This document shows, in pieces, positions 1 through 64,000 of a stretch of DNA of 64,000 nt. The notes under the pieces were generated by a model that did not search any database, was not told the origin of the DNA, and saw only the letters and a program-made list of their open reading frames with translations. This DNA is from Mobula hypostoma. Its lineage: Eukaryota. The first letter of the stretch is position 1. Each line of letters opens with the position of its first letter. The translations under genes were made by a program, and so were the position numbers. The stretch spans positions 34,970,001-35,034,000 of the forward strand of contig NC_086097.1 of NCBI RefSeq assembly GCF_963921235.1, read 5' to 3'.

Positions 1-403
1 CCACATGTGGTTATTTGAGTTACTGTCACTTTCCTGTCAGCATGAACCATCTAGCCACTCTCCTCTGACCTCTCTCATGAACAAGGCTTTTTTGCTGGTC
101 ACCAGATTTTTTTTTTTTTGCTTTTAGCACCATTCTCTGTGAATTCTAGGGACTGTTGTGTGTGAAAATCCCAGGAGATCAGCAGTTTCTGAAATAGTCA
201 AACCATTCCATCTGGCACCAGCATTGTCAAAATCACTTGGATCACATTTCTTCCCCATTCTGATGTTTGGTTTAAACAACAACTGTACCTCTTGGCTATG
301 TCTGTATGCTTTTATGAATTGAGTTCCTACCACATGATTGGCTGATAAGATATTTGCATTCACAAGCAGGTGTACAGGTGTACCTAATAAAGTGGCCAGA
401 GTG
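1..403 (-). mobile_element. Tc1/mariner non-autonomous element (MITE with transposase HTH remnant), truncated by window edge
   Basis: ORF 124-363(-) contains MGKKCDPSDFD..GAR..GLTISETADLLGFSHTTV.RIHREW, a Tc1 transposase N-terminal HTH; TIR tacctaataaagtggccagagtg followed by TA at 404-405; three more copies in the window. Confidence 0.85.
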
Positions 404-532
404 TATTTCAGTATGTCTGCTGCTTGTAAAAATCAAGCATGATTTATGTTTAATTTGTTTTTCTTGTGAATGCTTTGTGCCTGTGATGCTGTGATAAGTT
501 TATCACTGATCCTGTGCATGTACATGCGTATA

Positions 533-1120
533 TTAGATTAGATTAGATTAGATTATGAGGACACCCAGTCCTCGTTTATTGTCATTTAGAAATGCATGCA
601 TTAAGAAATGATACAATGTTCCTCCAGTATGATATCACAGAAACACAGGACAAACCAAAGACTAACACTAACAAGACCACATAATTATAACATATAGTTA
701 CAGCAGTGCAAAGCAATACCATAATTTGATAAAGAGCAGACCATGGGCACGGTAACGATCAACTCTCAATAGTCCCCCGATAGCAGACGGCAGGAGGGAG
801 AAACTGTCTCTGTCATAAACCTCCAGGCACCAACAACTGTTGATGCACTGGAAGCTCCAGCCCCCAGCCAACTCTGAGTCGGTCCGAAAACTTCGAGCTT
901 CCGACCAGCCCTTCGACACTGAGCACCGAGCACCACCTCTGCCGAGCGCTTCGACCCCGTCCCGGCCGCCGAGCAACAGGCAAAGCCAAGGATTCGGGGC
1001 CTCCCCTCCGGAGATTCAGGATCACACAGTAACAGCGGCAGTGAAAAAGGCATTTCAGATGTTTCTCCAGATGTTCCTCCATTCTCTCACGTCTGTCTCC
1101 ATCAAATCAGAATTGTGCAC
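533..1120 (-). mobile_element. Non-autonomous retroelement or LINE 3' end with (ATCTA)n tail and GC-rich body, inserted in an older LINE tail
   Basis: (ttaga)n at 533-555 next to tttatt (AATAAA on minus); CpG-rich body 770-1080; family not identified. Confidence 0.5.
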
Positions 1121-1441
1121 AATTAACTTGACAATAAACAATAAACTTGACTTTGATATTGACTTTTGAAAGGTTGCATTCTTATTTGTCTCACCTTTGA
1201 ATTCCTTGCATATCCTCCTTAACTTTTCAAGAAAAATAATATGCAGGAGAAAGTTCTTTAGAGCAGTGTGGAATTTCCAGGATAAAGTTTTAATTCATGT
1301 ACAATACCTTTTAAGTTATTTTTATATAAGAAGTGCTTCTTTGTGTTGAATTAATTGGTCTCATGGTGACAGTGAGGCGATTAAACTATTCTCGGTGCTG
1401 CTGGACAGAGAGTACTTATCCACTTTTTATCAATGACATAC

Positions 1442-4110
1442 CTTTTTTAAACAATATTTTTATTGAATTTTACATATATTTCACATATACAAATAAACAA
1501 TAATAATAATTAAACTAAATAGTGAAACATGTCCTCATGTTTTTCACAATCATTAAAGGAAAAGAAATATAACATTTCACATACTTCACATATTTAACAA
1601 AGAAATAAAATAAAAACACATCAGAAAAAAAAAACCGTAGAAGCACTCACCAACACCCAGCTATTTCAAAATGACTGTGCACCTTGACGTCCAAGAAACT
1701 CCAATAAGGGTTTCCACACATTTTCAAATTCTCCTGCCCTTCCTCTAGTTATGTAAGTCAGTCTCTCCAATACAATACAAGATGCCATCTCCTTCACCCA
1801 TACCTGTACTGAAGGTATATCCATTTTTCTCCAAGATAAAACTATCATCCTCCTGGCCTGCAGGAGTCCGAAGTCAATTAAAATTGACTGTTTTGAACTA
1901 ACAGTAAAGTTCTTTGGATATATATACCTATTACAAACATTTTTGCTTGGTGAGGCACCTTTACTCCAACAATCTCAGATATAGTCTGAACAACTGTTTT
2001 CCAGTATTTTTTTTAATTTTGGACAGTCCCATACACAGTGAAACAGAGTACCCTTTTCTGCTAAACATTTAACACAAGTGTCCGGGTTGTCAGGGGACCA
2101 ATGGTTCAGTTTGACCGGGGTAATATAAGTTCTCATTAACCATTTGTATTGCAATAGCTTCATTCTTGTATTAATTGATTGTTTTTGGGCTTTTAAGCAT
2201 GCCATTTCCCACTCAGTTTCTTGCATGTCCTCTTGAACATCCAGTATCCATCCCTCTAGCCTGTCAATGGTGGACTCCTTATCATATGACATCAAAGCTG
2301 TATAGAACAAAGAAATCTGACTCCTCCCCTTTAGGTTTAGAAGTATGAGATTTTCAAGATGTGATATTGGTGGTTCAGATATTAAATGCCTATATTTTGA
2401 TAGTATGAAATGTTTCAGTTGCAAATATTTAAAAAAGTGTTTTTTAGGAATATGGTATGTCTGACATAATTGATCAAATGTAATAAGATTACCATTCATA
2501 TAAAGGTCCTCTATTTTTTGCACACCTTTGTCTGCCCAGATTCTGAAACCACCATCTGCTCTTCCTGCCCTGAAGTATGTATTGCCCCATACTGGGGAGA
2601 AGTGAGAAATGGGAGGAGTATCTTTAATATGCTGATGTGCTTTATACCAGATGTCAATAGTATTTTTGAGGAAAGGGTTCTCAGTTGTTCTTTTCAGATT
2701 TCTTGGGTCTGCAGAGTATATATAGAGCTTTAATGGGAGGTTTGATACTGATGCCTGTTCAATATTCACCCAGGCTGGAAGGGCCTCCATTGAGAAATAA
2801 AACATTGCAGAACGTAACTGGGCAGACCAATAATACCATTTCAGGTTCGGAGGTCGTAGCCCTCCCCTTTCATAAGGCAGGTACAGCAGCCTAAGTCTCA
2901 GTCTAGATGTTTTATTATTCCAAATGAATTTACTAAAAACACTATTAAGCTTATCAAAAAATGATTTTGGTAGTGGGAGAGGAAGTGCTTGAAAAAGGTA
3001 TAGAAATTTTGGTAATATATTCATTTTGATCATATTTATACGACCAATCATTGATATGGGCATTGTTATCCATCGATCCAACGTCTCCTTCACTTTACCC
3101 ACTAGTGGATCATAGTTTGCTGGGACGATCGTTTAAACTTCAGGAGTAATTTTGACACCAAGGTAGGTAAATCCTTCCTTTGCATTTATAAATGGGGTTT
3201 TTACGACTGGTTTCAATATTTCTTCTTTGTTCAAAAATAGTACTGATGATTTTGAATTGTTAATGTTATAACCAAAGAACTGCCCAAACAATTCAATCTG
3301 TTGCATTATGTTTGGAATACTGATGGATAAATTTGTTAAAAAAAAGAATCACGTCGTCAGCATATAAGGATATTCTATGTTCCTGTTCTCCAAGCTGGAT
3401 GCCCGACAGGCCTGTTTGCGTTCTTATTGCCATAGCCAGGGGTTCTATGGCCAGTATAAACAGCATCGGTGACAAAGGACATCACTGGCGAGTAGATTGC
3501 TCCAAGATGACTGGATTAGAAAATATACTACAGGTATTTGTTAAGACACTGGCTATTGGATTTGTATATAAAATCTGAATCCATTTAAGGAAGTGCTTTC
3601 CAAATCCAAATCTAGGTAATACATTAAATGAATATGGCCCATTCTATTCTATCGAAGGCCTGCTGAGCATCCGGTGATAATACTGCTGTATCTTTAGCGT
3701 CAAACTTTTCACGAATTATGTTAAGAACTCTTCTGATATTATGGAATCCTTGGCATTTTTGTACAAAACCATTCTGATTATTATGAACTAGAGGTGGATA
3801 TAAGGATCTAATCTTCTTGCTAAGGCTTTACAAAGTATTTTTGTGTCCGATCCAATTAGACTTATCGGTCTAAATGAGGGACATTCTGTAGGTGGTTTGC
3901 CCGGTTTCAAGATCAGTGTTATCACTGCCAGCCTTAAAGAGGGTGGGAGAGTTCCATTCCGATAAGATACATCATACATATTTAAGAGTGGGACCAGTAA
4001 TTTTTCTTGTAATGTTTTGTAGAATTCAATTGGTAGGCCGTTAATATTTTGGATAGCCTGTGTTATCTCTTCAATTGTTATGCCTCTATCTAACTCCTTT
4101 TTTTGCATCT
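1442..4110 (-). mobile_element. 5'-truncated, frameshifted L1-clade LINE (ORF2 RT and C-terminal remnant)
   Basis: Minus ORFs give FRPISL..SDTKILCKALARRL (3788-4108), [13 protein letters not shown]...ISLYADDV (3293-3475), GRINMIKMNILPKFLYLFQ...GGL..PNL..YYW and C..C...GTLFHCVWDC (1975-3102); AATAAA on minus at 1459-1464 next to a T-run. Confidence 0.93.
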
Positions 4111-4283
4111 TTGGCTTCCAGTAGCCTTAGACTTATTTCTGCATTATAGAATAAAGGATGTGTAGTTAATTCACATGACTAGCTGTCAAACATGAAGCAG
4201 AGAGTTGCAGTAGAAGGTTATTGAGAATGACTGTACTCTGGAATAGGGGCCCCACAAGAATTAGAACTGAGGTCTCTTTTGGT

Positions 4284-5193
4284 TGTTACATGCTCAAGGA
4301 GATCTGTTTTTTTTTGTGAGAATGATGTAATGGTCTTTTGGAGGTCACCTGATGTGATTTTCCCGCCGATGAGGTCACGTGATGACATGTGCCCCGTGAC
4401 TATATAAAGGTCAATCCAGGTGACACAGGTTTTTTTTTTAGTTTGTAGATTTCCAGGTAGAATGTGCTGTATCTCCGTTTCTGTTGCGTGTTTGTTTTTT
4501 TGGTGACACAGTTTCATTTTTAAAATGGAGTGTGCGTTCTGTTGCAAAATACCATATTATTTAGACTGGAAATTTTTGCTAGATGTGTTGATTTACTCAA
4601 TTCCAACATTAGAAGGGAGAGTGAAGAATTTATCGAAGTTACAGGATCGAAGGATCAAGAGGAGTCGGCATCATTTGGCAGTTTAATAAAGGATCGACCT
4701 TATTGTATCTTCGTTGGAGGAGTAGCTACCTGCATCGAGATAACTCTTGCCAAAAAGAGCAGGGAGTTCATGCAAAAAGGTGATCTCTCCCTCTCTCTCT
4801 CTCTCTCTAAAGGAATTTAAGGTCAGTTGATTTAAACTGGTTATTTTTGGCATCGTGAATCCTGTGGACAGAACCAGCAGTAAAGTTGCGTCTGTGAAGA
4901 AATCCTTCTCCAGAGAAGTCTCTCCCAATTGAACGTGTAGATCGGTTGGACCTTCGAAGTTATCGCTTTAAGAACTATATTTGACTTTATCGCTTTAAGA
5001 ACTGTTTTTGCATTTAACGCTTTAAGAACCAGACCCAAGTGGCGAGTTGGTGAACAGCTGCATATCTGTTAACTTCTGGTTAAAGTTTTCGTTTGTTTTT
5101 TTTTTCCTTATCGTTTATCTGTGTTTAATAAATGTTTGGTTGTTTTTATATAACCTGCCTCGATTGATATTCATTGTTGCTGGTTACGTAACA
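4284..5193 (+). mobile_element. Solo LTR (910 bp)
   Basis: Starts TGTTAC, ends GTAACA (6-bp inverted termini); 4-bp TSD tggt at 4280-4283 and 5194-5197; TATATAAA at 4401; AATAAA at 5127-5132. Confidence 0.85.
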
Positions 5194-6254
5194 TGGTCAT
5201 GATGTTTTAAATGACATTGGCCTTGGAATCAAAAATACAACTTCTAAGGATGTGAATCATATTTTGTTTGGAATAACCAATTACCAAGTTAGGCAAACAA
5301 TTTGGGAATTTTATTGCTTTACCGAAGTAGGAATATTCTGTCGGGAGAAAAGAGAACAAATATGGTAATTGGGAATTTTCCAAGCGGCAGTGGAATAGAA
5401 AAGACAGTTAAAGCAAGGTTGACATGAACTGGACCCACATAGCCCCAAACACAAGAGATGGATATTGCGACGAACTTAGCAGGCTGGCTTCAGCTGAAAT
5501 CCTTCAGATGAAAGAAATTCACTAAGCACCCTCCCCCGACGTGATTTCTGTAGAATCGGTTTCTTTAAGAGTTTTAACTTGTGTCGCTATTTATGAGTAA
5601 TGGAACTATTTACCGAGATGAAGCACTAGCTCTTAAGATGTCACAGTGAAAAATTGCCCTGCATCCGAGTTCAACTTGGTTTTCATGTAACCGACTAGAC
5701 TACAAAGGAAAGCGGTGAGTTCTAACAAAAGTTGTTACATAATTATGCTCTACTGTGCAAATGTTTGCAATGACTCAAAAATCCTGAAACACCTCAATCA
5801 TGGTTTGCCATAACCTAACGTCAATTTTCCATGTCACCTAGGTAATTGGAAAATATCACTTCATAAACAAAGTTGACGCATCGCAAAAATATGTTCCACA
5901 GCTCTGACCGCAAAGCATACATTAACACAATTCAGTGAATTTTCTCCACATATTTATGCAGCCTAATTATCAAGTTCTATCAGTAACTACACAGTTTTAA
6001 GGAGAGGGGATTATGGGGTTATCTCAAAGCTGAGCATAACTGTCATGAAGGCATCTGCTTTTATCAGTTTTCCATTAGCTAAAAGCAGTTTGGATAGCTG
6101 AGCGTGTTATTATTGTCAAGTGGGCACCCATCAGTCTGTCTACAGCCCTCATCATTGCATATACAAACAGGGTAAATCCATAATGATCTTCAGTTTAAAG
6201 AAATGGCGATGCATCTCCCTAATGTCTTGTTATATCCAGAGCATGGTTAGTTCA

Positions 6255-6890
6255 TCAGATCATAGGTCAAGAGACAAAGGAGCAGAACTAAACCATTCAG
6301 TCCATCAAGTCTGCTCTGCTATTCTAACAAGTCACCGATTTACTGTCCCTCTCAACCCCATTCACCTGTCTTCTCCCCACAACCTTTGACATCCAAACTG
6401 ATCAAGAACCTATCAACCTCTGCTTTAAATATATCCAACGATTAGGCTTCCACAGACACTTGTAGCAATGAATTCCACGTATTCAACATCCACTGGCTAA
6501 AGAAATTCCATTTAAAGAAATTGGAAATCTCTGTTCTAAAGGGACTTCCTTGTATTCTGAGGCTGTGCCCTCTGATCCTAAACTTCCTCATTATAGGAAA
6601 CATCCTCTCCATGTCCACTGTTTCTAGGCCTTTCAATGAGATCCCCACCACCTCATTCTTCTAAATTTCAGTGAGTACAGGCCCAAAGCTACCAAATGCT
6701 CCTCATATGTTAACCCTTTCATTCATGGGCTCATTCTCATGAAACTCCTCTGGAACCTTACCAATGTCAGCATATCCTTTCTTAGATAAAGAGCCCAAAG
6801 CAGCACACAGTACTCCAAGTGCATCCTGACCAGTGCTTTATAAAGCCTCAGCATTACATCCTTGCTTTCATATTCTAGTCCTCTAGATTT
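6255..6890 (-). mobile_element. CR1 LINE 3' fragment
   Basis: ORFs with SRGLEYESKDVMLRLYKALVRMHLEYCV and RGHSLRI.G.PFRTE..NFF; CR1-type 3' UTR. Confidence 0.85.
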
Positions 6891-7274
6891 CCACATTAGA
6901 TCTGTGGTTCTCAATGTAACTCCACATCACATGTTTGCTGAGTGATCTCTGATACATAGTGCATCACCATGTGGTATAAATAGTATACTTATAACTAACG
7001 GATAGTTCTTTAGTTATTCAACCATACATTAATGTTATAAAAGTAATAGTTAATATCATTCCAAATAGAACATTGTATTTTTGATAAAGGTCAGCCCAAC
7101 TAAAGCTTCAAATTACTGTTCATTTGTAGCTGTGCATTTGCCACTTCTCAACCTGGATACTAGATATAATGTGACATTGTTAGATACAAATAGATCTTAG
7201 TGAGTGTGGAAGAGGGTGTTGGTGGGGAAGGATGGGAAAGTCCTGCAAGGGTGGTTTGGCAGGGGCAGATTCAG

Positions 7275-7700
7275 TAATAGACAATAGGTGCAGGAGTAGG
7301 CCATTCAGCCCTTCGAGCCAGCACCACTATTCACTCTGATCATGGCTGATCATCCACAATCAGTACCCTTTTCCTGCCTTCTTCCCATATCCCTTCACTC
7401 CACTATCTTTAAGAGCTCTATCTAACTCTTTCTTGAAAGAATCCAGAGAACTGGCCTCCACTGCCTTCTGAGGCAGAGCATTCCACAGAACCACAACCCT
7501 CTGTGTGAGAAAGTTTTTCCTCAACTCCGTTCTAAATTGTCTACCCCTTATTCTTAAAACTGTGGCCTCTGGTTCTGGACTCCCCCAACATCGGGAGCGT
7601 GTTTCCTGCCTCTAGCGTGTCCAATCTTATATGTTTCAATCAGATCCCCTCTCATCCTTCTAAATTCCAGTGTATACAACCCCAGTCGCTCCAATCCAGT
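7275..7700 (-). mobile_element. CR1 LINE 3' fragment
   Basis: aataggtgcaggagtaggccattcagcccttcgagcc terminus, closely similar to the copy at 34510. Confidence 0.8.
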
Positions 7701-8579
7701 AGAAGCAAGGTCAAGCTCACAACCTTTTCTCCCTGCCTTCCCAGCTGAGAAAGACCCTTTTCATCATCACCACTGGTAGCTTACCTGTTTTTTTATAATG
7801 CAAGGCCTGCAGTGATTATGAAAGAATAAGAAGATAAATTGGAATGGGGATGGAATCAGTAAGATTGGTGTCAACCATCATTAGTCTATTTATCAAACTG
7901 TGAAGTTTGAATTGAGTTAGATCTAACAATGTCAGACAAGTTTAAGTTCAAGATTTTGAACATTTCTACTGTGGATCCAGCTAGAGGAGCTCACTAGGAC
8001 CGGCAGTGTTAAAATAATCCATGTCAAAAAGGAGTTACTGAAGCAGGAAATGCAGAATTCAAAATTCATTCATAGTTTGACCAATGCTTTAAACTTTGGA
8101 GCAGACTTGAATGAGTGGTTGGTAAAGACTGACGGGTGCTGTAAACTAGGGGCCAAACAGCTTTCTTGGTGTTCAGTACAATTGGACTGAAATAACCTTG
8201 TAATAATGCAGTAGAATCAATTAAAAAAACACACACACAGGATGGGGATCCGAAATAAAGTCATAAAATGCTATAACTATTCAGAAAGTCAGAATAACAG
8301 AATCAATATTTTAGGTAAAAGTCTCTTGAGTGGATTAAATCCCCCCCCCACCCCAGCAATCTTACACCCCAATTGAACGTAGTGAAAATGCTCTTCATTG
8401 ACCACTGCTAAACATTACTACTGTCCCCTCAGAACTAAACAGTAAGCTTCAATACCTAGGCCTCAATATCTCCTTGTGCAAATGGATCCTTGATTTCTTC
8501 ACTTGCAGACACCAGTCAGTTTGGATTGGTAACAACATCTCAACAATCAGCATCAGTACAGGAGAAACACAAGGCTTTA

Positions 8580-10460
8580 GATCCTTTTAAATCTCTCATC
8601 TCTGATCTTGAACCACTGCCCTCTTGCATTTAGCAAGCTCTCCTTGGGAAAAAGACAATGTGCTTTCACCCTATCCACAGGGTCTTCATGATCTTACACA
8701 CCTCTATCAGGTCACCCCTCAATCTCCTAGCTTCCAGGGAATAAAGTTCTAGTTCAGGCAACTTCTCTTTGTAACTTGGACCCCACCATCTAAGCAACAT
8801 CCTGTTAAATATTTTCTGCAATCTTTCTAGTTTAATAACATCTTTCCTACACTAGGGTGACCAAAACTGTACACAATACTCAAAATGCAGCCTCATCAAT
8901 GTCTTCTATATCTGCAACACAACTTACTAACTGCTATACTCAATGCCTTCTTCACCACCCTGTCTACTTGCTACTTTGAGTGAGCTTTGCGCTTGCACTC
9001 CTTTGTCCCTCCGTTCTATAACACATCCCAGAACCTTCCATCCATTGTATGAGTCTGATTTTCCAAAATGCAATACCTCACATTTATTTAGTCTGGGAAA
9101 CAACCCTCAGGCAACACCCTCTGCATCTCCTGCTGAGCTAACAATCCACTATCTCCCACTGGATCCATATAATCTAACATTCCAGACTAGCCTGGCAAGA
9201 GGGAACATGTCAAAGACCTTGCTAAAGACCATGTAGACAACATCACTGCCCTCCCCTCATCCATCCATTTTGTTATCTCCTTGAGGAACTCCAAGAGGTT
9301 TATCAGACATGACTTATCAGTCATAGAACAGTACAGCACAGAAACAGGCCCTTAAGCCTATGTAGTCCATGCCAAGCTATTAATTTGTCTAATCCATTGA
9401 CGTGCACTGGGACCATAGCCGTCCATACCACTCTCATCCATGTACCTATCCAAATTTCTCTTACATGTTGAAATTGAACCTCAGTACACCACTTCTGCTG
9501 ATGGCTTGTTCCACACTCTCACCACCCTCTGAGCGAAGAAGTTCCCCCTCACACTCCCCGTAAAAATGTCACCTATCATCCTTAACTCATGACCTTTAGT
9601 TCTAGTTTCACCCAACCTATGTGGAAAAAGCCTGCTTGCATTTACCCTATTTATACCCGTCATAATTTTGTATACCTCAATCAAATTTATTCAACCTTTC
9701 CTTATAACTCAGGTCCTCAAATCCTGGCAAAATCCTTGTAAATTTTCTATGTATTCTTTCAATCTTTTTGATATCTTCCCCATAGGTAGGTGAGCACAAC
9801 TGCACACATTACTCTAAATTAGGCCTCACCAATGTCTTAAACAACTTCAACATAACATGCCAAATCCTGTACTCAGTACTTTGATTTATGAAGGCCAACA
9901 TGCCAAAGGCTCTCTTTACGATCCTATCTGCTTGTGATGCCCTTTTCAAGCGTTTATGAATCTGTGTTCCCAGACCTCTTTGTTCTTCCACAATCCCCGG
10001 TGTCCTACTGCTCACCGTGCAAGTCCCACTCTGCTTTGTCCTCCCAAAGTGTAACCCCTCACACTCATATGCATTAAATTCTCTCTGCCATTTTTCCAGT
10101 TGGTCCAGATTCCTCTTCAAGCTTTGTTATCCTTCCTTATTGTCTACTAAGCCTCAAATCTTTGTGTCATCTGCAAATGTATCCCCCATACACAAAGCTG
10201 TGCAGATTATCAGATTCCGTCTCTCCAAATATTGGTAGATCCTGTACTTCGGAATTCACTCCAATAATGAACCCACCAGCGATGATGGACTCCCGATCTG
10301 TAGTTCCCCAGTTTGTTTTTGCTACCCTTTTTAAACAATAGTACCACATTAGCCACTCTCCATTCTTCCAGAGCATCACGTGTGGCTAGAGATGAGGCAA
10401 ACGCCTCTGGAAGGGTTTCTCCAATTTCTTCTCTAGCTTCCCACAAGGTCCAAGAATGCA
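8580..10460 (-). mobile_element. Nested CR1 LINE fragments
   Basis: ORFs EEWRVANVVLLFKKGSK..GNYR, LDQLEKWQREFNA..C..LHFG, LFKTLVRPNLE, IEVYKIMTGI.RV...NFFAQRVVRVWN. Confidence 0.85.
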
Positions 10461-10504
10461 TCAGGTAGTCATTGATTAACTAATCAATTGGTTTTTATTC
10501 AATC

Positions 10505-11175
10505 ACAAATAAGAGAAAGTCTGCAGATGCTGGAAATTCGAGCTTCACACGCAAAATGCTGGAGGAACTCAGCAGGCCAGGCAGCACCTATGGAAAAGAG
10601 TAAACATTCGACATTTTGAGCCGAAACCCTTTAGCAGTCCTGTACTCTCAAATTAGCTGTGATAAAACTTGCAGAATATGTTCGGAAACTAGTGTAAGAA
10701 GTTGTAAAAAAAAAGTTGGTAAAATTACATGAGTAACACATACAAAATGCTGGAGGAACTCAGCAGGTCAGGCAGCATCAATGCAAAGGGATAAACAGTC
10801 GATGTTTCTGGCTGAAACCCTTCATTAGGACTGGAAAGCAAGGGTGAAGAAGGCAGAATAAGATGACTGGAGAGGGGCTGGAGTACAAGCAAGAAGGTGG
10901 TAGGTGAAAGGGGTTAGATGGGTGGGGGGGAGATGAACTGATAAGCTGGGAGGTGATAGGTGGAAAAGGTGAAGGGCTGGAGAAGAAGGAATCTGATAGG
11001 AGAGGAGAGTGGACCATGGGAGAAAGGGAAGGAGAAGCAGCATCAGGGGGAGCTGATAGGCAGGTGAGTACAAGAGAAGACATAAGAGGGAAGCCAGAGT
11101 AACGAGGGAAGGGGGCAGGGGAGGGGAAAATTACCGGATGTTAGAGAAATTGATATTCGTGCCATCAGGCTGGAG
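10505..11175 (-). mobile_element. Old Penelope-like pseudo-LTR fragments (two tandem pieces) with degenerate hammerhead motifs
   Basis: ctgcagatgctgga...aaaatgctggaggaactcagcaggccaggcagca tail; similarity to the pLTR at 31229-31684. Confidence 0.75.
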
Positions 11176-11504
11176 GAGTAAATGTTATATAAAGAGAAAC
11201 AATATTTAAAAGCTCTTCATTCCCATTGCAGCATTTAATATTAGTGCTTTTAGTACTGGACTTGAAATACCAGCCGTTAAAGATGACATAATACTTCAAC
11301 ATTAAAGCACAGTGAAATAAGCTACAGGTTGGCAAGGTTGTCCGAAATCTTGTTCATTATAAATTGCATCTTCATATTTCACAGAAGTGCTGCCTTCAAT
11401 AGATGTTTTGCTCTTTTTAGCTACTGAATACCTTAAAGCTTTCATTAACACATTGTGTACAGCTGACAAAACAACAGCATTGATGATACTGCTCTTTGCA
11501 GGTT

Positions 11505-11932
11505 ATTAACACCCGAGTTATAGGGAAAGGTTGAGTAGGTCAGGATTTTATTCCCTGGAGCGGAGGAGAATGAGGGGAGATCTGATAGAGGTTTACAAAA
11601 TTATGAGGAGTAGAGATAGGGTAACGCAAGTAGCATTTTTCCACTGAGCTTGAGAGCTAGAGGTCATGGGTTAAGGATGGAAGGCGAAATGTTTAAAGGG
11701 AACATGAGGGGAAACTTCTTCGCTCAGAGGGTGGAATGAGTTGCCAGCGCAAGTGGTCGGTGCAGATTTGATTTGAACACTTGGTGATGTACATGGATGG
11801 GGGGGGTGGGGGTTGCGGTATGGAGGGCTGTAGCCCAGGTGCAGGTCAATGGGATCAGGCAGAATAATCGCTCTGCATGGACTAGATGGGCCAAAGGGCC
11901 TGTTCCTGTGTTGTAGTACTCTATGACTCTGA
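11505..11932 (+). mobile_element. CR1 LINE 3' fragment
   Basis: gatctgatagaggtttacaaaattatgagg...gggccaaagggcctgttcctgtgttgtagtactctatgactct terminus. Confidence 0.8.
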
Positions 11933-12359
11933 CTTAAAATCCTCTCAAAAGACAGATTGAGTAATATTGAAAGTTATAGATTTCTGAAATAGGTGTTTAA
12001 TCTTACATCTGTGACTAGATTTTTACTGTACTCAGCTGAACGGTAGGGTTTAGTTTGGTGCAGCTAGCTATACATCACAGTAGCTTGATCAATGCTCTGC
12101 TTTATAATAGTGAAAGAACATGACTTATGCTCGGGTTTACAGCACTAAGTAATTTCCAGCTTAAATTGGGATGTCAGCAAAAATGCACAGCAGAGAATCG
12201 ACACTTTCATAAAAGGTGAAGAAGGTAATCAGAATCGGAACTCCACACAAGAAATGACCTCAGCATTTTAAGGGAGAAGAATGGGAAGCATTGTGAATGA
12301 ACCCACTGTCTGATAGGGATAATGCCTCACTGGAAGATGAATGGAGATTGAATTTATGA

Positions 12360-13300
12360 ACCCAAGAAATTCTGCAGATGCTGGAAATACAGAGCAACCC
12401 ATACAAAATGGTGGAGGAACTCAGCGGGTCAGGCAACGTCTATGGGAATGAATAAACAGTCAATGTTTCAGTATAAGACCCTTCATCAGAACTGGAAAGC
12501 AAGGGTGAACAACTCACCCTTGGAAGGAGTTGAAGGAGTACAAACTAGAAGGTGATAGGTGGAAAATGTAAAGGGCTGGAGAAGAAGGAATCTGAACGGA
12601 AAGGAGAGTGGCCCATGGGAGAAAGGGAAGGAGGAGGACACCGGGGGAGATGATAGCCAGAGGAGGAGAAGAGAAGAGATAAGGGGAAGGGAGCCGAGTG
12701 GGCAATTGAAGAAGAGAAACGGGGATGGAAACGTCACTGGAAATTGGAAAATAGGTGTTCATGCAATCAGGTTGGAGGCCACCCAAATGGAATATGAAGT
12801 GTTGCTCCTGCAACCAGAGAGCAGCTTCTTCATGGCAGTAGAGGAGGCCATGGACTGACATGTTGGCAATGGAAAGGGGATAGAAATTAAAATGGTTGGC
12901 CACTGGGAATTCCTGCATTTTGTGGATGGAAGGAAGGTGCTCGCCAAAGCGGTCCCCTAATCTACATCGTGTCTCACCAGTGTAGAGGCTGTATTGGGAG
13001 CACCGGATACAGTAAATGACTGCAGTAGATTTGCAGGTGGTGTTGCCTCACCTGGAAGGACTGTAGGAGCAGCGCGTTCAACGTGCTGGAAGAGCTCAGC
13101 AGGCCAGGCAGCGTCTAGGAAAAAAGTACAGTTGACGTTTCGGGCCAAGACCCTTCGGCAGGACTGGAGGAAAAAGCTGAGGAGGAGATTTTAAAAGTGG
13201 GAAGGGGGAGGGGAGAGAGAAACACAAGGTGATAGGTGAAACCTGAAGAGAGAAGGATGATGTAAAGTGCTGGGAAGTTGATCGGTGAAAAGAGACAGAA
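12360..13300 (-). mobile_element. Degraded Penelope-like element (GIY-YIG remnant plus two pLTR pieces)
   Basis: ORF 12514-12918(-) PVANHFN...MSVHGLLYCHEEA.L.LQEQHFIFHLGGLQPDCMN matches the GIY-YIG C-terminus of the 30-31 kb copy. Confidence 0.85.
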
Positions 13301-13456
13301 GGCCTTGATCTCAAACCTGGCCAGATTCAAACTCAAGACCATCTGCTTCAAAATCCAGTGCTGATGTCACTATACCACCAACTGACCCAAGCAACATTGT
13401 ACAAGGAGTTGTTATTTATTGAGGATCATAGGAGGTGTCAAAAAGAACATTGATTT

Positions 13457-13469
13457 GTCTCTCTGTCTC

Positions 13470-13521
<52 letters not shown>

Positions 13522-13572
13522 CAACCCCCCCCCCACCCCCTCTCCCCCTCTCCCCCTCTCCCTCTCTCCCTC
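13457..13572. repeat. (CT)n microsatellite and C-rich low-complexity tract
   Basis: Direct reading. Confidence 0.95.
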
Positions 13573-14104
13573 CGCATTGGGTATTTGTCAGGGTTTTTAA
13601 TGGGTTCTTTTGGGTTTCTTGCTTTGTGGCTCCCTGTAAGGAGATGAATCTCAAGGTTGTATAATGTATACATACTTCGATAATAATTGAACTTTGAGAT
13701 GAAGTACACTTTGATAGCCAATTAAGTCATTGCTACCCTGACAACACCTGATATTCAGAAGTATTTCAAAAGTGATGATATATCAAACAAAAAATATTAA
13801 AATTATTCAAGGAAGAAAATCTTGAACAATCAAAAATATTGAACTAAATGTAACTAAGTCAAATATGTAAGTTGCTTAAATGTTAATTACCTTGACCCCA
13901 GTTGTTATTCCCCTCCATGCAAAACAGATCACATCACTGTTTAAACCCAGATGTAGCCCAGTGCAGTTTCAGAATGCACATGCCCTGTTGTAACTATTGG
14001 CGAAATTCTCCAGGCTCCTATCTGGTCATTATATTCAATTAGGAGTCAAATTTCTTGGCAGAGTCAGGAATTTGCCAGCAATGAGTGGCCATTATATTCA
14101 AGCT

Positions 14105-15117
14105 ACACACATCAAAGTTACTGGTGAATGCAGCAGGCCAGGCAGCATCTCTAGGAAGAGGTACAGTCGACGTTTCAGGCCGAGACCCTTCGTCAGGACT
14201 AACTGAAAGAAGAGCTAGTAAGAGATTTGAAAGTGGGAGGGGGAGGGGGATATCCAAAATGATAGGAGAAGACAGGAGGGGGAGGGATGGAGCCAAGAGC
14301 TGGACAGGTGATAGGCAAAAGGGGTACTAGAGGATCATGGGACAGGAGGACCAGGGAGAAAGAAAAGGGGGAGAGGGGGAAACCCAGAGGATGGGCAAGG
14401 GGTATAGTGAGAGGGACAGAGGGAGAAAAAGGAGAGAGAGAAAAAGAATGTGTGTATATAAATAAATAACGGATGAGGTACAAGGGGGAGGTGGGGCATT
14501 AACGGAAGTTTGAGAAGTCAATGTTCATGCCATCAGGTTGGCGGCTACCCAGACAGAATATAAGGTGTTGTTCCTCCAACCTGAGTGTGGCTTCATCTTT
14601 ACAGTAGAGGAGGCCGTGGATAGCCATGTCAGAATGGGAATGGGATGTGGAATTAAAATGTATGGCCACTGGGAGATCCTGCTTTCTCTGGCGGACAGAG
14701 TAGTTGTTCAGCGAAGTGATCTCCCAGTCTGCGTCGGGTCTCGCCAATATTCAGCGAAATGATCTCCCTCTCACTATACCCCTGGCCCATCCTCTGGGTT
14801 TCCCCCCTCCCCCTTTTCTTTCTCCCTGGGCCTCCTGTCCCATGATCCTCTCATATCCCTTTTGCCTATCACCTGTCCAGCTCTTGGCTCCATCTCTCCC
14901 CCTCCTGTCTTCTTCTATCATTTTGGATCTCCCCCTCCCCCTCCCACTTTCAAATCTCTTACTAGCTCTTCTTTCAGTTCATCCTGATGAAGGGTCTTGG
15001 CCCGAAACGTTAACTGTACCTCTTCCTAGAGATGCTGCCTGGCCTGCAGCGTTCACCAGCAACTTTGATGTGTGTGGCTTGAATTTCCAGCATCTGCAGA
15101 TTTCCTGGTGTTTGCAC
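14105..15117. mobile_element. Young Penelope-like insertion: inverted pLTR with GIY-YIG end (minus) joined to a direct pLTR (plus)
   Basis: 12-bp TSD tatattcaagct at 14093-14104 and 15118-15129; ORF 14499-14747(-) ends ...QPDGMNIDFSNFR; arms are reverse complements. Confidence 0.92.
14165..14200 (-). ncRNA. Minimal type I hammerhead ribozyme motif in Penelope pLTR
   Basis: Minus strand reads AGTC-CTGACGA-AGGGTCTCGGCCT-GAAAC-GTC-GACT: intact CUGANGA, GAAA and GUC core. Confidence 0.8.
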
Positions 15118-15569
15118 TATATTCAAGCTTTCTGTTTTCATTGAAGATCCCTGAATGTGGTAGCACTTAAGTGAAGAAGTGATGACAAATTAGATTCCAA
15201 AGCATCAGATGGAGAGAGCTTGAAACCATGGCTGGAACTCTCTAGCTCTCCAGCGTCAATGACAACCAACCCCTAGGATTACTGTCAGTCAGTTTAGGCA
15301 TTTACAACTCATGGTTTCATGCTTATAGTTTGATTTCTTATAACCTGCCTGACATTACTTGCAGATATTTCTAAGGACCACAATTTCAAAAAGCAGACTG
15401 CAAAAAGGTTGGGCCATTGTAGAAATAGACTTCAATACTGGTGGAAGTATCTCCCCAATGTGCTTTGGATGCATTTTGATATGTATTTGCAAACAGTACT
15501 AGGATATTTTGATTTGTAACATTCAAAAAACTCTACATGGTTTCTAAAATGATTTTGAAAGATTTAAGG

Positions 15570-15800
15570 GGATCCTTCATTCAGAGGGTGGTGTGAGTGT
15601 GGAATGAGCTGCCAACAGAAGTGATAGATCTGGGTTCAGCTGCAACATTTAAGGGAAGTTTGGATAGGTACATGGATGGGAGGGATTTGGAGGGCTATGG
15701 TCCAGATGTAGATCCATGGGACTAGGCAGAAGAACAGGTCAGCATGGACTAGATGGATCAAAGGGTCTGTTTCTGTGCTGGAGTGCTCTATGATTCTAAT
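15570..15800 (+). mobile_element. CR1 LINE 3' fragment
   Basis: cagagggtggtgtgagtgtggaatgagctgcca...tgtttctgtgctggagtgctctatgattcta. Confidence 0.75.
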
Positions 15801-16609
15801 CAGGATTTCAACTTCTGCAGAGTAATTACTAGATTAATTAAAACATAACACACAATTCAGTACACATTCACTATAAGGCATGCTAGAGTCTATGAATCAA
15901 TGTACATAGTACCAGATCAGGCACAGTTGTTGTTACTACACACACAAAATATTTTACAGATTCTTAAAGAGAGGGAAGCACTTAGTGTTACCTCTCTCAC
16001 TGAAGCAGTCAGGTGTGATGTAACTAGTGTATAATCAGATCGATAAAGTGGGCGGGCATCTGTAGCACGATAAAGATTAAATGGTCCCAGCATTAATAGA
16101 AACACTTACACGAGGCAGGATTTGGAAGGGCTGGAGAGTTCATGTGTTGACAAGTCTGAGAAGCTAATGGACAGGCTAACTCACCCTTCCACGTGCTTTT
16201 GAAATTTAGCTGTAACTACACAAGCTTTATTCTTTGGTATAGATTTCCATCCAGGAGTTACACTGATTAACTCTTGGCCGTGAGTATTCCAGAGAAGGCT
16301 ACGGGGCACAGGAAGAGATAGATATCTTCAATGGATACTTGGGACCAGATCCTGGGAGGTTGCATCCCTAACCCAGGATTGCAGCAGTCACCAGATCAAA
16401 TCTGGCATGGGGAGGGATGGGCAGACAGTTTTGTTTACAAGATCCCTAGGGCCCATTTCCAATCTGGTGAGGAAGCTCTTTGTATGAAGAGTGATCATAG
16501 GGTGTTTAGAAAAGTCTGGGAGTAAAACATTCCTGGCTCACAGGTGGTGAAGTAAATGCTCTTCTTTATGCATTATTTCCTGCCTTCAGCTGCCAAGGTT
16601 TCAAGAGAC

Positions 16610-17190
16610 TGGAAAATTCAAGTCAATTCAAGATTGTTTAATGTCATTTCTGGTACACAAGTGTAAAGAGAAAGCCCTTAACTCCAAGTGGAGTCATCGG
16701 GACACCGTCATGACGGTGTTTTTTTAGCAGGCTTTCTTATTTTTATGAGGCCAAATTGCTAGCTCAACGCTCAACCCAGCAGGGATGGAAAGCATGCAAG
16801 GGAGCCGGCTGGATTCGAACTCAGGAGCCTTGGCTCTGAAGTCCAGAATGAAATAATTGTTACTCAGGATTTGATATAGCACAAAAAAACCCACAATAAA
16901 ATAAAGAACTCAAGAATTAAGAAAGCACACAATAAATATAAATATGTAAGATTAGCTTATATACATCGACTGATTGTATGTCCATAAAGTCAAACTAGGC
17001 ACAGGTGTGTCTATACATAAGGTGACAGACAGGAAGTGATAAAGTAGTTGTAGTTGGAGGTGTGGTGGGGTGGGTTAGTGGGCGGAGGTGTTGATCAGCC
17101 TTACTGCTTGGGGAAAGTAACAGTTTTGGAGTCTGGTGGTCTTGGCATGAATGATACCTAGCCTCCTCCCCGATGGGAGCGGGACAACCG
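16610..17190 (-). mobile_element. Rex1/Babar-like LINE 3' fragment with a tRNA-derived SINE nested at ~16672-16846
   Basis: Minus ORF ...RYHSCQDHQTPKLLLSP resembles a frameshifted Rex1 C-terminus; nested SINE has B-box GAGTTCGAATCC on minus. Confidence 0.65.
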
Positions 17191-17802
17191 ATCAAGCCTG
17201 AAGCTATGAGACTTCCTTTAATGTTAAGAGCGGCAACCTTCAGCTGGGGAGCTGTCAGTCCCTTCATGAACAGATCGAAACCATATGAATGATTTTGGCA
17301 GTCTGCACTCAGACAACCAACAGACAGCAGAAATCTTTGGACTGTCCTTTAGTCTTTAAACACTGTAAACTTCAAAGAATGAATTGCCTGTGTCTCCACA
17401 TGCAACCTTAATAAAATTCTACAATTCTACAATGAGAGGACAGGAGAACTGGTTTGAGGGGGATAATAAATCAACCATGATGGAATGGTAGAGCAGACTC
17501 AATGGGCCGAATGGCCTAACTCTGCTCCTATGTCTTATGGTCTAAAGAGAAATAAACAGTTTGGCCTCTCTGATCCTTGTACTAGAAATTATTATGTACT
17601 GATCTGAAGATTTGACTGGTACTTAAAACCTTTTAAATTTTGGTTGTATTTTTTAGTTCAGTTCAGTTACTAAAAGCTTCCTTGCCTTTGCTGAATCTTG
17701 CCTTCCCATGAGATCATAGGGAAATGAATGTGCTATTTCAGTCCTGAAAAGGTTGCAATAAGAATAAATGAAAAGTGTTAAAGAAAGCGTTAAAAGTGTT
17801 AA

Positions 17803-18030
17803 CGGCACAGTAGTGTAGTGGTTAGCACAACGCTTTACAGTACCAGCAAACTGGATTCAGTTCCCGCTGCTCCTTGTATATTTTCCCTGTGACCGCGTGG
17901 GTTTCCTGCAGGCGCTCCAGTATCCTTCCACAGTCCAAAGATGTACCAGTTGGTAGGTTCATTGGTCATTGTAAGTTGTCTGGTGATTAGGAAGGCTAGG
18001 GTTAAATCAGGGGATTTCTGGGCAGTGAAG
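17803..18030 (+). mobile_element. tRNA-derived V-SINE (HE1-like)
   Basis: A-box tagtgtagtgg; V-domain-like gcgtgggtttcctgcaggcgctccagtatccttccacagtccaaagatgt. Confidence 0.75.
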
Positions 18031-20399
18031 CTCGAAGTCAAGATTATTATCATTTACCTTTTTATATGTATACTGGCAAATGAGACAACGTTTCTCCGGA
18101 CGAAGGTGTAAAGCACAGTACTACATGCAACAATTTAGGAAAGTAAGAATTAAATCTACAAATGAATTATGCATAGATGAACAAAGTAAAGTGCATAAAT
18201 TAAATACTGTGGGCTTCAGTACAAATTATCTGGTGACACTTTGAATGCGATGCGGCAGAAGTGTCACTGGATAATTTGTGTTGTACCTTACAAAGAGCTG
18301 GAAAAAGAAGGGCTTCAATAAATAAATAAATAAATGTTCTGCCCACCACATGGTTTGGGGAGAAGGATTTGGATGGGACAGACAAAATGACCACAGGCAG
18401 TCTCAACCTAATTTCTCATTGTGAGCAGTCCAGTGTACAGAATTATATCATGTTCGTCATTTTCACATGTGGAGTTTAGAAAAAATGACACTTCTAGACA
18501 GAATGCTGTAAAATTGGGGCTAGACTTTGTTATTGAGATTGCATAGAAATAAGTCAATTTCTACACCATAGAAGCTATAACTTTTAAGTTGCTACTGCAT
18601 CAAACTGTATAAATCTAAATTGCTCCTCACCTGGTTCCACCTACCTCATCCCTCCCCACACAACTCCTTCTACGGGCTATCTCCCCTCAACACTCAGTCC
18701 TGATGCAGGATCTCAATCCAAAATCCCAGTTGGCCGTTTGCCTTCACAGATGCCTGTTGACTCATTGAGCTCCGCGTAGTTTGTTTCTTTGCTCCAGATT
18801 TCCACGCCTGCTGTCTCTCTTGCATCTCTAAGTTGCTATTGTGCTTGATTTAGTCCTGGGAGGAGGAACATTGGCATAAAAATAATTGGTTAATGGATAT
18901 TGGTTAATTGAATATTGGTTTAAAAATTAGATTAATAAACTCATGAAGTAAATTAGCCCCTGAAAATCCATTCCTCCACAGATAAAGGAGCAATCAACCA
19001 ACTGCAGATGAATTTAATGAACAAGCAAAATTTATACAAATTTATTTTCTTCATGAATAAGACACCAACATGTTTCTATTGCTGAAACATGTACAAATGC
19101 CTTCCACAGATCACTCTTGCTTGAACTGTGCAAAATAAAGTGTTTAATTACCTCTTTCTGTACAATATAACACACATGAAGGATTGGGCAGATAGGGGAA
19201 TACCATATTCATAACGAGACCATTAAGAGAGGAAAATGTGCTTGCCTAGCACTCACGGGACTCCCACTAATCTCAAACGTCGCCAAACAAATTCGAGTCG
19301 GCACTGTTTGACTTGCTTACCAATGCAAATCTGAGGGACCAATGTACAGTAGGCAGGGATGTTGTGGGGGGGGGGGGGTAGGAATCTCATCTGATCTCAT
19401 TTGGAGGGGTATCAGTATGCATTCGCAATATTGTGGTGGATGCTTGCACAAGCCAAGCATGTATGCATCCAAAACCTCCATTCACACTTGTTTTCAGATG
19501 GTTATTCAGCAAAGGACTTGTTCCCCCTATCACCCATCTCTACTTAAGGACATCCCCCATTAATTTCCTTTGCTGGAAGTCTGTTTCACATATCCTCTCT
19601 ACTGAGGCCAGGAAAGATTTTCTTCATCTGAATCTGACCAAAATCTCTGTTGTCCTAAACCCAGCCCTCCAGTGCAGGGCTTACTTCATTTATATTAGTC
19701 ATACCTCATATGTTCTTTTCCCTATGCATGACCAGATTGAAGATAGATGGAAGATCATGATCATATGACACCGCACATAATGTTGATGATGAGCTCATAT
19801 GTTGTGTTATGGACCAGGGCTCCTTGCTTTCTCACCAACCAATTTTAATTTCTGTTTGGTAAAAACAGGCTGATCATTGACAATGCCTCTCACTTTGAAG
19901 TTGTCCATTCTTACCCTGGGAAAGTTGAAATCTTGCATTCCAAATCAGGCTTTAACTTAACAAATAATTGAATGCTTTCATTCCAGCTGACTGTACTGCT
20001 AAACTCATTCGTGACTGACAGATGACAGGGGGTTTGCATACTACACTGATTTTACGGAGTATTGATTGAGACACACGTGTACAAAGACGTTGATCTTAAC
20101 TGTATGGAAAAAAATGTTATACAATCTCTAACATGGCAGTCTGACTAAATATTTAGCAGTTTAAGGCTAGTACCAACTGTGGATTACAGATCTACCATCA
20201 TACAAACATATGCTTTAAATTACATTATACATCATAATACTGCACTTTATCAAACTCTCCTCACTCCAAAGCAACTTCCAAAAGTGCAATGCAGTGCGGT
20301 AAATCCATTTTAAATGATATTTATCCGAATGCAACGTATCCCACCTAGTTCTGACTTTGAGTGCAACACCACAGGACACCATAGATCGGAGGTAGCCGA

Positions 20400-20545
20400 C
20401 AGATTGGAGGGAGGAACTGCAGGGCGCCGACGCTGATTGACAGTTGCTCTCTCCATATATTCCAAAAAATGCAGGAGCCTCCGAACCGCCAAGGTGAGCA
20501 ACAGCAACAGATGCTGCTGATGCTGATCTATGTGTAGATAAAAAG
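20400..20545 (+). promoter_or_regulatory. Candidate GPHB5 promoter
   Basis: Unique, locally CpG-rich DNA with ATTGG (20403-20407), TGATTGACAG (20434-20443) and TATA-like catatat (~20454) and gataaaa (~20537), upstream of the 20716/20717 donor. Confidence 0.4.
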
Positions 20546-20702
20546 GTTTTTCTAGTCTGTGTTTTGTAAGAAGTTGGAAACGTGGCATTTATTTGAGTAA
20601 AAATTAAAGAAGACAATAATTATTTTGTGATTCATGAATACTGAGCAATAATTTGAAGAATATATTGCAAAAGAGACAGAAAAAGCAAATAAAGATCAAA
20701 AG

Positions 20703-20716
20703 ATGTCCAGCCACAG
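20703..20716 (+). CDS. GPHB5: GPHB5 probable first coding exon portion (MSSH plus AG of a split Arg codon)
   Basis: aagATG TCC AGC CAC AG|GTAAGT: consensus donor, A at -3, and phase 2 matches the acceptor at 22841/22842, giving an in-frame join. Confidence 0.7.
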
Positions 20717-22841
20717 GTAAGTAATACTTCCCCTAGTCTGGGATAATTTGCTTTTACAAGGTAAAACCAGCTTTGCTTAATCATTTGATGTCAGTGCTTG
20801 TTTTATAAAGTTTTATGAAAGTTGATGATGTTTGATAGCTCAGTTTTACATTATAAGTTTAATATTTTATGCATGATAAAAATGAATAGATTTATATTAA
20901 ATACCTGAGCCACACTCTAAGGGAATGCACAGAAATGAACACAAAGAGAGCTCTCCTTAGCAGGCATCAGCTACAATACTGCAAAAGAGCTACTTAGCTC
21001 TGTTATTACAAGCTTACAGTTTAAAGAGGATGAATTTGACCCACTGGCTTGCTTGCTTCTAATGCTTGAGCTCCAAAAGGCACGCGCTACAGTTATTTTG
21101 TAAGGTGATGTGCAATCAAAGCTGTAAGGAATTTTGCTGAAGAAAGTAGGCGACATCAGTAATTGTTAAATACAATAATGGAACTCACCTCTTGTATATT
21201 TTAACTACTGCCTGATAAGGTAATGCCTCATTTTTGGTGTTGACCTCTTAAAACCGAATTGTTGCCTTACTCGAAATTTTGTTTTAATTTAAGGTGCTGT
21301 AACTTACCATGGAATTTCAAATGAGCAAATTATACAGACATCTTCTTTACAAGAAGGCAGACATTTACAATTCAAATAGTTCTATTCTGAGATTGTTCTT
21401 TAATTTCCCCAAAGACTTAGCAGGCAGTTGTACCAGCCCATGAGCCACATAGATCAGGAGGTTTGTAATCAATAAGGTCACGCTGGCTTGCCTCCTGAAC
21501 AAGGACATTAAAAAAAAGTTTCACTAACCTGTACTCCATATTGGAACTTGTATGGGTGGGAATGAGAACAATTGTGGCTTTTAACAGTTAAGTAGATGAT
21601 CACGAAAGAAAGCCTGCATTTATATAGTACTTTTCATGATGAGAAGATATCCACACGGGTTTACATTCAATTCTGAATCTCAAAGCAAATAGCATCTAAT
21701 CCTTCACTGAACTGAAATACCAGCACAGTATCGGGAGGGGGACCAGAATCCACAAATATCTAAAGCAAAAGGCATGAGCTGAGCTGTGTCCAGGGAACTG
21801 CATGAGAGAGCGGAGGGATTTTAATTCACACACTGCAGAAAGAATTAGCATTTTGAAACGGGAAGAGTGAGCAAAAACAATGAAATAAACCCCTTAGGAG
21901 TAAATTCATTTTGGTCATTCATTAATTAACATTTTCTTAACTCTTGTGGTTTACTTTCACCTCGAAGGCCAGCCCTAGTGAAAAGTCTTGGCCCAAAGCA
22001 TCCACTGTTTATCCCCCTCCACCGATGCCTAACCTGATGAGCTCCTCCAGCAATCTGTGTGTGGCATTCTAAATTTTTGACTCCTTATTGATTCCATTTG
22101 CCTCTGAAAATGGGGAAGAATTTTCTGCAGTCTACTCCATGTATACTTCCCCTCATTTTATACACATCAATCCTGTCCCCTCCTAATCTTCAGGGAAAAC
22201 TGACCCTAACCTCTCCACCCTCTGCAGCACCATCACATCTTTCCTAAGGTGTGGTGACAGAACTGCATACAGTGTTCTAACTGAGGGCTGACCAATGAGT
22301 TATAAAATTGGAGCAAAACCACTTTGATCATGTACTCAGACCCCTGTCTAATGAAGGTCAATATCCCAAATGCCTTCTTAACCATGCTAATTTCATAACA
22401 TTTCATGTGAATTTATTTCCTGTAATAAATTACTAACCGTGCTTTAGCTTAAATAGTTTGATAATCCTTAAAATTAAAAACACATAGGGGGAAGAGTATA
22501 AACTTGCATAGCACATAAAGATAGTTTTCCAAATAAAAATCTCACTGTACATCTATTCTGTATTTTAAGTCGTAATTCTTTCAACACCACCTCTACTGTA
22601 ATAGAACATTATTTTGCAGAGGGCAAGTGTCATATCCGGCATTCATGAAGAAAGGAATGTTGTGTTATTTTACAATAATCATGCTTTGCATTATTACAAT
22701 TTCATAAAGACTGAAAAATAAATAATTTACCAAATTAATATTCTTTATTTTTCATGGACTGTCATTTGTTATACATGTGTTGCATAGTTCCTTGTTTTAT
22801 AGAATTTATTGTTAATAATGAAAAATGTGCATTTGTCTTAG

Positions 22842-23046
22842 ACTGAATCTGCAACATTTACTATGGGGGAGCATCATTCTTCAGTTCCTGGTCTTTTATG
22901 AAAATGCCCTTCCTGCCTCCACCATCAGCTTGCAAACGTTTATTGGCTGTGCTGTGAGAGAGTTTCGGTTCCTGGCCAGGAAACCTGGTTGTAAAGGATT
23001 GCGAATAACTACAGATGCATGCTGGGGACGATGTGAGACCTGGGAG
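22842..23046 (+). CDS. GPHB5: Glycoprotein hormone beta-5 (thyrostimulin beta), signal peptide and N-terminal cystine-knot exon
   Basis: ttgtcttag|A CTG AAT...; encodes LNLQHLLWGSIILQFLVFYENALPASTISLQTFIGCAVREFRFLARKPGCKGLRITTDACWGRCETWE; donor GAG|gtaaat; GCAVREF...LRITTDACWGRCETWE is diagnostic of GPHB5. Confidence 0.97.
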
Positions 23047-23596
23047 GTAAATGTATCATTGTTTCAAAATAACGTAATAGAACTTTTAGCCCAAATAACT
23101 TTCCTAATGAATAGGTAAAGAATTCTTCTAAATCTAAAACAATATTAAAATAATCTTGGATTTTCTGGTAGCACTGAATTCAATTCGAAACACAGAATTC
23201 CCACGAAGATATAATCAAATACATTGAAACCTATATACTATAACAACACTTGAAATGAGAATCCTTTTTTTAAGTGCTGATCATTGTGATGTTATTAAAG
23301 CAACAAGTATTTACTTTCAACATGGCTCAATGATTACCTTAATATATTGTGGCTACTTTATGGCTACCTGTGAGCAAACAGATCTCAAGAGTGTACAACT
23401 TATACATTCTCTGATAATAAAGGTAATTGAATTTTGAATACTTATTACTGGCAACATCATCATGGTAAATAAATTCTTCCATTTTATTATAACGTGATCA
23501 AATACTCGGGCCTATTAGAAGATACTACTGAGATTTCCTCTCTAAGTAACAATTTTATAAGAGATCAAAAATTTTAGATACCTTTTAAAAGATGAA

Positions 23597-23724
23597 GCTA
23601 CACACATAAAAGTTGCTGGTGAACGCAGCAGGCCAGGCAGCATCTCCAGAAAGAGGTACAGTCGACGTTTCGGGCCGAGACCCTTCATCAAGACTAATTG
23701 AAAGAAGAGGTAGTAAGAGATTAA
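23597..23724 (-). mobile_element. Short Penelope pLTR insertion in GPHB5 intron 2 (antisense, hammerhead core mutated to TTGATGA)
   Basis: 14-bp TSD ttttaaaagatgaa at 23583-23596 and 23725-23738. Confidence 0.85.
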
Positions 23725-24779
23725 TTTTAAAAGATGAATTGCTATAAATGTTGAGATGTAGTAAAACTTGGGTATCCATACACTCAGTGATTCAGGATTC
23801 AGGAATCCCTTCTTTCCCTTTGCTATCCAATTTCTGAACCCATGGACAGCACCACACTAATTTTTTATTTCTATTTTTGCACTATTTATTGAATTATTAA
23901 ATATAAATATATTACTGTAATTCACTGATTTTCCCCCTATATTCTCATGTACTGCATTGTACTGCTGCTGCAAAGTTAATGAATTTCATGATATTAAACC
24001 TGATTCTGATTCCTTGTGTATACAGCAAGGAAAGTTCACCTATAATTTCAGCAAGCGACTAGAAATTATATATATATTTTAATTACAAAGTGGTTTAAAG
24101 CTTTTCTGTGCCATTGGTCTCTGCTGTTTCAGTTCCTTGTTCCACAGGCACTGCCTGATTTGCTGAATGGGTTCAGCATCTTTTCTCGTTTTGTTTCAGA
24201 TTTCCAACATCTACCATTTTGTTTTGATTTATACTTTATACTTTATTGTCGCCAAACAATTGATACTAGAACGTACAATCATCACAGCGATATTTGATTC
24301 TGCGCCTCCCGCTCCCTGGATTACAAATCGATAGTAAATACTAAAAACTTAAATTATAAATCATAAATAGAAAATAGAAAAATGGAAAGTAAGGTAGTGC
24401 AAAACGAAAACCGAGAGGCACGTCCGGATATTTGGAGGGTACGGCCCAGATCCGGGTCAGGATTCGTTCAGCAGTCTTATCACAGTTGAAAAGAAGCTGT
24501 TCCCAAAACCTGCAATTTGTGTGAGACTTTAGTGAGGCCACACCTGTATCCAGTGATGGCTGTCTTACTGGATACAGATAGTTCTTTGGTAGAAAGATAT
24601 ACTTGTCATAGAGGAGTTGTAACAGTTTCTAAAATGATAAGGTTGTCCTATAAGGAAAATTCTAGTCGAATTGGTCCTCACTCAAAAGTATAAAAGCATT
24701 GGCAATCTCAGTGAAACGGAGATAATTCTTAGTCAGTCAGATATAATGAAAGCAGTGGTTTTATTTCTTGTTGAAAGGA

Positions 24780-25455
24780 ATTGAAAAAGGTGATACAGGT
24801 AGATAGTATCGTAAAGAGAGCTTTCGGCACATTGACCTTCATAAATCAAAGTACTGAGTACAGGAGTTGGGACATTATGCTGAAGTTGTATGACCCATTC
24901 GTGAGGCCTAATTTGGAGTATTGTGTGCTGTTCTGCTTACCTACCTACAGGAAGGATATCAATAAGATTGAAAGAGTGAGAGAAAATTTACAAGGATGTT
25001 GCCAGTACTTGATTATATTTCGGGAAAGGTTGAAATAGGCTCGGATTTTATTCCTTGGAGCATATGAGAATGCAGGAAGATTTGATAGAAGTATATACTG
25101 TAAAACTATGAAGTGTGAATATAGGGTAAATGCAAGCAAGCCTTTTTCCACTGAAGTTGAGTGAGACTAGGACTAGAGGTCATGGGTTAAGGATGAAAGG
25201 TGAAATGTTTAAGGCGAACATGGGGAGGAACCTCTTCACTCAGAAGGTGGTGAAAGTGTGAAATGAGCTGCCAGCGGAAGTTGTGATTTGGGTTTGATTC
25301 CACCATTTAAGAGAAATTTGGACAGGTACATGGATAGGAGAGGTATGAAGGGCTAAGGTCCTGGGGCAGGTCAATGGGACTAGGCAGAATGATAGTTTGG
25401 CATGGCCAGAGAGCCTGTTTCTGTGCTGTCCTGTTCTATGACTTTATGACTCTAA
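24780..25455 (+). mobile_element. CR1 LINE 3' fragment in GPHB5 intron 2
   Basis: ORF VKRAFGTLTFINQSTEYRSWDIMLKLY..FVRPNLEYCV; ends ctatgactttatgactcta. Confidence 0.85.
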
Positions 25456-25477
25456 AAATCTAGAACTAGTTTTAGGA

Positions 25478-25871
25478 ACACACATCAAAGTTGCTGGTGA
25501 ACGCAGAAGGCCAGGCAGCATCTCTGTCCCTCTGAATATACCTCTTGCCCATCCTCTGGGTCCCCCCCCCCCGTCTTTCTTCCCGGACCTCCTGTCCCAT
25601 GATCCTCTCATATCCCTCTTTGCCAATCACCTGTCCAGCTCTTGGTTCCATCCCTCCCCCTCCTGTCTTCTCCTATCATTTTGGATCTCCCCCTCCCCCT
25701 CCCACGTTCAAATCTCTGACTAACTCTTCCTTCAGTTAGTCCTGATGAAGGGTCTCGGCCTGAAACGTCGACTGCACCTCTTCCTAGAGATGCTGCCTGG
25801 CCTGCTGCGTTCAGCAGCAACTTTGATGCGTGTTGCTTGAATTTCCAGCATCTGCAGAATTCCTGTTGTTT
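25478..25871 (+). mobile_element. Penelope pLTR insertion with short inverted 5' piece in GPHB5 intron 2
   Basis: 13-bp TSD actagttttagga at 25465-25477 and 25872-25884. Confidence 0.9.
25738..25773 (+). ncRNA. Minimal type I hammerhead ribozyme motif, sense to GPHB5
   Basis: AGTC-CTGATGA-AGGGTCTCGGCCT-GAAAC-GTC-GACT; predicted cleavage after 25769. Confidence 0.8.
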
Positions 25872-26402
25872 ACTAGTTTTAGGATCAGGGTTTAGCTAAT
25901 GAATACTGGGATGAAAGATATCTCTTTATAAGAGTATCCTAAATGTTTTGTTAAGATCAAGTTGTTTTTTGATTTGGCACAAAGCAAATCCAAACTTACA
26001 CAGCTAGGAATGTAGCAGTAAGCTTCAGCAGACCATAAGCAATGCAACCTACTCCTATTCTATTTCTACATCAGGTTTTAATTAAACATCCAGTTCATTT
26101 CACACCATGTACATAAAGTACGCAAATCAAACAATAATGATTGTATAGGCAACAGAAGATTGTGACGCACTGTACCTGACCTCAACCTGTTACGAATTAG
26201 AAGGTGAGGCTTTGCAGGAACAGAGAAGGGCCAATTGATTATCTGCCTGTCACTGTCACTCACCTCCTTGCTTGCAGAATTACTTACCCCTCACCTCCTT
26301 GCTTCTAAGTCTTTCTGGATAACCATTTCCGTGAGTGAATCTGCTTGCTGCTATGACATCAACACTTTAATGCACTTAGATCCAGCTTTTCCTACCTCTT
26401 AT

Positions 26403-27070
26403 ATCAGAATCAGAATCAGGTTTAATATCACCAGCAAATGTCATGAAATGTCTTTGCAGCAGCAGTACAATGCAATACATAACAATTGAAAAAATCGAGG
26501 AATAAGTGATGCAAAAAATAAAAACCAAGAAGTAGTGAGTTAGTATTCATGGGTTGAATGTTCATTCAGAAATTGAGTGGCAGAGGAAATGAAGCTGTTC
26601 CTGAACCACTGAGTGTGTACCTTCAGGCTCCGTTAACATCTTCCTGATGGTAACAACCAGAACAAGGAATGTCCTGGGTGATGGGGTTCCTTAATGATGG
26701 ATGCTGCCTCTTTGAGGCATTGCTCCTGGAAGCTACAGAGGCTAGTGCCCATGATGGAGCTGAGTGAGTTCACAACTTTCTGCAACTTCTTTCGACCCTG
26801 TGTAGTAGCCTCCCCACCATCCCTCCACATCAGACGGTGATACAGCCAGTTAGAATGCTCTCCACGATGCATCTATAGAAATATGCAAGTGTCTTTGGTG
26901 ACGTACCAAATCTCCTCAAATTCCTCATGAAATAGAGCCACTTTCATGCCGTCTTTGTAGCTGATTCGATATGTTGGGCCCAGGGAAGATTCTCAGGGAT
27001 ATTGACACCCAGGAGTTGCTCACTCTTTTCGCTTCTGCTTCCTCTGTGAGGACTGGTACGTGTTCCCTCA
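26403..27070 (-). mobile_element. Rex1/Babar-like LINE 3' fragment
   Basis: ORF 26633-26872(-) RKKLQKVVN...IMGTSL...CLKEAASIIKEPHHPGHSLFWLLPSGR; (ATTCTG)n tail. Confidence 0.8.
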
Positions 27071-27909
27071 GCTTCTCTTTTCTGAAGCCCCCAACTCTTT
27101 GCTGATGTTGGATGATGGAGACAGATACAATAAGAATTTAAAAAGACATTTGGTCAGTCCCATAGATGGGAATGGTTTAGAGTAGGGGCCCTCATCCTGG
27201 GGTCCACAGTTAATGATAAGGGTCTGTGGTATAAAACAGGTTGGGAAGCCCTGGTTTAGAGGGATGTGAGCCAGCCCATGCCAACCAAGGTGCCTTACCT
27301 GAGGGAGCTCACTTTCAAACCCTAGGAATCTAAGGCTCATCCAACTTGAGTGAAACCAACACGTGAAGGAAATATTTGATAACTCACTGTAATATAGCAA
27401 GTAAAGAATGATGCATTCGTCACATCAGGAAACTTAATTCTTCATGATGAGGACATTAAAGCAAGGTAAATGATGAGAGAATGATTCCTCTTGTGAGTGA
27501 GTCTAGGACTACAGGATAGTCCAAGGTTAAGATAGCACCCAGTTAAAGTGAGATTAAAAATAATTTCTCCTCTCAAAGGGCTGAATGATTTTGGACTCCC
27601 TTGCTGCTGAAATCTGTGGAAACTGATTTTCTGAATTGATGCAAAACTGAGAAATAGAATTTTAATCAGCAAAGGAATTGAGGGTCAAGATGAAAGGAGG
27701 CATGAGGTAAATGAATGAGCCATGGTGGAGCAAGATTAAGGGGCTATTGACCTTCTCCTGTTTTTACGACCCTATGGTCTACTGCCAGGTTTTGTCAGCA
27801 AAAACGCAGAGCAATCAGAAGTTGAATGTTAGTGTAACAGATTTTAAATATTTGCATGTATATTGTACGAGGTTCCTGGAATGATTTTGTTCTGTGCGTC
27901 TGCCTCCAG

Positions 27910-28098
27910 AGACCGATTCTTGATCCTCCTTACGTTGAAGCATACCACCGGGTCTGTACCTACAACGAAACCAGGTTCGTCACGGTGAAACTACCCAACT
28001 GCCACGCTGACGTCGATCCATTCTACACCTACCCGGTCGCAGTGCGGTGCGACTGTGGCATTTGCTCAACTACAACCACCGAGTGCGAGACCTTGTAA
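27910..28098 (+). CDS. GPHB5: Glycoprotein hormone beta-5, last coding exon
   Basis: gcctccag|[65 protein letters not shown]; phase 0 matches the upstream donor; 10 Cys in total, NET sequon; spliced product 135 aa. Confidence 0.97.
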
Positions 28099-28282
28099 CG
28101 CATCTCCCCCACCTCAAAACCAGATGTAATACATGCCTCCATGGGAAAGTGCTCATGCTTAGTGAAGTCTGATCTATTGATTCAAAAAGAAATTGAAATA
28201 CATCTTCCTGTAACAAACCTTGTATGCTGATAATTTTAATTGTTCATTTTCTTGGATAAGAAGCAACATTGTTCGTATTGAA

Positions 28283-28288
28283 AATAAA
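28283..28288 (+). terminator. Candidate GPHB5 polyadenylation signal
   Basis: First AATAAA seen after the stop codon, about 185 nt downstream. Confidence 0.5.
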
Positions 28289-28399
28289 AGAAAAATACTT
28301 GGAAGTGATATAATGCATATAAAGCACTGAAATGCAAAAATCAATTTTAACATGTTTGCTTATCAGCCAAATATAGTCAAATCCTTGAACATTACAACA

Positions 28400-28718
28400 G
28401 TGCAGGCTTTTTCCTCTCAGGTTGGGTGAGACTAGAACTAGAGGTAATAAGTCGGGGTGAAAGTTGAAATATTTAAGAGAATCTGAGGGGGATCTTCTTC
28501 GCTCTGAGAGTGCAGTGAGTATGGAGCAAGCAGCCAGCTGAAGTGGTAGATGCAAGAACAATTAACACACATGGGAAGTTTGGATAGGTTCATGGATGAG
28601 AGGGTTTTGCAGGGCTACGGTCCAAGTTCAGGTAGATGAGACTAGGCAGAATATCAAGCTGGCATAGACTAGATGGGCTGAAGAGCCTGCTTCTGAACTG
28701 CATGCTCTATGACTCTAT
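28400..28718 (+). mobile_element. CR1 LINE 3' fragment
   Basis: Same 3' end as the copies at 25140-25455 and 37490-37808. Confidence 0.75.
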
Positions 28719-30226
28719 GTATGTCCTGCCTTGGTTTATCTTCCCTAACCACACCGAGTTGTGACCTGTCTCCGTTATATTCCATCTGCCGATTCCTGGA
28801 GAAGGGCAAAGAGACAAGGAGAAAGGCAGGTTGAGCAAGAGGAAAATATAGAGGAGTGTAGGAAAGGTGATGGGTTGAGGAGGATAAATGGAATCACAGC
28901 CAAAGAAGGAGAGCATGGATTGCAAACTCTGACGTGAATCACTTTTTATTCTGAGTCGGGAAATCCAAATTCTGTCCCATTGGGTTAATAGCATAACTGA
29001 AGCTCAAAATAAGAGTTTTTTTCCTGGCTTAGAATCTGGGCAGATATTGGTGACAAAGTTTTGAGTGAGAAGAGGAAAATTGTGTTAATTGAGCATTAAC
29101 ATGTCCTACAATTCTGAAAAAAATCTGACTGGTCCTGAGTCTCCAATCACATCCTTCAGCTTTCAGTAGAGATACATGTAGCAGTGGCACCTGCTGGCCA
29201 GGTTTTGAACTGCATGCGCCTTTGAACAATCAGAACAGAAATATGCACAACTTTCGCTGTTACTGGAAACCCTACATTCCATCCTCTGGATGCATGGCAA
29301 TCATTTATCTGTTTAAACAATCAGAGAGAATAATTTTCTTATTCTATTATAAAACAGGACATGCAAATAAGAATAAATACATACATCGAAAGCAAAATTG
29401 AAAGAGAGAAAGAAAGGGTGATCAGAGAAAGAAGGACAATGAAAGAGACAAAAGAGTAAAATAAATTAAAATTGCTAATTTAAAAGCATTTTCAAATATA
29501 GACATGATCTGAAGGAATGAGGTTCCACACCCATTGAAATTAATTTCCAGTGCCAGAAAGATTCAGAGGGTTAAATTTTGCTTAGACTGCAACAGCTCCA
29601 ACCTTTACTCAAGCAACACACATCAAAGTTGCTGGTGAACACAGCAGGCCAGGCAGCATCTCTAGGAAGAGGTACAGTCGACGTTTCGGCCTGGAACCCT
29701 TCGTCAGGACTAACTGAAGGAAGAGCTAGTAAGAGATTTGAAAGTGGGAGGGGGAGGGGGAGATCTGAAATGATAGGAGAAGACAGGAGGGGGAGGGATA
29801 GAGCCAAGAGCTGGACCGGTGATTGGCAAAAGGGATATGAGAGGATCATGGGACAGGAAGCCCGGGGAGAAAGAAAAGGGGGAGGAGGGGGGAAGCCCAG
29901 GGGATGGGCAAGGAGTATAGTGAGAGGGGACAGAGGGAGAAAAAAGAGAGAGAGAGAGAAAAATAATAATAAATAAATAAATAGGGGATGGGGTAAGAAG
30001 GGGAGGTGGGGCATTAATGGAAGTTAGAGAAATCAATGTTCATCCTCTGGGTTTTCCCCCCTTTCTTTCTCCCTGGACCTCCTGTCCCATGATCCTCTCA
30101 TATCCCTTTTGCCTATCACCTGTCCGGCTCTTGGCTCCATCGCTCCCCCTCCTGTCTTCTCCTATCATTTTGGATCTCCCCCTCCCCCTCCCACTTCCAA
30201 ATCTCTTACTAACTCTTCCTTCAGTT

Positions 30227-30262
30227 AGTCCTGACGAAGGGTCTCGGCCTGAAACGTCGACT
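30227..30262 (+). ncRNA. Minimal type I hammerhead ribozyme motif (5' pLTR)
   Basis: AGTC-CTGACGA-AGGGTCTCGGCCT-GAAAC-GTC-GACT. Confidence 0.8.
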
Positions 30263-31522
30263 GTACCTCTTCCTAGAGATGCTGCCTGGCCTGCTGCCTT
30301 CTCTCTGTCTCTGGAGACAGCTTATCCACTGATGTCTACTATAAGCCTACTGACTCTCACAGCTATCTGGACTATTCCTCTTCTCACCCTGTCTCTTGCA
30401 AAAACGCCATCCCCTTCTCGCAATTCCTCCGTCTCCGCCGCATCTGCTCTCAGGATGAGGTTTTTCATTCTAGGACGAGGGAGATGTCTTCCTTTTTTTA
30501 AAGAAAGGGGCTTCCCTTCCTCCACTATCAACTCTGCTCTTAAACGCATCTCCCCCATTTCACGTACATCTGCTCTCACTCCATCCTCCCACCACCCCAC
30601 TAGGAATAGGGTTCCCCTGGTCCTCACCTACCACCCCACCAGCCTCCGGGTCCAACATATTATTCTCCGCAACTTTCGCCACCTCCAACGGGATCCCACC
30701 ACTAAGCACATCTTTCCCTCCCCCCCTCTCTCTGCATTCCGCAGGGATCGCTCCCTACGCAACTCCTTTGTCCATTCGTCCCCCCCATCCCTCCCCACTG
30801 ATCTCCCTCCTGGCACTTATCCGTGTAAGCGGAACAAGTGCTACACATGCCCTTACACTTCCTCCCTTACCACCATTCAGGGCCCCAAACAGTCCTTCCA
30901 GGTGAGGCATCACTTCACCTGTGAGTCGACTGGGGTGATATACTGCGTCCGGTGCTCCCGATGTGGCCTTTTATATATTGGTGAGACCCGACGCAGACTG
31001 GGAGACCGCTTTGCTGAACATCTACGCTCTGTCCGCCAGAGAAAGCAGGATCTCCCAGTGGCCACACATTTTAATTCCACATCCCATTCCCATTCTGACA
31101 TGTCTATCCATGGCCTCCTCTACTGTAAAGATGAAGCCACACTCAGGTTGGAGGAACAACACCTTATATTCCGTCTGGGTAGCCTCCAACCTGATGGCAT
31201 GAACATCGACTTCTCTAACTTCCGCTAAGGCCCCACCTCCCCCTCGTACCCCATCTGTTACTTATTTTTATGCACACATTCTTTCTCTCACTCTCCTTTT
31301 TCTCCCTCTGTCCCTCTGAATATACCTCTTGCCCATCCTCTGGGTCACCCCCCCCCTTGTCTTTCTTCCCGGACCTCCTGTCCCATGATCCTCTTGTATC
31401 CCTTTTGCCTATCACCTGTCCAGCTCTCGGCTCTATCCCTCCCCCTCCTGTCTTCTTCTATCATTTTGGATCTCCCCCTCCCCCTCCTACTTTCAAATCC
31501 CTTACTCACTCTTCCTTCAGTT

Positions 31523-31558
31523 AGTCCTGACGAAGGGTCTCGGCCTGAAACGTCGACT
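31523..31558 (+). ncRNA. Minimal type I hammerhead ribozyme motif (3' pLTR)
   Basis: Identical to 30227-30262. Confidence 0.8.
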
Positions 31559-31894
31559 GTACCTCTTCCTACAGATGCTGCTTGGCCTGCTGCGTTCACC
31601 AGCAACTTTGATGTATGTTACCAGTATCTTTAATGTGTGTTGCTTGAATTTCCAGCATCTGCAAATTTCCTCGTGTTTGCGTCTAACCTCTACTGGCATG
31701 TTTGACAGTCGTTTTATACTGATGGCCTTCCATACGTTTCAATACTACAGCCACCATTGCAATGCCATTAAAGACTTTTTTAAAAAAAAGATTAGCTTTA
31801 TTTATCACATACACATCAGAACATACAGTGGGGTGTGCCGTTTGTGTCAATGACCAACACAGTCCGAGGACATGCTGGGGACAGATGGGATTTC

Positions 31895-32333
31895 AGAAAT
31901 TCTCTTCTGTACACCACTATTGTAATGCCTAGTTATTTGAGTTACTAAGATCTTCCTGTCAGTTTGAACTAGTGAGGCCATTCTCCTCTGACCACTCTTT
32001 TTGACAATGCAATTTTACCTACAGAACTGCTGCTCACTAAATAATCTTTTTGCTTTTTACACCATTCTCTGTAAACCCTAGAGACTGTTGTGCTTGAAAA
32101 TCACAGGATATCAGCATTTTCTGAGATTCTCAAATCACACCCGTCTGGCACCAACAGTCATTCCACAGGCAAATTCACTTCTCACATTTCTTCCCATTCT
32201 AATGTTCTGTCTGAAGAACAATTGGACCTCATGGCCATGTTTGAATTCCTTTATGTGAGATGCTACCACATGATTGGCTGAATAAATATTTGCATTAACA
32301 AGCAGGCGTACTAATTAAGGTGACAACTGAGTG
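31895..32333 (-). mobile_element. Tc1 MITE, same family as 1-403
   Basis: Colinear similarity to 1-403 and 49898-50448; ends ctgagtg followed by TA. Confidence 0.8.
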
Positions 32334-34049
32334 TATACAAGTAAGCAATATTTCGCTGTCTGATTTTTTTTTCTCATTGTACTTGGTGTCCCTACATTAT
32401 CGTCTATTTACTCCATTGTAAAGCTTGCAGAGGAAAACCAATTCTTCAAGATCTACAATTACAATCATGCTAAGTTCCATTGAGTACATCTATATTCCCA
32501 TATTCACTATTTAACTGAATACAACTATTCTTAATAGAAGTTTCTGTAAAGAAGGAAAATGCAGAACAATTAATGCCAACACAGCTTTGCTCCTCGTGAT
32601 CTTACAAACAACAGTACATACATTTAGATCACAGATGTCGAAGAGGTGCCTCTTTATAATCATTAGCATGAAGCACATGGCTATTCTCAGCTCTTGGTAA
32701 TAATCTCCCTTTCATTCATTCAATGATATGCAAGATAATTAACATGCAGCGGGAATTAGCTTGCTCTACATACTCACAATGAAAACCATTTCCCTATGTA
32801 TATAATAGAATCAAATTAAAATATTTTCTCCAACACAAGGGCTCTCATTTTGTGGTTAGCGGAAAAAAAAAGCTGTTCACACTGCAGATATTGAGCAGAC
32901 TTTGTGGCATGGATTTTACCTCTCATTTTGTCAGGCGTAAGTGCGAGGTTATTTTTGGCATCCAGTGATAGAGAGGTCATCACATAGGCTAAACAACCAA
33001 TCACTTAGAGGACGTGTCACAGGCAGCAAACTTGGAAGGAAAATGCAGTATTTTAAACTAAAACTTTATAGAAAGTGAAATAAAGCTTGGAATGTGTACA
33101 ATATTAAGCTACGTGAAATTATTTAACATTAAAAGAAGAATTTTGAAAAAAATGGTGGGGTGACAATCTAAGTATCTTTTTCTTAAAGTGTCATGACTTT
33201 GTTTTACATTAAAATTCACTTTCTTCATGTAACCAACCACACAATTTTCAGAGCATTTTAAAGTAAAGCAGTTCCTAATCAATTTTCTTCAGATCATGGA
33301 TTTCTGAGAATTATACTGGAGAACGTATAAGTACTGACACCTGTAGCAGATCTTGATTTCTGCACAATGGATAAACTAGAAAATGCTTCCAGGTACACAG
33401 TGTTTTACACAGAGTTAACAATCACTGCTATCATTACAATAGCAAAATCTAGATCAAGATACCTTGAAATTAGCTGCAAAAGGATTTGGATTTTGTCACA
33501 GAATTTTCAGGTTAAAATCCCATAAATTAATAAATTTCTACCTTTGCAACGTTGATTGCCTCAAATATCTCGTTATCTCAATGTTGAATTAAATATTTAT
33601 CACTCCTGTTGTTCCCTAAGACTGTGGTCCCCTTGCTGACCACAGAACTCCTTTACATTAACTCCAAAATTCCATCACAGTCTTGTGTTCAGTCCCATCA
33701 TCCTTTGCTCTTGTTATCACCACACCTCGTTGTGCAGAACTGTACTAAATTTAAACTCTTCTAGTTTTCTATTTTCTTCAATATGTTCAATATTTGTACC
33801 TTTATAGCCTCAGGTTACGCTTTTTGGAGCTGTGCTTCACTGTACCACTTAGTTGGCACAACCTGAGAAGTGAGGATTTTTGGTAATTTATCTCCAAAGC
33901 CACAGCAGCCCATGAAGTAGTTTTGAAATGATGATTAGCAATGGTAACATTGGAAGTATCTAATAATGTTTATTTTAGCATTGTTGGTTACAAAAAAGAA
34001 TTAAATATTGGGCAGAGCATCTTAGGTTAACTTTCTGTGGAGAAAAATA

Positions 34050-35138
34050 CACTCAATGGCCACCTTATTAGGACCACCTGCTTGTTAATGCAAACATCTG
34101 GTCAGCCAATCATGCGGCAGCAACTCAATGCTCAATACTCAAGCATGTAGTCATGGTCAAGAGGTTCAGTTGTTGTTCAGACTAAACATCGGAATGGGGA
34201 AGAAGTGCGATCTAAGTGACTTTGATTGTAGAATGATTGTTGGTGTCAGATAGTGTGGTTTGAGTAACTTCGAAATTACTGATCTCCTGGGATTTTCACA
34301 CATAACAGTCTCTAGATTTGACAGAGAATGGTGGGAAAAACACCACTGAGCAGCAGTTCTGTTGGGCAAAAATTCCTTGCTAGTGAGAGAGGTCAGAGAA
34401 GACTGGCCAGGTTTGGTTCAAGCTGACAGGAAGGTGACAGTAACTCAAATAACCACGTGTTACAACAATGGTGTGCTGAAGAGCATCTCTGAATGCACAA
34501 CAATTCCAACATAGAAACATAGAAAATAGGTGCAGGAGTAGGCCATTTGGCCCTTCGAGCCTGCACCGTCATTTAGTATGATCATGGCTGATCATCCAAC
34601 TCAGAACCCTGTACCTGCCTTCTCTCCATACCCCCGATACCTTTAGCCACAAGGGCCTTATCTAACTCCCTCTTAAATATAGCCAATGAACTGACCTCAA
34701 CTGTTTCCTGTGGCAGAGAATTCCACAGATTCACCACTCTCTGCGTGAAGAAGTTTTTCCTCATCTCGGTCCTAAAAGGCTTCCCCTTTATCCTTAAACT
34801 GTGAGCCCTCATTCAGGACTTCCCCAACATCAGAAACAATCTTCCTACATCTAGCCTGTCCAATCCCTTTAGAATTTTATACGTTTCAATAAGATCCCCC
34901 CTCAATCCTCCAAATTCCAGCAAGTATAAGCCTAGTCGATCCAGTCTTTCATCATATGGAAGTCCTGCCATCCCAGGAATCAATCTGGTGAACCTTCTTT
35001 GTACTCCCTCTATGGCAAGAATGTCTTTCCTCAGATTAGGGGACCAAAACTGCACACAATTCAGATTAGGGGACCAAAACTGCACACAACCTTGAAGTGG
35101 ACACAGACGTACAGTCAGTGGCCACTTTATTAGGTACC
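34050..35138 (+). mobile_element. Tc1 MITE interrupted by a young CR1 fragment (34511-35090, minus)
   Basis: TA-cactcaatggccaccttattagg start; MITE resumes at 35091 (cttgaagtgg...cagtggccactttattaggtacc); CR1 ORFs QFWSPNLRKDILAIEGVQRRFTRLIPG and RKNFFTQRVVNLWNSLP. Confidence 0.85.
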
Positions 35139-35149
35139 TTTAAGTATAT

Positions 35150-37808
35150 ATGCTTAAAGGAGGAGGGGTGGTGCTGCTAGTCAGGGAAAATGTCACGGCA
35201 ATGCTCCATCAGAACAGATTGAAGAACTTGACTAGTGAGGCCTTATGGGTGGAACCGAGAAATAAGAACAGTATGACCACTTTAATGGGGCTATATCACA
35301 GACCAGCTAACTGTCCGTGGGATTTAGAAGAACAAATTTGTAAAGAGATCACAGACTGTTGCGTGAAACACAATGTTGTTATAATAGGTGATCTTAATTT
35401 TCCACATATTGTCTGGGAATTCCATACTGTAAAAGGATTAGATGGGATAGAGTTCAGGAAAGTTTCCTTCAACAGTACGTAGAAGTCCTAGTGAGAAAGT
35501 GTGCGATACTGGATCTGCTATTAGAGAATGAGACAGGGCAGGTGATAGAAGTTTGTGAAGGGGAACACTTTGGATCTAGTGACCACAATGCCATTAGTTT
35601 CAAAGTACGTATGCAAAAAGGTGGGTCTGGTCTGCTGGTCGAGATTCTAAAATGGAGAAAGGCCAATTTTGATGGTATCAGAAATGATCTGGCAAGTGTG
35701 GATTGGGACAGGCAGTTTTCTGGCAAAGGTGAACTTGGAAAGTGTGACTCCTTCAAAAGTGAAATTTTGAGAGTACAAAGGTTGTATGTACCTGTCAGAA
35801 TAAAAGGTAAAGATAACAAGCATAGGGAGCCTTGGTTTTCAAGAGATATTGATGTCCTGGTTAAGAGAAGGATGAAGGTGCATGACAGGTACAGGAAGGT
35901 AGGAACAAATGGGGTGCTTATAGAGTATATGAACTGCAAGAGAACACTTCAGAAAGAAATCAGGAGGGCTAAAAGAAGGCATGAAGTTCCTCTAGCTGAC
36001 AAGGTGAAGGAGAATCCCAAGGGATTCTATAGTTATGTTAAGAGCAAAAGAATTGTAAGGGACAAAATTGGTCCTCTGGACCAGAATGGTATCTATGCGT
36101 GGAGCCAAAACAGACAGGGGAGATCTTAAATGCATCTGTATTTACTTGAGGGATGGATACAGTGTAAATAGAAGTGAGGAAAAGTGGCATCAACTTCATG
36201 GACCCTGTACAGATTACAGAGGAGATGTTTGCTACCCTGAGGCAAATCAGAGTGGATAAATCCTCAGGGCCTGACAAGGTGTTCCCTTGGACCCTACGAG
36301 AGGCAGGTGCAGAAATTACCGGGGCCCTAGCAGAGAGATTTAAATCATCCTTAGTGGCAGGAGGGGTACCAGTGGATTGGAGGATAGCCAATGTTATTCT
36401 GTGGTTTAAAAAAAGGTTTTAAACAAAAACCGAGAAATTATATGCTGGTGAGGCTGACATCAGTTGTGAGAAAGTTATTGGAAGGTATCCTAGGGGCCAG
36501 ATATATGAGGATTTGGATAGAAGTGGACTGATTAAGGAAATTCAGCATGGCTTCATGCATGTTAGGTCATGTCTAACCAATCTTGTGGAGATTTTTTGAG
36601 GAAGTCACCAGGAAAGTAGATGAAGGCAAGGCACTGGATATTGTCTACATGAACCTGAGTAAGGCATTTGACAAGGTCCCGCATGGGAGGCTGATGAAGA
36701 AGGTTCATTCACTCAGCATTCAGGATGAGATAATAAATTGGATTAGGCATTGCCTTTGTGGGAGATGCCAGAGGGTGGTAGTACATGGTTGCCTCTCTGA
36801 CTGGAGGCATGTGACTAGTGGAATGCCTCAGGGATCGGTGCTGGGTCTGTTGTTCGTCATCTGTATCAATGATCACGATAATAATGTGGTTAACTGGATC
36901 TGCAAGTTTGCGGCAACACCAAGATAAGGGGTGTAGTGGACGATGAGGAAGGATATCATGGCTTGCAGAGGGATCTGCATCAGTGGACAAATGGCAGATG
37001 GAATTTAATGCAGACAAATGTGAGGTGATGGACTTTGGTTGGACCAACCAAAGTAGGTCTTACACAGTGAATGGTAGGGCACTGAAGAGTGTGGTAGAAC
37101 AAAGGGATTTGGGAATACAGGTCCATAATTCATTGAAAGTGGTGTTACAGGTAGGTAGGGTCATAAGGAAAGTTTTTGGCATATTGGCCTTCATAAATTG
37201 AAGTATTGAGTACAGGAGATGGGATGTTACGTTGAAGTTGTATAAGACATTGGTGAGGCCTAACTTGGAATATCGTGTGCAGTTTTGTTCATCTACCTAT
37301 AGGAAAGATATAAACATGGTTGAAAGAGCACAGAGAAAACTTACGAGAATGTTGCTGGGTCTAGAGGACCTGAGTTATAAAGAAAGATTGAATAGATTAG
37401 GACCGTATTCTTTAGAATTTAGAAGACTGAAAGGAGATTTGATAAATGTATACAAAATTATGAGGTGTTTAGACAGGGTAAGTGCAAGCAGTCTTTTTCA
37501 GCTGAAGTTGGGTGAGACTACAACCAGAGGTCATGGGGTAAGAGTGGAAGTTAAGAATTTTAAGGGGAACATGAGGGAAAACTTCTTCACTCAAAGGGTT
37601 GTGAGAGTGTGAACTGAGCTGCCAGCACAAATGGCCCATGCATACTCTATTTCAAAATTCAACATTTTGGATAGGTAGATGGATAGTAGGTGTATGAAGT
37701 GCTATGGTCCCCATGCAGGTCAATGGGAGAAGGCAGTTTAAATGATTTTTGGCATGGACTGGATGGGCTGAAGGGCCTGTTTCTGCGCTGTATTTCTTTA
37801 TGACTCTA
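35150..37808 (+). mobile_element. Large decayed CR1 LINE (ORF2 endonuclease through RT and 3' UTR)
   Basis: GGGVVLLV..GDLNFP, ILDLLL..SSDHNAI, KSSGPD...WRIANV, LSKAFDKVPH...SGMPQGSVLG, WQMEFNADKC, LVRPNLEY in successive frameshifted ORFs. Confidence 0.95.
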
Positions 37809-38270
37809 AAGGAGATCACCCAGAATTGCTAGCCTGCCATTAAATTACCTTGCAAATCTTATCCCTATAATAATGGCAGCATTACGTGCACCAAAAAATC
37901 CCGTAAACAACAATGAAATAAACAAGCAGGTCATTCATTTTGATAGTCTTTTTTGATGACAGAGGGGAGTGTAGCAAGATAACTTGCAACCTGAACAAAT
38001 CAATACAGCCTGTTTTAAGGTCATTGCTATATTGTAGTAACGGTCTAGATTGCATATTCAAGTTTCTGGAGTGGAACTTGAACCCGTGATCTTTCACCTC
38101 AGAGGAAAGAATGCCACAGCTGAGACAAGTCTAAGAAAATCAATTGGATTAATATTAGTCTCCTTATCTTTAAAATCCTTTCTGTTAAACCTTTTATTAT
38201 TGCTCAACTCTAATACTTCCTTTGAGGAACAGTAGGAAGGTTTGAAAAATTAAATTCAATCTTCTTTGTT

Positions 38271-38512
38271 GGGCACGTGGCCAAGTGGTTAAGGCATTCG
38301 TCTAGTGATCTCAAGGTCGCTAGTTCGAGCCTCAGCTGTGGCAGCGTGTTGTGTCCTTGAGCAAGGCACTTAATCACACATTGCTCTAGTGTCTGTGCGA
38401 GGAGAGGCGCCCCACACAGACTTCCAATCTGTGCCTTGTAAGGCATGAAAATGCCCAACACAAGCCTCTCATGTTCTGAGTCGATGTTCATCTGAGTCGA
38501 TGTTCCCTCCTC
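38271..38512 (+). mobile_element. tRNA-derived SINE with CORE-like central motif
   Basis: A-box TGGCCAAGTGG, B-box GTTCGAGCC, then gtgtccttgagcaaggcacttaa; second copy at 51525-51747. Confidence 0.85.
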
Positions 38513-39091
38513 CCCTTCTTGCAAGTTATTTACCTGTTTACTAAATAGGAATGTTAAAAACTACACATCTTTATTGGATATACCAATATGTAAATATAGC
38601 CCTTAATAGCAGTTTAGCTCTAATGCGAACTGCAATTACTAACAAATGTTATTCTTGCTCAAAACAATTTGCCTTGCAATTGACTTTAATAATAAGCCAT
38701 GCTTTATTATATTGCTACATTTAATTAGTACTTGTGTTTAACAGTCAGTCATTGTAATAGGAACACTGTAAGCCTTGGTAATGAATTATTCTAATTATAT
38801 ACCGATTTTAATCAAATGGGAAGTGCCAAGTACTTCAGTTATATTTTCTTTACACACAAAATTGCTATTGGATTTTTGTTAGTAATTTCCTTTTGTTGAT
38901 CATTAAGATCATTAATACACTAGATTGGGCTTTAATTGATTTTTAAAAATGGCTTTATAGTTCATTTCAGCTGTACGTCTTATTTTCTCTAAAGGTTTTA
39001 AAACTTTTTTTAAAAATACATTCCTTGTTCAACTTACTGTAGTTTGGAGGGGCAACGTTTCTATCTATTCATCTCTGTATCTACTCCTATC

Positions 39092-39772
39092 AAACTTCAA
39101 AGTAAAATTTACTATCAGAGTACATACATGTTACCACACACAACTCTGCGATTCTTTTTCTGCAGATGTACTTAGCAAGTCTATAGAACAGCAACTGTAA
39201 ACTGGATCTGTAAACTGTAAACATCAAGAACTGTAAACAAACTGCAAATACAGATATAAAAAATTAGCAATAAATAATGAGCATGAAATAACAAGATAAA
39301 AGAAGTCTTTAAATGAGTGTAATTCAAGAGCCTGATAGTTCAGGGGTAATAACTGATCTTGAATCTGGTAGTGTGAGTTCTAAGGCACTTGTACCTTCTA
39401 TCTGATGGCAGCAGTGAGAAAAGAGCATGGTCCGGGTGGTGAGGATCTTTGATGATGGATGCTACTTTTCTACGGCAACATTTCATGTAGATGTGTTCAA
39501 AGGCTGGGAAGGTTTTACCTGTGATGCACTGGGCCAAACTTTTATAGGGCTTTCCATTCACAGGCATTGGTGTTCCCATACCAGGTTGTAATGCAGTCAG
39601 TCAGCACACTTTCCACCACACGTCTATAGAAGTTTGCCAAGGTTTTCGATGACTTGCCGAAACACCACAGACTCCTGAGGAAGTAGAGGGGCTGTTGTGC
39701 TTTCTTTGCAATTATATTTATGTGATGGGTCCAGGACAGGTCCTCTGAGATAGTGACACCCAGGAATTCAAG
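39092..39772 (-). mobile_element. Rex1/Babar-like LINE 3' fragment
   Basis: ORF CRRKVASIIKDPHHPDHALFSLLPSDRRYKCLRTHTTRFKISYYP. Confidence 0.85.
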
Positions 39773-41689
39773 GTCTCATTCCGACTGCAGACTGGAGCAA
39801 CACTGGGCAGATATTTTCCTCTACTTGGAGAGAGGATCGATTTTTCCCAGCTAGGCAGGGACTGGGAATTGTTGTGTAAAATCCAGTTGCTCACTTTGAT
39901 ATGGTTTACTTGCTTATCAATACTTAATATATTGGTTAAGAATTCATAACCAATATATCAACAAATACAGCAAGAAGATGGGGCAATTTTTTTTGAAGTA
40001 TTGCTTATATGATTATAGAACGGGAAACAAGTCTTTGTGACAATTATGTTTGGGAAAGAGAGCATGACAAACCAATATGCCTACAGATCTGAAACTCCTA
40101 CCTTTGTAACCAATAACCGATCCGCATGGAACTGGAAGCATTTCTTCACAAACACTCTGGTAGATTTTAGGACCCCTGTGGATTCCGTTGTCTTACCAAC
40201 AATCCTGGCTGCAGCCTGTTGTGTTGAATTCAGCAAATGGTAGAAGTTATATTTAGCTTTATCCAAACTATTAATTGCTGCTTCCACAGGATACTGCCTG
40301 TCAAGATATGAGGAGATTAGTCTCAGTCAGGCTTTTGGCTTCCTTTTGCTCTCTAAATCCCAGGGTTCCCCCTCCTTCAGAGGTTCTCTCTGAAATCACA
40401 GGTTCTCATCTCCTTCCAGTAAGGAATTAGATCCTGTTTCCGAAACACAATTCTCTCCTGGTCCTTCTGTATTCGTCCAAAGGGAGAGTACTATATCAAA
40501 ACCTGGGTCCTAGTTTGACCCATTTTGTCCATCTTCATCTGGTTACAGCTGGACTACTGATTGTCACACGACCATCTTCATTTACCACATCCATCATGTA
40601 GTGTCATTACTGGTAGTTATTTTCTGGAGCATGTACCTGATTGCTCCATCATGGATATCGTGACAAAGTCACACTGTCTTAACCTAGTTCTTCAGTTTTT
40701 TTGTTTTTTTGACGAGAGTAACAACTGGCTCTTCCGTTCACCGTTAAGGCTTTGGGAAGTATTTCAGAGAGGACACATTGTTGGTAATCGCACAACTAAC
40801 AGACGGCTATTGTCTTGTTATTTTCAATTTAATAGGCTTTTAAGTCCTCGAATCCCAGCAAGGCCTAGCAACCCCCAATGAGAAGAACGAGAATGAGAGA
40901 ATGCCACTTTGCAGCCATGCTCCTTTAACTCCAGGATGTGTCTCTCTGTATTTATGTCTATTTCACAGCTTAACTGCCACTGAACTAAAACAGTTTCTGG
41001 TTCATAATTCTATCATCAGCCATTCAATATCTGAATATTTATTCTTCCAATTAAATTGTTACCAATTCCTTCATATTTTCTTAGCATTCTCAGAAAACTT
41101 ATTAACTGTCCTTGGGGTAACTGATTTGTAGCAACCTCCAAATGTTTGTTCAGATGGAAACTACCGTTCATTCTTCTGTTCTGGGATGATTATGTAACCC
41201 TTCGATTACTATATACCTGCTGCTGAATTCTGCGTGGTTATAAGAAACTATGGATTCTGGAAATCTGAAATAACATCAGAAAATGCTGGAAACACTCAGC
41301 AGGTCAAGCAATATCAGTGGAGAGAGAAATAGAGTTAAAATTTTGATAACAACTGTATACAGAATTTTCTGAGGAAGTCTCCAGGGAATGCAAATGAGCC
41401 TTCTGAGATTCTCCTAGCTTCGACACTGGGGAATCTCTTGTTAAATCCAGTGAAGGTTTTCATTTAGCTGAAGGTAGCAGATCTTGAGGAAAGATAGGGA
41501 GGATAATCCTGGCCAAAGACTGGATAAATGGAAAACTTAATGAACACCCTTCTAAAAAGTGGCAGACCAATTCTTAGCATTGCGCTCGCCAATGATTTGT
41601 GAACAGGGCAAATGAATCGTGGCAGAACAACAAACAATCATACAACAAACTCTGGCAAGCAGCATACCTAAAGGATATAACGATCATGA

Positions 41690-42005
41690 TAAAGATTAAG
41701 ATTAGTTTTAATGTGTCACCTGTACATTGAAACATAGTGAAAAGCATCATTTGTGTCAGATCTAATCACTGGGCTGCCTGCAAGTGTTTCCATGCTTCTG
41801 GCGTTGGCATAACGTGCCCACAACTCACGAACCCTCACTGTACGCGTTTGGAATGTGGGATAAAAGCAGAGTATCCAGGGGAAACCATGTGACCACTGGC
41901 AGAGTATACAAACTCTTTACAGACAGTGGCAGGAATCAAACCCTGATCATACGAGGCTGGTGCTGTAAAACGATTGTGCTAACCGCTATACAACTGTGCT
42001 GCCCC
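41690..42005 (-). mobile_element. Degenerate V-SINE-like element
   Basis: tttggaatgtgggataaaagcagagtatccaggggaaaccatgtgaccac is the reverse of the V-domain; tRNA-like head at ~41925-42005. Confidence 0.6.
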
Positions 42006-43164
42006 AAAATAGTGGAATCAGTACAAGAGTAGGTGGAAGTTAGTGACATAGAAATTAACTATCTGCCAACTAAAGCCAACAGGCTTGATTTGTAGGATTT
42101 ACTCCTTTTCAAGAATTTACTTTGTTCATTGCCTTGCTTGTGCCACGACATACAGCCATAAACATAACCCATTTCCATTGACGACAAACACATTTTCAGA
42201 ACAGGCAGGTCCAGTCCAATCTAATCTATAAAGGAAGAGGCTTCCCAAGTGGACAGGCTTGACTGCTTTCATTGAGAGAGTCTAATACCTCATTGGCAAG
42301 TGGTATAATATTTTGGCCAGATTTCACCTCGTGGCCATTTACGGTCAGCGTGTCATAAGATTCAAAGCAGCGTAGAGAACCTCACAGCTAATCACTGGAG
42401 CTGAGTTAGGTATAAACATTAGAAGGAATTGCAAGCTTAGCTTTAAAACGAAGCAGATGTGAGGTTCTTAATGAACTGGAATGGGCGAACTTCATCTGGA
42501 GCTCTATTTCTAACAGTACTATTACTTCAGGATGCAGAAACACAAATGGTGAAAGGCAATTTCCAGGACTGATGTACTCTCTGAGCAGGTTTAGTAGATA
42601 TTCAAATATTCTTCCACATCTGCAGACGATAAAGAGTTGTTTAAGAGGGGGGTTGATGTTAATGGGGAGGGCAGTATTTAAAACATTAGCTGGAGATGAA
42701 TGGCACCTCCTCCCCATCTCCAAACTTTGGATCAGTTGCACCAGTAATTAAGGATGCATATGGAATCTTAAACATACCACATGTCACATTAACAGGATCA
42801 AATTTCACTTCATCTGTCCGGTGAAGGGTGCAAGGGCTCAGAAAACAGTCAATTTTTCCATAAGGAGGTGATAGAAATGTTGACCATTTATCATTGTCAG
42901 CTACAACCCTTTTTAAAGCACTAAGTATAAAATATGAAAGTTAAGAGGACATCTGCTTCACATTTGTTCAATATATTCTGTTATAATTCTAAACTTGAAT
43001 AAAAAGAGAATTCAAATCAAATATATCATGGAAACTCCCAATCGTGTTCTCCAATGAATTGCATTGTGATGAAGAGACTGAGTTTTGCAGTCCGTGTTTC
43101 TTTTCAAACTGAATGCAAGATCTCTTGGTGAGACTGTATTCTAGCATTGACATTTTTACTGCAA

Positions 43165-43700
43165 TTACATAGGACCCTGGTGAGGCGTGCACCTGGAGTA
43201 TTGTATATAGGTCTTGACTCCATAAGGGTTTTCGTGTAATTGAAGGAGTGAAACAGTTCACCAGATTGATTCCTGGGATGGAAGATGGAGCTGTCTAATG
43301 AGGAAATATTAAGCAGACTGGGCCTTTACTCTCTGGAGCTTAGAAGAATGAATGATCTAATTGAAACATATAAGATTCTTAAGGGGCTTCACTGGGTAGA
43401 AGCAGAGATAACTTCCCCCTTTAGAATGTCTAAAATCAGGAGTTACTGTTTCAAAATAAGGGATTAGACATTTACAAATAGAAATTTCTTCATCCCAAAA
43501 GGTAACAAACTTTTGGAGTTCTTTACCCAAGAGGACAAAGGAAGTTTATGTTCAAGACAGAGAACAATAGATCTCTGCACATTAACAGAACAAGGGATCT
43601 AGAGTAGGTGGGAGAAATTGAAGCTGAGGGAAAGGATTGGGTAAAATATTACTGAACTGTGGAGCCAACATGAAGTGTTGATTGGTCTACTGTGCTTAAA
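43165..43700 (+). mobile_element. Old CR1 LINE fragment
   Basis: LSNEEILSRLGLYSLELRRMNDLIETYKILKGL. Confidence 0.75.
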
Positions 43701-43857
43701 TTGGCTATGGAAATTTAATGGAGTAATATTAGCCAATTCTTTTACCTACTGTATATGTGCCAAAGTGCATCTTCATCTAGCTTGAAATTATGCCACAAGT
43801 CCTCTTGGAGGTTTCCATTGGGACGTGTCAATCCATCTCATCAACTGATCCATTTAT

Positions 43858-44382
43858 TTGGTTGAGAGTGTGCTGACCTTTTGCATCACAACCTGGTACT
43901 CCAGCTGCAGTGCTGTCGACAAAAAAGCCTTGCAGAGGGTGGTTAGGGGAGCAGAGAAGGTTATTGGGGTCTCCCTACCTTCTGTCCAAGACCTCTTTCA
44001 GAGTCGATGCCTCCAGAAGACACGGTACGTCGTTAAAGACCCCTCACACCCTCTCCATGAACTGTTTGTTCTTCTGCCATCAGGCAAACGTTACAGGAGC
44101 ATCAAAACTAAAACCACAAGGCTACTAAACAGCTTCCTCCCACAGGCAGTCAGACTGCTAAATAGCTGCTCTACCTGACTCTGCTTTGCACTGGACACTT
44201 ATAATTTGATTTTAACTGACATGTGGCTGTTGTGTTTTACTATTTACTGTTATGTTTATTATTTAGCGTTGCGTTTGTTATGTTATGATTGCACTGCTCC
44301 TGAGAAACGCTGTCTCATTCTGCCCTGCAGAGCTGATGTATGGTTAGAATGACAATAAAGTTTTTTGAATCTTTGAATCTTT
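43858..44382 (+). mobile_element. Young Rex1/Babar LINE 3' end
   Basis: Uninterrupted VESVLTFCITTWY...ALQRVVRGAEKVIG..LP...DPSHPLHELFVLLPSGKRYRSIKTKTTRLLNSFLPQAVRLLN; AATAAA and (ttgaatct)n tail. Confidence 0.9.
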
Positions 44383-45204
44383 ATACTCTCAAGTATGGCT
44401 GTTTAATTACAGATATTCCTAATAAACCTCAATATCCTTGAAAGATCTATCATCAGTTGAAGTCCTTGTGGCCTGGGGTGAACTAAGAGAGTAGAAAGGG
44501 CAGAGAGACAGTAGGACAATCAAGAGCAGTTCAGGCAAAGTGGGTACTGACCCATCAAGCTGGAACTCACAGACCGGAAAGGGACCCGGCGTGGTGGAGG
44601 TTCTGCGGAGCTGAGACGGATACTGCAGGGTGGAACTCAAGTGATCTGAAAGGGTGATGGCCAAGTGGACCGTGTGGGATGAACAACGAGACAATTATTC
44701 AAGAAATACGCAACTATTCATGTCATCGGTCGCCGGGTAATGAAAGGTGAATGAAAATGGAACGGGAAAAGTGAACGTGAACGTGGGCGTGGCCGGGAGA
44801 CGCAGCAACGATGTGGGAATACAGGATTAGTCTAGGTGTGTAAAGGCAACATGGACATGGGCTGAAGAGCATGTTTATGTGCTGTATGTTGCTGTGACTC
44901 AACGCAGTTAACAAATAACATTCCCAATTTCCATTATCCTTGACATGAGCATCAGTGGTGAGAGAACCAGTTAGTGTTACAGATGGTTGACCTTTATTCA
45001 GTTCCAGAAGATAATGTACTTAAAGCATTAACTCTATCTGATTTACTGAATACTTACAGCTTTAATTTTAATTTCATATTTTCAACATCTATAGTCTTTT
45101 GTCCTTTAGTCTTCTTCAAACTTTATAGTTAAGCGGACTTGAAAGGAAGAAGGCAGGGTGAACCTCATTGGGGCCTAAATGGGTGATGTCCTAGTGGATT
45201 GTGT

Positions 45205-45770
45205 AAGATGGACCTGCTACCACTGATCGTCCCCCACTATTGAGCACATCAATAAAGAGTACTGCCACAAGGAAGCAGCACCCAACATCAAGGAACCTAG
45301 CCGCCCATACCATGTTCTATCCTTGGTACTGCCGCTGGGAAGGAGGTACAGAAGCCTTAGGTACCACTTCACCAGGTTAGCGAACCGTTATTACCCTTCA
45401 ACCATCCAGCTGTTGAACCACCTCAATGCTCACCTGCTCACTCAATACGGAACTGATTCCACAACCTATCAAAGTTCAAAGTAAACTTATTATCAGAGTA
45501 CGTATAAGTCACCATAGACAACCCTGAGATTTTATATTTTCTTGCGGGCATACTGTTCTCAGGTAATATTTATTTATTAATTATCTTGTTTTGTATTTGC
45601 GCGGTTTGAATTCTTTTGCACATTGGCTGCATGTCAGTCTTTGTGTATAACTATTTTCTTTGATTCTATTGTATTTCTTTGTCTACTGTGAATATTTGCA
45701 AGAAAGTGAATCTTAGGGTAGTATATGGTGACGTATACATTCTTTAATAATAAATTTACTTTGAACTTTG
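45205..45770 (+). mobile_element. Degraded Rex1-like fragments
   Basis: catcaaggaacc...ctgccgctgggaaggaggtacagaagcctt motif; aataaatttactttgaactttg tail. Confidence 0.6.
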
Positions 45771-46429
45771 GATTTTGTACCAGGAGCATGGACTGACAGA
45801 GTGAAGGGATAACTAATCTGGCTTGTGCAACAAAAATCATCTGCAGGGTCGTTTGGAAGTAGCCCTTGAAATGTGAAGAGGTACAGAATATTGACCCTGG
45901 TTTTTTTAGGGGAGGGGGATGTCTGCTGAAGTATGAACATGCAAAGAAGGCAAAGTAAAGCGAAGGGACCTAGGTAACATGGAGATCGTGGGCGGCATGG
46001 AGAAGCTCAGAAGTAACATATTAATTTGGAATGGCGATGGATTCTATGGGTTCCATCCCTTTACCATGTAGAAAGTACTCTTTGCCATTCATTCTAAAGT
46101 CATTATCACTGACTGTAGTCATAATCCCGACAACTAAGATGTCAGACTGGAAGAAAGGAGATGGCCTGTATTAAAAGGTGGAGGAAGAGCTAGAAAGTGA
46201 TGGATGGATTCAGATGAGAAGGGGTAATAAGACCAGGGAAGAGCGGGGATAGTGACAGAGGTTGGGAGGTGATAAAATGCTGCAGATGATGACCAGTCCT
46301 CCCACTGATGTTTCCTGACCTACTGAGTACTTCCTATGTTCCAGTTCCATTTCTGCTTAGTTTTTTTTTGCTCCACTTCACAATGTGGCTGATCTAATTG
46401 TAAGTCAGCTCTATATTCACTCGTAGGTT

Positions 46430-47145
46430 CCTCTGTTCTATAAGCCCTCCTGTTCATTGTGAAACCCTACTCTGGTTTGATTGCCTAAAATGCGAAATCT
46501 CACACTTATCTGAATGGATTACCATTTGATATTTCTTGACCCAATAACCAAACTGATCAAGATCCCCTTATCAAGATGACCTTCTACGCTGTCTACAAAT
46601 ACCACCTCTTTCAGTATCACAGAACATAGAACAGTACAGCACAGCACAGGAGCAAGCCATTCAGCCCACAATGTTGTGTCAAACTAGAAACTCACGAACA
46701 CTAATCTCGCCTACCTACTGCATGACCATATCCCTCCATCTTCCTTACATGCATGTGCCCATCTCTTAAAGGCCTCTAATCTATTTGCCTCTACCACCAT
46801 ACCAGGCAGTGCATTCCAGGCATTCACAACTCTCTGAGTAAAAAACTTACCCCTCACTTCCTCCTTGAACCTACACCTTCTCATCTTCAATGCATGCCTC
46901 TGGTATTGGACATTTCTACCATGGGAAGAAGACACTCTCTGTCTACTCTGTCGTTGCCTCTCATAATCTTGTAAACCTCTATCAGATCTCCCCTCAGCCT
47001 CCGACACTCCAGAGAAAATAACCCAAGTTTGTCCAGTCTCTTGTAATAGCACATGCCCTCTAAACCAGGCAGCATTCTGGTGAACCTCTTCTGCACCTTC
47101 TCCAAAGCTTCAACATCCTTCCTCTAGTGGGGTGACCAGAACTGT
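46430..47145 (-). mobile_element. CR1 LINE fragments
   Basis: EKVQKRFTRMLPGLE...RLRGDLIEVYKIMRG; GKFFTQRVVNAWNALP. Confidence 0.85.
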
Positions 47146-47223
47146 AAATTATTTGCAAATTTACATTTGCCTTGTACAGTATCTACTACATTTTTCAACT
47201 CCAGCTTCTTAAGAATCTATCTA

Positions 47224-47286
47224 CAGTACTGTGGAAAAGTCTTAGTCACATATAACTAGGGTGTCTAAGACTTATGCACAGTACTG
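47224..47286. mobile_element. 63-bp hairpin mini-MITE (Tc1-type CAGTACTGTG termini); second, older copy at 47396-47464
   Basis: TA-cagtactgtggaaaagtcttag...ctaagacttatgcacagtactg-TA. Confidence 0.8.
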
Positions 47287-47590
47287 TATATTGGTTAAAA
47301 TAGGAAGGTGGTTGGGAAACAGAAATAAGAGTACTTAGCTTTGTATTAGCTCAGTTGTATTATGTGTTATTTGGTAACTGGAAGGACATAATATACAGTA
47401 TTGTGCTAAAAGTCTTAGGTACCCCGTCTACATAGATGGGCCCAAGACTTTTTGCATCGTTCTGTACTTCTGCCTTAAAAATATTGAAAATCTCTGCTTC
47501 CAACACTGAGAGGAAGTGTCCCAAAGACTCATGTCCATCTTAGAGAGAAGAAGAAAATCATTTAATCTGATCTGTCTTTAATGGGAATCT

Positions 47591-48290
47591 ACTTCTTCTT
47601 CTTCTTTGTTTTATGGCGGGTGGCAACCAGTTTTCAGTGCATTACTGCCACCTGCTAGACTTCTTGTGTTCCAACCAAATATGTCCTGGAGTTCTCTACT
47701 TTAGACAATCTAGTTCAGCCTGCAGTTCTCTATTAGCGTCACTCACCTCCTCGTGAATGTTTAATGTGCTCATTAGATAATGCCACAAACTGCCATTCTT
47801 CCCTAACTTTGTCACGTTTTCGAGTAATTGCATTACCTCAATTAATTGATTTCATCTACATCACTTGTAAGACTAAAATCGTCTTGTTAAAGAATAATAA
47901 TTATCACTCGTTATACTTTTAAAATTGCTGTTTTTCCAAGTCTATCTGGCTTTAGAGGTTTTCCTTTTCGTGGATCGTAGCCTGCAGTTGTTTACTGAGA
48001 CCTTGGAGTTCTTCTTCATTTGCTTCCATGCTTTCATTTTATAATCTGAACGTAGATAATTCACTTTGCAACAAATTCCTTTTCCTTTTGTATCCTTGTA
48101 ATACTTTCCTACATTTTCAAATCTTTTTCCAACTCACCGTTGTTCTTGTCGGGTACGTCTATTTGTTGTTGGGAGTTCTGCACATTTACCCTGGGCTTCA
48201 ACCATAAAATCTGAGGATTTTCCTTAAGTTCTGAAACATTTCTTCAATTCTTGACCATTTGCGATAAATATACTGCCATTAAGATTCCAT
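47591..48290 (-). mobile_element. Nimb/I-clade LINE remnant, internally deleted or rearranged
   Basis: (AAG)n tail with caggtggcagtaatgcac motif on minus; near 48200-48270 the minus strand gives IANGQELKK..ELKENPQI.WLKP (with frameshift), resembling the Nimb endonuclease start. Confidence 0.6.
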
Positions 48291-48889
48291 CTCCCCTGCC
48301 TGTGAACTGTTGGATCCTCCATTCAGCATTTCTTTGACTTATTCCCACCTAATCCCTTTAATACCAAGGGAATAATAGGAATCTATTTTTAAGCACAGTG
48401 ATTCTCCATGGATTTCTATTTTTTGTACTTAAGCAGAGGCGTTCTCCTCAACAAAGCAACCTGACAGTCATGTACTTACATTTTAAGAATTCAAGACCAG
48501 TGAGAGGGGTTGACACAGTCTGGTCCTAGACTTCCCCAGTGAGATTAAAATGCCAAATGGAATATATCCAAGTTTGCTTATGTTACAAAACAAGCCGGGA
48601 AATCAATTTTTTTTTACAAGTACATGAAGAGGCTGCAAAGGGATGCAGGCAAGAAAGTTACAGAGTATAATGTGGGGGAAAAGTAAAATTATCCAGTTTG
48701 GTAGGAAGAATGAAAAGGATTCAGTGTTAAAAATAACGACTGAAGTACCAGTATACATGTGGGAGGGTGTGGTCAGAGAGATTTGGGCTTCTGTAATTAA
48801 CAGGCAAGGGCAATAAATAATTGTGGAAACAGTTGGCATTAGTGAGTTTCCTATAAGAGTATGGAAGTCTAACTGCATTAATACAGGAT

Positions 48890-49125
48890 GGGCCAGCATG
48901 GTGGGGTAGCAGTTAGTGTAACGCTGTTATAGTGCCAGCGACCCGGGATCAATTCCACCACTGACTGTAAGGAGTTCGTACATTCCCTCCATGACCGTGT
49001 GGGCTTCTCCCCACATTCTAAACACATGCGGGTCAGAAGGGCCACAATTAGTCACATGGGTGTAATTGGGTGGCGTAGGCTCGCTGGGCCGAAAGGGCAC
49101 TTTACTGTGCTGCATTTCTAAATAA
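48890..49125 (+). mobile_element. tRNA-derived V-SINE-like element
   Basis: tRNA-like head (tggggtagcagttag...gggatcaattcc), shortened V-domain, CR1-like tail gggccgaaagggcactttactgtgctg. Confidence 0.65.
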
Positions 49126-49897
49126 CTAGGTTATTGCTGAGAGAGCATCGTTGGAGTGCAGTCTAATGTTTTGGTCTCCTAATTGACTTAAATGCCTTGA
49201 AAGAGTTCGGTGCACATGTACTGGGCCATTTCCTGGAATAAGCAGCTGTTCCATGGGAAACAAATTAACCTGGTCCCAATTCCTCCAGTATTTAGGAAAA
49301 TGTGACAACATTGAAACATAAACAGGCAGATCTTCTTGGCTTGAAATGAACATCTGGCACTTAGTCATTTATGTGGCAATTAGTTCGTTATGCATGTTAT
49401 AATATGGAGAAGTGCGAAACTTTACTGAATGATAGATGATACGACATTTTTAAACAGCCAATATCACTGAATTGCTCATTGAATCCAGCTGCAGTGCTGA
49501 AACTCACAGACGAATGGGCCTAGGGACACCATCTATCTGGCTTTTAGCTCTCTGCCAGGAAGGTGGGGGGGGGGAAGGGGGAGGCAAAATCGGAGACATA
49601 ATCCCATGTTGGACATGGGACCTCCTCACTTTGGAAGAAGCATCTCAGAGAGAGCAAAGCCAGCTGCAAGATTCCCTGATGAGGGAAAGTTTGTTAATTT
49701 CACAGCCGTTTCAGGATAAACTGCTCTACTATTTCATTCACTCCTTCATAATGATATTATTTTTCATCTGGCAAGAGCTTGTAAAATCCTTTAAAGATAT
49801 TTTAATAGCTGTTTGGCTTTGTGCAATGAAAAGGACAGCAAGGCCACTGGACAGCAGATGCCCAGCAAAACTCTTGTGTCAATACCAAGAAGGTATC

Positions 49898-50448
49898 CAG
49901 TCAGTGGCCACTTTATTATGTACCTCCTGTATCTAATGAAGTGGTCACCGAGCGTATGTTCATGGTTTTCTGCTGCTGCAGCCCACCTTCTTCAAGAGTT
50001 GACGTGTTGTGCTGTTCAGAGGTGTTCTTCTGCACACCACTGCTGTAACACATGATCATTTGAGTTACTGTCACCTTTCTGTCAGCTTGAACCAGTCTTG
50101 CTATTTTCTCTGATTTTAAGGCTTTTTTGCTCACAGATCTGCTGGTCACTCGAAGTTTTTGGTTGTTTATTGCACTATTTTCTGTAAACTTTAGAGACTA
50201 TTGTGTGTGAAAACCCCAGGAGATCAGCAGTTTCTGAGATACTCAAACCACCTTGTCTGGCACTAACCAAAATTTAACAGTCAAAGTCACTTAAATCATA
50301 TTTCTTCCTCATTCTGATGTTTGGTCTGAACAACAACTGAACCTCATGTCCAAATCTGCATGTTTTTATGTATTGAGCTGTTGCCACAGGATTGGCTGAT
50401 TAGATATTTGCATTGAAGAGGTGTACCTAATGAAGTGGCCACTGTGTG
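49898..50448 (-). mobile_element. Tc1 MITE, near-complete copy with doubled (hairpin) TIR at the left end
   Basis: cagtggccactttattatgtacc...tctaatgaagtggtcaccg at left; tacctaatgaagtggccactg at right; ORF with IARLVQADRKVTVTQ. Confidence 0.85.
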
Positions 50449-50983
50449 CACATAGGGTAGTCAATGTGCCTGGTTACATGCAGACAGGAAAAAAATATTA
50501 AAAACTGATGTTAATGTCCTGCTAGACTCTACCCCAACACCCCCAAAGGGGCCCGAAAGGTTGTCTTAACTGTTTATGATTAAATTACATAATGGAAAGA
50601 AATGTCTTCTAGGGTGCTTGTTCATGTTCATGACTGGTCAGCTCGAGGAGGATTAGAAAGTGTATTGGAAACAATATTGTTTAATTTGTTATATATTTTT
50701 TAGATTTTTAAAAATAATTTGGAGTTTATTAGCTTTGTTCCTGCAAAAAGAGCATATTTTGAGCCACTGTTATTTGACTAGCATTTACCACTTCAACATT
50801 AACTTCATATCTCGCTACACAAAGGTTGCCTGACTTGCTGAGAATTTTCATTATCTTTTTAATATATTAGTAGAGAATCAACAATGATTTAGTATGAAAA
50901 TGCCAACTTACTCAACCTAATATGAAAGCTTCCTCCAAATAGAACAGCAAAAATACATGTACAGTTCATGAAGTATCGAAATA

Positions 50984-51798
50984 AGTGTGTAAAAGTCTTT
51001 GGCACACATATATATAGCCAGGGTGCTGAAGACTTTTTCATGGTACTGTAGTAATTTTATGTGTTGGACTGTACCGCTGTCACAAAAGAAAACAAATTTC
51101 ATGACATATGTGAGTGATGACAAAGCTGATTCTGATGTGGGTCTCTACTGTGGACTGAGAGTGGGAAGGAGGCAGGGCGAGGGGAATCCTGGTTGGGAAA
51201 AGGGGAAGGGAAAGGGAAAGGGGAGGGAGTGGGAAGGACCCGAGGGACATTCTGTAATGATCAATAAGCCATTTGTTTGGAATCAAATGACCTTCCCTCA
51301 TGTCTCAGGGCTGGGTGTCTCCACACCTACCCTTGGCACTCCTTCTCTGTCACCAATCCCACACTCCTCCTGTGGTGCTCTACCCTTGCCATTCCCAACA
51401 TTCTTTGCTCTCACCAGATTTACAGACTCACTCTCTGCTCCACATTGACAAATACAGTACTGTGCAAAAGTCTTAGGCACCCTAGATAGATCTGTATCTA
51501 TCTATAATATCTATATCTTTACCTGGGTATGTGGCCAAGTGGTTAAGGCGTTCGACAAGTGATCTGAAGGTTGCTAGTTCGAGCCTTAGCTGTGGCAGCA
51601 TGTTTGTGTTCTTGAGCAAGGCACTTAACCACACATTGCTCTAGTGTCTGTGCAAGGAGTGGCGTCCCACACAGACTTCCAATCTGCGCCTTGTAAGGCA
51701 TGAAAATGCCCGATGCAGACCTCTCATGGTCTGAGTCAACGTTCCCCTTTATCTCTATCTATCTATATATACATACCTAAGACATTTGCACAGTATGG
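50984..51798. mobile_element. Composite MITE: two CAGTACTGTG hairpin units flanking ~400 bp, with a SINE (51525-51747) inside the second unit
   Basis: Four TIR copies (~50984, ending 51048, starting 51455, ending 51798) matching the 47224 mini-MITE. Confidence 0.7.
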
Positions 51799-51904
51799 TA
51801 CAATGTAATACTTAGTAAAAGCAAATTCAATGTAAGAAGTGACTGTTTTAAACTTCCTGCTGACACGGGCTTTTGAAAAAGTTTTGATAGTTTCATGAAG
51901 TTTA

Positions 51905-52212
51905 TGAGACCATAAGATATAGGAACAGAAGTAAGCCATTCAGCTGATTGAGTCTGCTCCGCCATTCAATCATGGGCTGAGCCAATTCTTCCAGTCATAC
52001 CCACTCCACTGCCTTCACCCCATACCCTTTGATGCCCTGGCTAATCGAGAACCTATCTATCTCTGCCTTAAATACACCCAATGACTTGACCTCCACAGCC
52101 GCTCATGGCAACAAATTCCACAGATTTACCACCCTCTGACTAATTTCTCTGCATCTCAGTTCTAAAAGGACGTCCTTCAATCCTGAAGTTGTGCCCCCTT
52201 GTCCTAGAATCC
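51905..52212 (-). mobile_element. CR1 LINE 3' fragment
   Basis: agaccataagatataggaacagaagtaagccattcagc terminus and CR1 3' body. Confidence 0.75.
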
Positions 52213-52539
52213 CAATGTTAAAATAAAAATTTAGCTTGTTTTACTTAACCACAGAAGCTCAAATGTATTACTGAATACTTTTAAACTTACCTCCTGCTGC
52301 TGTGACTGGTTTTAGTGAGGATGATGTCCTGGCTCTTTCAGTAGTTGGCCCTTAGATCAAAGCATCAACTTTTGGAGATTGGCACCATGCTCCTCACCAC
52401 TTCACTCTAGGATGTTTGATAAAGTGGGACGTTACTCACAGTGGCCCAATACTGTTGGAAAAAAGACTTGTCCGGTTAGATGCTGAAAACCTATTCCCTT
52501 GGAGTTATTGTTTCAGGATGAAGATTAGTCATTTAGGAC

Positions 52540-52920
52540 AAAGCCCTTCTCTCTTCCATTCCCCATTCTGTCTCCCTCTTGCCTCTTCTCATGTTCTCAT
52601 CTGCCTATCACCTTCCTCTGGTTCCCCTCTTCTTTCTCTGATGGTCCACTCTCCTCTCCTAGCAGATTTTTTCCTCTACTGCCCTTGACCTCCTATCACT
52701 TACTAGCTTCTCACTTCATTCTCCTCTTCCCCCATCTACTCACCCCTCGCCTGACTTCACCTGTCTCCTTCTAGCTTGTACACCTTCTCGTTCTGGCTTC
52801 TTTCCCCTTCCTTTCCAATCCTGATGAAGGGTTTCAGCCCAAAATGTCGACTCTTTATTCTTTTCCATAGATGCCGGCCTAACTGCTGAGTTCCTCCAGC
52901 ATTTTGTATATGTTACTCCA
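52540..52920 (+). mobile_element. Old Penelope pLTR with degenerate hammerhead
   Basis: cctgatgaagggtttcagcccaaaatgtcgac...ctgctgagttcctccagcattttg. Confidence 0.75.
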
Positions 52921-53035
52921 GAGAACTCTTCATGTGGAAGATTTCTTTACCCCAGAGGATTGCAGTTGCCTAGTACATTCATTGAAGATGCCACACATTA
53001 GGCTTGCTTGATGGACAAAATTAGGTGGGGAAATA

Positions 53036-53981
53036 CAGTTGAAAACAGAAGTTTACATACACCTTAGCCAAATACATTTAAACTCAGTTTTTCACAATTC
53101 CTGACATTTAATCCTAGAAAACTTTCCCTGTCTTAGGTCAATTAGGATCACTACTTTATTTTAAGAAAGTGAAATGTCAGAATAATAGTAGAGAGAATGA
53201 TTTATTTCAGCTTTTATTTCTTTCATCTCTTTCCCAGTGGGTCAGAAGTTTATATACACTTTAAAAATGCAAACATGAGGAAATCTGCAGATGCTGGAAA
53301 TTCAAGCAACACACACAAAATGCTGGTGGAACGCAACATCTATAGGAAGAAGTACAGTCAACGTTTTGGGCCGAGACCCTTTGTCAGGACTAACTGAAAG
53401 AAGAGATAGTAAGAGATTTGGAAGTGGGAGGGGGAGGGGGAGATCATTTCTGATCCCTTCTTCCTATAGATGCTGCCTGGCCTGCTGCGTTCCACCAGCA
53501 TTTTGTGTGTGTTGTTTACATACACTTTGTTAGTATTTGGTAGCATTGCCTTTAAATTGTTTAACTTGGGTCAAACGTTTTGTGTTGCCTTCCACAAGCC
53601 TCTCACAGCAAGTTGCTGGAATTTTGTTCCATTCCTCCAGACAGAACTGGTGTAACTGAGTCAGGTTTGTAGGCCTCCTTGCTCGCACATGCTTTTTCAA
53701 TTCTGCCCACAAATTTTCTATTGTTTGACCCAAGTTAAACAATTTAAAGGCAATGCTACCAAATACTAACAAAGTGTATGTAAACTTCTGACCCACTGGG
53801 CAAGTGATGAAAGAAATAAAAGCTGAAATAAATCATTCTCTCTATTATTATTCTGACATTTCACATTCTTAAAATAATGATCCTAACTGACCTAAGACAG
53901 GGAATGTTTTCATCAGGAATTGTGAAAAACTGAGTTTAAATGCATTTGGCTAAGGTGTATGTAAACTTCTGACTTCAACTG
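53036..53981. mobile_element. Sleeping Beauty-like (IR/DR Tc1, DD34E) fold-back non-autonomous element
   Basis: TA-flanked; CAGTTGAA termini; long IRs each with outer and inner DR (cagaagtttacatacac); transposase C-terminus IENLWAELKK...RLTQVKQFKGNATKY* at 53530-53721(-). Confidence 0.93.
53263..53513 (-). mobile_element. Penelope pLTR fragment inserted in the inner DR of the SB-like element
   Basis: 15-bp TSD gtttaYatacacttt at 53248-53262 and 53514-53528. Confidence 0.88.
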
Positions 53982-56900
53982 TAAATGAATTTTCATCATC
54001 TTCAGAGTACAATCAGTCATGTGCTCCAAAGTTCAATGTTTAGACATCAGCTATTTACAATCTAGATCAATGACTTGGGTAATGGATCTGAATGCAGTAC
54101 CTAGATAAACTTCTTTGTACTAAAGAATTCAATGGAGTTAGGGACAGAATGTTAAAAATGGGGCTGATATCAATATGTAGCCACTGGCAGAATTTAAGGA
54201 TTGCATGGACAACTAATGCTACTATTCTTAATGCCAGTTTTCATTTTTATTTTATAAATTAGAAATACTTAATTCTGGCAATCTTTATAATCAAAAAAGC
54301 ATTGCGATAAAGCTTAAAATTATTGAGGCTAGATTTACCAAAGCAAAGACAGACAACATAGATTAGTGCTGGATGTTTTAACATTCACCTACTGGTCTCT
54401 GTACTGTACTTAAAATTAGTTATGCATGTTAATGGAAATCAAGATTTGAATGGTCATCACCCTGCTGTTTATCAGCATTTTAAAATATAAACTGTACCGG
54501 GAAAACAAGTTAACATTGTGCAGTCAGCGCAATGCAATGGTTTTTCTGTTGAAATAGGTTTTCTGCATGTGAAAGGATAAAGAATGAATATGTAAGCAAA
54601 TTATTTATTTGAAAACCCATTTCTATCTGTATTGTGTTTGCTTTAATGGTTAAGATTCATCTTGCCAAAGTTTCTGTAATTCTGCCAAAGGATGATATGA
54701 AAGTTGAGAACAAAAGACTGCCAGGCAGATGTATCCAATAAACTTTTACTTTCATCGAAAAATGCACAAATTAAACAAAATTAAACATATACAGCCATTG
54801 CTATTAATACAGCAATACTTGAATTTGTTGCATAGAAATTAAAAGGAAATATGGGATTACTTACAAGTTGTAATCTGCACTTTAATAATATTAAACCATG
54901 TGAAATTTGCACTTCTACTGGTTTCAAGATATTGCTGCTTCTGAAATTTTAATACCTGCATTTACCCAATATATGGAAACAATATTAAGGCACTAACAAG
55001 ATGTAACTGGATACTGCAAGCAAAAATGATCAACCATACCAGAAATTCCTATCGCAAATTCCACCCAGTTAAACTGTAGCTATTTTCCAACATTTACGCC
55101 ATACAAGACTTCAGGAGTGTTTCGCTGTGATAATGAAAAACCTTTACATTGACATTATCGTAATGTCAAGTGCATCTGCTCTTACATTGTGACTGAAAAC
55201 TGATTGTAGAAATTAAAGTCCAGAAGATTTAGATCTTAGCAATATACAGTACGATTGTTGAACCATTTGGTTAGATGTCAGGTCAGTGGTACATTCCCAT
55301 TTAACAGCTTGAAGAATATATGAAGGTTTATTAACAATACAATTCTGCTTCAACATACAATAACAGCACACAGGTGATATTATATTAACAACACATTTTA
55401 ACTATAATTCATCCATTTATATGGTGGAAAAAAAGTTACCCGATATATTTTAAAACCTGCTTGTCTTTTGATTACCCTGATTTCTAACTAATTTAACTCC
55501 TAGAACTAGCATTTTTAAGCAGTGACATGAAACTTTTAAAAGCCAAATGCACTCTCCTACCAGGTCAATTTCTGCAAGCACAACTAATGTTCTAATTGGT
55601 TGTGTAACAAAAACACTGAATTTTGTTTGGAAACTTAAAAGAATGCCAATGAGGATCAGCAATTTGATAATAGATGTGAAGTAAAATTCCCATTAAACCA
55701 AATAGAATTTATCAGTAATATTTATAAAGAAACACTATCCAGGAAATCAAAACAATTCTTACAAGGAAAATGGAACCAGGTAACTGTGAATTTAACTCAA
55801 AGTGCATTTTTTTCAGAAATCAATTTCAAATCTATGGTTCATAATTCTAGTGTGTTGCAACAGGTAAAACAGGAAATACACAGCAGTTGGGCAGCATCTA
55901 TGGAGACAGAAAACAGGTTAAGAGTTTCCACAAAGTCCTTTTGCAAGATGCTTCCTCTTCACAGATTTTATCTGACCAGTTGAGGAGTTCCAAAAAAAAA
56001 GCTTTTTATTTTAAATTTTAGCCTCCTCAGTAGTGTGCTTTAATACATAAAAGTGTTTAGTTATTGTAGACACAATCCTCTGTAGAGTAAAATTGGAAAA
56101 TAAATCAAATGCGTAAAGTGTTATGTTAATGTCAGTTACATAAAACATTGTCAGTTAAAACTGAGTTGAGGTTAGTATCATTACAGATTTTATTTTAGCA
56201 AAAATCAAAACTTATAATCGAACTTCTATTCGTCTGTTTGATATTTGTTTAAAAGGATTAATACACTGTATAATTGGTAATTAATACTTGAGAGGAGAAT
56301 TGACATTATAAGAGAGTGCCTCTAATTTGCTGTTACAGCTGATTTATGGAGTCATTTATTTAAAAAAAGGAGTAGTGGAGAGATCCAGCAAAGGAGTCCC
56401 AGCAAAGAGATCCTTCAAAAACACCTTCATATTAGCACAGGCCCAGTTCTAAACTGCAGCAGATACCAAACCATGCTGACACAGCTGGACAGCTTTTTTG
56501 CCCAGTAATAGGCTGTCTCAACGTTTACCAACAGGAGAGTAGATCACTAAAAAGATTAAGTGTGCTTTTCAACAAAGCATTCAGACATACATATGCAATT
56601 CTAGAGTAACTATACCACGCATGCTTTGAAGTTACATCCTGAGTGAAATTATACTGTAAATCTGGAGTGGAGCCAAACAAATTCTCAATTTATCTGATTA
56701 ATTTATTGGCTCTTACCTTCAGATAATTACTGGTTTCTAAGCTAACAAAATACGGGCAACTATTATAGAATGACACGTTATCCTTTTCAAGAACAGAAAA
56801 CTATTTGAATATTCACAGAATCTGCATAGGTGTTATGAGAATACTACAACTATTCCTGACTAAACTAGTTTTTGGAAGACTCTGGAGATTTAAGGTGAAC

Positions 56901-58069
56901 AGCCCTTGAGAAAAGATTACAGGCTCATAATTATGTACTGTAAGCACTAAGAGACAGACGGAACAGACAACCCATTGAATTTGTTAAGATTCCAGTTTCT
57001 AAACCAGCAACATATCTAATAGGTGCTTCAACAATGAAGAGCACTAACAGGCTTAAGAGTCACTACTTTAAATAGATGGAATTTCTATAAATACTACTCT
57101 GATGCCATTATTCTGTCAAACTACTGTAAAAATGCTTTTAGGTGGTCATTAGACATCTAACAGAATCCACATGAGACTCGATTACAGTGCAGTGCTCCAA
57201 ACAGTCTCCTTGAATCGTCATTCCAATCAATAGATTATTTGAATACCATGCAAGGTTGTGCAGGATGCTGTTAATACCTTTCTACAATTACAATTACAAT
57301 TTTGTGATTCATTGTTCAGCACGATAAGCAACAACTAGACTGACAGTGTTTCTTCAGTAGATGCTGTTCCTATTTATCACCTGAGCTTCTTTTACTAAAC
57401 TGAGAGGCAGAGATTTCATCTGCTATTTTCTTTAAAAAAAATCTGAATCCAAGTTTAACTTAACGGCATCTTGTATATAGAAAGCAAGCAATGATCCCAT
57501 TCAGCATATTGTTAAAACTAATCAACTGGGTATCACAGTATTAACTTAATTCCAAATGTTTTGCTTATTTGACATGTCTGTCTATTACCATTTGGGCCAA
57601 TGGTGTGTTTCTATTATAACTTGATAATATACATTGACTCAGTGTTCAGCATTCATTCCCAATGTGCTCAGAAAATATTTGGCATAACCCAAGCCCTTAA
57701 AAAAGTACTTAATTTTAAGAATATACTTAATTGTGCCTGATGAAAACTCTGAAATCTCTGTTCAAACTAATTCTGCATGTAGATTAAAAAACCTGGCTAG
57801 AGCTTGAATCTGAAAAATATATTAGACAAGTATATTTTTATTTGCTTACACTAATCATGCACCAGTGGAAACTGAACTGGGAAATTCCCATCAGGATTCA
57901 TCCTAGAGTAAATGGTGTTTCTAAGCCACATGTCAGAACTTCACCAATATAAGCGGCACTTGTTTTTGATTGACTGACAAGAGGTTGGACTAAAAGGTTA
58001 TGGCTTTCACTGTTTGCCCACAGTTAAACAAACAACAAACCACACAGCCAGTCGTGATCTATACCAAAG

Positions 58070-58345
58070 GGTGGCACTGTGTTATAGTTAATATAGTTGC
58101 TGTTTCAAAGTGTGAGATCTGGGTTCAACACTGACCTGAAGTGCCACCTGCATGGAATTTGCGCATCCTTCTGGGAGCACTGACATTGAGGTGAACACCA
58201 CCATCTGGGGTGGGTGGGGGATGATGCGAAAGTTGGGAGGATAAGCGAGACTAATGTAGGATTAGTGTGATGGAATGGCTGTTCAGCACAGACTAGATGG
58301 GCTGAAGACCCTGTTCCATGCTGCAACTTTCTATGATTTTATGAC
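58070..58345 (+). mobile_element. Degenerate V-SINE-like element with CR1-type tail
   Basis: tRNA-like head with gggttcaac B-box; tail gatgggctgaagaccctgttccatgctg..ctatga. Confidence 0.6.
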
Positions 58346-61300
58346 GTAAAGGCTCCTTGATGGACTTCCATTTTAAGATCACTAATTGTTCATAGCATTT
58401 ATCCTTCTCACTGGAAGATGTTGCAACACGTGGCCTTGGTGATAGTTATGGGGAGGGTCCGTGCGGCACAGGGCGGGATCAGATGGCTGCATACCATAGA
58501 GGCTAAAATGACACAAACCTGCCATTGAACCCTTCTATAATTCTAGCTCCTTCTCTACTTCCCTCATTTCCATGCTCTGTCATTTGTAAATGCAAAAGCC
58601 AGTTATTACCACTTGTTCAATAATACAGTGACTTTTTAGTATTGGCGCATCCCATGTGTTATTTTGGTAATGTTAATTTTGGCACCAAGGCAAAATATAG
58701 TTCCCACTTAGTGCAAGAAAAGTGATTGAAATCCAATTTATCGTAAAATTCATAAAGATCTTTGCTGGTGATAAGAGGTCAGTCATTTCCATAAATTTTT
58801 CAGTTATGGTCCTTCATCTCTATATTTCTGTTCCTAAATTCCCACAGATAAAGAACAATGTTCATTTTACCTACACCACCTTAACTTGCTCCACTCCATT
58901 CCTTTACACAGGATTATTGCATATCACCTAATGAAATTATTTGCACCATGCTTTCTGTGCTGAGTGAAATGTCACGCTCAGTTCATCGCAACACTACTGC
59001 GACCTGACTCTGTTTAAGACTTGGATGTTATCTCTGCCATAAGGAGGAAAGGACTATGGTGAGCAAGTGGCTTGGGAAATCTGCTTTGGAGGAAGAACGG
59101 AGTGGCTGAGTGGCAGGATTAAAGGCCTGCAGTGGAATGAAAGCTTTTGAAGGTGGGAGTGAGGTGCAGAGGGCACATAGAGATGAGATTTCCATAGGGC
59201 AGGAATATAAAGACTGCAGTGAAGATGTCAGAGTCAGGCCAAGGATTTATCAGCACAGAGGGGAGAGATATAAAGAGGCTGAGATGTTTTACCATGCACC
59301 AAAGGCTGTGGAAAGGCTAATGTAGTTTTGAAAGTGGAAAGAAAGCAGTCCTGGTGAATCAGTAGTGGGAAGGAAGAAACCAAGCGGGCTGATCAAAGCT
59401 TGGCGAGAGCAGCTGGAAAAATTTAGTTCATCTTGCATCAAAAAGGGGTTACCAGATTACCATTCATGCCATTTCCAATCTAATGTGGTCAACATGTGCT
59501 CCTTTGAGACTAAACTATCAAAATCCACTTCACCCAAAACTTCCAAATACTGAACAACTTTTCATTTCCAATCCATAATTCTCTTATTTGACAAGGCATA
59601 TGGGAGAAGCCCGTCTTCCCTGGCTACAGCATAGACATAGTGGGCCAAACAGCCTGTACTGTGATGTCTGAATCCATGAATAGTACAGGGTAGTTAAACA
59701 GTCATACCAACAGATACGATTGTTAATAGGTTTTCTTGATGGCAAGGGCATGTTACATTGAAAGATAATTAAACCCAAACCACATAATTTTTATTTGCTT
59801 ATGCTCTTAGGATTGATATCTCTTCCTCATTCCAACATCTTTTATGTTTTTAAAAACTCAGCCATAAATTTTGAGCTCTGGAGTGAATCACAAAATAAAT
59901 TACAGTGTTTATATTGGATATTTTAATTAATTTGATGTTCTTGCAGAGCATCAAGGGTCCAGTGGAATATTTACAACAATCATCTGTTGAGTATTTGTTT
60001 TAAAGGACTAGAATGCCATTGGCTACACGAAAGGTAAAGCAAGCAAAATCAACAAGGTTGATACTCGTCCCAAGGGGCACCACAATGTGGGCAGTATCAA
60101 ATGTCACCAATTTACATGCAAGCAGCGCCCACATAGGTATAAAAGGGAGACTAATTTGAAACTACCAATTTTTCACAAAATAAATTTCTACCACCCATTC
60201 TGGGGGATTAGCATTTCCTTCAATAGAACTGAATGCAAATTATTCCCCTTTTTATGTGACTGATTTATTACCCGCAATATGTAAAATATGTTGCTTGTAG
60301 CTTTGTATGTTTGAGAATGACCACTTAGGTTTACTAGTTTATTTTGGAACTGAATATTTCTTTCAAATTTCCATCCACTAATTAATTACATAAGATTAAC
60401 TACCTAACAGATGCTGAGAAGAAGTATTTTATTTACAATTTAAGTATTAAAGTGTTTGCAAGATTAATTTTAAAGAAGTTTTCTATCGTTGCTATAATTA
60501 ATTGATGTATGTGAACAGTATTTGCTAGTTTCAATGTTGTTAGCCAATATGCAATTACAGTGGATGAGAGCAGGAGATGGGTGATCAAGAGTGGAATCGT
60601 CTTATTTCAGTTAGATAGAGGAAGAAATGCTTAGCTATTAAGTACTTATAACCTTTCTGGTCATGAAGTTACCCTAAACTGTTAACAATTACACCTCAGG
60701 ACCAGTATGAATACAACAATTAAAATAGCTTTGATCAGATTTTCTATGGAAAAATTCTGCTCATGTAAAAGTGGTAACAAGCTTTGAAGTGGTTAGATCT
60801 AGTGTAAATAGGATGGTTTGATCAGAATCCCAGATGCACAAAGATATATCTCAACCAGTTTTAATTGTAACCAGCAATTTCCTGTTTGACTTTTGAGGCT
60901 GGCAGAGCACTAAAATGCCACAGTGCAGCACGACCACAAAACCACGTGCTAATCATGGATTCTAAGATGGATCATTAGAATACTACTGCACATTCCGAAA
61001 CATAATGCATTGTTCAGTTTAGCAATTTGAGCTCATTAGTAATGCAATTTATTACCGGGTATTTCCTACTTTTAGAAAAACACCCCTCTCTTCATTTAGT
61101 CTATCACACACACCGAAAGCATAAGAACCTAGTTCTTCCGGATGCAAGGTTAAAATATGCAGCTTATTTCATCTCTATTAACACTTCAATAATCCATGAA
61201 CCAATTCATGTAGATTTAGTTTACTCAAAGATTTCTTTGGACTCCCTTTGTTATTTTTGTGCTTATTTTGAAATATTGCTTATTTCCACAGCTTACCCAC

Positions 61301-64000
61301 TTGCTTACTGAACAAGCCCAGCAAGCCCACGTTGAATGATAATATTTAGCTTATACCTGTAGTTTAACAGTATGAATTAAGAACAAGAAATAACACAGGA
61401 GAAATAGTTGGATATAGGACAGGAAACGAAACCTATAGCATTCCTAAATTCACATTTTGCTATTAAGAAAACTAATTCCTGAACATGCATGAGCGGAAAA
61501 GCTCTAGAATACATCCATCTCTTCACTGGTTAACGTTGGCTCCTATCACCTGTTAAAAAGTGCATCTAGAACATTAAGTTTTCTGACTAATAGCATAATT
61601 AATAAGAGACAGATGACAGACTCAGTGCAGCTAGAAATTCTGGGGTATTTTACCTATGATTAATGCAAATATCTGAATAGGGCCCAGTTAACTGAGGACG
61701 TCGAAAAATTGTGTCGAATGAACGGACACAGATTTATGCATTTTATAATACAAAGTATAGAACTGTTTTAAATTGCATAGCACTGAGCTAGCAATTATGA
61801 TTATTTAGAAATCATCTGATTATTTAGGAAGCACCTGGAAGATGTAATAAAGTAGGAATACATAGTGTGGTTCCACTGGCAGAACAGAATGGATAGTGAC
61901 AGGTGTTTAGAAACCTCTTAGGCACCAAGTCAAACCAGATTTCAATATTGGCCAAAATTTTGGTATCTTAATGGTGAAATTGCCAGCATTTACCATTACA
62001 TATCAGCAATTTCGGGACAATGCACATACAGTATACACCTGAAGACTGAGCCAGAAGCTATTGTTACTAATTTTCTGCCTCTGCATAAGGGCACAGTTTT
62101 GCATAGTAATCCCAAGAACTGAAAAAAAAATTCAGATATTCATGAACTGGTCTTTCTGCAAAACACCCAAGAGGTGTTTTGCTTTGTTATTTGCTGTGCA
62201 AGTCAGTTTTAAATGGTATATTAAGCCATAAATACCACTTGTCAAACTGGTCTCCTAAAACAAATTAATTTTGTTTCTGGATTATAATTCTTTAAGGTAA
62301 ATATTTCAAAATATAATGCATTTTAAAAATAATGATATTTTAGCCACTACTTTAATCATATGCATATATTCTAATCTACTTCAAGCTCTGTAAAATGTTT
62401 AAACTATTAGTTGTGCTTTAATCTTCCCAGTCTGATGCCAATAAGGCTTCTTCAATATGATTATCCTTCAGCGTGCCTGATGACCCTCTGCTGTTGGAGA
62501 TCAGGGATCCCACAGAACTGATGTACAGGAAACCACAAGGAAAGCCCAGAACACAGGAATCAGTGGGTTTTTACAGGCAGCTTTCCACAAAGACAGCATT
62601 GCTGTTTAACCACTGAAGTCCATCAACTAAATGAGTATTGCCATTTTGAATAAAGTTCTCAGAACTAATTGAAACTGTTCTTCATGACTAAAGTTAATTT
62701 TTAAATGAAGCTGGCTTGCTTTATGTGCACTGTACATGAAAAATAATGGTTGTCAGCACAATCATGATTTCAAGTAATCATTCTGTCTGACATGCAGCTA
62801 TAATAGATATCTGCACTATATAATTGTAATAAAAACTACGTTCTATTTTCTTTCACCTTGCACAAAAATAAAGGGCGGTTTAGCGTTGCTTCCTATTACT
62901 TCACTGAAAGCCTGGTGGCTCGTGGCAAGAAGATGATGCGCTGTGGCTTGTGAACTACCATGAATTACCAGACAACTAACACCATTAAAGTTAGAATGTT
63001 AAATCCTTTTACCTTTCTGTCACTTCTTACTCCTTCTTAATCCAGATTTCTTTTCTCCATTTTTTTAAAGCCTCTAAATCTTAATTCACACAAAATTCTA
63101 CCTCCACTTTCTCCATCTGCTATTTCTTTCTCAACCCTCAAGTCACACCAGTAAACATCTCACTATGTATCGTGGCCCCACGGCCTCCCAGCACCATTAA
63201 CAGCTCACCTACAAGCAATGTACAGGACAAGCAAAATACAGGAAAAACGGGGCTAATGAGATTTAATCAAACAGACTGTTGTTTTGAAATGCATATCCCA
63301 ATTCAGCTAAAGAAAACCTTCCTATTAGGTTTCTCCAGTGCTAATGAATGTATAGCTCTAGAAACATAATTACAATGACGTAGCTTACTCTCTGTTCTGC
63401 TGCTTTAATCTTGACAAACCAAAACTCCACTTTTTACAGTGATTCTGTAGAAATAAAGCAAGGTGGAATGTACAACACTGTGTTTGACTAATTGAAAATT
63501 TCAAGTGAATGCTTGGGACCGATGATAGATACTTTCTCAATGGGAAGAACATGCTGAGGGAAAAGTTCTCACCAGGCTCCACTCTCATCATCTAACGGTC
63601 TGCTCAGAAACGCAAAGAAGTGATCAGGTGTTAGGAAAACGTCGGAGGTTCTAAATTAATTGCTAATCCTTAAAATGCTGGCTAATGTTGGAAATGGATT
63701 TGGAAGTCAGTTTTCGCTCGATTTTTATCTGTCAGCTTCACATTGTAGGTGAATGGGCAAACAGTGGTGAGATCACTAATATCCTTTTGCACTATTTGCC
63801 AACATTTGAAAAATAGTGAAAAATCAAACTTTTCAAATGTACTCTTTCTGCAATGGAGAGCCACTGCCTCTGTTCAATATTTTCATCATGAAGGAATTCT
63901 AGACAGCATTCCATAACCCATTGGGTCATGCATCTCCAGCCATTACGAGGGACTACCAACCCAGTTGTTAAGCGTTCTTACTCTGTACATTTAGAAAAAA

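Follow-up and report, generated by a model that had tools for sequence, protein, structure and literature searches.

The 64-kb stretch of DNA analysed here (hereafter the window) harbors an element that we read, with considerable confidence, as an inactive, internally deleted and two-right-ended member of the Sleeping Beauty (SB) clade of Tc1 transposons in a myliobatiform ray, the family of which likely entered horizontally from a bony-fish SB lineage. Transfers of Tc1 elements between fishes are common and well documented, and the type of event is ordinary; the new parts are the ray host group and the layout of the ends.

Anatomy of the element and its transposase remnant

The element is the sole SB-like sequence within the window and occupies positions 53036–53981 (Table 1). 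An earlier note, made from the letters alone, had described it as TA-flanked with IR/DR ends, and both the coordinates and the flanks are as claimed there. What that note overlooked is that the 53036 end, too, is an IR of the right type, and that 251 bp of the interior, beside one inner DR, are a ray repeat unrelated to the SB element. The two IRs measure 225 and 209 nt and each holds an inner and an outer DR, in agreement with the ~220–230 bp that are a trait of the SB clade. When aligned to each other, the ends match at 198 of 209 bases, with 11 mismatches and gaps of 5 and 11 nt; the letters deleted from the 53773–53981 IR (5 + 11 nt) occur in other contig copies of the family, and the outer DR of the 53036–53260 end carries two private substitutions. 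The left IR and its half-DR enhancer are missing from the window copy, both ends being right-type, and the element minus the nested repeat amounts to 680 bp with both ends retained. The arms at 53514–53576 and 53723–53785 are 100% complementary over 63 nt, and the strong fold-back of the element (z = −33) arises because the arms are inverted and reflects nothing more. Long TIRs overlapping the end of the ORF as the ordinary state of SB, a partial TIR/ORF overlap being mentioned for SB in the available text of Jia et al. 2022 (PMC9777934), were rejected as an explanation, since the left and right IRs of salmon clearly differ.

Table 1 Features of the element and other annotated features of the window
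Feature	Position	Strand	Basis or remark
GPHB5 (glycoprotein hormone beta-5), last exon; marker of the host, not part of the element	27910–28098	+	Pfam, protein comparison
Frame ending in GIY-YIG domain, 415 aa	29981–31228	+	E = 3.4e-4, just under Pfam's cut-off
TA target-site duplication, left	53034–53035	.	Sequence
Right-type SB IR/DR, inverted, 225 nt; occupies the place of the absent left end	53036–53260	-	
15-nt target duplication, copy 1 (14/15 identical); overlaps inner DR	53248–53262	.	From nested insertion
Nested ray repeat with inverted tail; likely Penelope-like terminal-repeat fragment	53263–53513	.	
15-nt target duplication, copy 2	53514–53528	.	
Inverted transposase codons 278–340 + stop; 63 aa including E279	53530–53721	-	
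Deletion junction of the window copy, inverted arm/forward arm	53721–53722	.	Relatives diverge at the same point
Forward transposase remnant, codons 326–340 + stop	53722–53769	+	
Right IR/DR, 209 nt; lacks 5 + 11 nt relative to 225 nt	53773–53981	+	
TA target-site duplication, right	53982–53983	.	Host reads connect it to single-copy flank

The transposase remnant is a 63-residue peptide read on the minus strand from 53721 to 53533. The earlier note had counted 52 of these 63 residues, including the catalytic E, as shared with SB, and the same count was obtained against the transposase of pT2/Gene-Trap (AFR53956.1), in which the peptide begins at I278-E279 and its catalytic E is E279. A PDB search with the peptide returned a single match, SB100X in 5CR4 (E = 1.5e-27), which together with the 52/63 count and the identity to salmon Tss1 given below supports the placement in the SB subfamily that had been proposed. 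A start codon and upstream transposase coding sequence are absent before the peptide, so what is left of the transposase in the element is codons 278–340 (inverted) and 326–340 (forward), with E279 as the only catalytic residue. The peptide, an untranslatable relic, belongs to a 3′-end segment duplicated in inverted orientation, the element encodes no transposase, and the window copy as a whole is an inactive, non-autonomous relic with two right ends, unlike the usual left/right SB.

The nested repeat has matches of 74–92% elsewhere in the window and is very deep in the contigs of organisms A–D (organisms A–F denote coded sequencing sets, where A is the contig set that matched the window best). 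Because some of its relatives adjoin the GIY-YIG frame at 29981–31228, the repeat, like the frame itself, is likely Penelope-like. Among the other features of the window, 51453–51800 is a second, small element flanked by TA, which has inverted ends of 25 nt (88%) and an apparent tRNA-type SINE inside, with a related pair of ends at ~50986–51050. On the minus strand, 1666–4556 holds broken ORF2-like frames of a non-LTR retrotransposon, L1/Tx1-like by eye, for which no Pfam match was found at 0.01.

The host and the distribution of the family

A Pfam scan covering 150 of the 232 candidate frames of the window, with one added, found the cystine-knot exon of GPHB5. Its 62 residues are identical in Mobula birostris, M. 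hypostoma and Hypanus sabinus (62/62) and nearly so in Hemitrygon (61/62), while the count falls to 47–55/62 in other batoids (Pristis 55/62, three skates 47–54/62), 47–50/62 in four sharks and 43–47/62 in four teleosts. Judged from this exon, the host is a myliobatiform ray, which bears out the ray that the earlier note had thought probable. The element itself is truly resident in the ray genome. A ray repeat is nested inside it with a 15-nt duplication; a host contig spans its right end into the single-copy flank (53958–54900, 0 differences, depth 7); and the isoform X3 of TTC33 from Mobula hypostoma (XP_062905703.1) carries the same tail (57 of 63 residues). The possibility of a teleost host or a contaminated contig, which the earlier note had itself set against its reading, is ruled out by the GPHB5 exon, the nested ray repeat and the boundary contig. 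Teleost contamination or mis-assembly is therefore an explanation to which we assign practically no probability, given that a ray repeat inside the element excludes contamination, that the right boundary is spanned by host contigs without mismatch and that the ray-specific residues are common to the Mobula gene model. As regards that gene model in its own right, residues 166–228 of TTC33 isoform X3 are an exonised inverted transposase tail, including the family join described further below.

The family is abundant beyond the window copy. From organism A, 1,393 contigs map to a 421-nt part of the element, and the summed contig depth, which is not a copy number, is 14,000–115,000 in the element vs. 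~7 in its flanks, indicating that the family is high-copy in the host. Organisms B, C, and D have the ray repeat as well as the element, and organism E has ray-type copies of the element, so that the family is seen in organisms A–E and in Mobula. Organism F has 15,021 contigs on the 421 nt, of which 9,417 are at least 95% alike, and carries SB100X-type letters (the L, Q, and G residues and another triplet after the stop). Short derivatives also occur. One of them is shared by organisms C and E, in which position 53721 is joined to 53954, so that from one end just the outermost 28 bp are left next to the transposase tail; the join lies at the same codon in C and E, and two similar single joins were found in A. 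No empty-site joint was seen among the joints listed. Outside animals, no matches to the element were found in plasmids, E. coli genomes, phages, viral contigs, or prokaryote genomes, and a metagenome scan retrieved at least eight distant Tc1 loci at 38–65% identity, which were set aside.

Likeness to salmon Tss1 and a probable horizontal transfer

Our reference was the majority sequence of five complete Tss1 copies from Salmo salar (supplement of PMC6362248), with all comparisons made by eye. The 53036–53260 end matches the majority of the salmon right IR at 213 of 225 positions without gaps, and differs from two individual salmon copies at 13 of 224 and 14 of 225 positions. The 53773–53981 end, which contains the motifs that the earlier note had quoted as closely following the SB right IR/DR, matches at 201 of 209 positions plus the deletions of 5 and 11 nt, and that resemblance thus holds. 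The left and right IRs of salmon Tss1 are distinct from each other, and both ends of the window element match the right one. Within the coding tail, 173 of 189 letters are identical to the salmon majority (16 differences), and only 1 of the 52 codons for the same residue has a synonymous difference. Part of the observed divergence belongs to the window copy and not to its family: according to the host majority letters, ~7 of the 12 IR differences are private decay, as are 5 of the 11 residue differences, where the host majority letters restore the SB residues. Once this decay is removed, the family-level differences from salmon are ~5 of 225 in the IR and 6 of 63 in the residues, and the predicted transposase binding sites of the family are near-identical to those of salmon. 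As to the earlier note's idea that the ends might serve as substrates for SB transposase, the window copy departs from these family sites by its two private changes in one outer DR and by the 5- and 11-nt deletions in the other IR, and it lacks the half-DR enhancer of the left end. At the level of sequence, the likeness of the window ends to the salmon right IR exceeds chance by far.

Silent and spacer sites cannot remain so similar over ~470 million years. In numbers counted by eye, the divergence from salmon is 12/225 in non-coding DNA and 1/52 in synonymous codons, vs. a split between cartilaginous and bony fishes at 473 My in the published tree, as given in the available part of PMC7070016. 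As these sites are too alike for descent over 473 My, we infer horizontal transfer as the best reading. The transfer between teleosts and chondrichthyans that the earlier note had proposed is supported, the identity being incompatible with ~470 My of descent. An alternative would be vertical inheritance from the jawed-vertebrate ancestor, with the element kept by slow elasmobranch rates and selection on its ends, and indeed the DRs are functionally constrained and elasmobranch genomes are slow-evolving. Nevertheless, silent sites should already be saturated along the branch to teleosts by itself, the 1/52 synonymous difference is accompanied by 95% identity (by eye) across the spacer between the DRs over 473 My, and even a constrained host exon, GPHB5, is only 69–76% identical in protein to teleosts; the probability that we leave to vertical inheritance is very slim indeed.

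Concerning the source of the transfer, the 63-aa tail shares 49–52 of 63 residues with SB-clade copies from Salmo, Sparus, and Prochilodus, 37 with a cluster from Nothobranchius, Takifugu, and cichlids, and 34–37 with distant clusters. Over the 63 residues compared, it is nearer to SB than to the sister clades. The ray form has six residues unlike salmon SB, and since its F, P, A, and E recur in Sparus/Prochilodus-type copies, salmonids as donor are unsupported. The full signature, FLNPAE, is found in the window and Mobula only, among 152 tails, and a 63-column tree (read disregarding one outgroup row, P0302) grouped these two at 84/82 and left the rest of the SB clade unresolved. These results leave some room for a transfer in reverse, or via a third carrier such as a parasite or an invertebrate, in which rays and salmonids would both be recipients: the ray form is a subfamily of its own, the tree does not resolve its relatives, and an SB element has been reported in a snail in the text available of PMC9777934. 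However, in the same text 107 of the 108 species with SB are ray-finned fishes; with diversity so concentrated, the simplest source is a bony fish, and we hold the other direction or carrier to be unlikely, albeit deserving of some weight.

A ray host adds cartilaginous fishes to the groups from which the SB clade is recorded. In the available text of Jia et al. 2022 (PMC9777934), SB is recorded from 107 ray-finned fishes and one snail and from none of the Chondrichthyes, for which the entry is one ZB-like element only. Out of six names sought in what is available of Zhang et al. 2020 (PMC7070016), only Callorhinchus and Rhincodon are present, and the accessible portion of PMC12400950 names no cartilaginous fish. 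Our search, with most subscription papers and all of Repbase/Dfam outside it, found no published report of an SB-clade transfer into rays. A Tc1/mariner content of 2.30% in rays vs. 0.14% in sharks is given in PMC12361510, where the text at hand leaves horizontal transfer unmentioned, and the family is a datable candidate for part of this ray expansion. Separately, a primer printed in PMC4551320 is an exact match to the inner DR; the paper does not name SB.

Two right ends and comparison with known systems

The two-right-end structure is established for the window copy and likely for the family. The leading loose end among those listed for the host lies at 53723 (8 contigs, agreement 0.84). 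It quits the transposase 12 letters further on, and what follows agrees with the beginning of the salmon 5′ UTR in 14–15 of 17 letters, which is a short match; the UTR begins ~35 nt inside the left IR, and the two sequences overlap by 3 nt where they join. In-frame translation of this join agrees with the Mobula TTC33 isoform at 7 of the 9 residues ahead of IENLW, and the implied inverted arm is 225 + 3 + 3 + 189 + 14 = 434 bp. Since the host contigs and Mobula TTC33 share the 5′ UTR join, the family master would have had two right ends, which suggests that the amplified family itself may be two-right-ended and the window copy a further deletion. The loose ends listed for organisms C and E run on into normal transposase and are compatible with either architecture.

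It could also be that the transfer is real and the layout a one-off local rearrangement, namely an inverted duplication or a fusion of two adjacent 3′ fragments, which never transposed in this form. Right-right SB constructs are poorly active, and elements with two right ends are expected to move less well given that the left TIR bears the transposition enhancer; moreover, no contig among the pieces listed bridges the window copy's own junction at 53721/53722. On the other hand, both outer ends are flush with TA, and the top listed loose end of the host is a non-transposase join common to the Mobula TTC33 locus. We thus consider a one-off rearrangement quite improbable.

For a family with two right ends, the following history may be proposed. 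An SB-clade element would have reached the ray lineage when rays and bony fishes had long been separate. In one copy an inverted duplicate of ~434 bp from the 3′ end would then have taken the place of the left IR, with a microhomology of 3 nt at its junction with the 5′ UTR, while the UTR and the ORF behind it were maybe kept. This form was likely amplified by cut-and-paste into TA sites, with an SB-type transposase acting in cis or in trans. The window copy would subsequently have lost nearly all of its middle, leaving 680 bp with both ends, before the 251-bp ray repeat inserted beside one inner DR; we infer this order of left-IR replacement and middle deletion. We lean slightly towards the broader view that, after the transfer, an SB with a mirrored right end amplified to thousands of copies in stingray-group rays and spawned short derivatives. 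If true, this would be a natural experiment in which SB-type transposition thrives without the left-end enhancer, possibly with <400 bp between the IRs. The left TIR is reported to hold a non-essential half-DR enhancer, and its duplication to raise activity two- to three-fold, in the available texts of PMC7827188, PMC8151067, PMC5224488, and PMC4505599; the two-right-end layout informs the in vivo role of this enhancer and of the asymmetry of SB ends.

Among known systems, the window element is like Sleeping Beauty/Tss1 (PMC6362248) in its TA duplication and in an IR/DR of ~225 nt with inner and outer DR, and unlike it in lacking the left IR/half-DR and an intact ORF, in its ray host, in six family-level residue differences and in three other bases between the stop codon and the IR. 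Mobula TTC33 isoform X3 agrees with it in the ray-type signature and in the join upstream, but lies at another locus and in a gene model. As far as the accessible text of PMC5224488 describes them, internally deleted zebrafish Tdr1 copies similarly combine IR/DRs with an internal deletion and damaged outer ends, but retain >400 bp between the IRs, whereas in the window element the IRs were ~246 bp apart until the nested repeat inserted, and they are both right-type. Finally, the teleost–lamprey transfers in the part available of PMC3516227 likewise concern fish Tc1 elements crossing classes, although they involve a different Tc1 group, which was not amplified there from the cartilaginous fishes tested.
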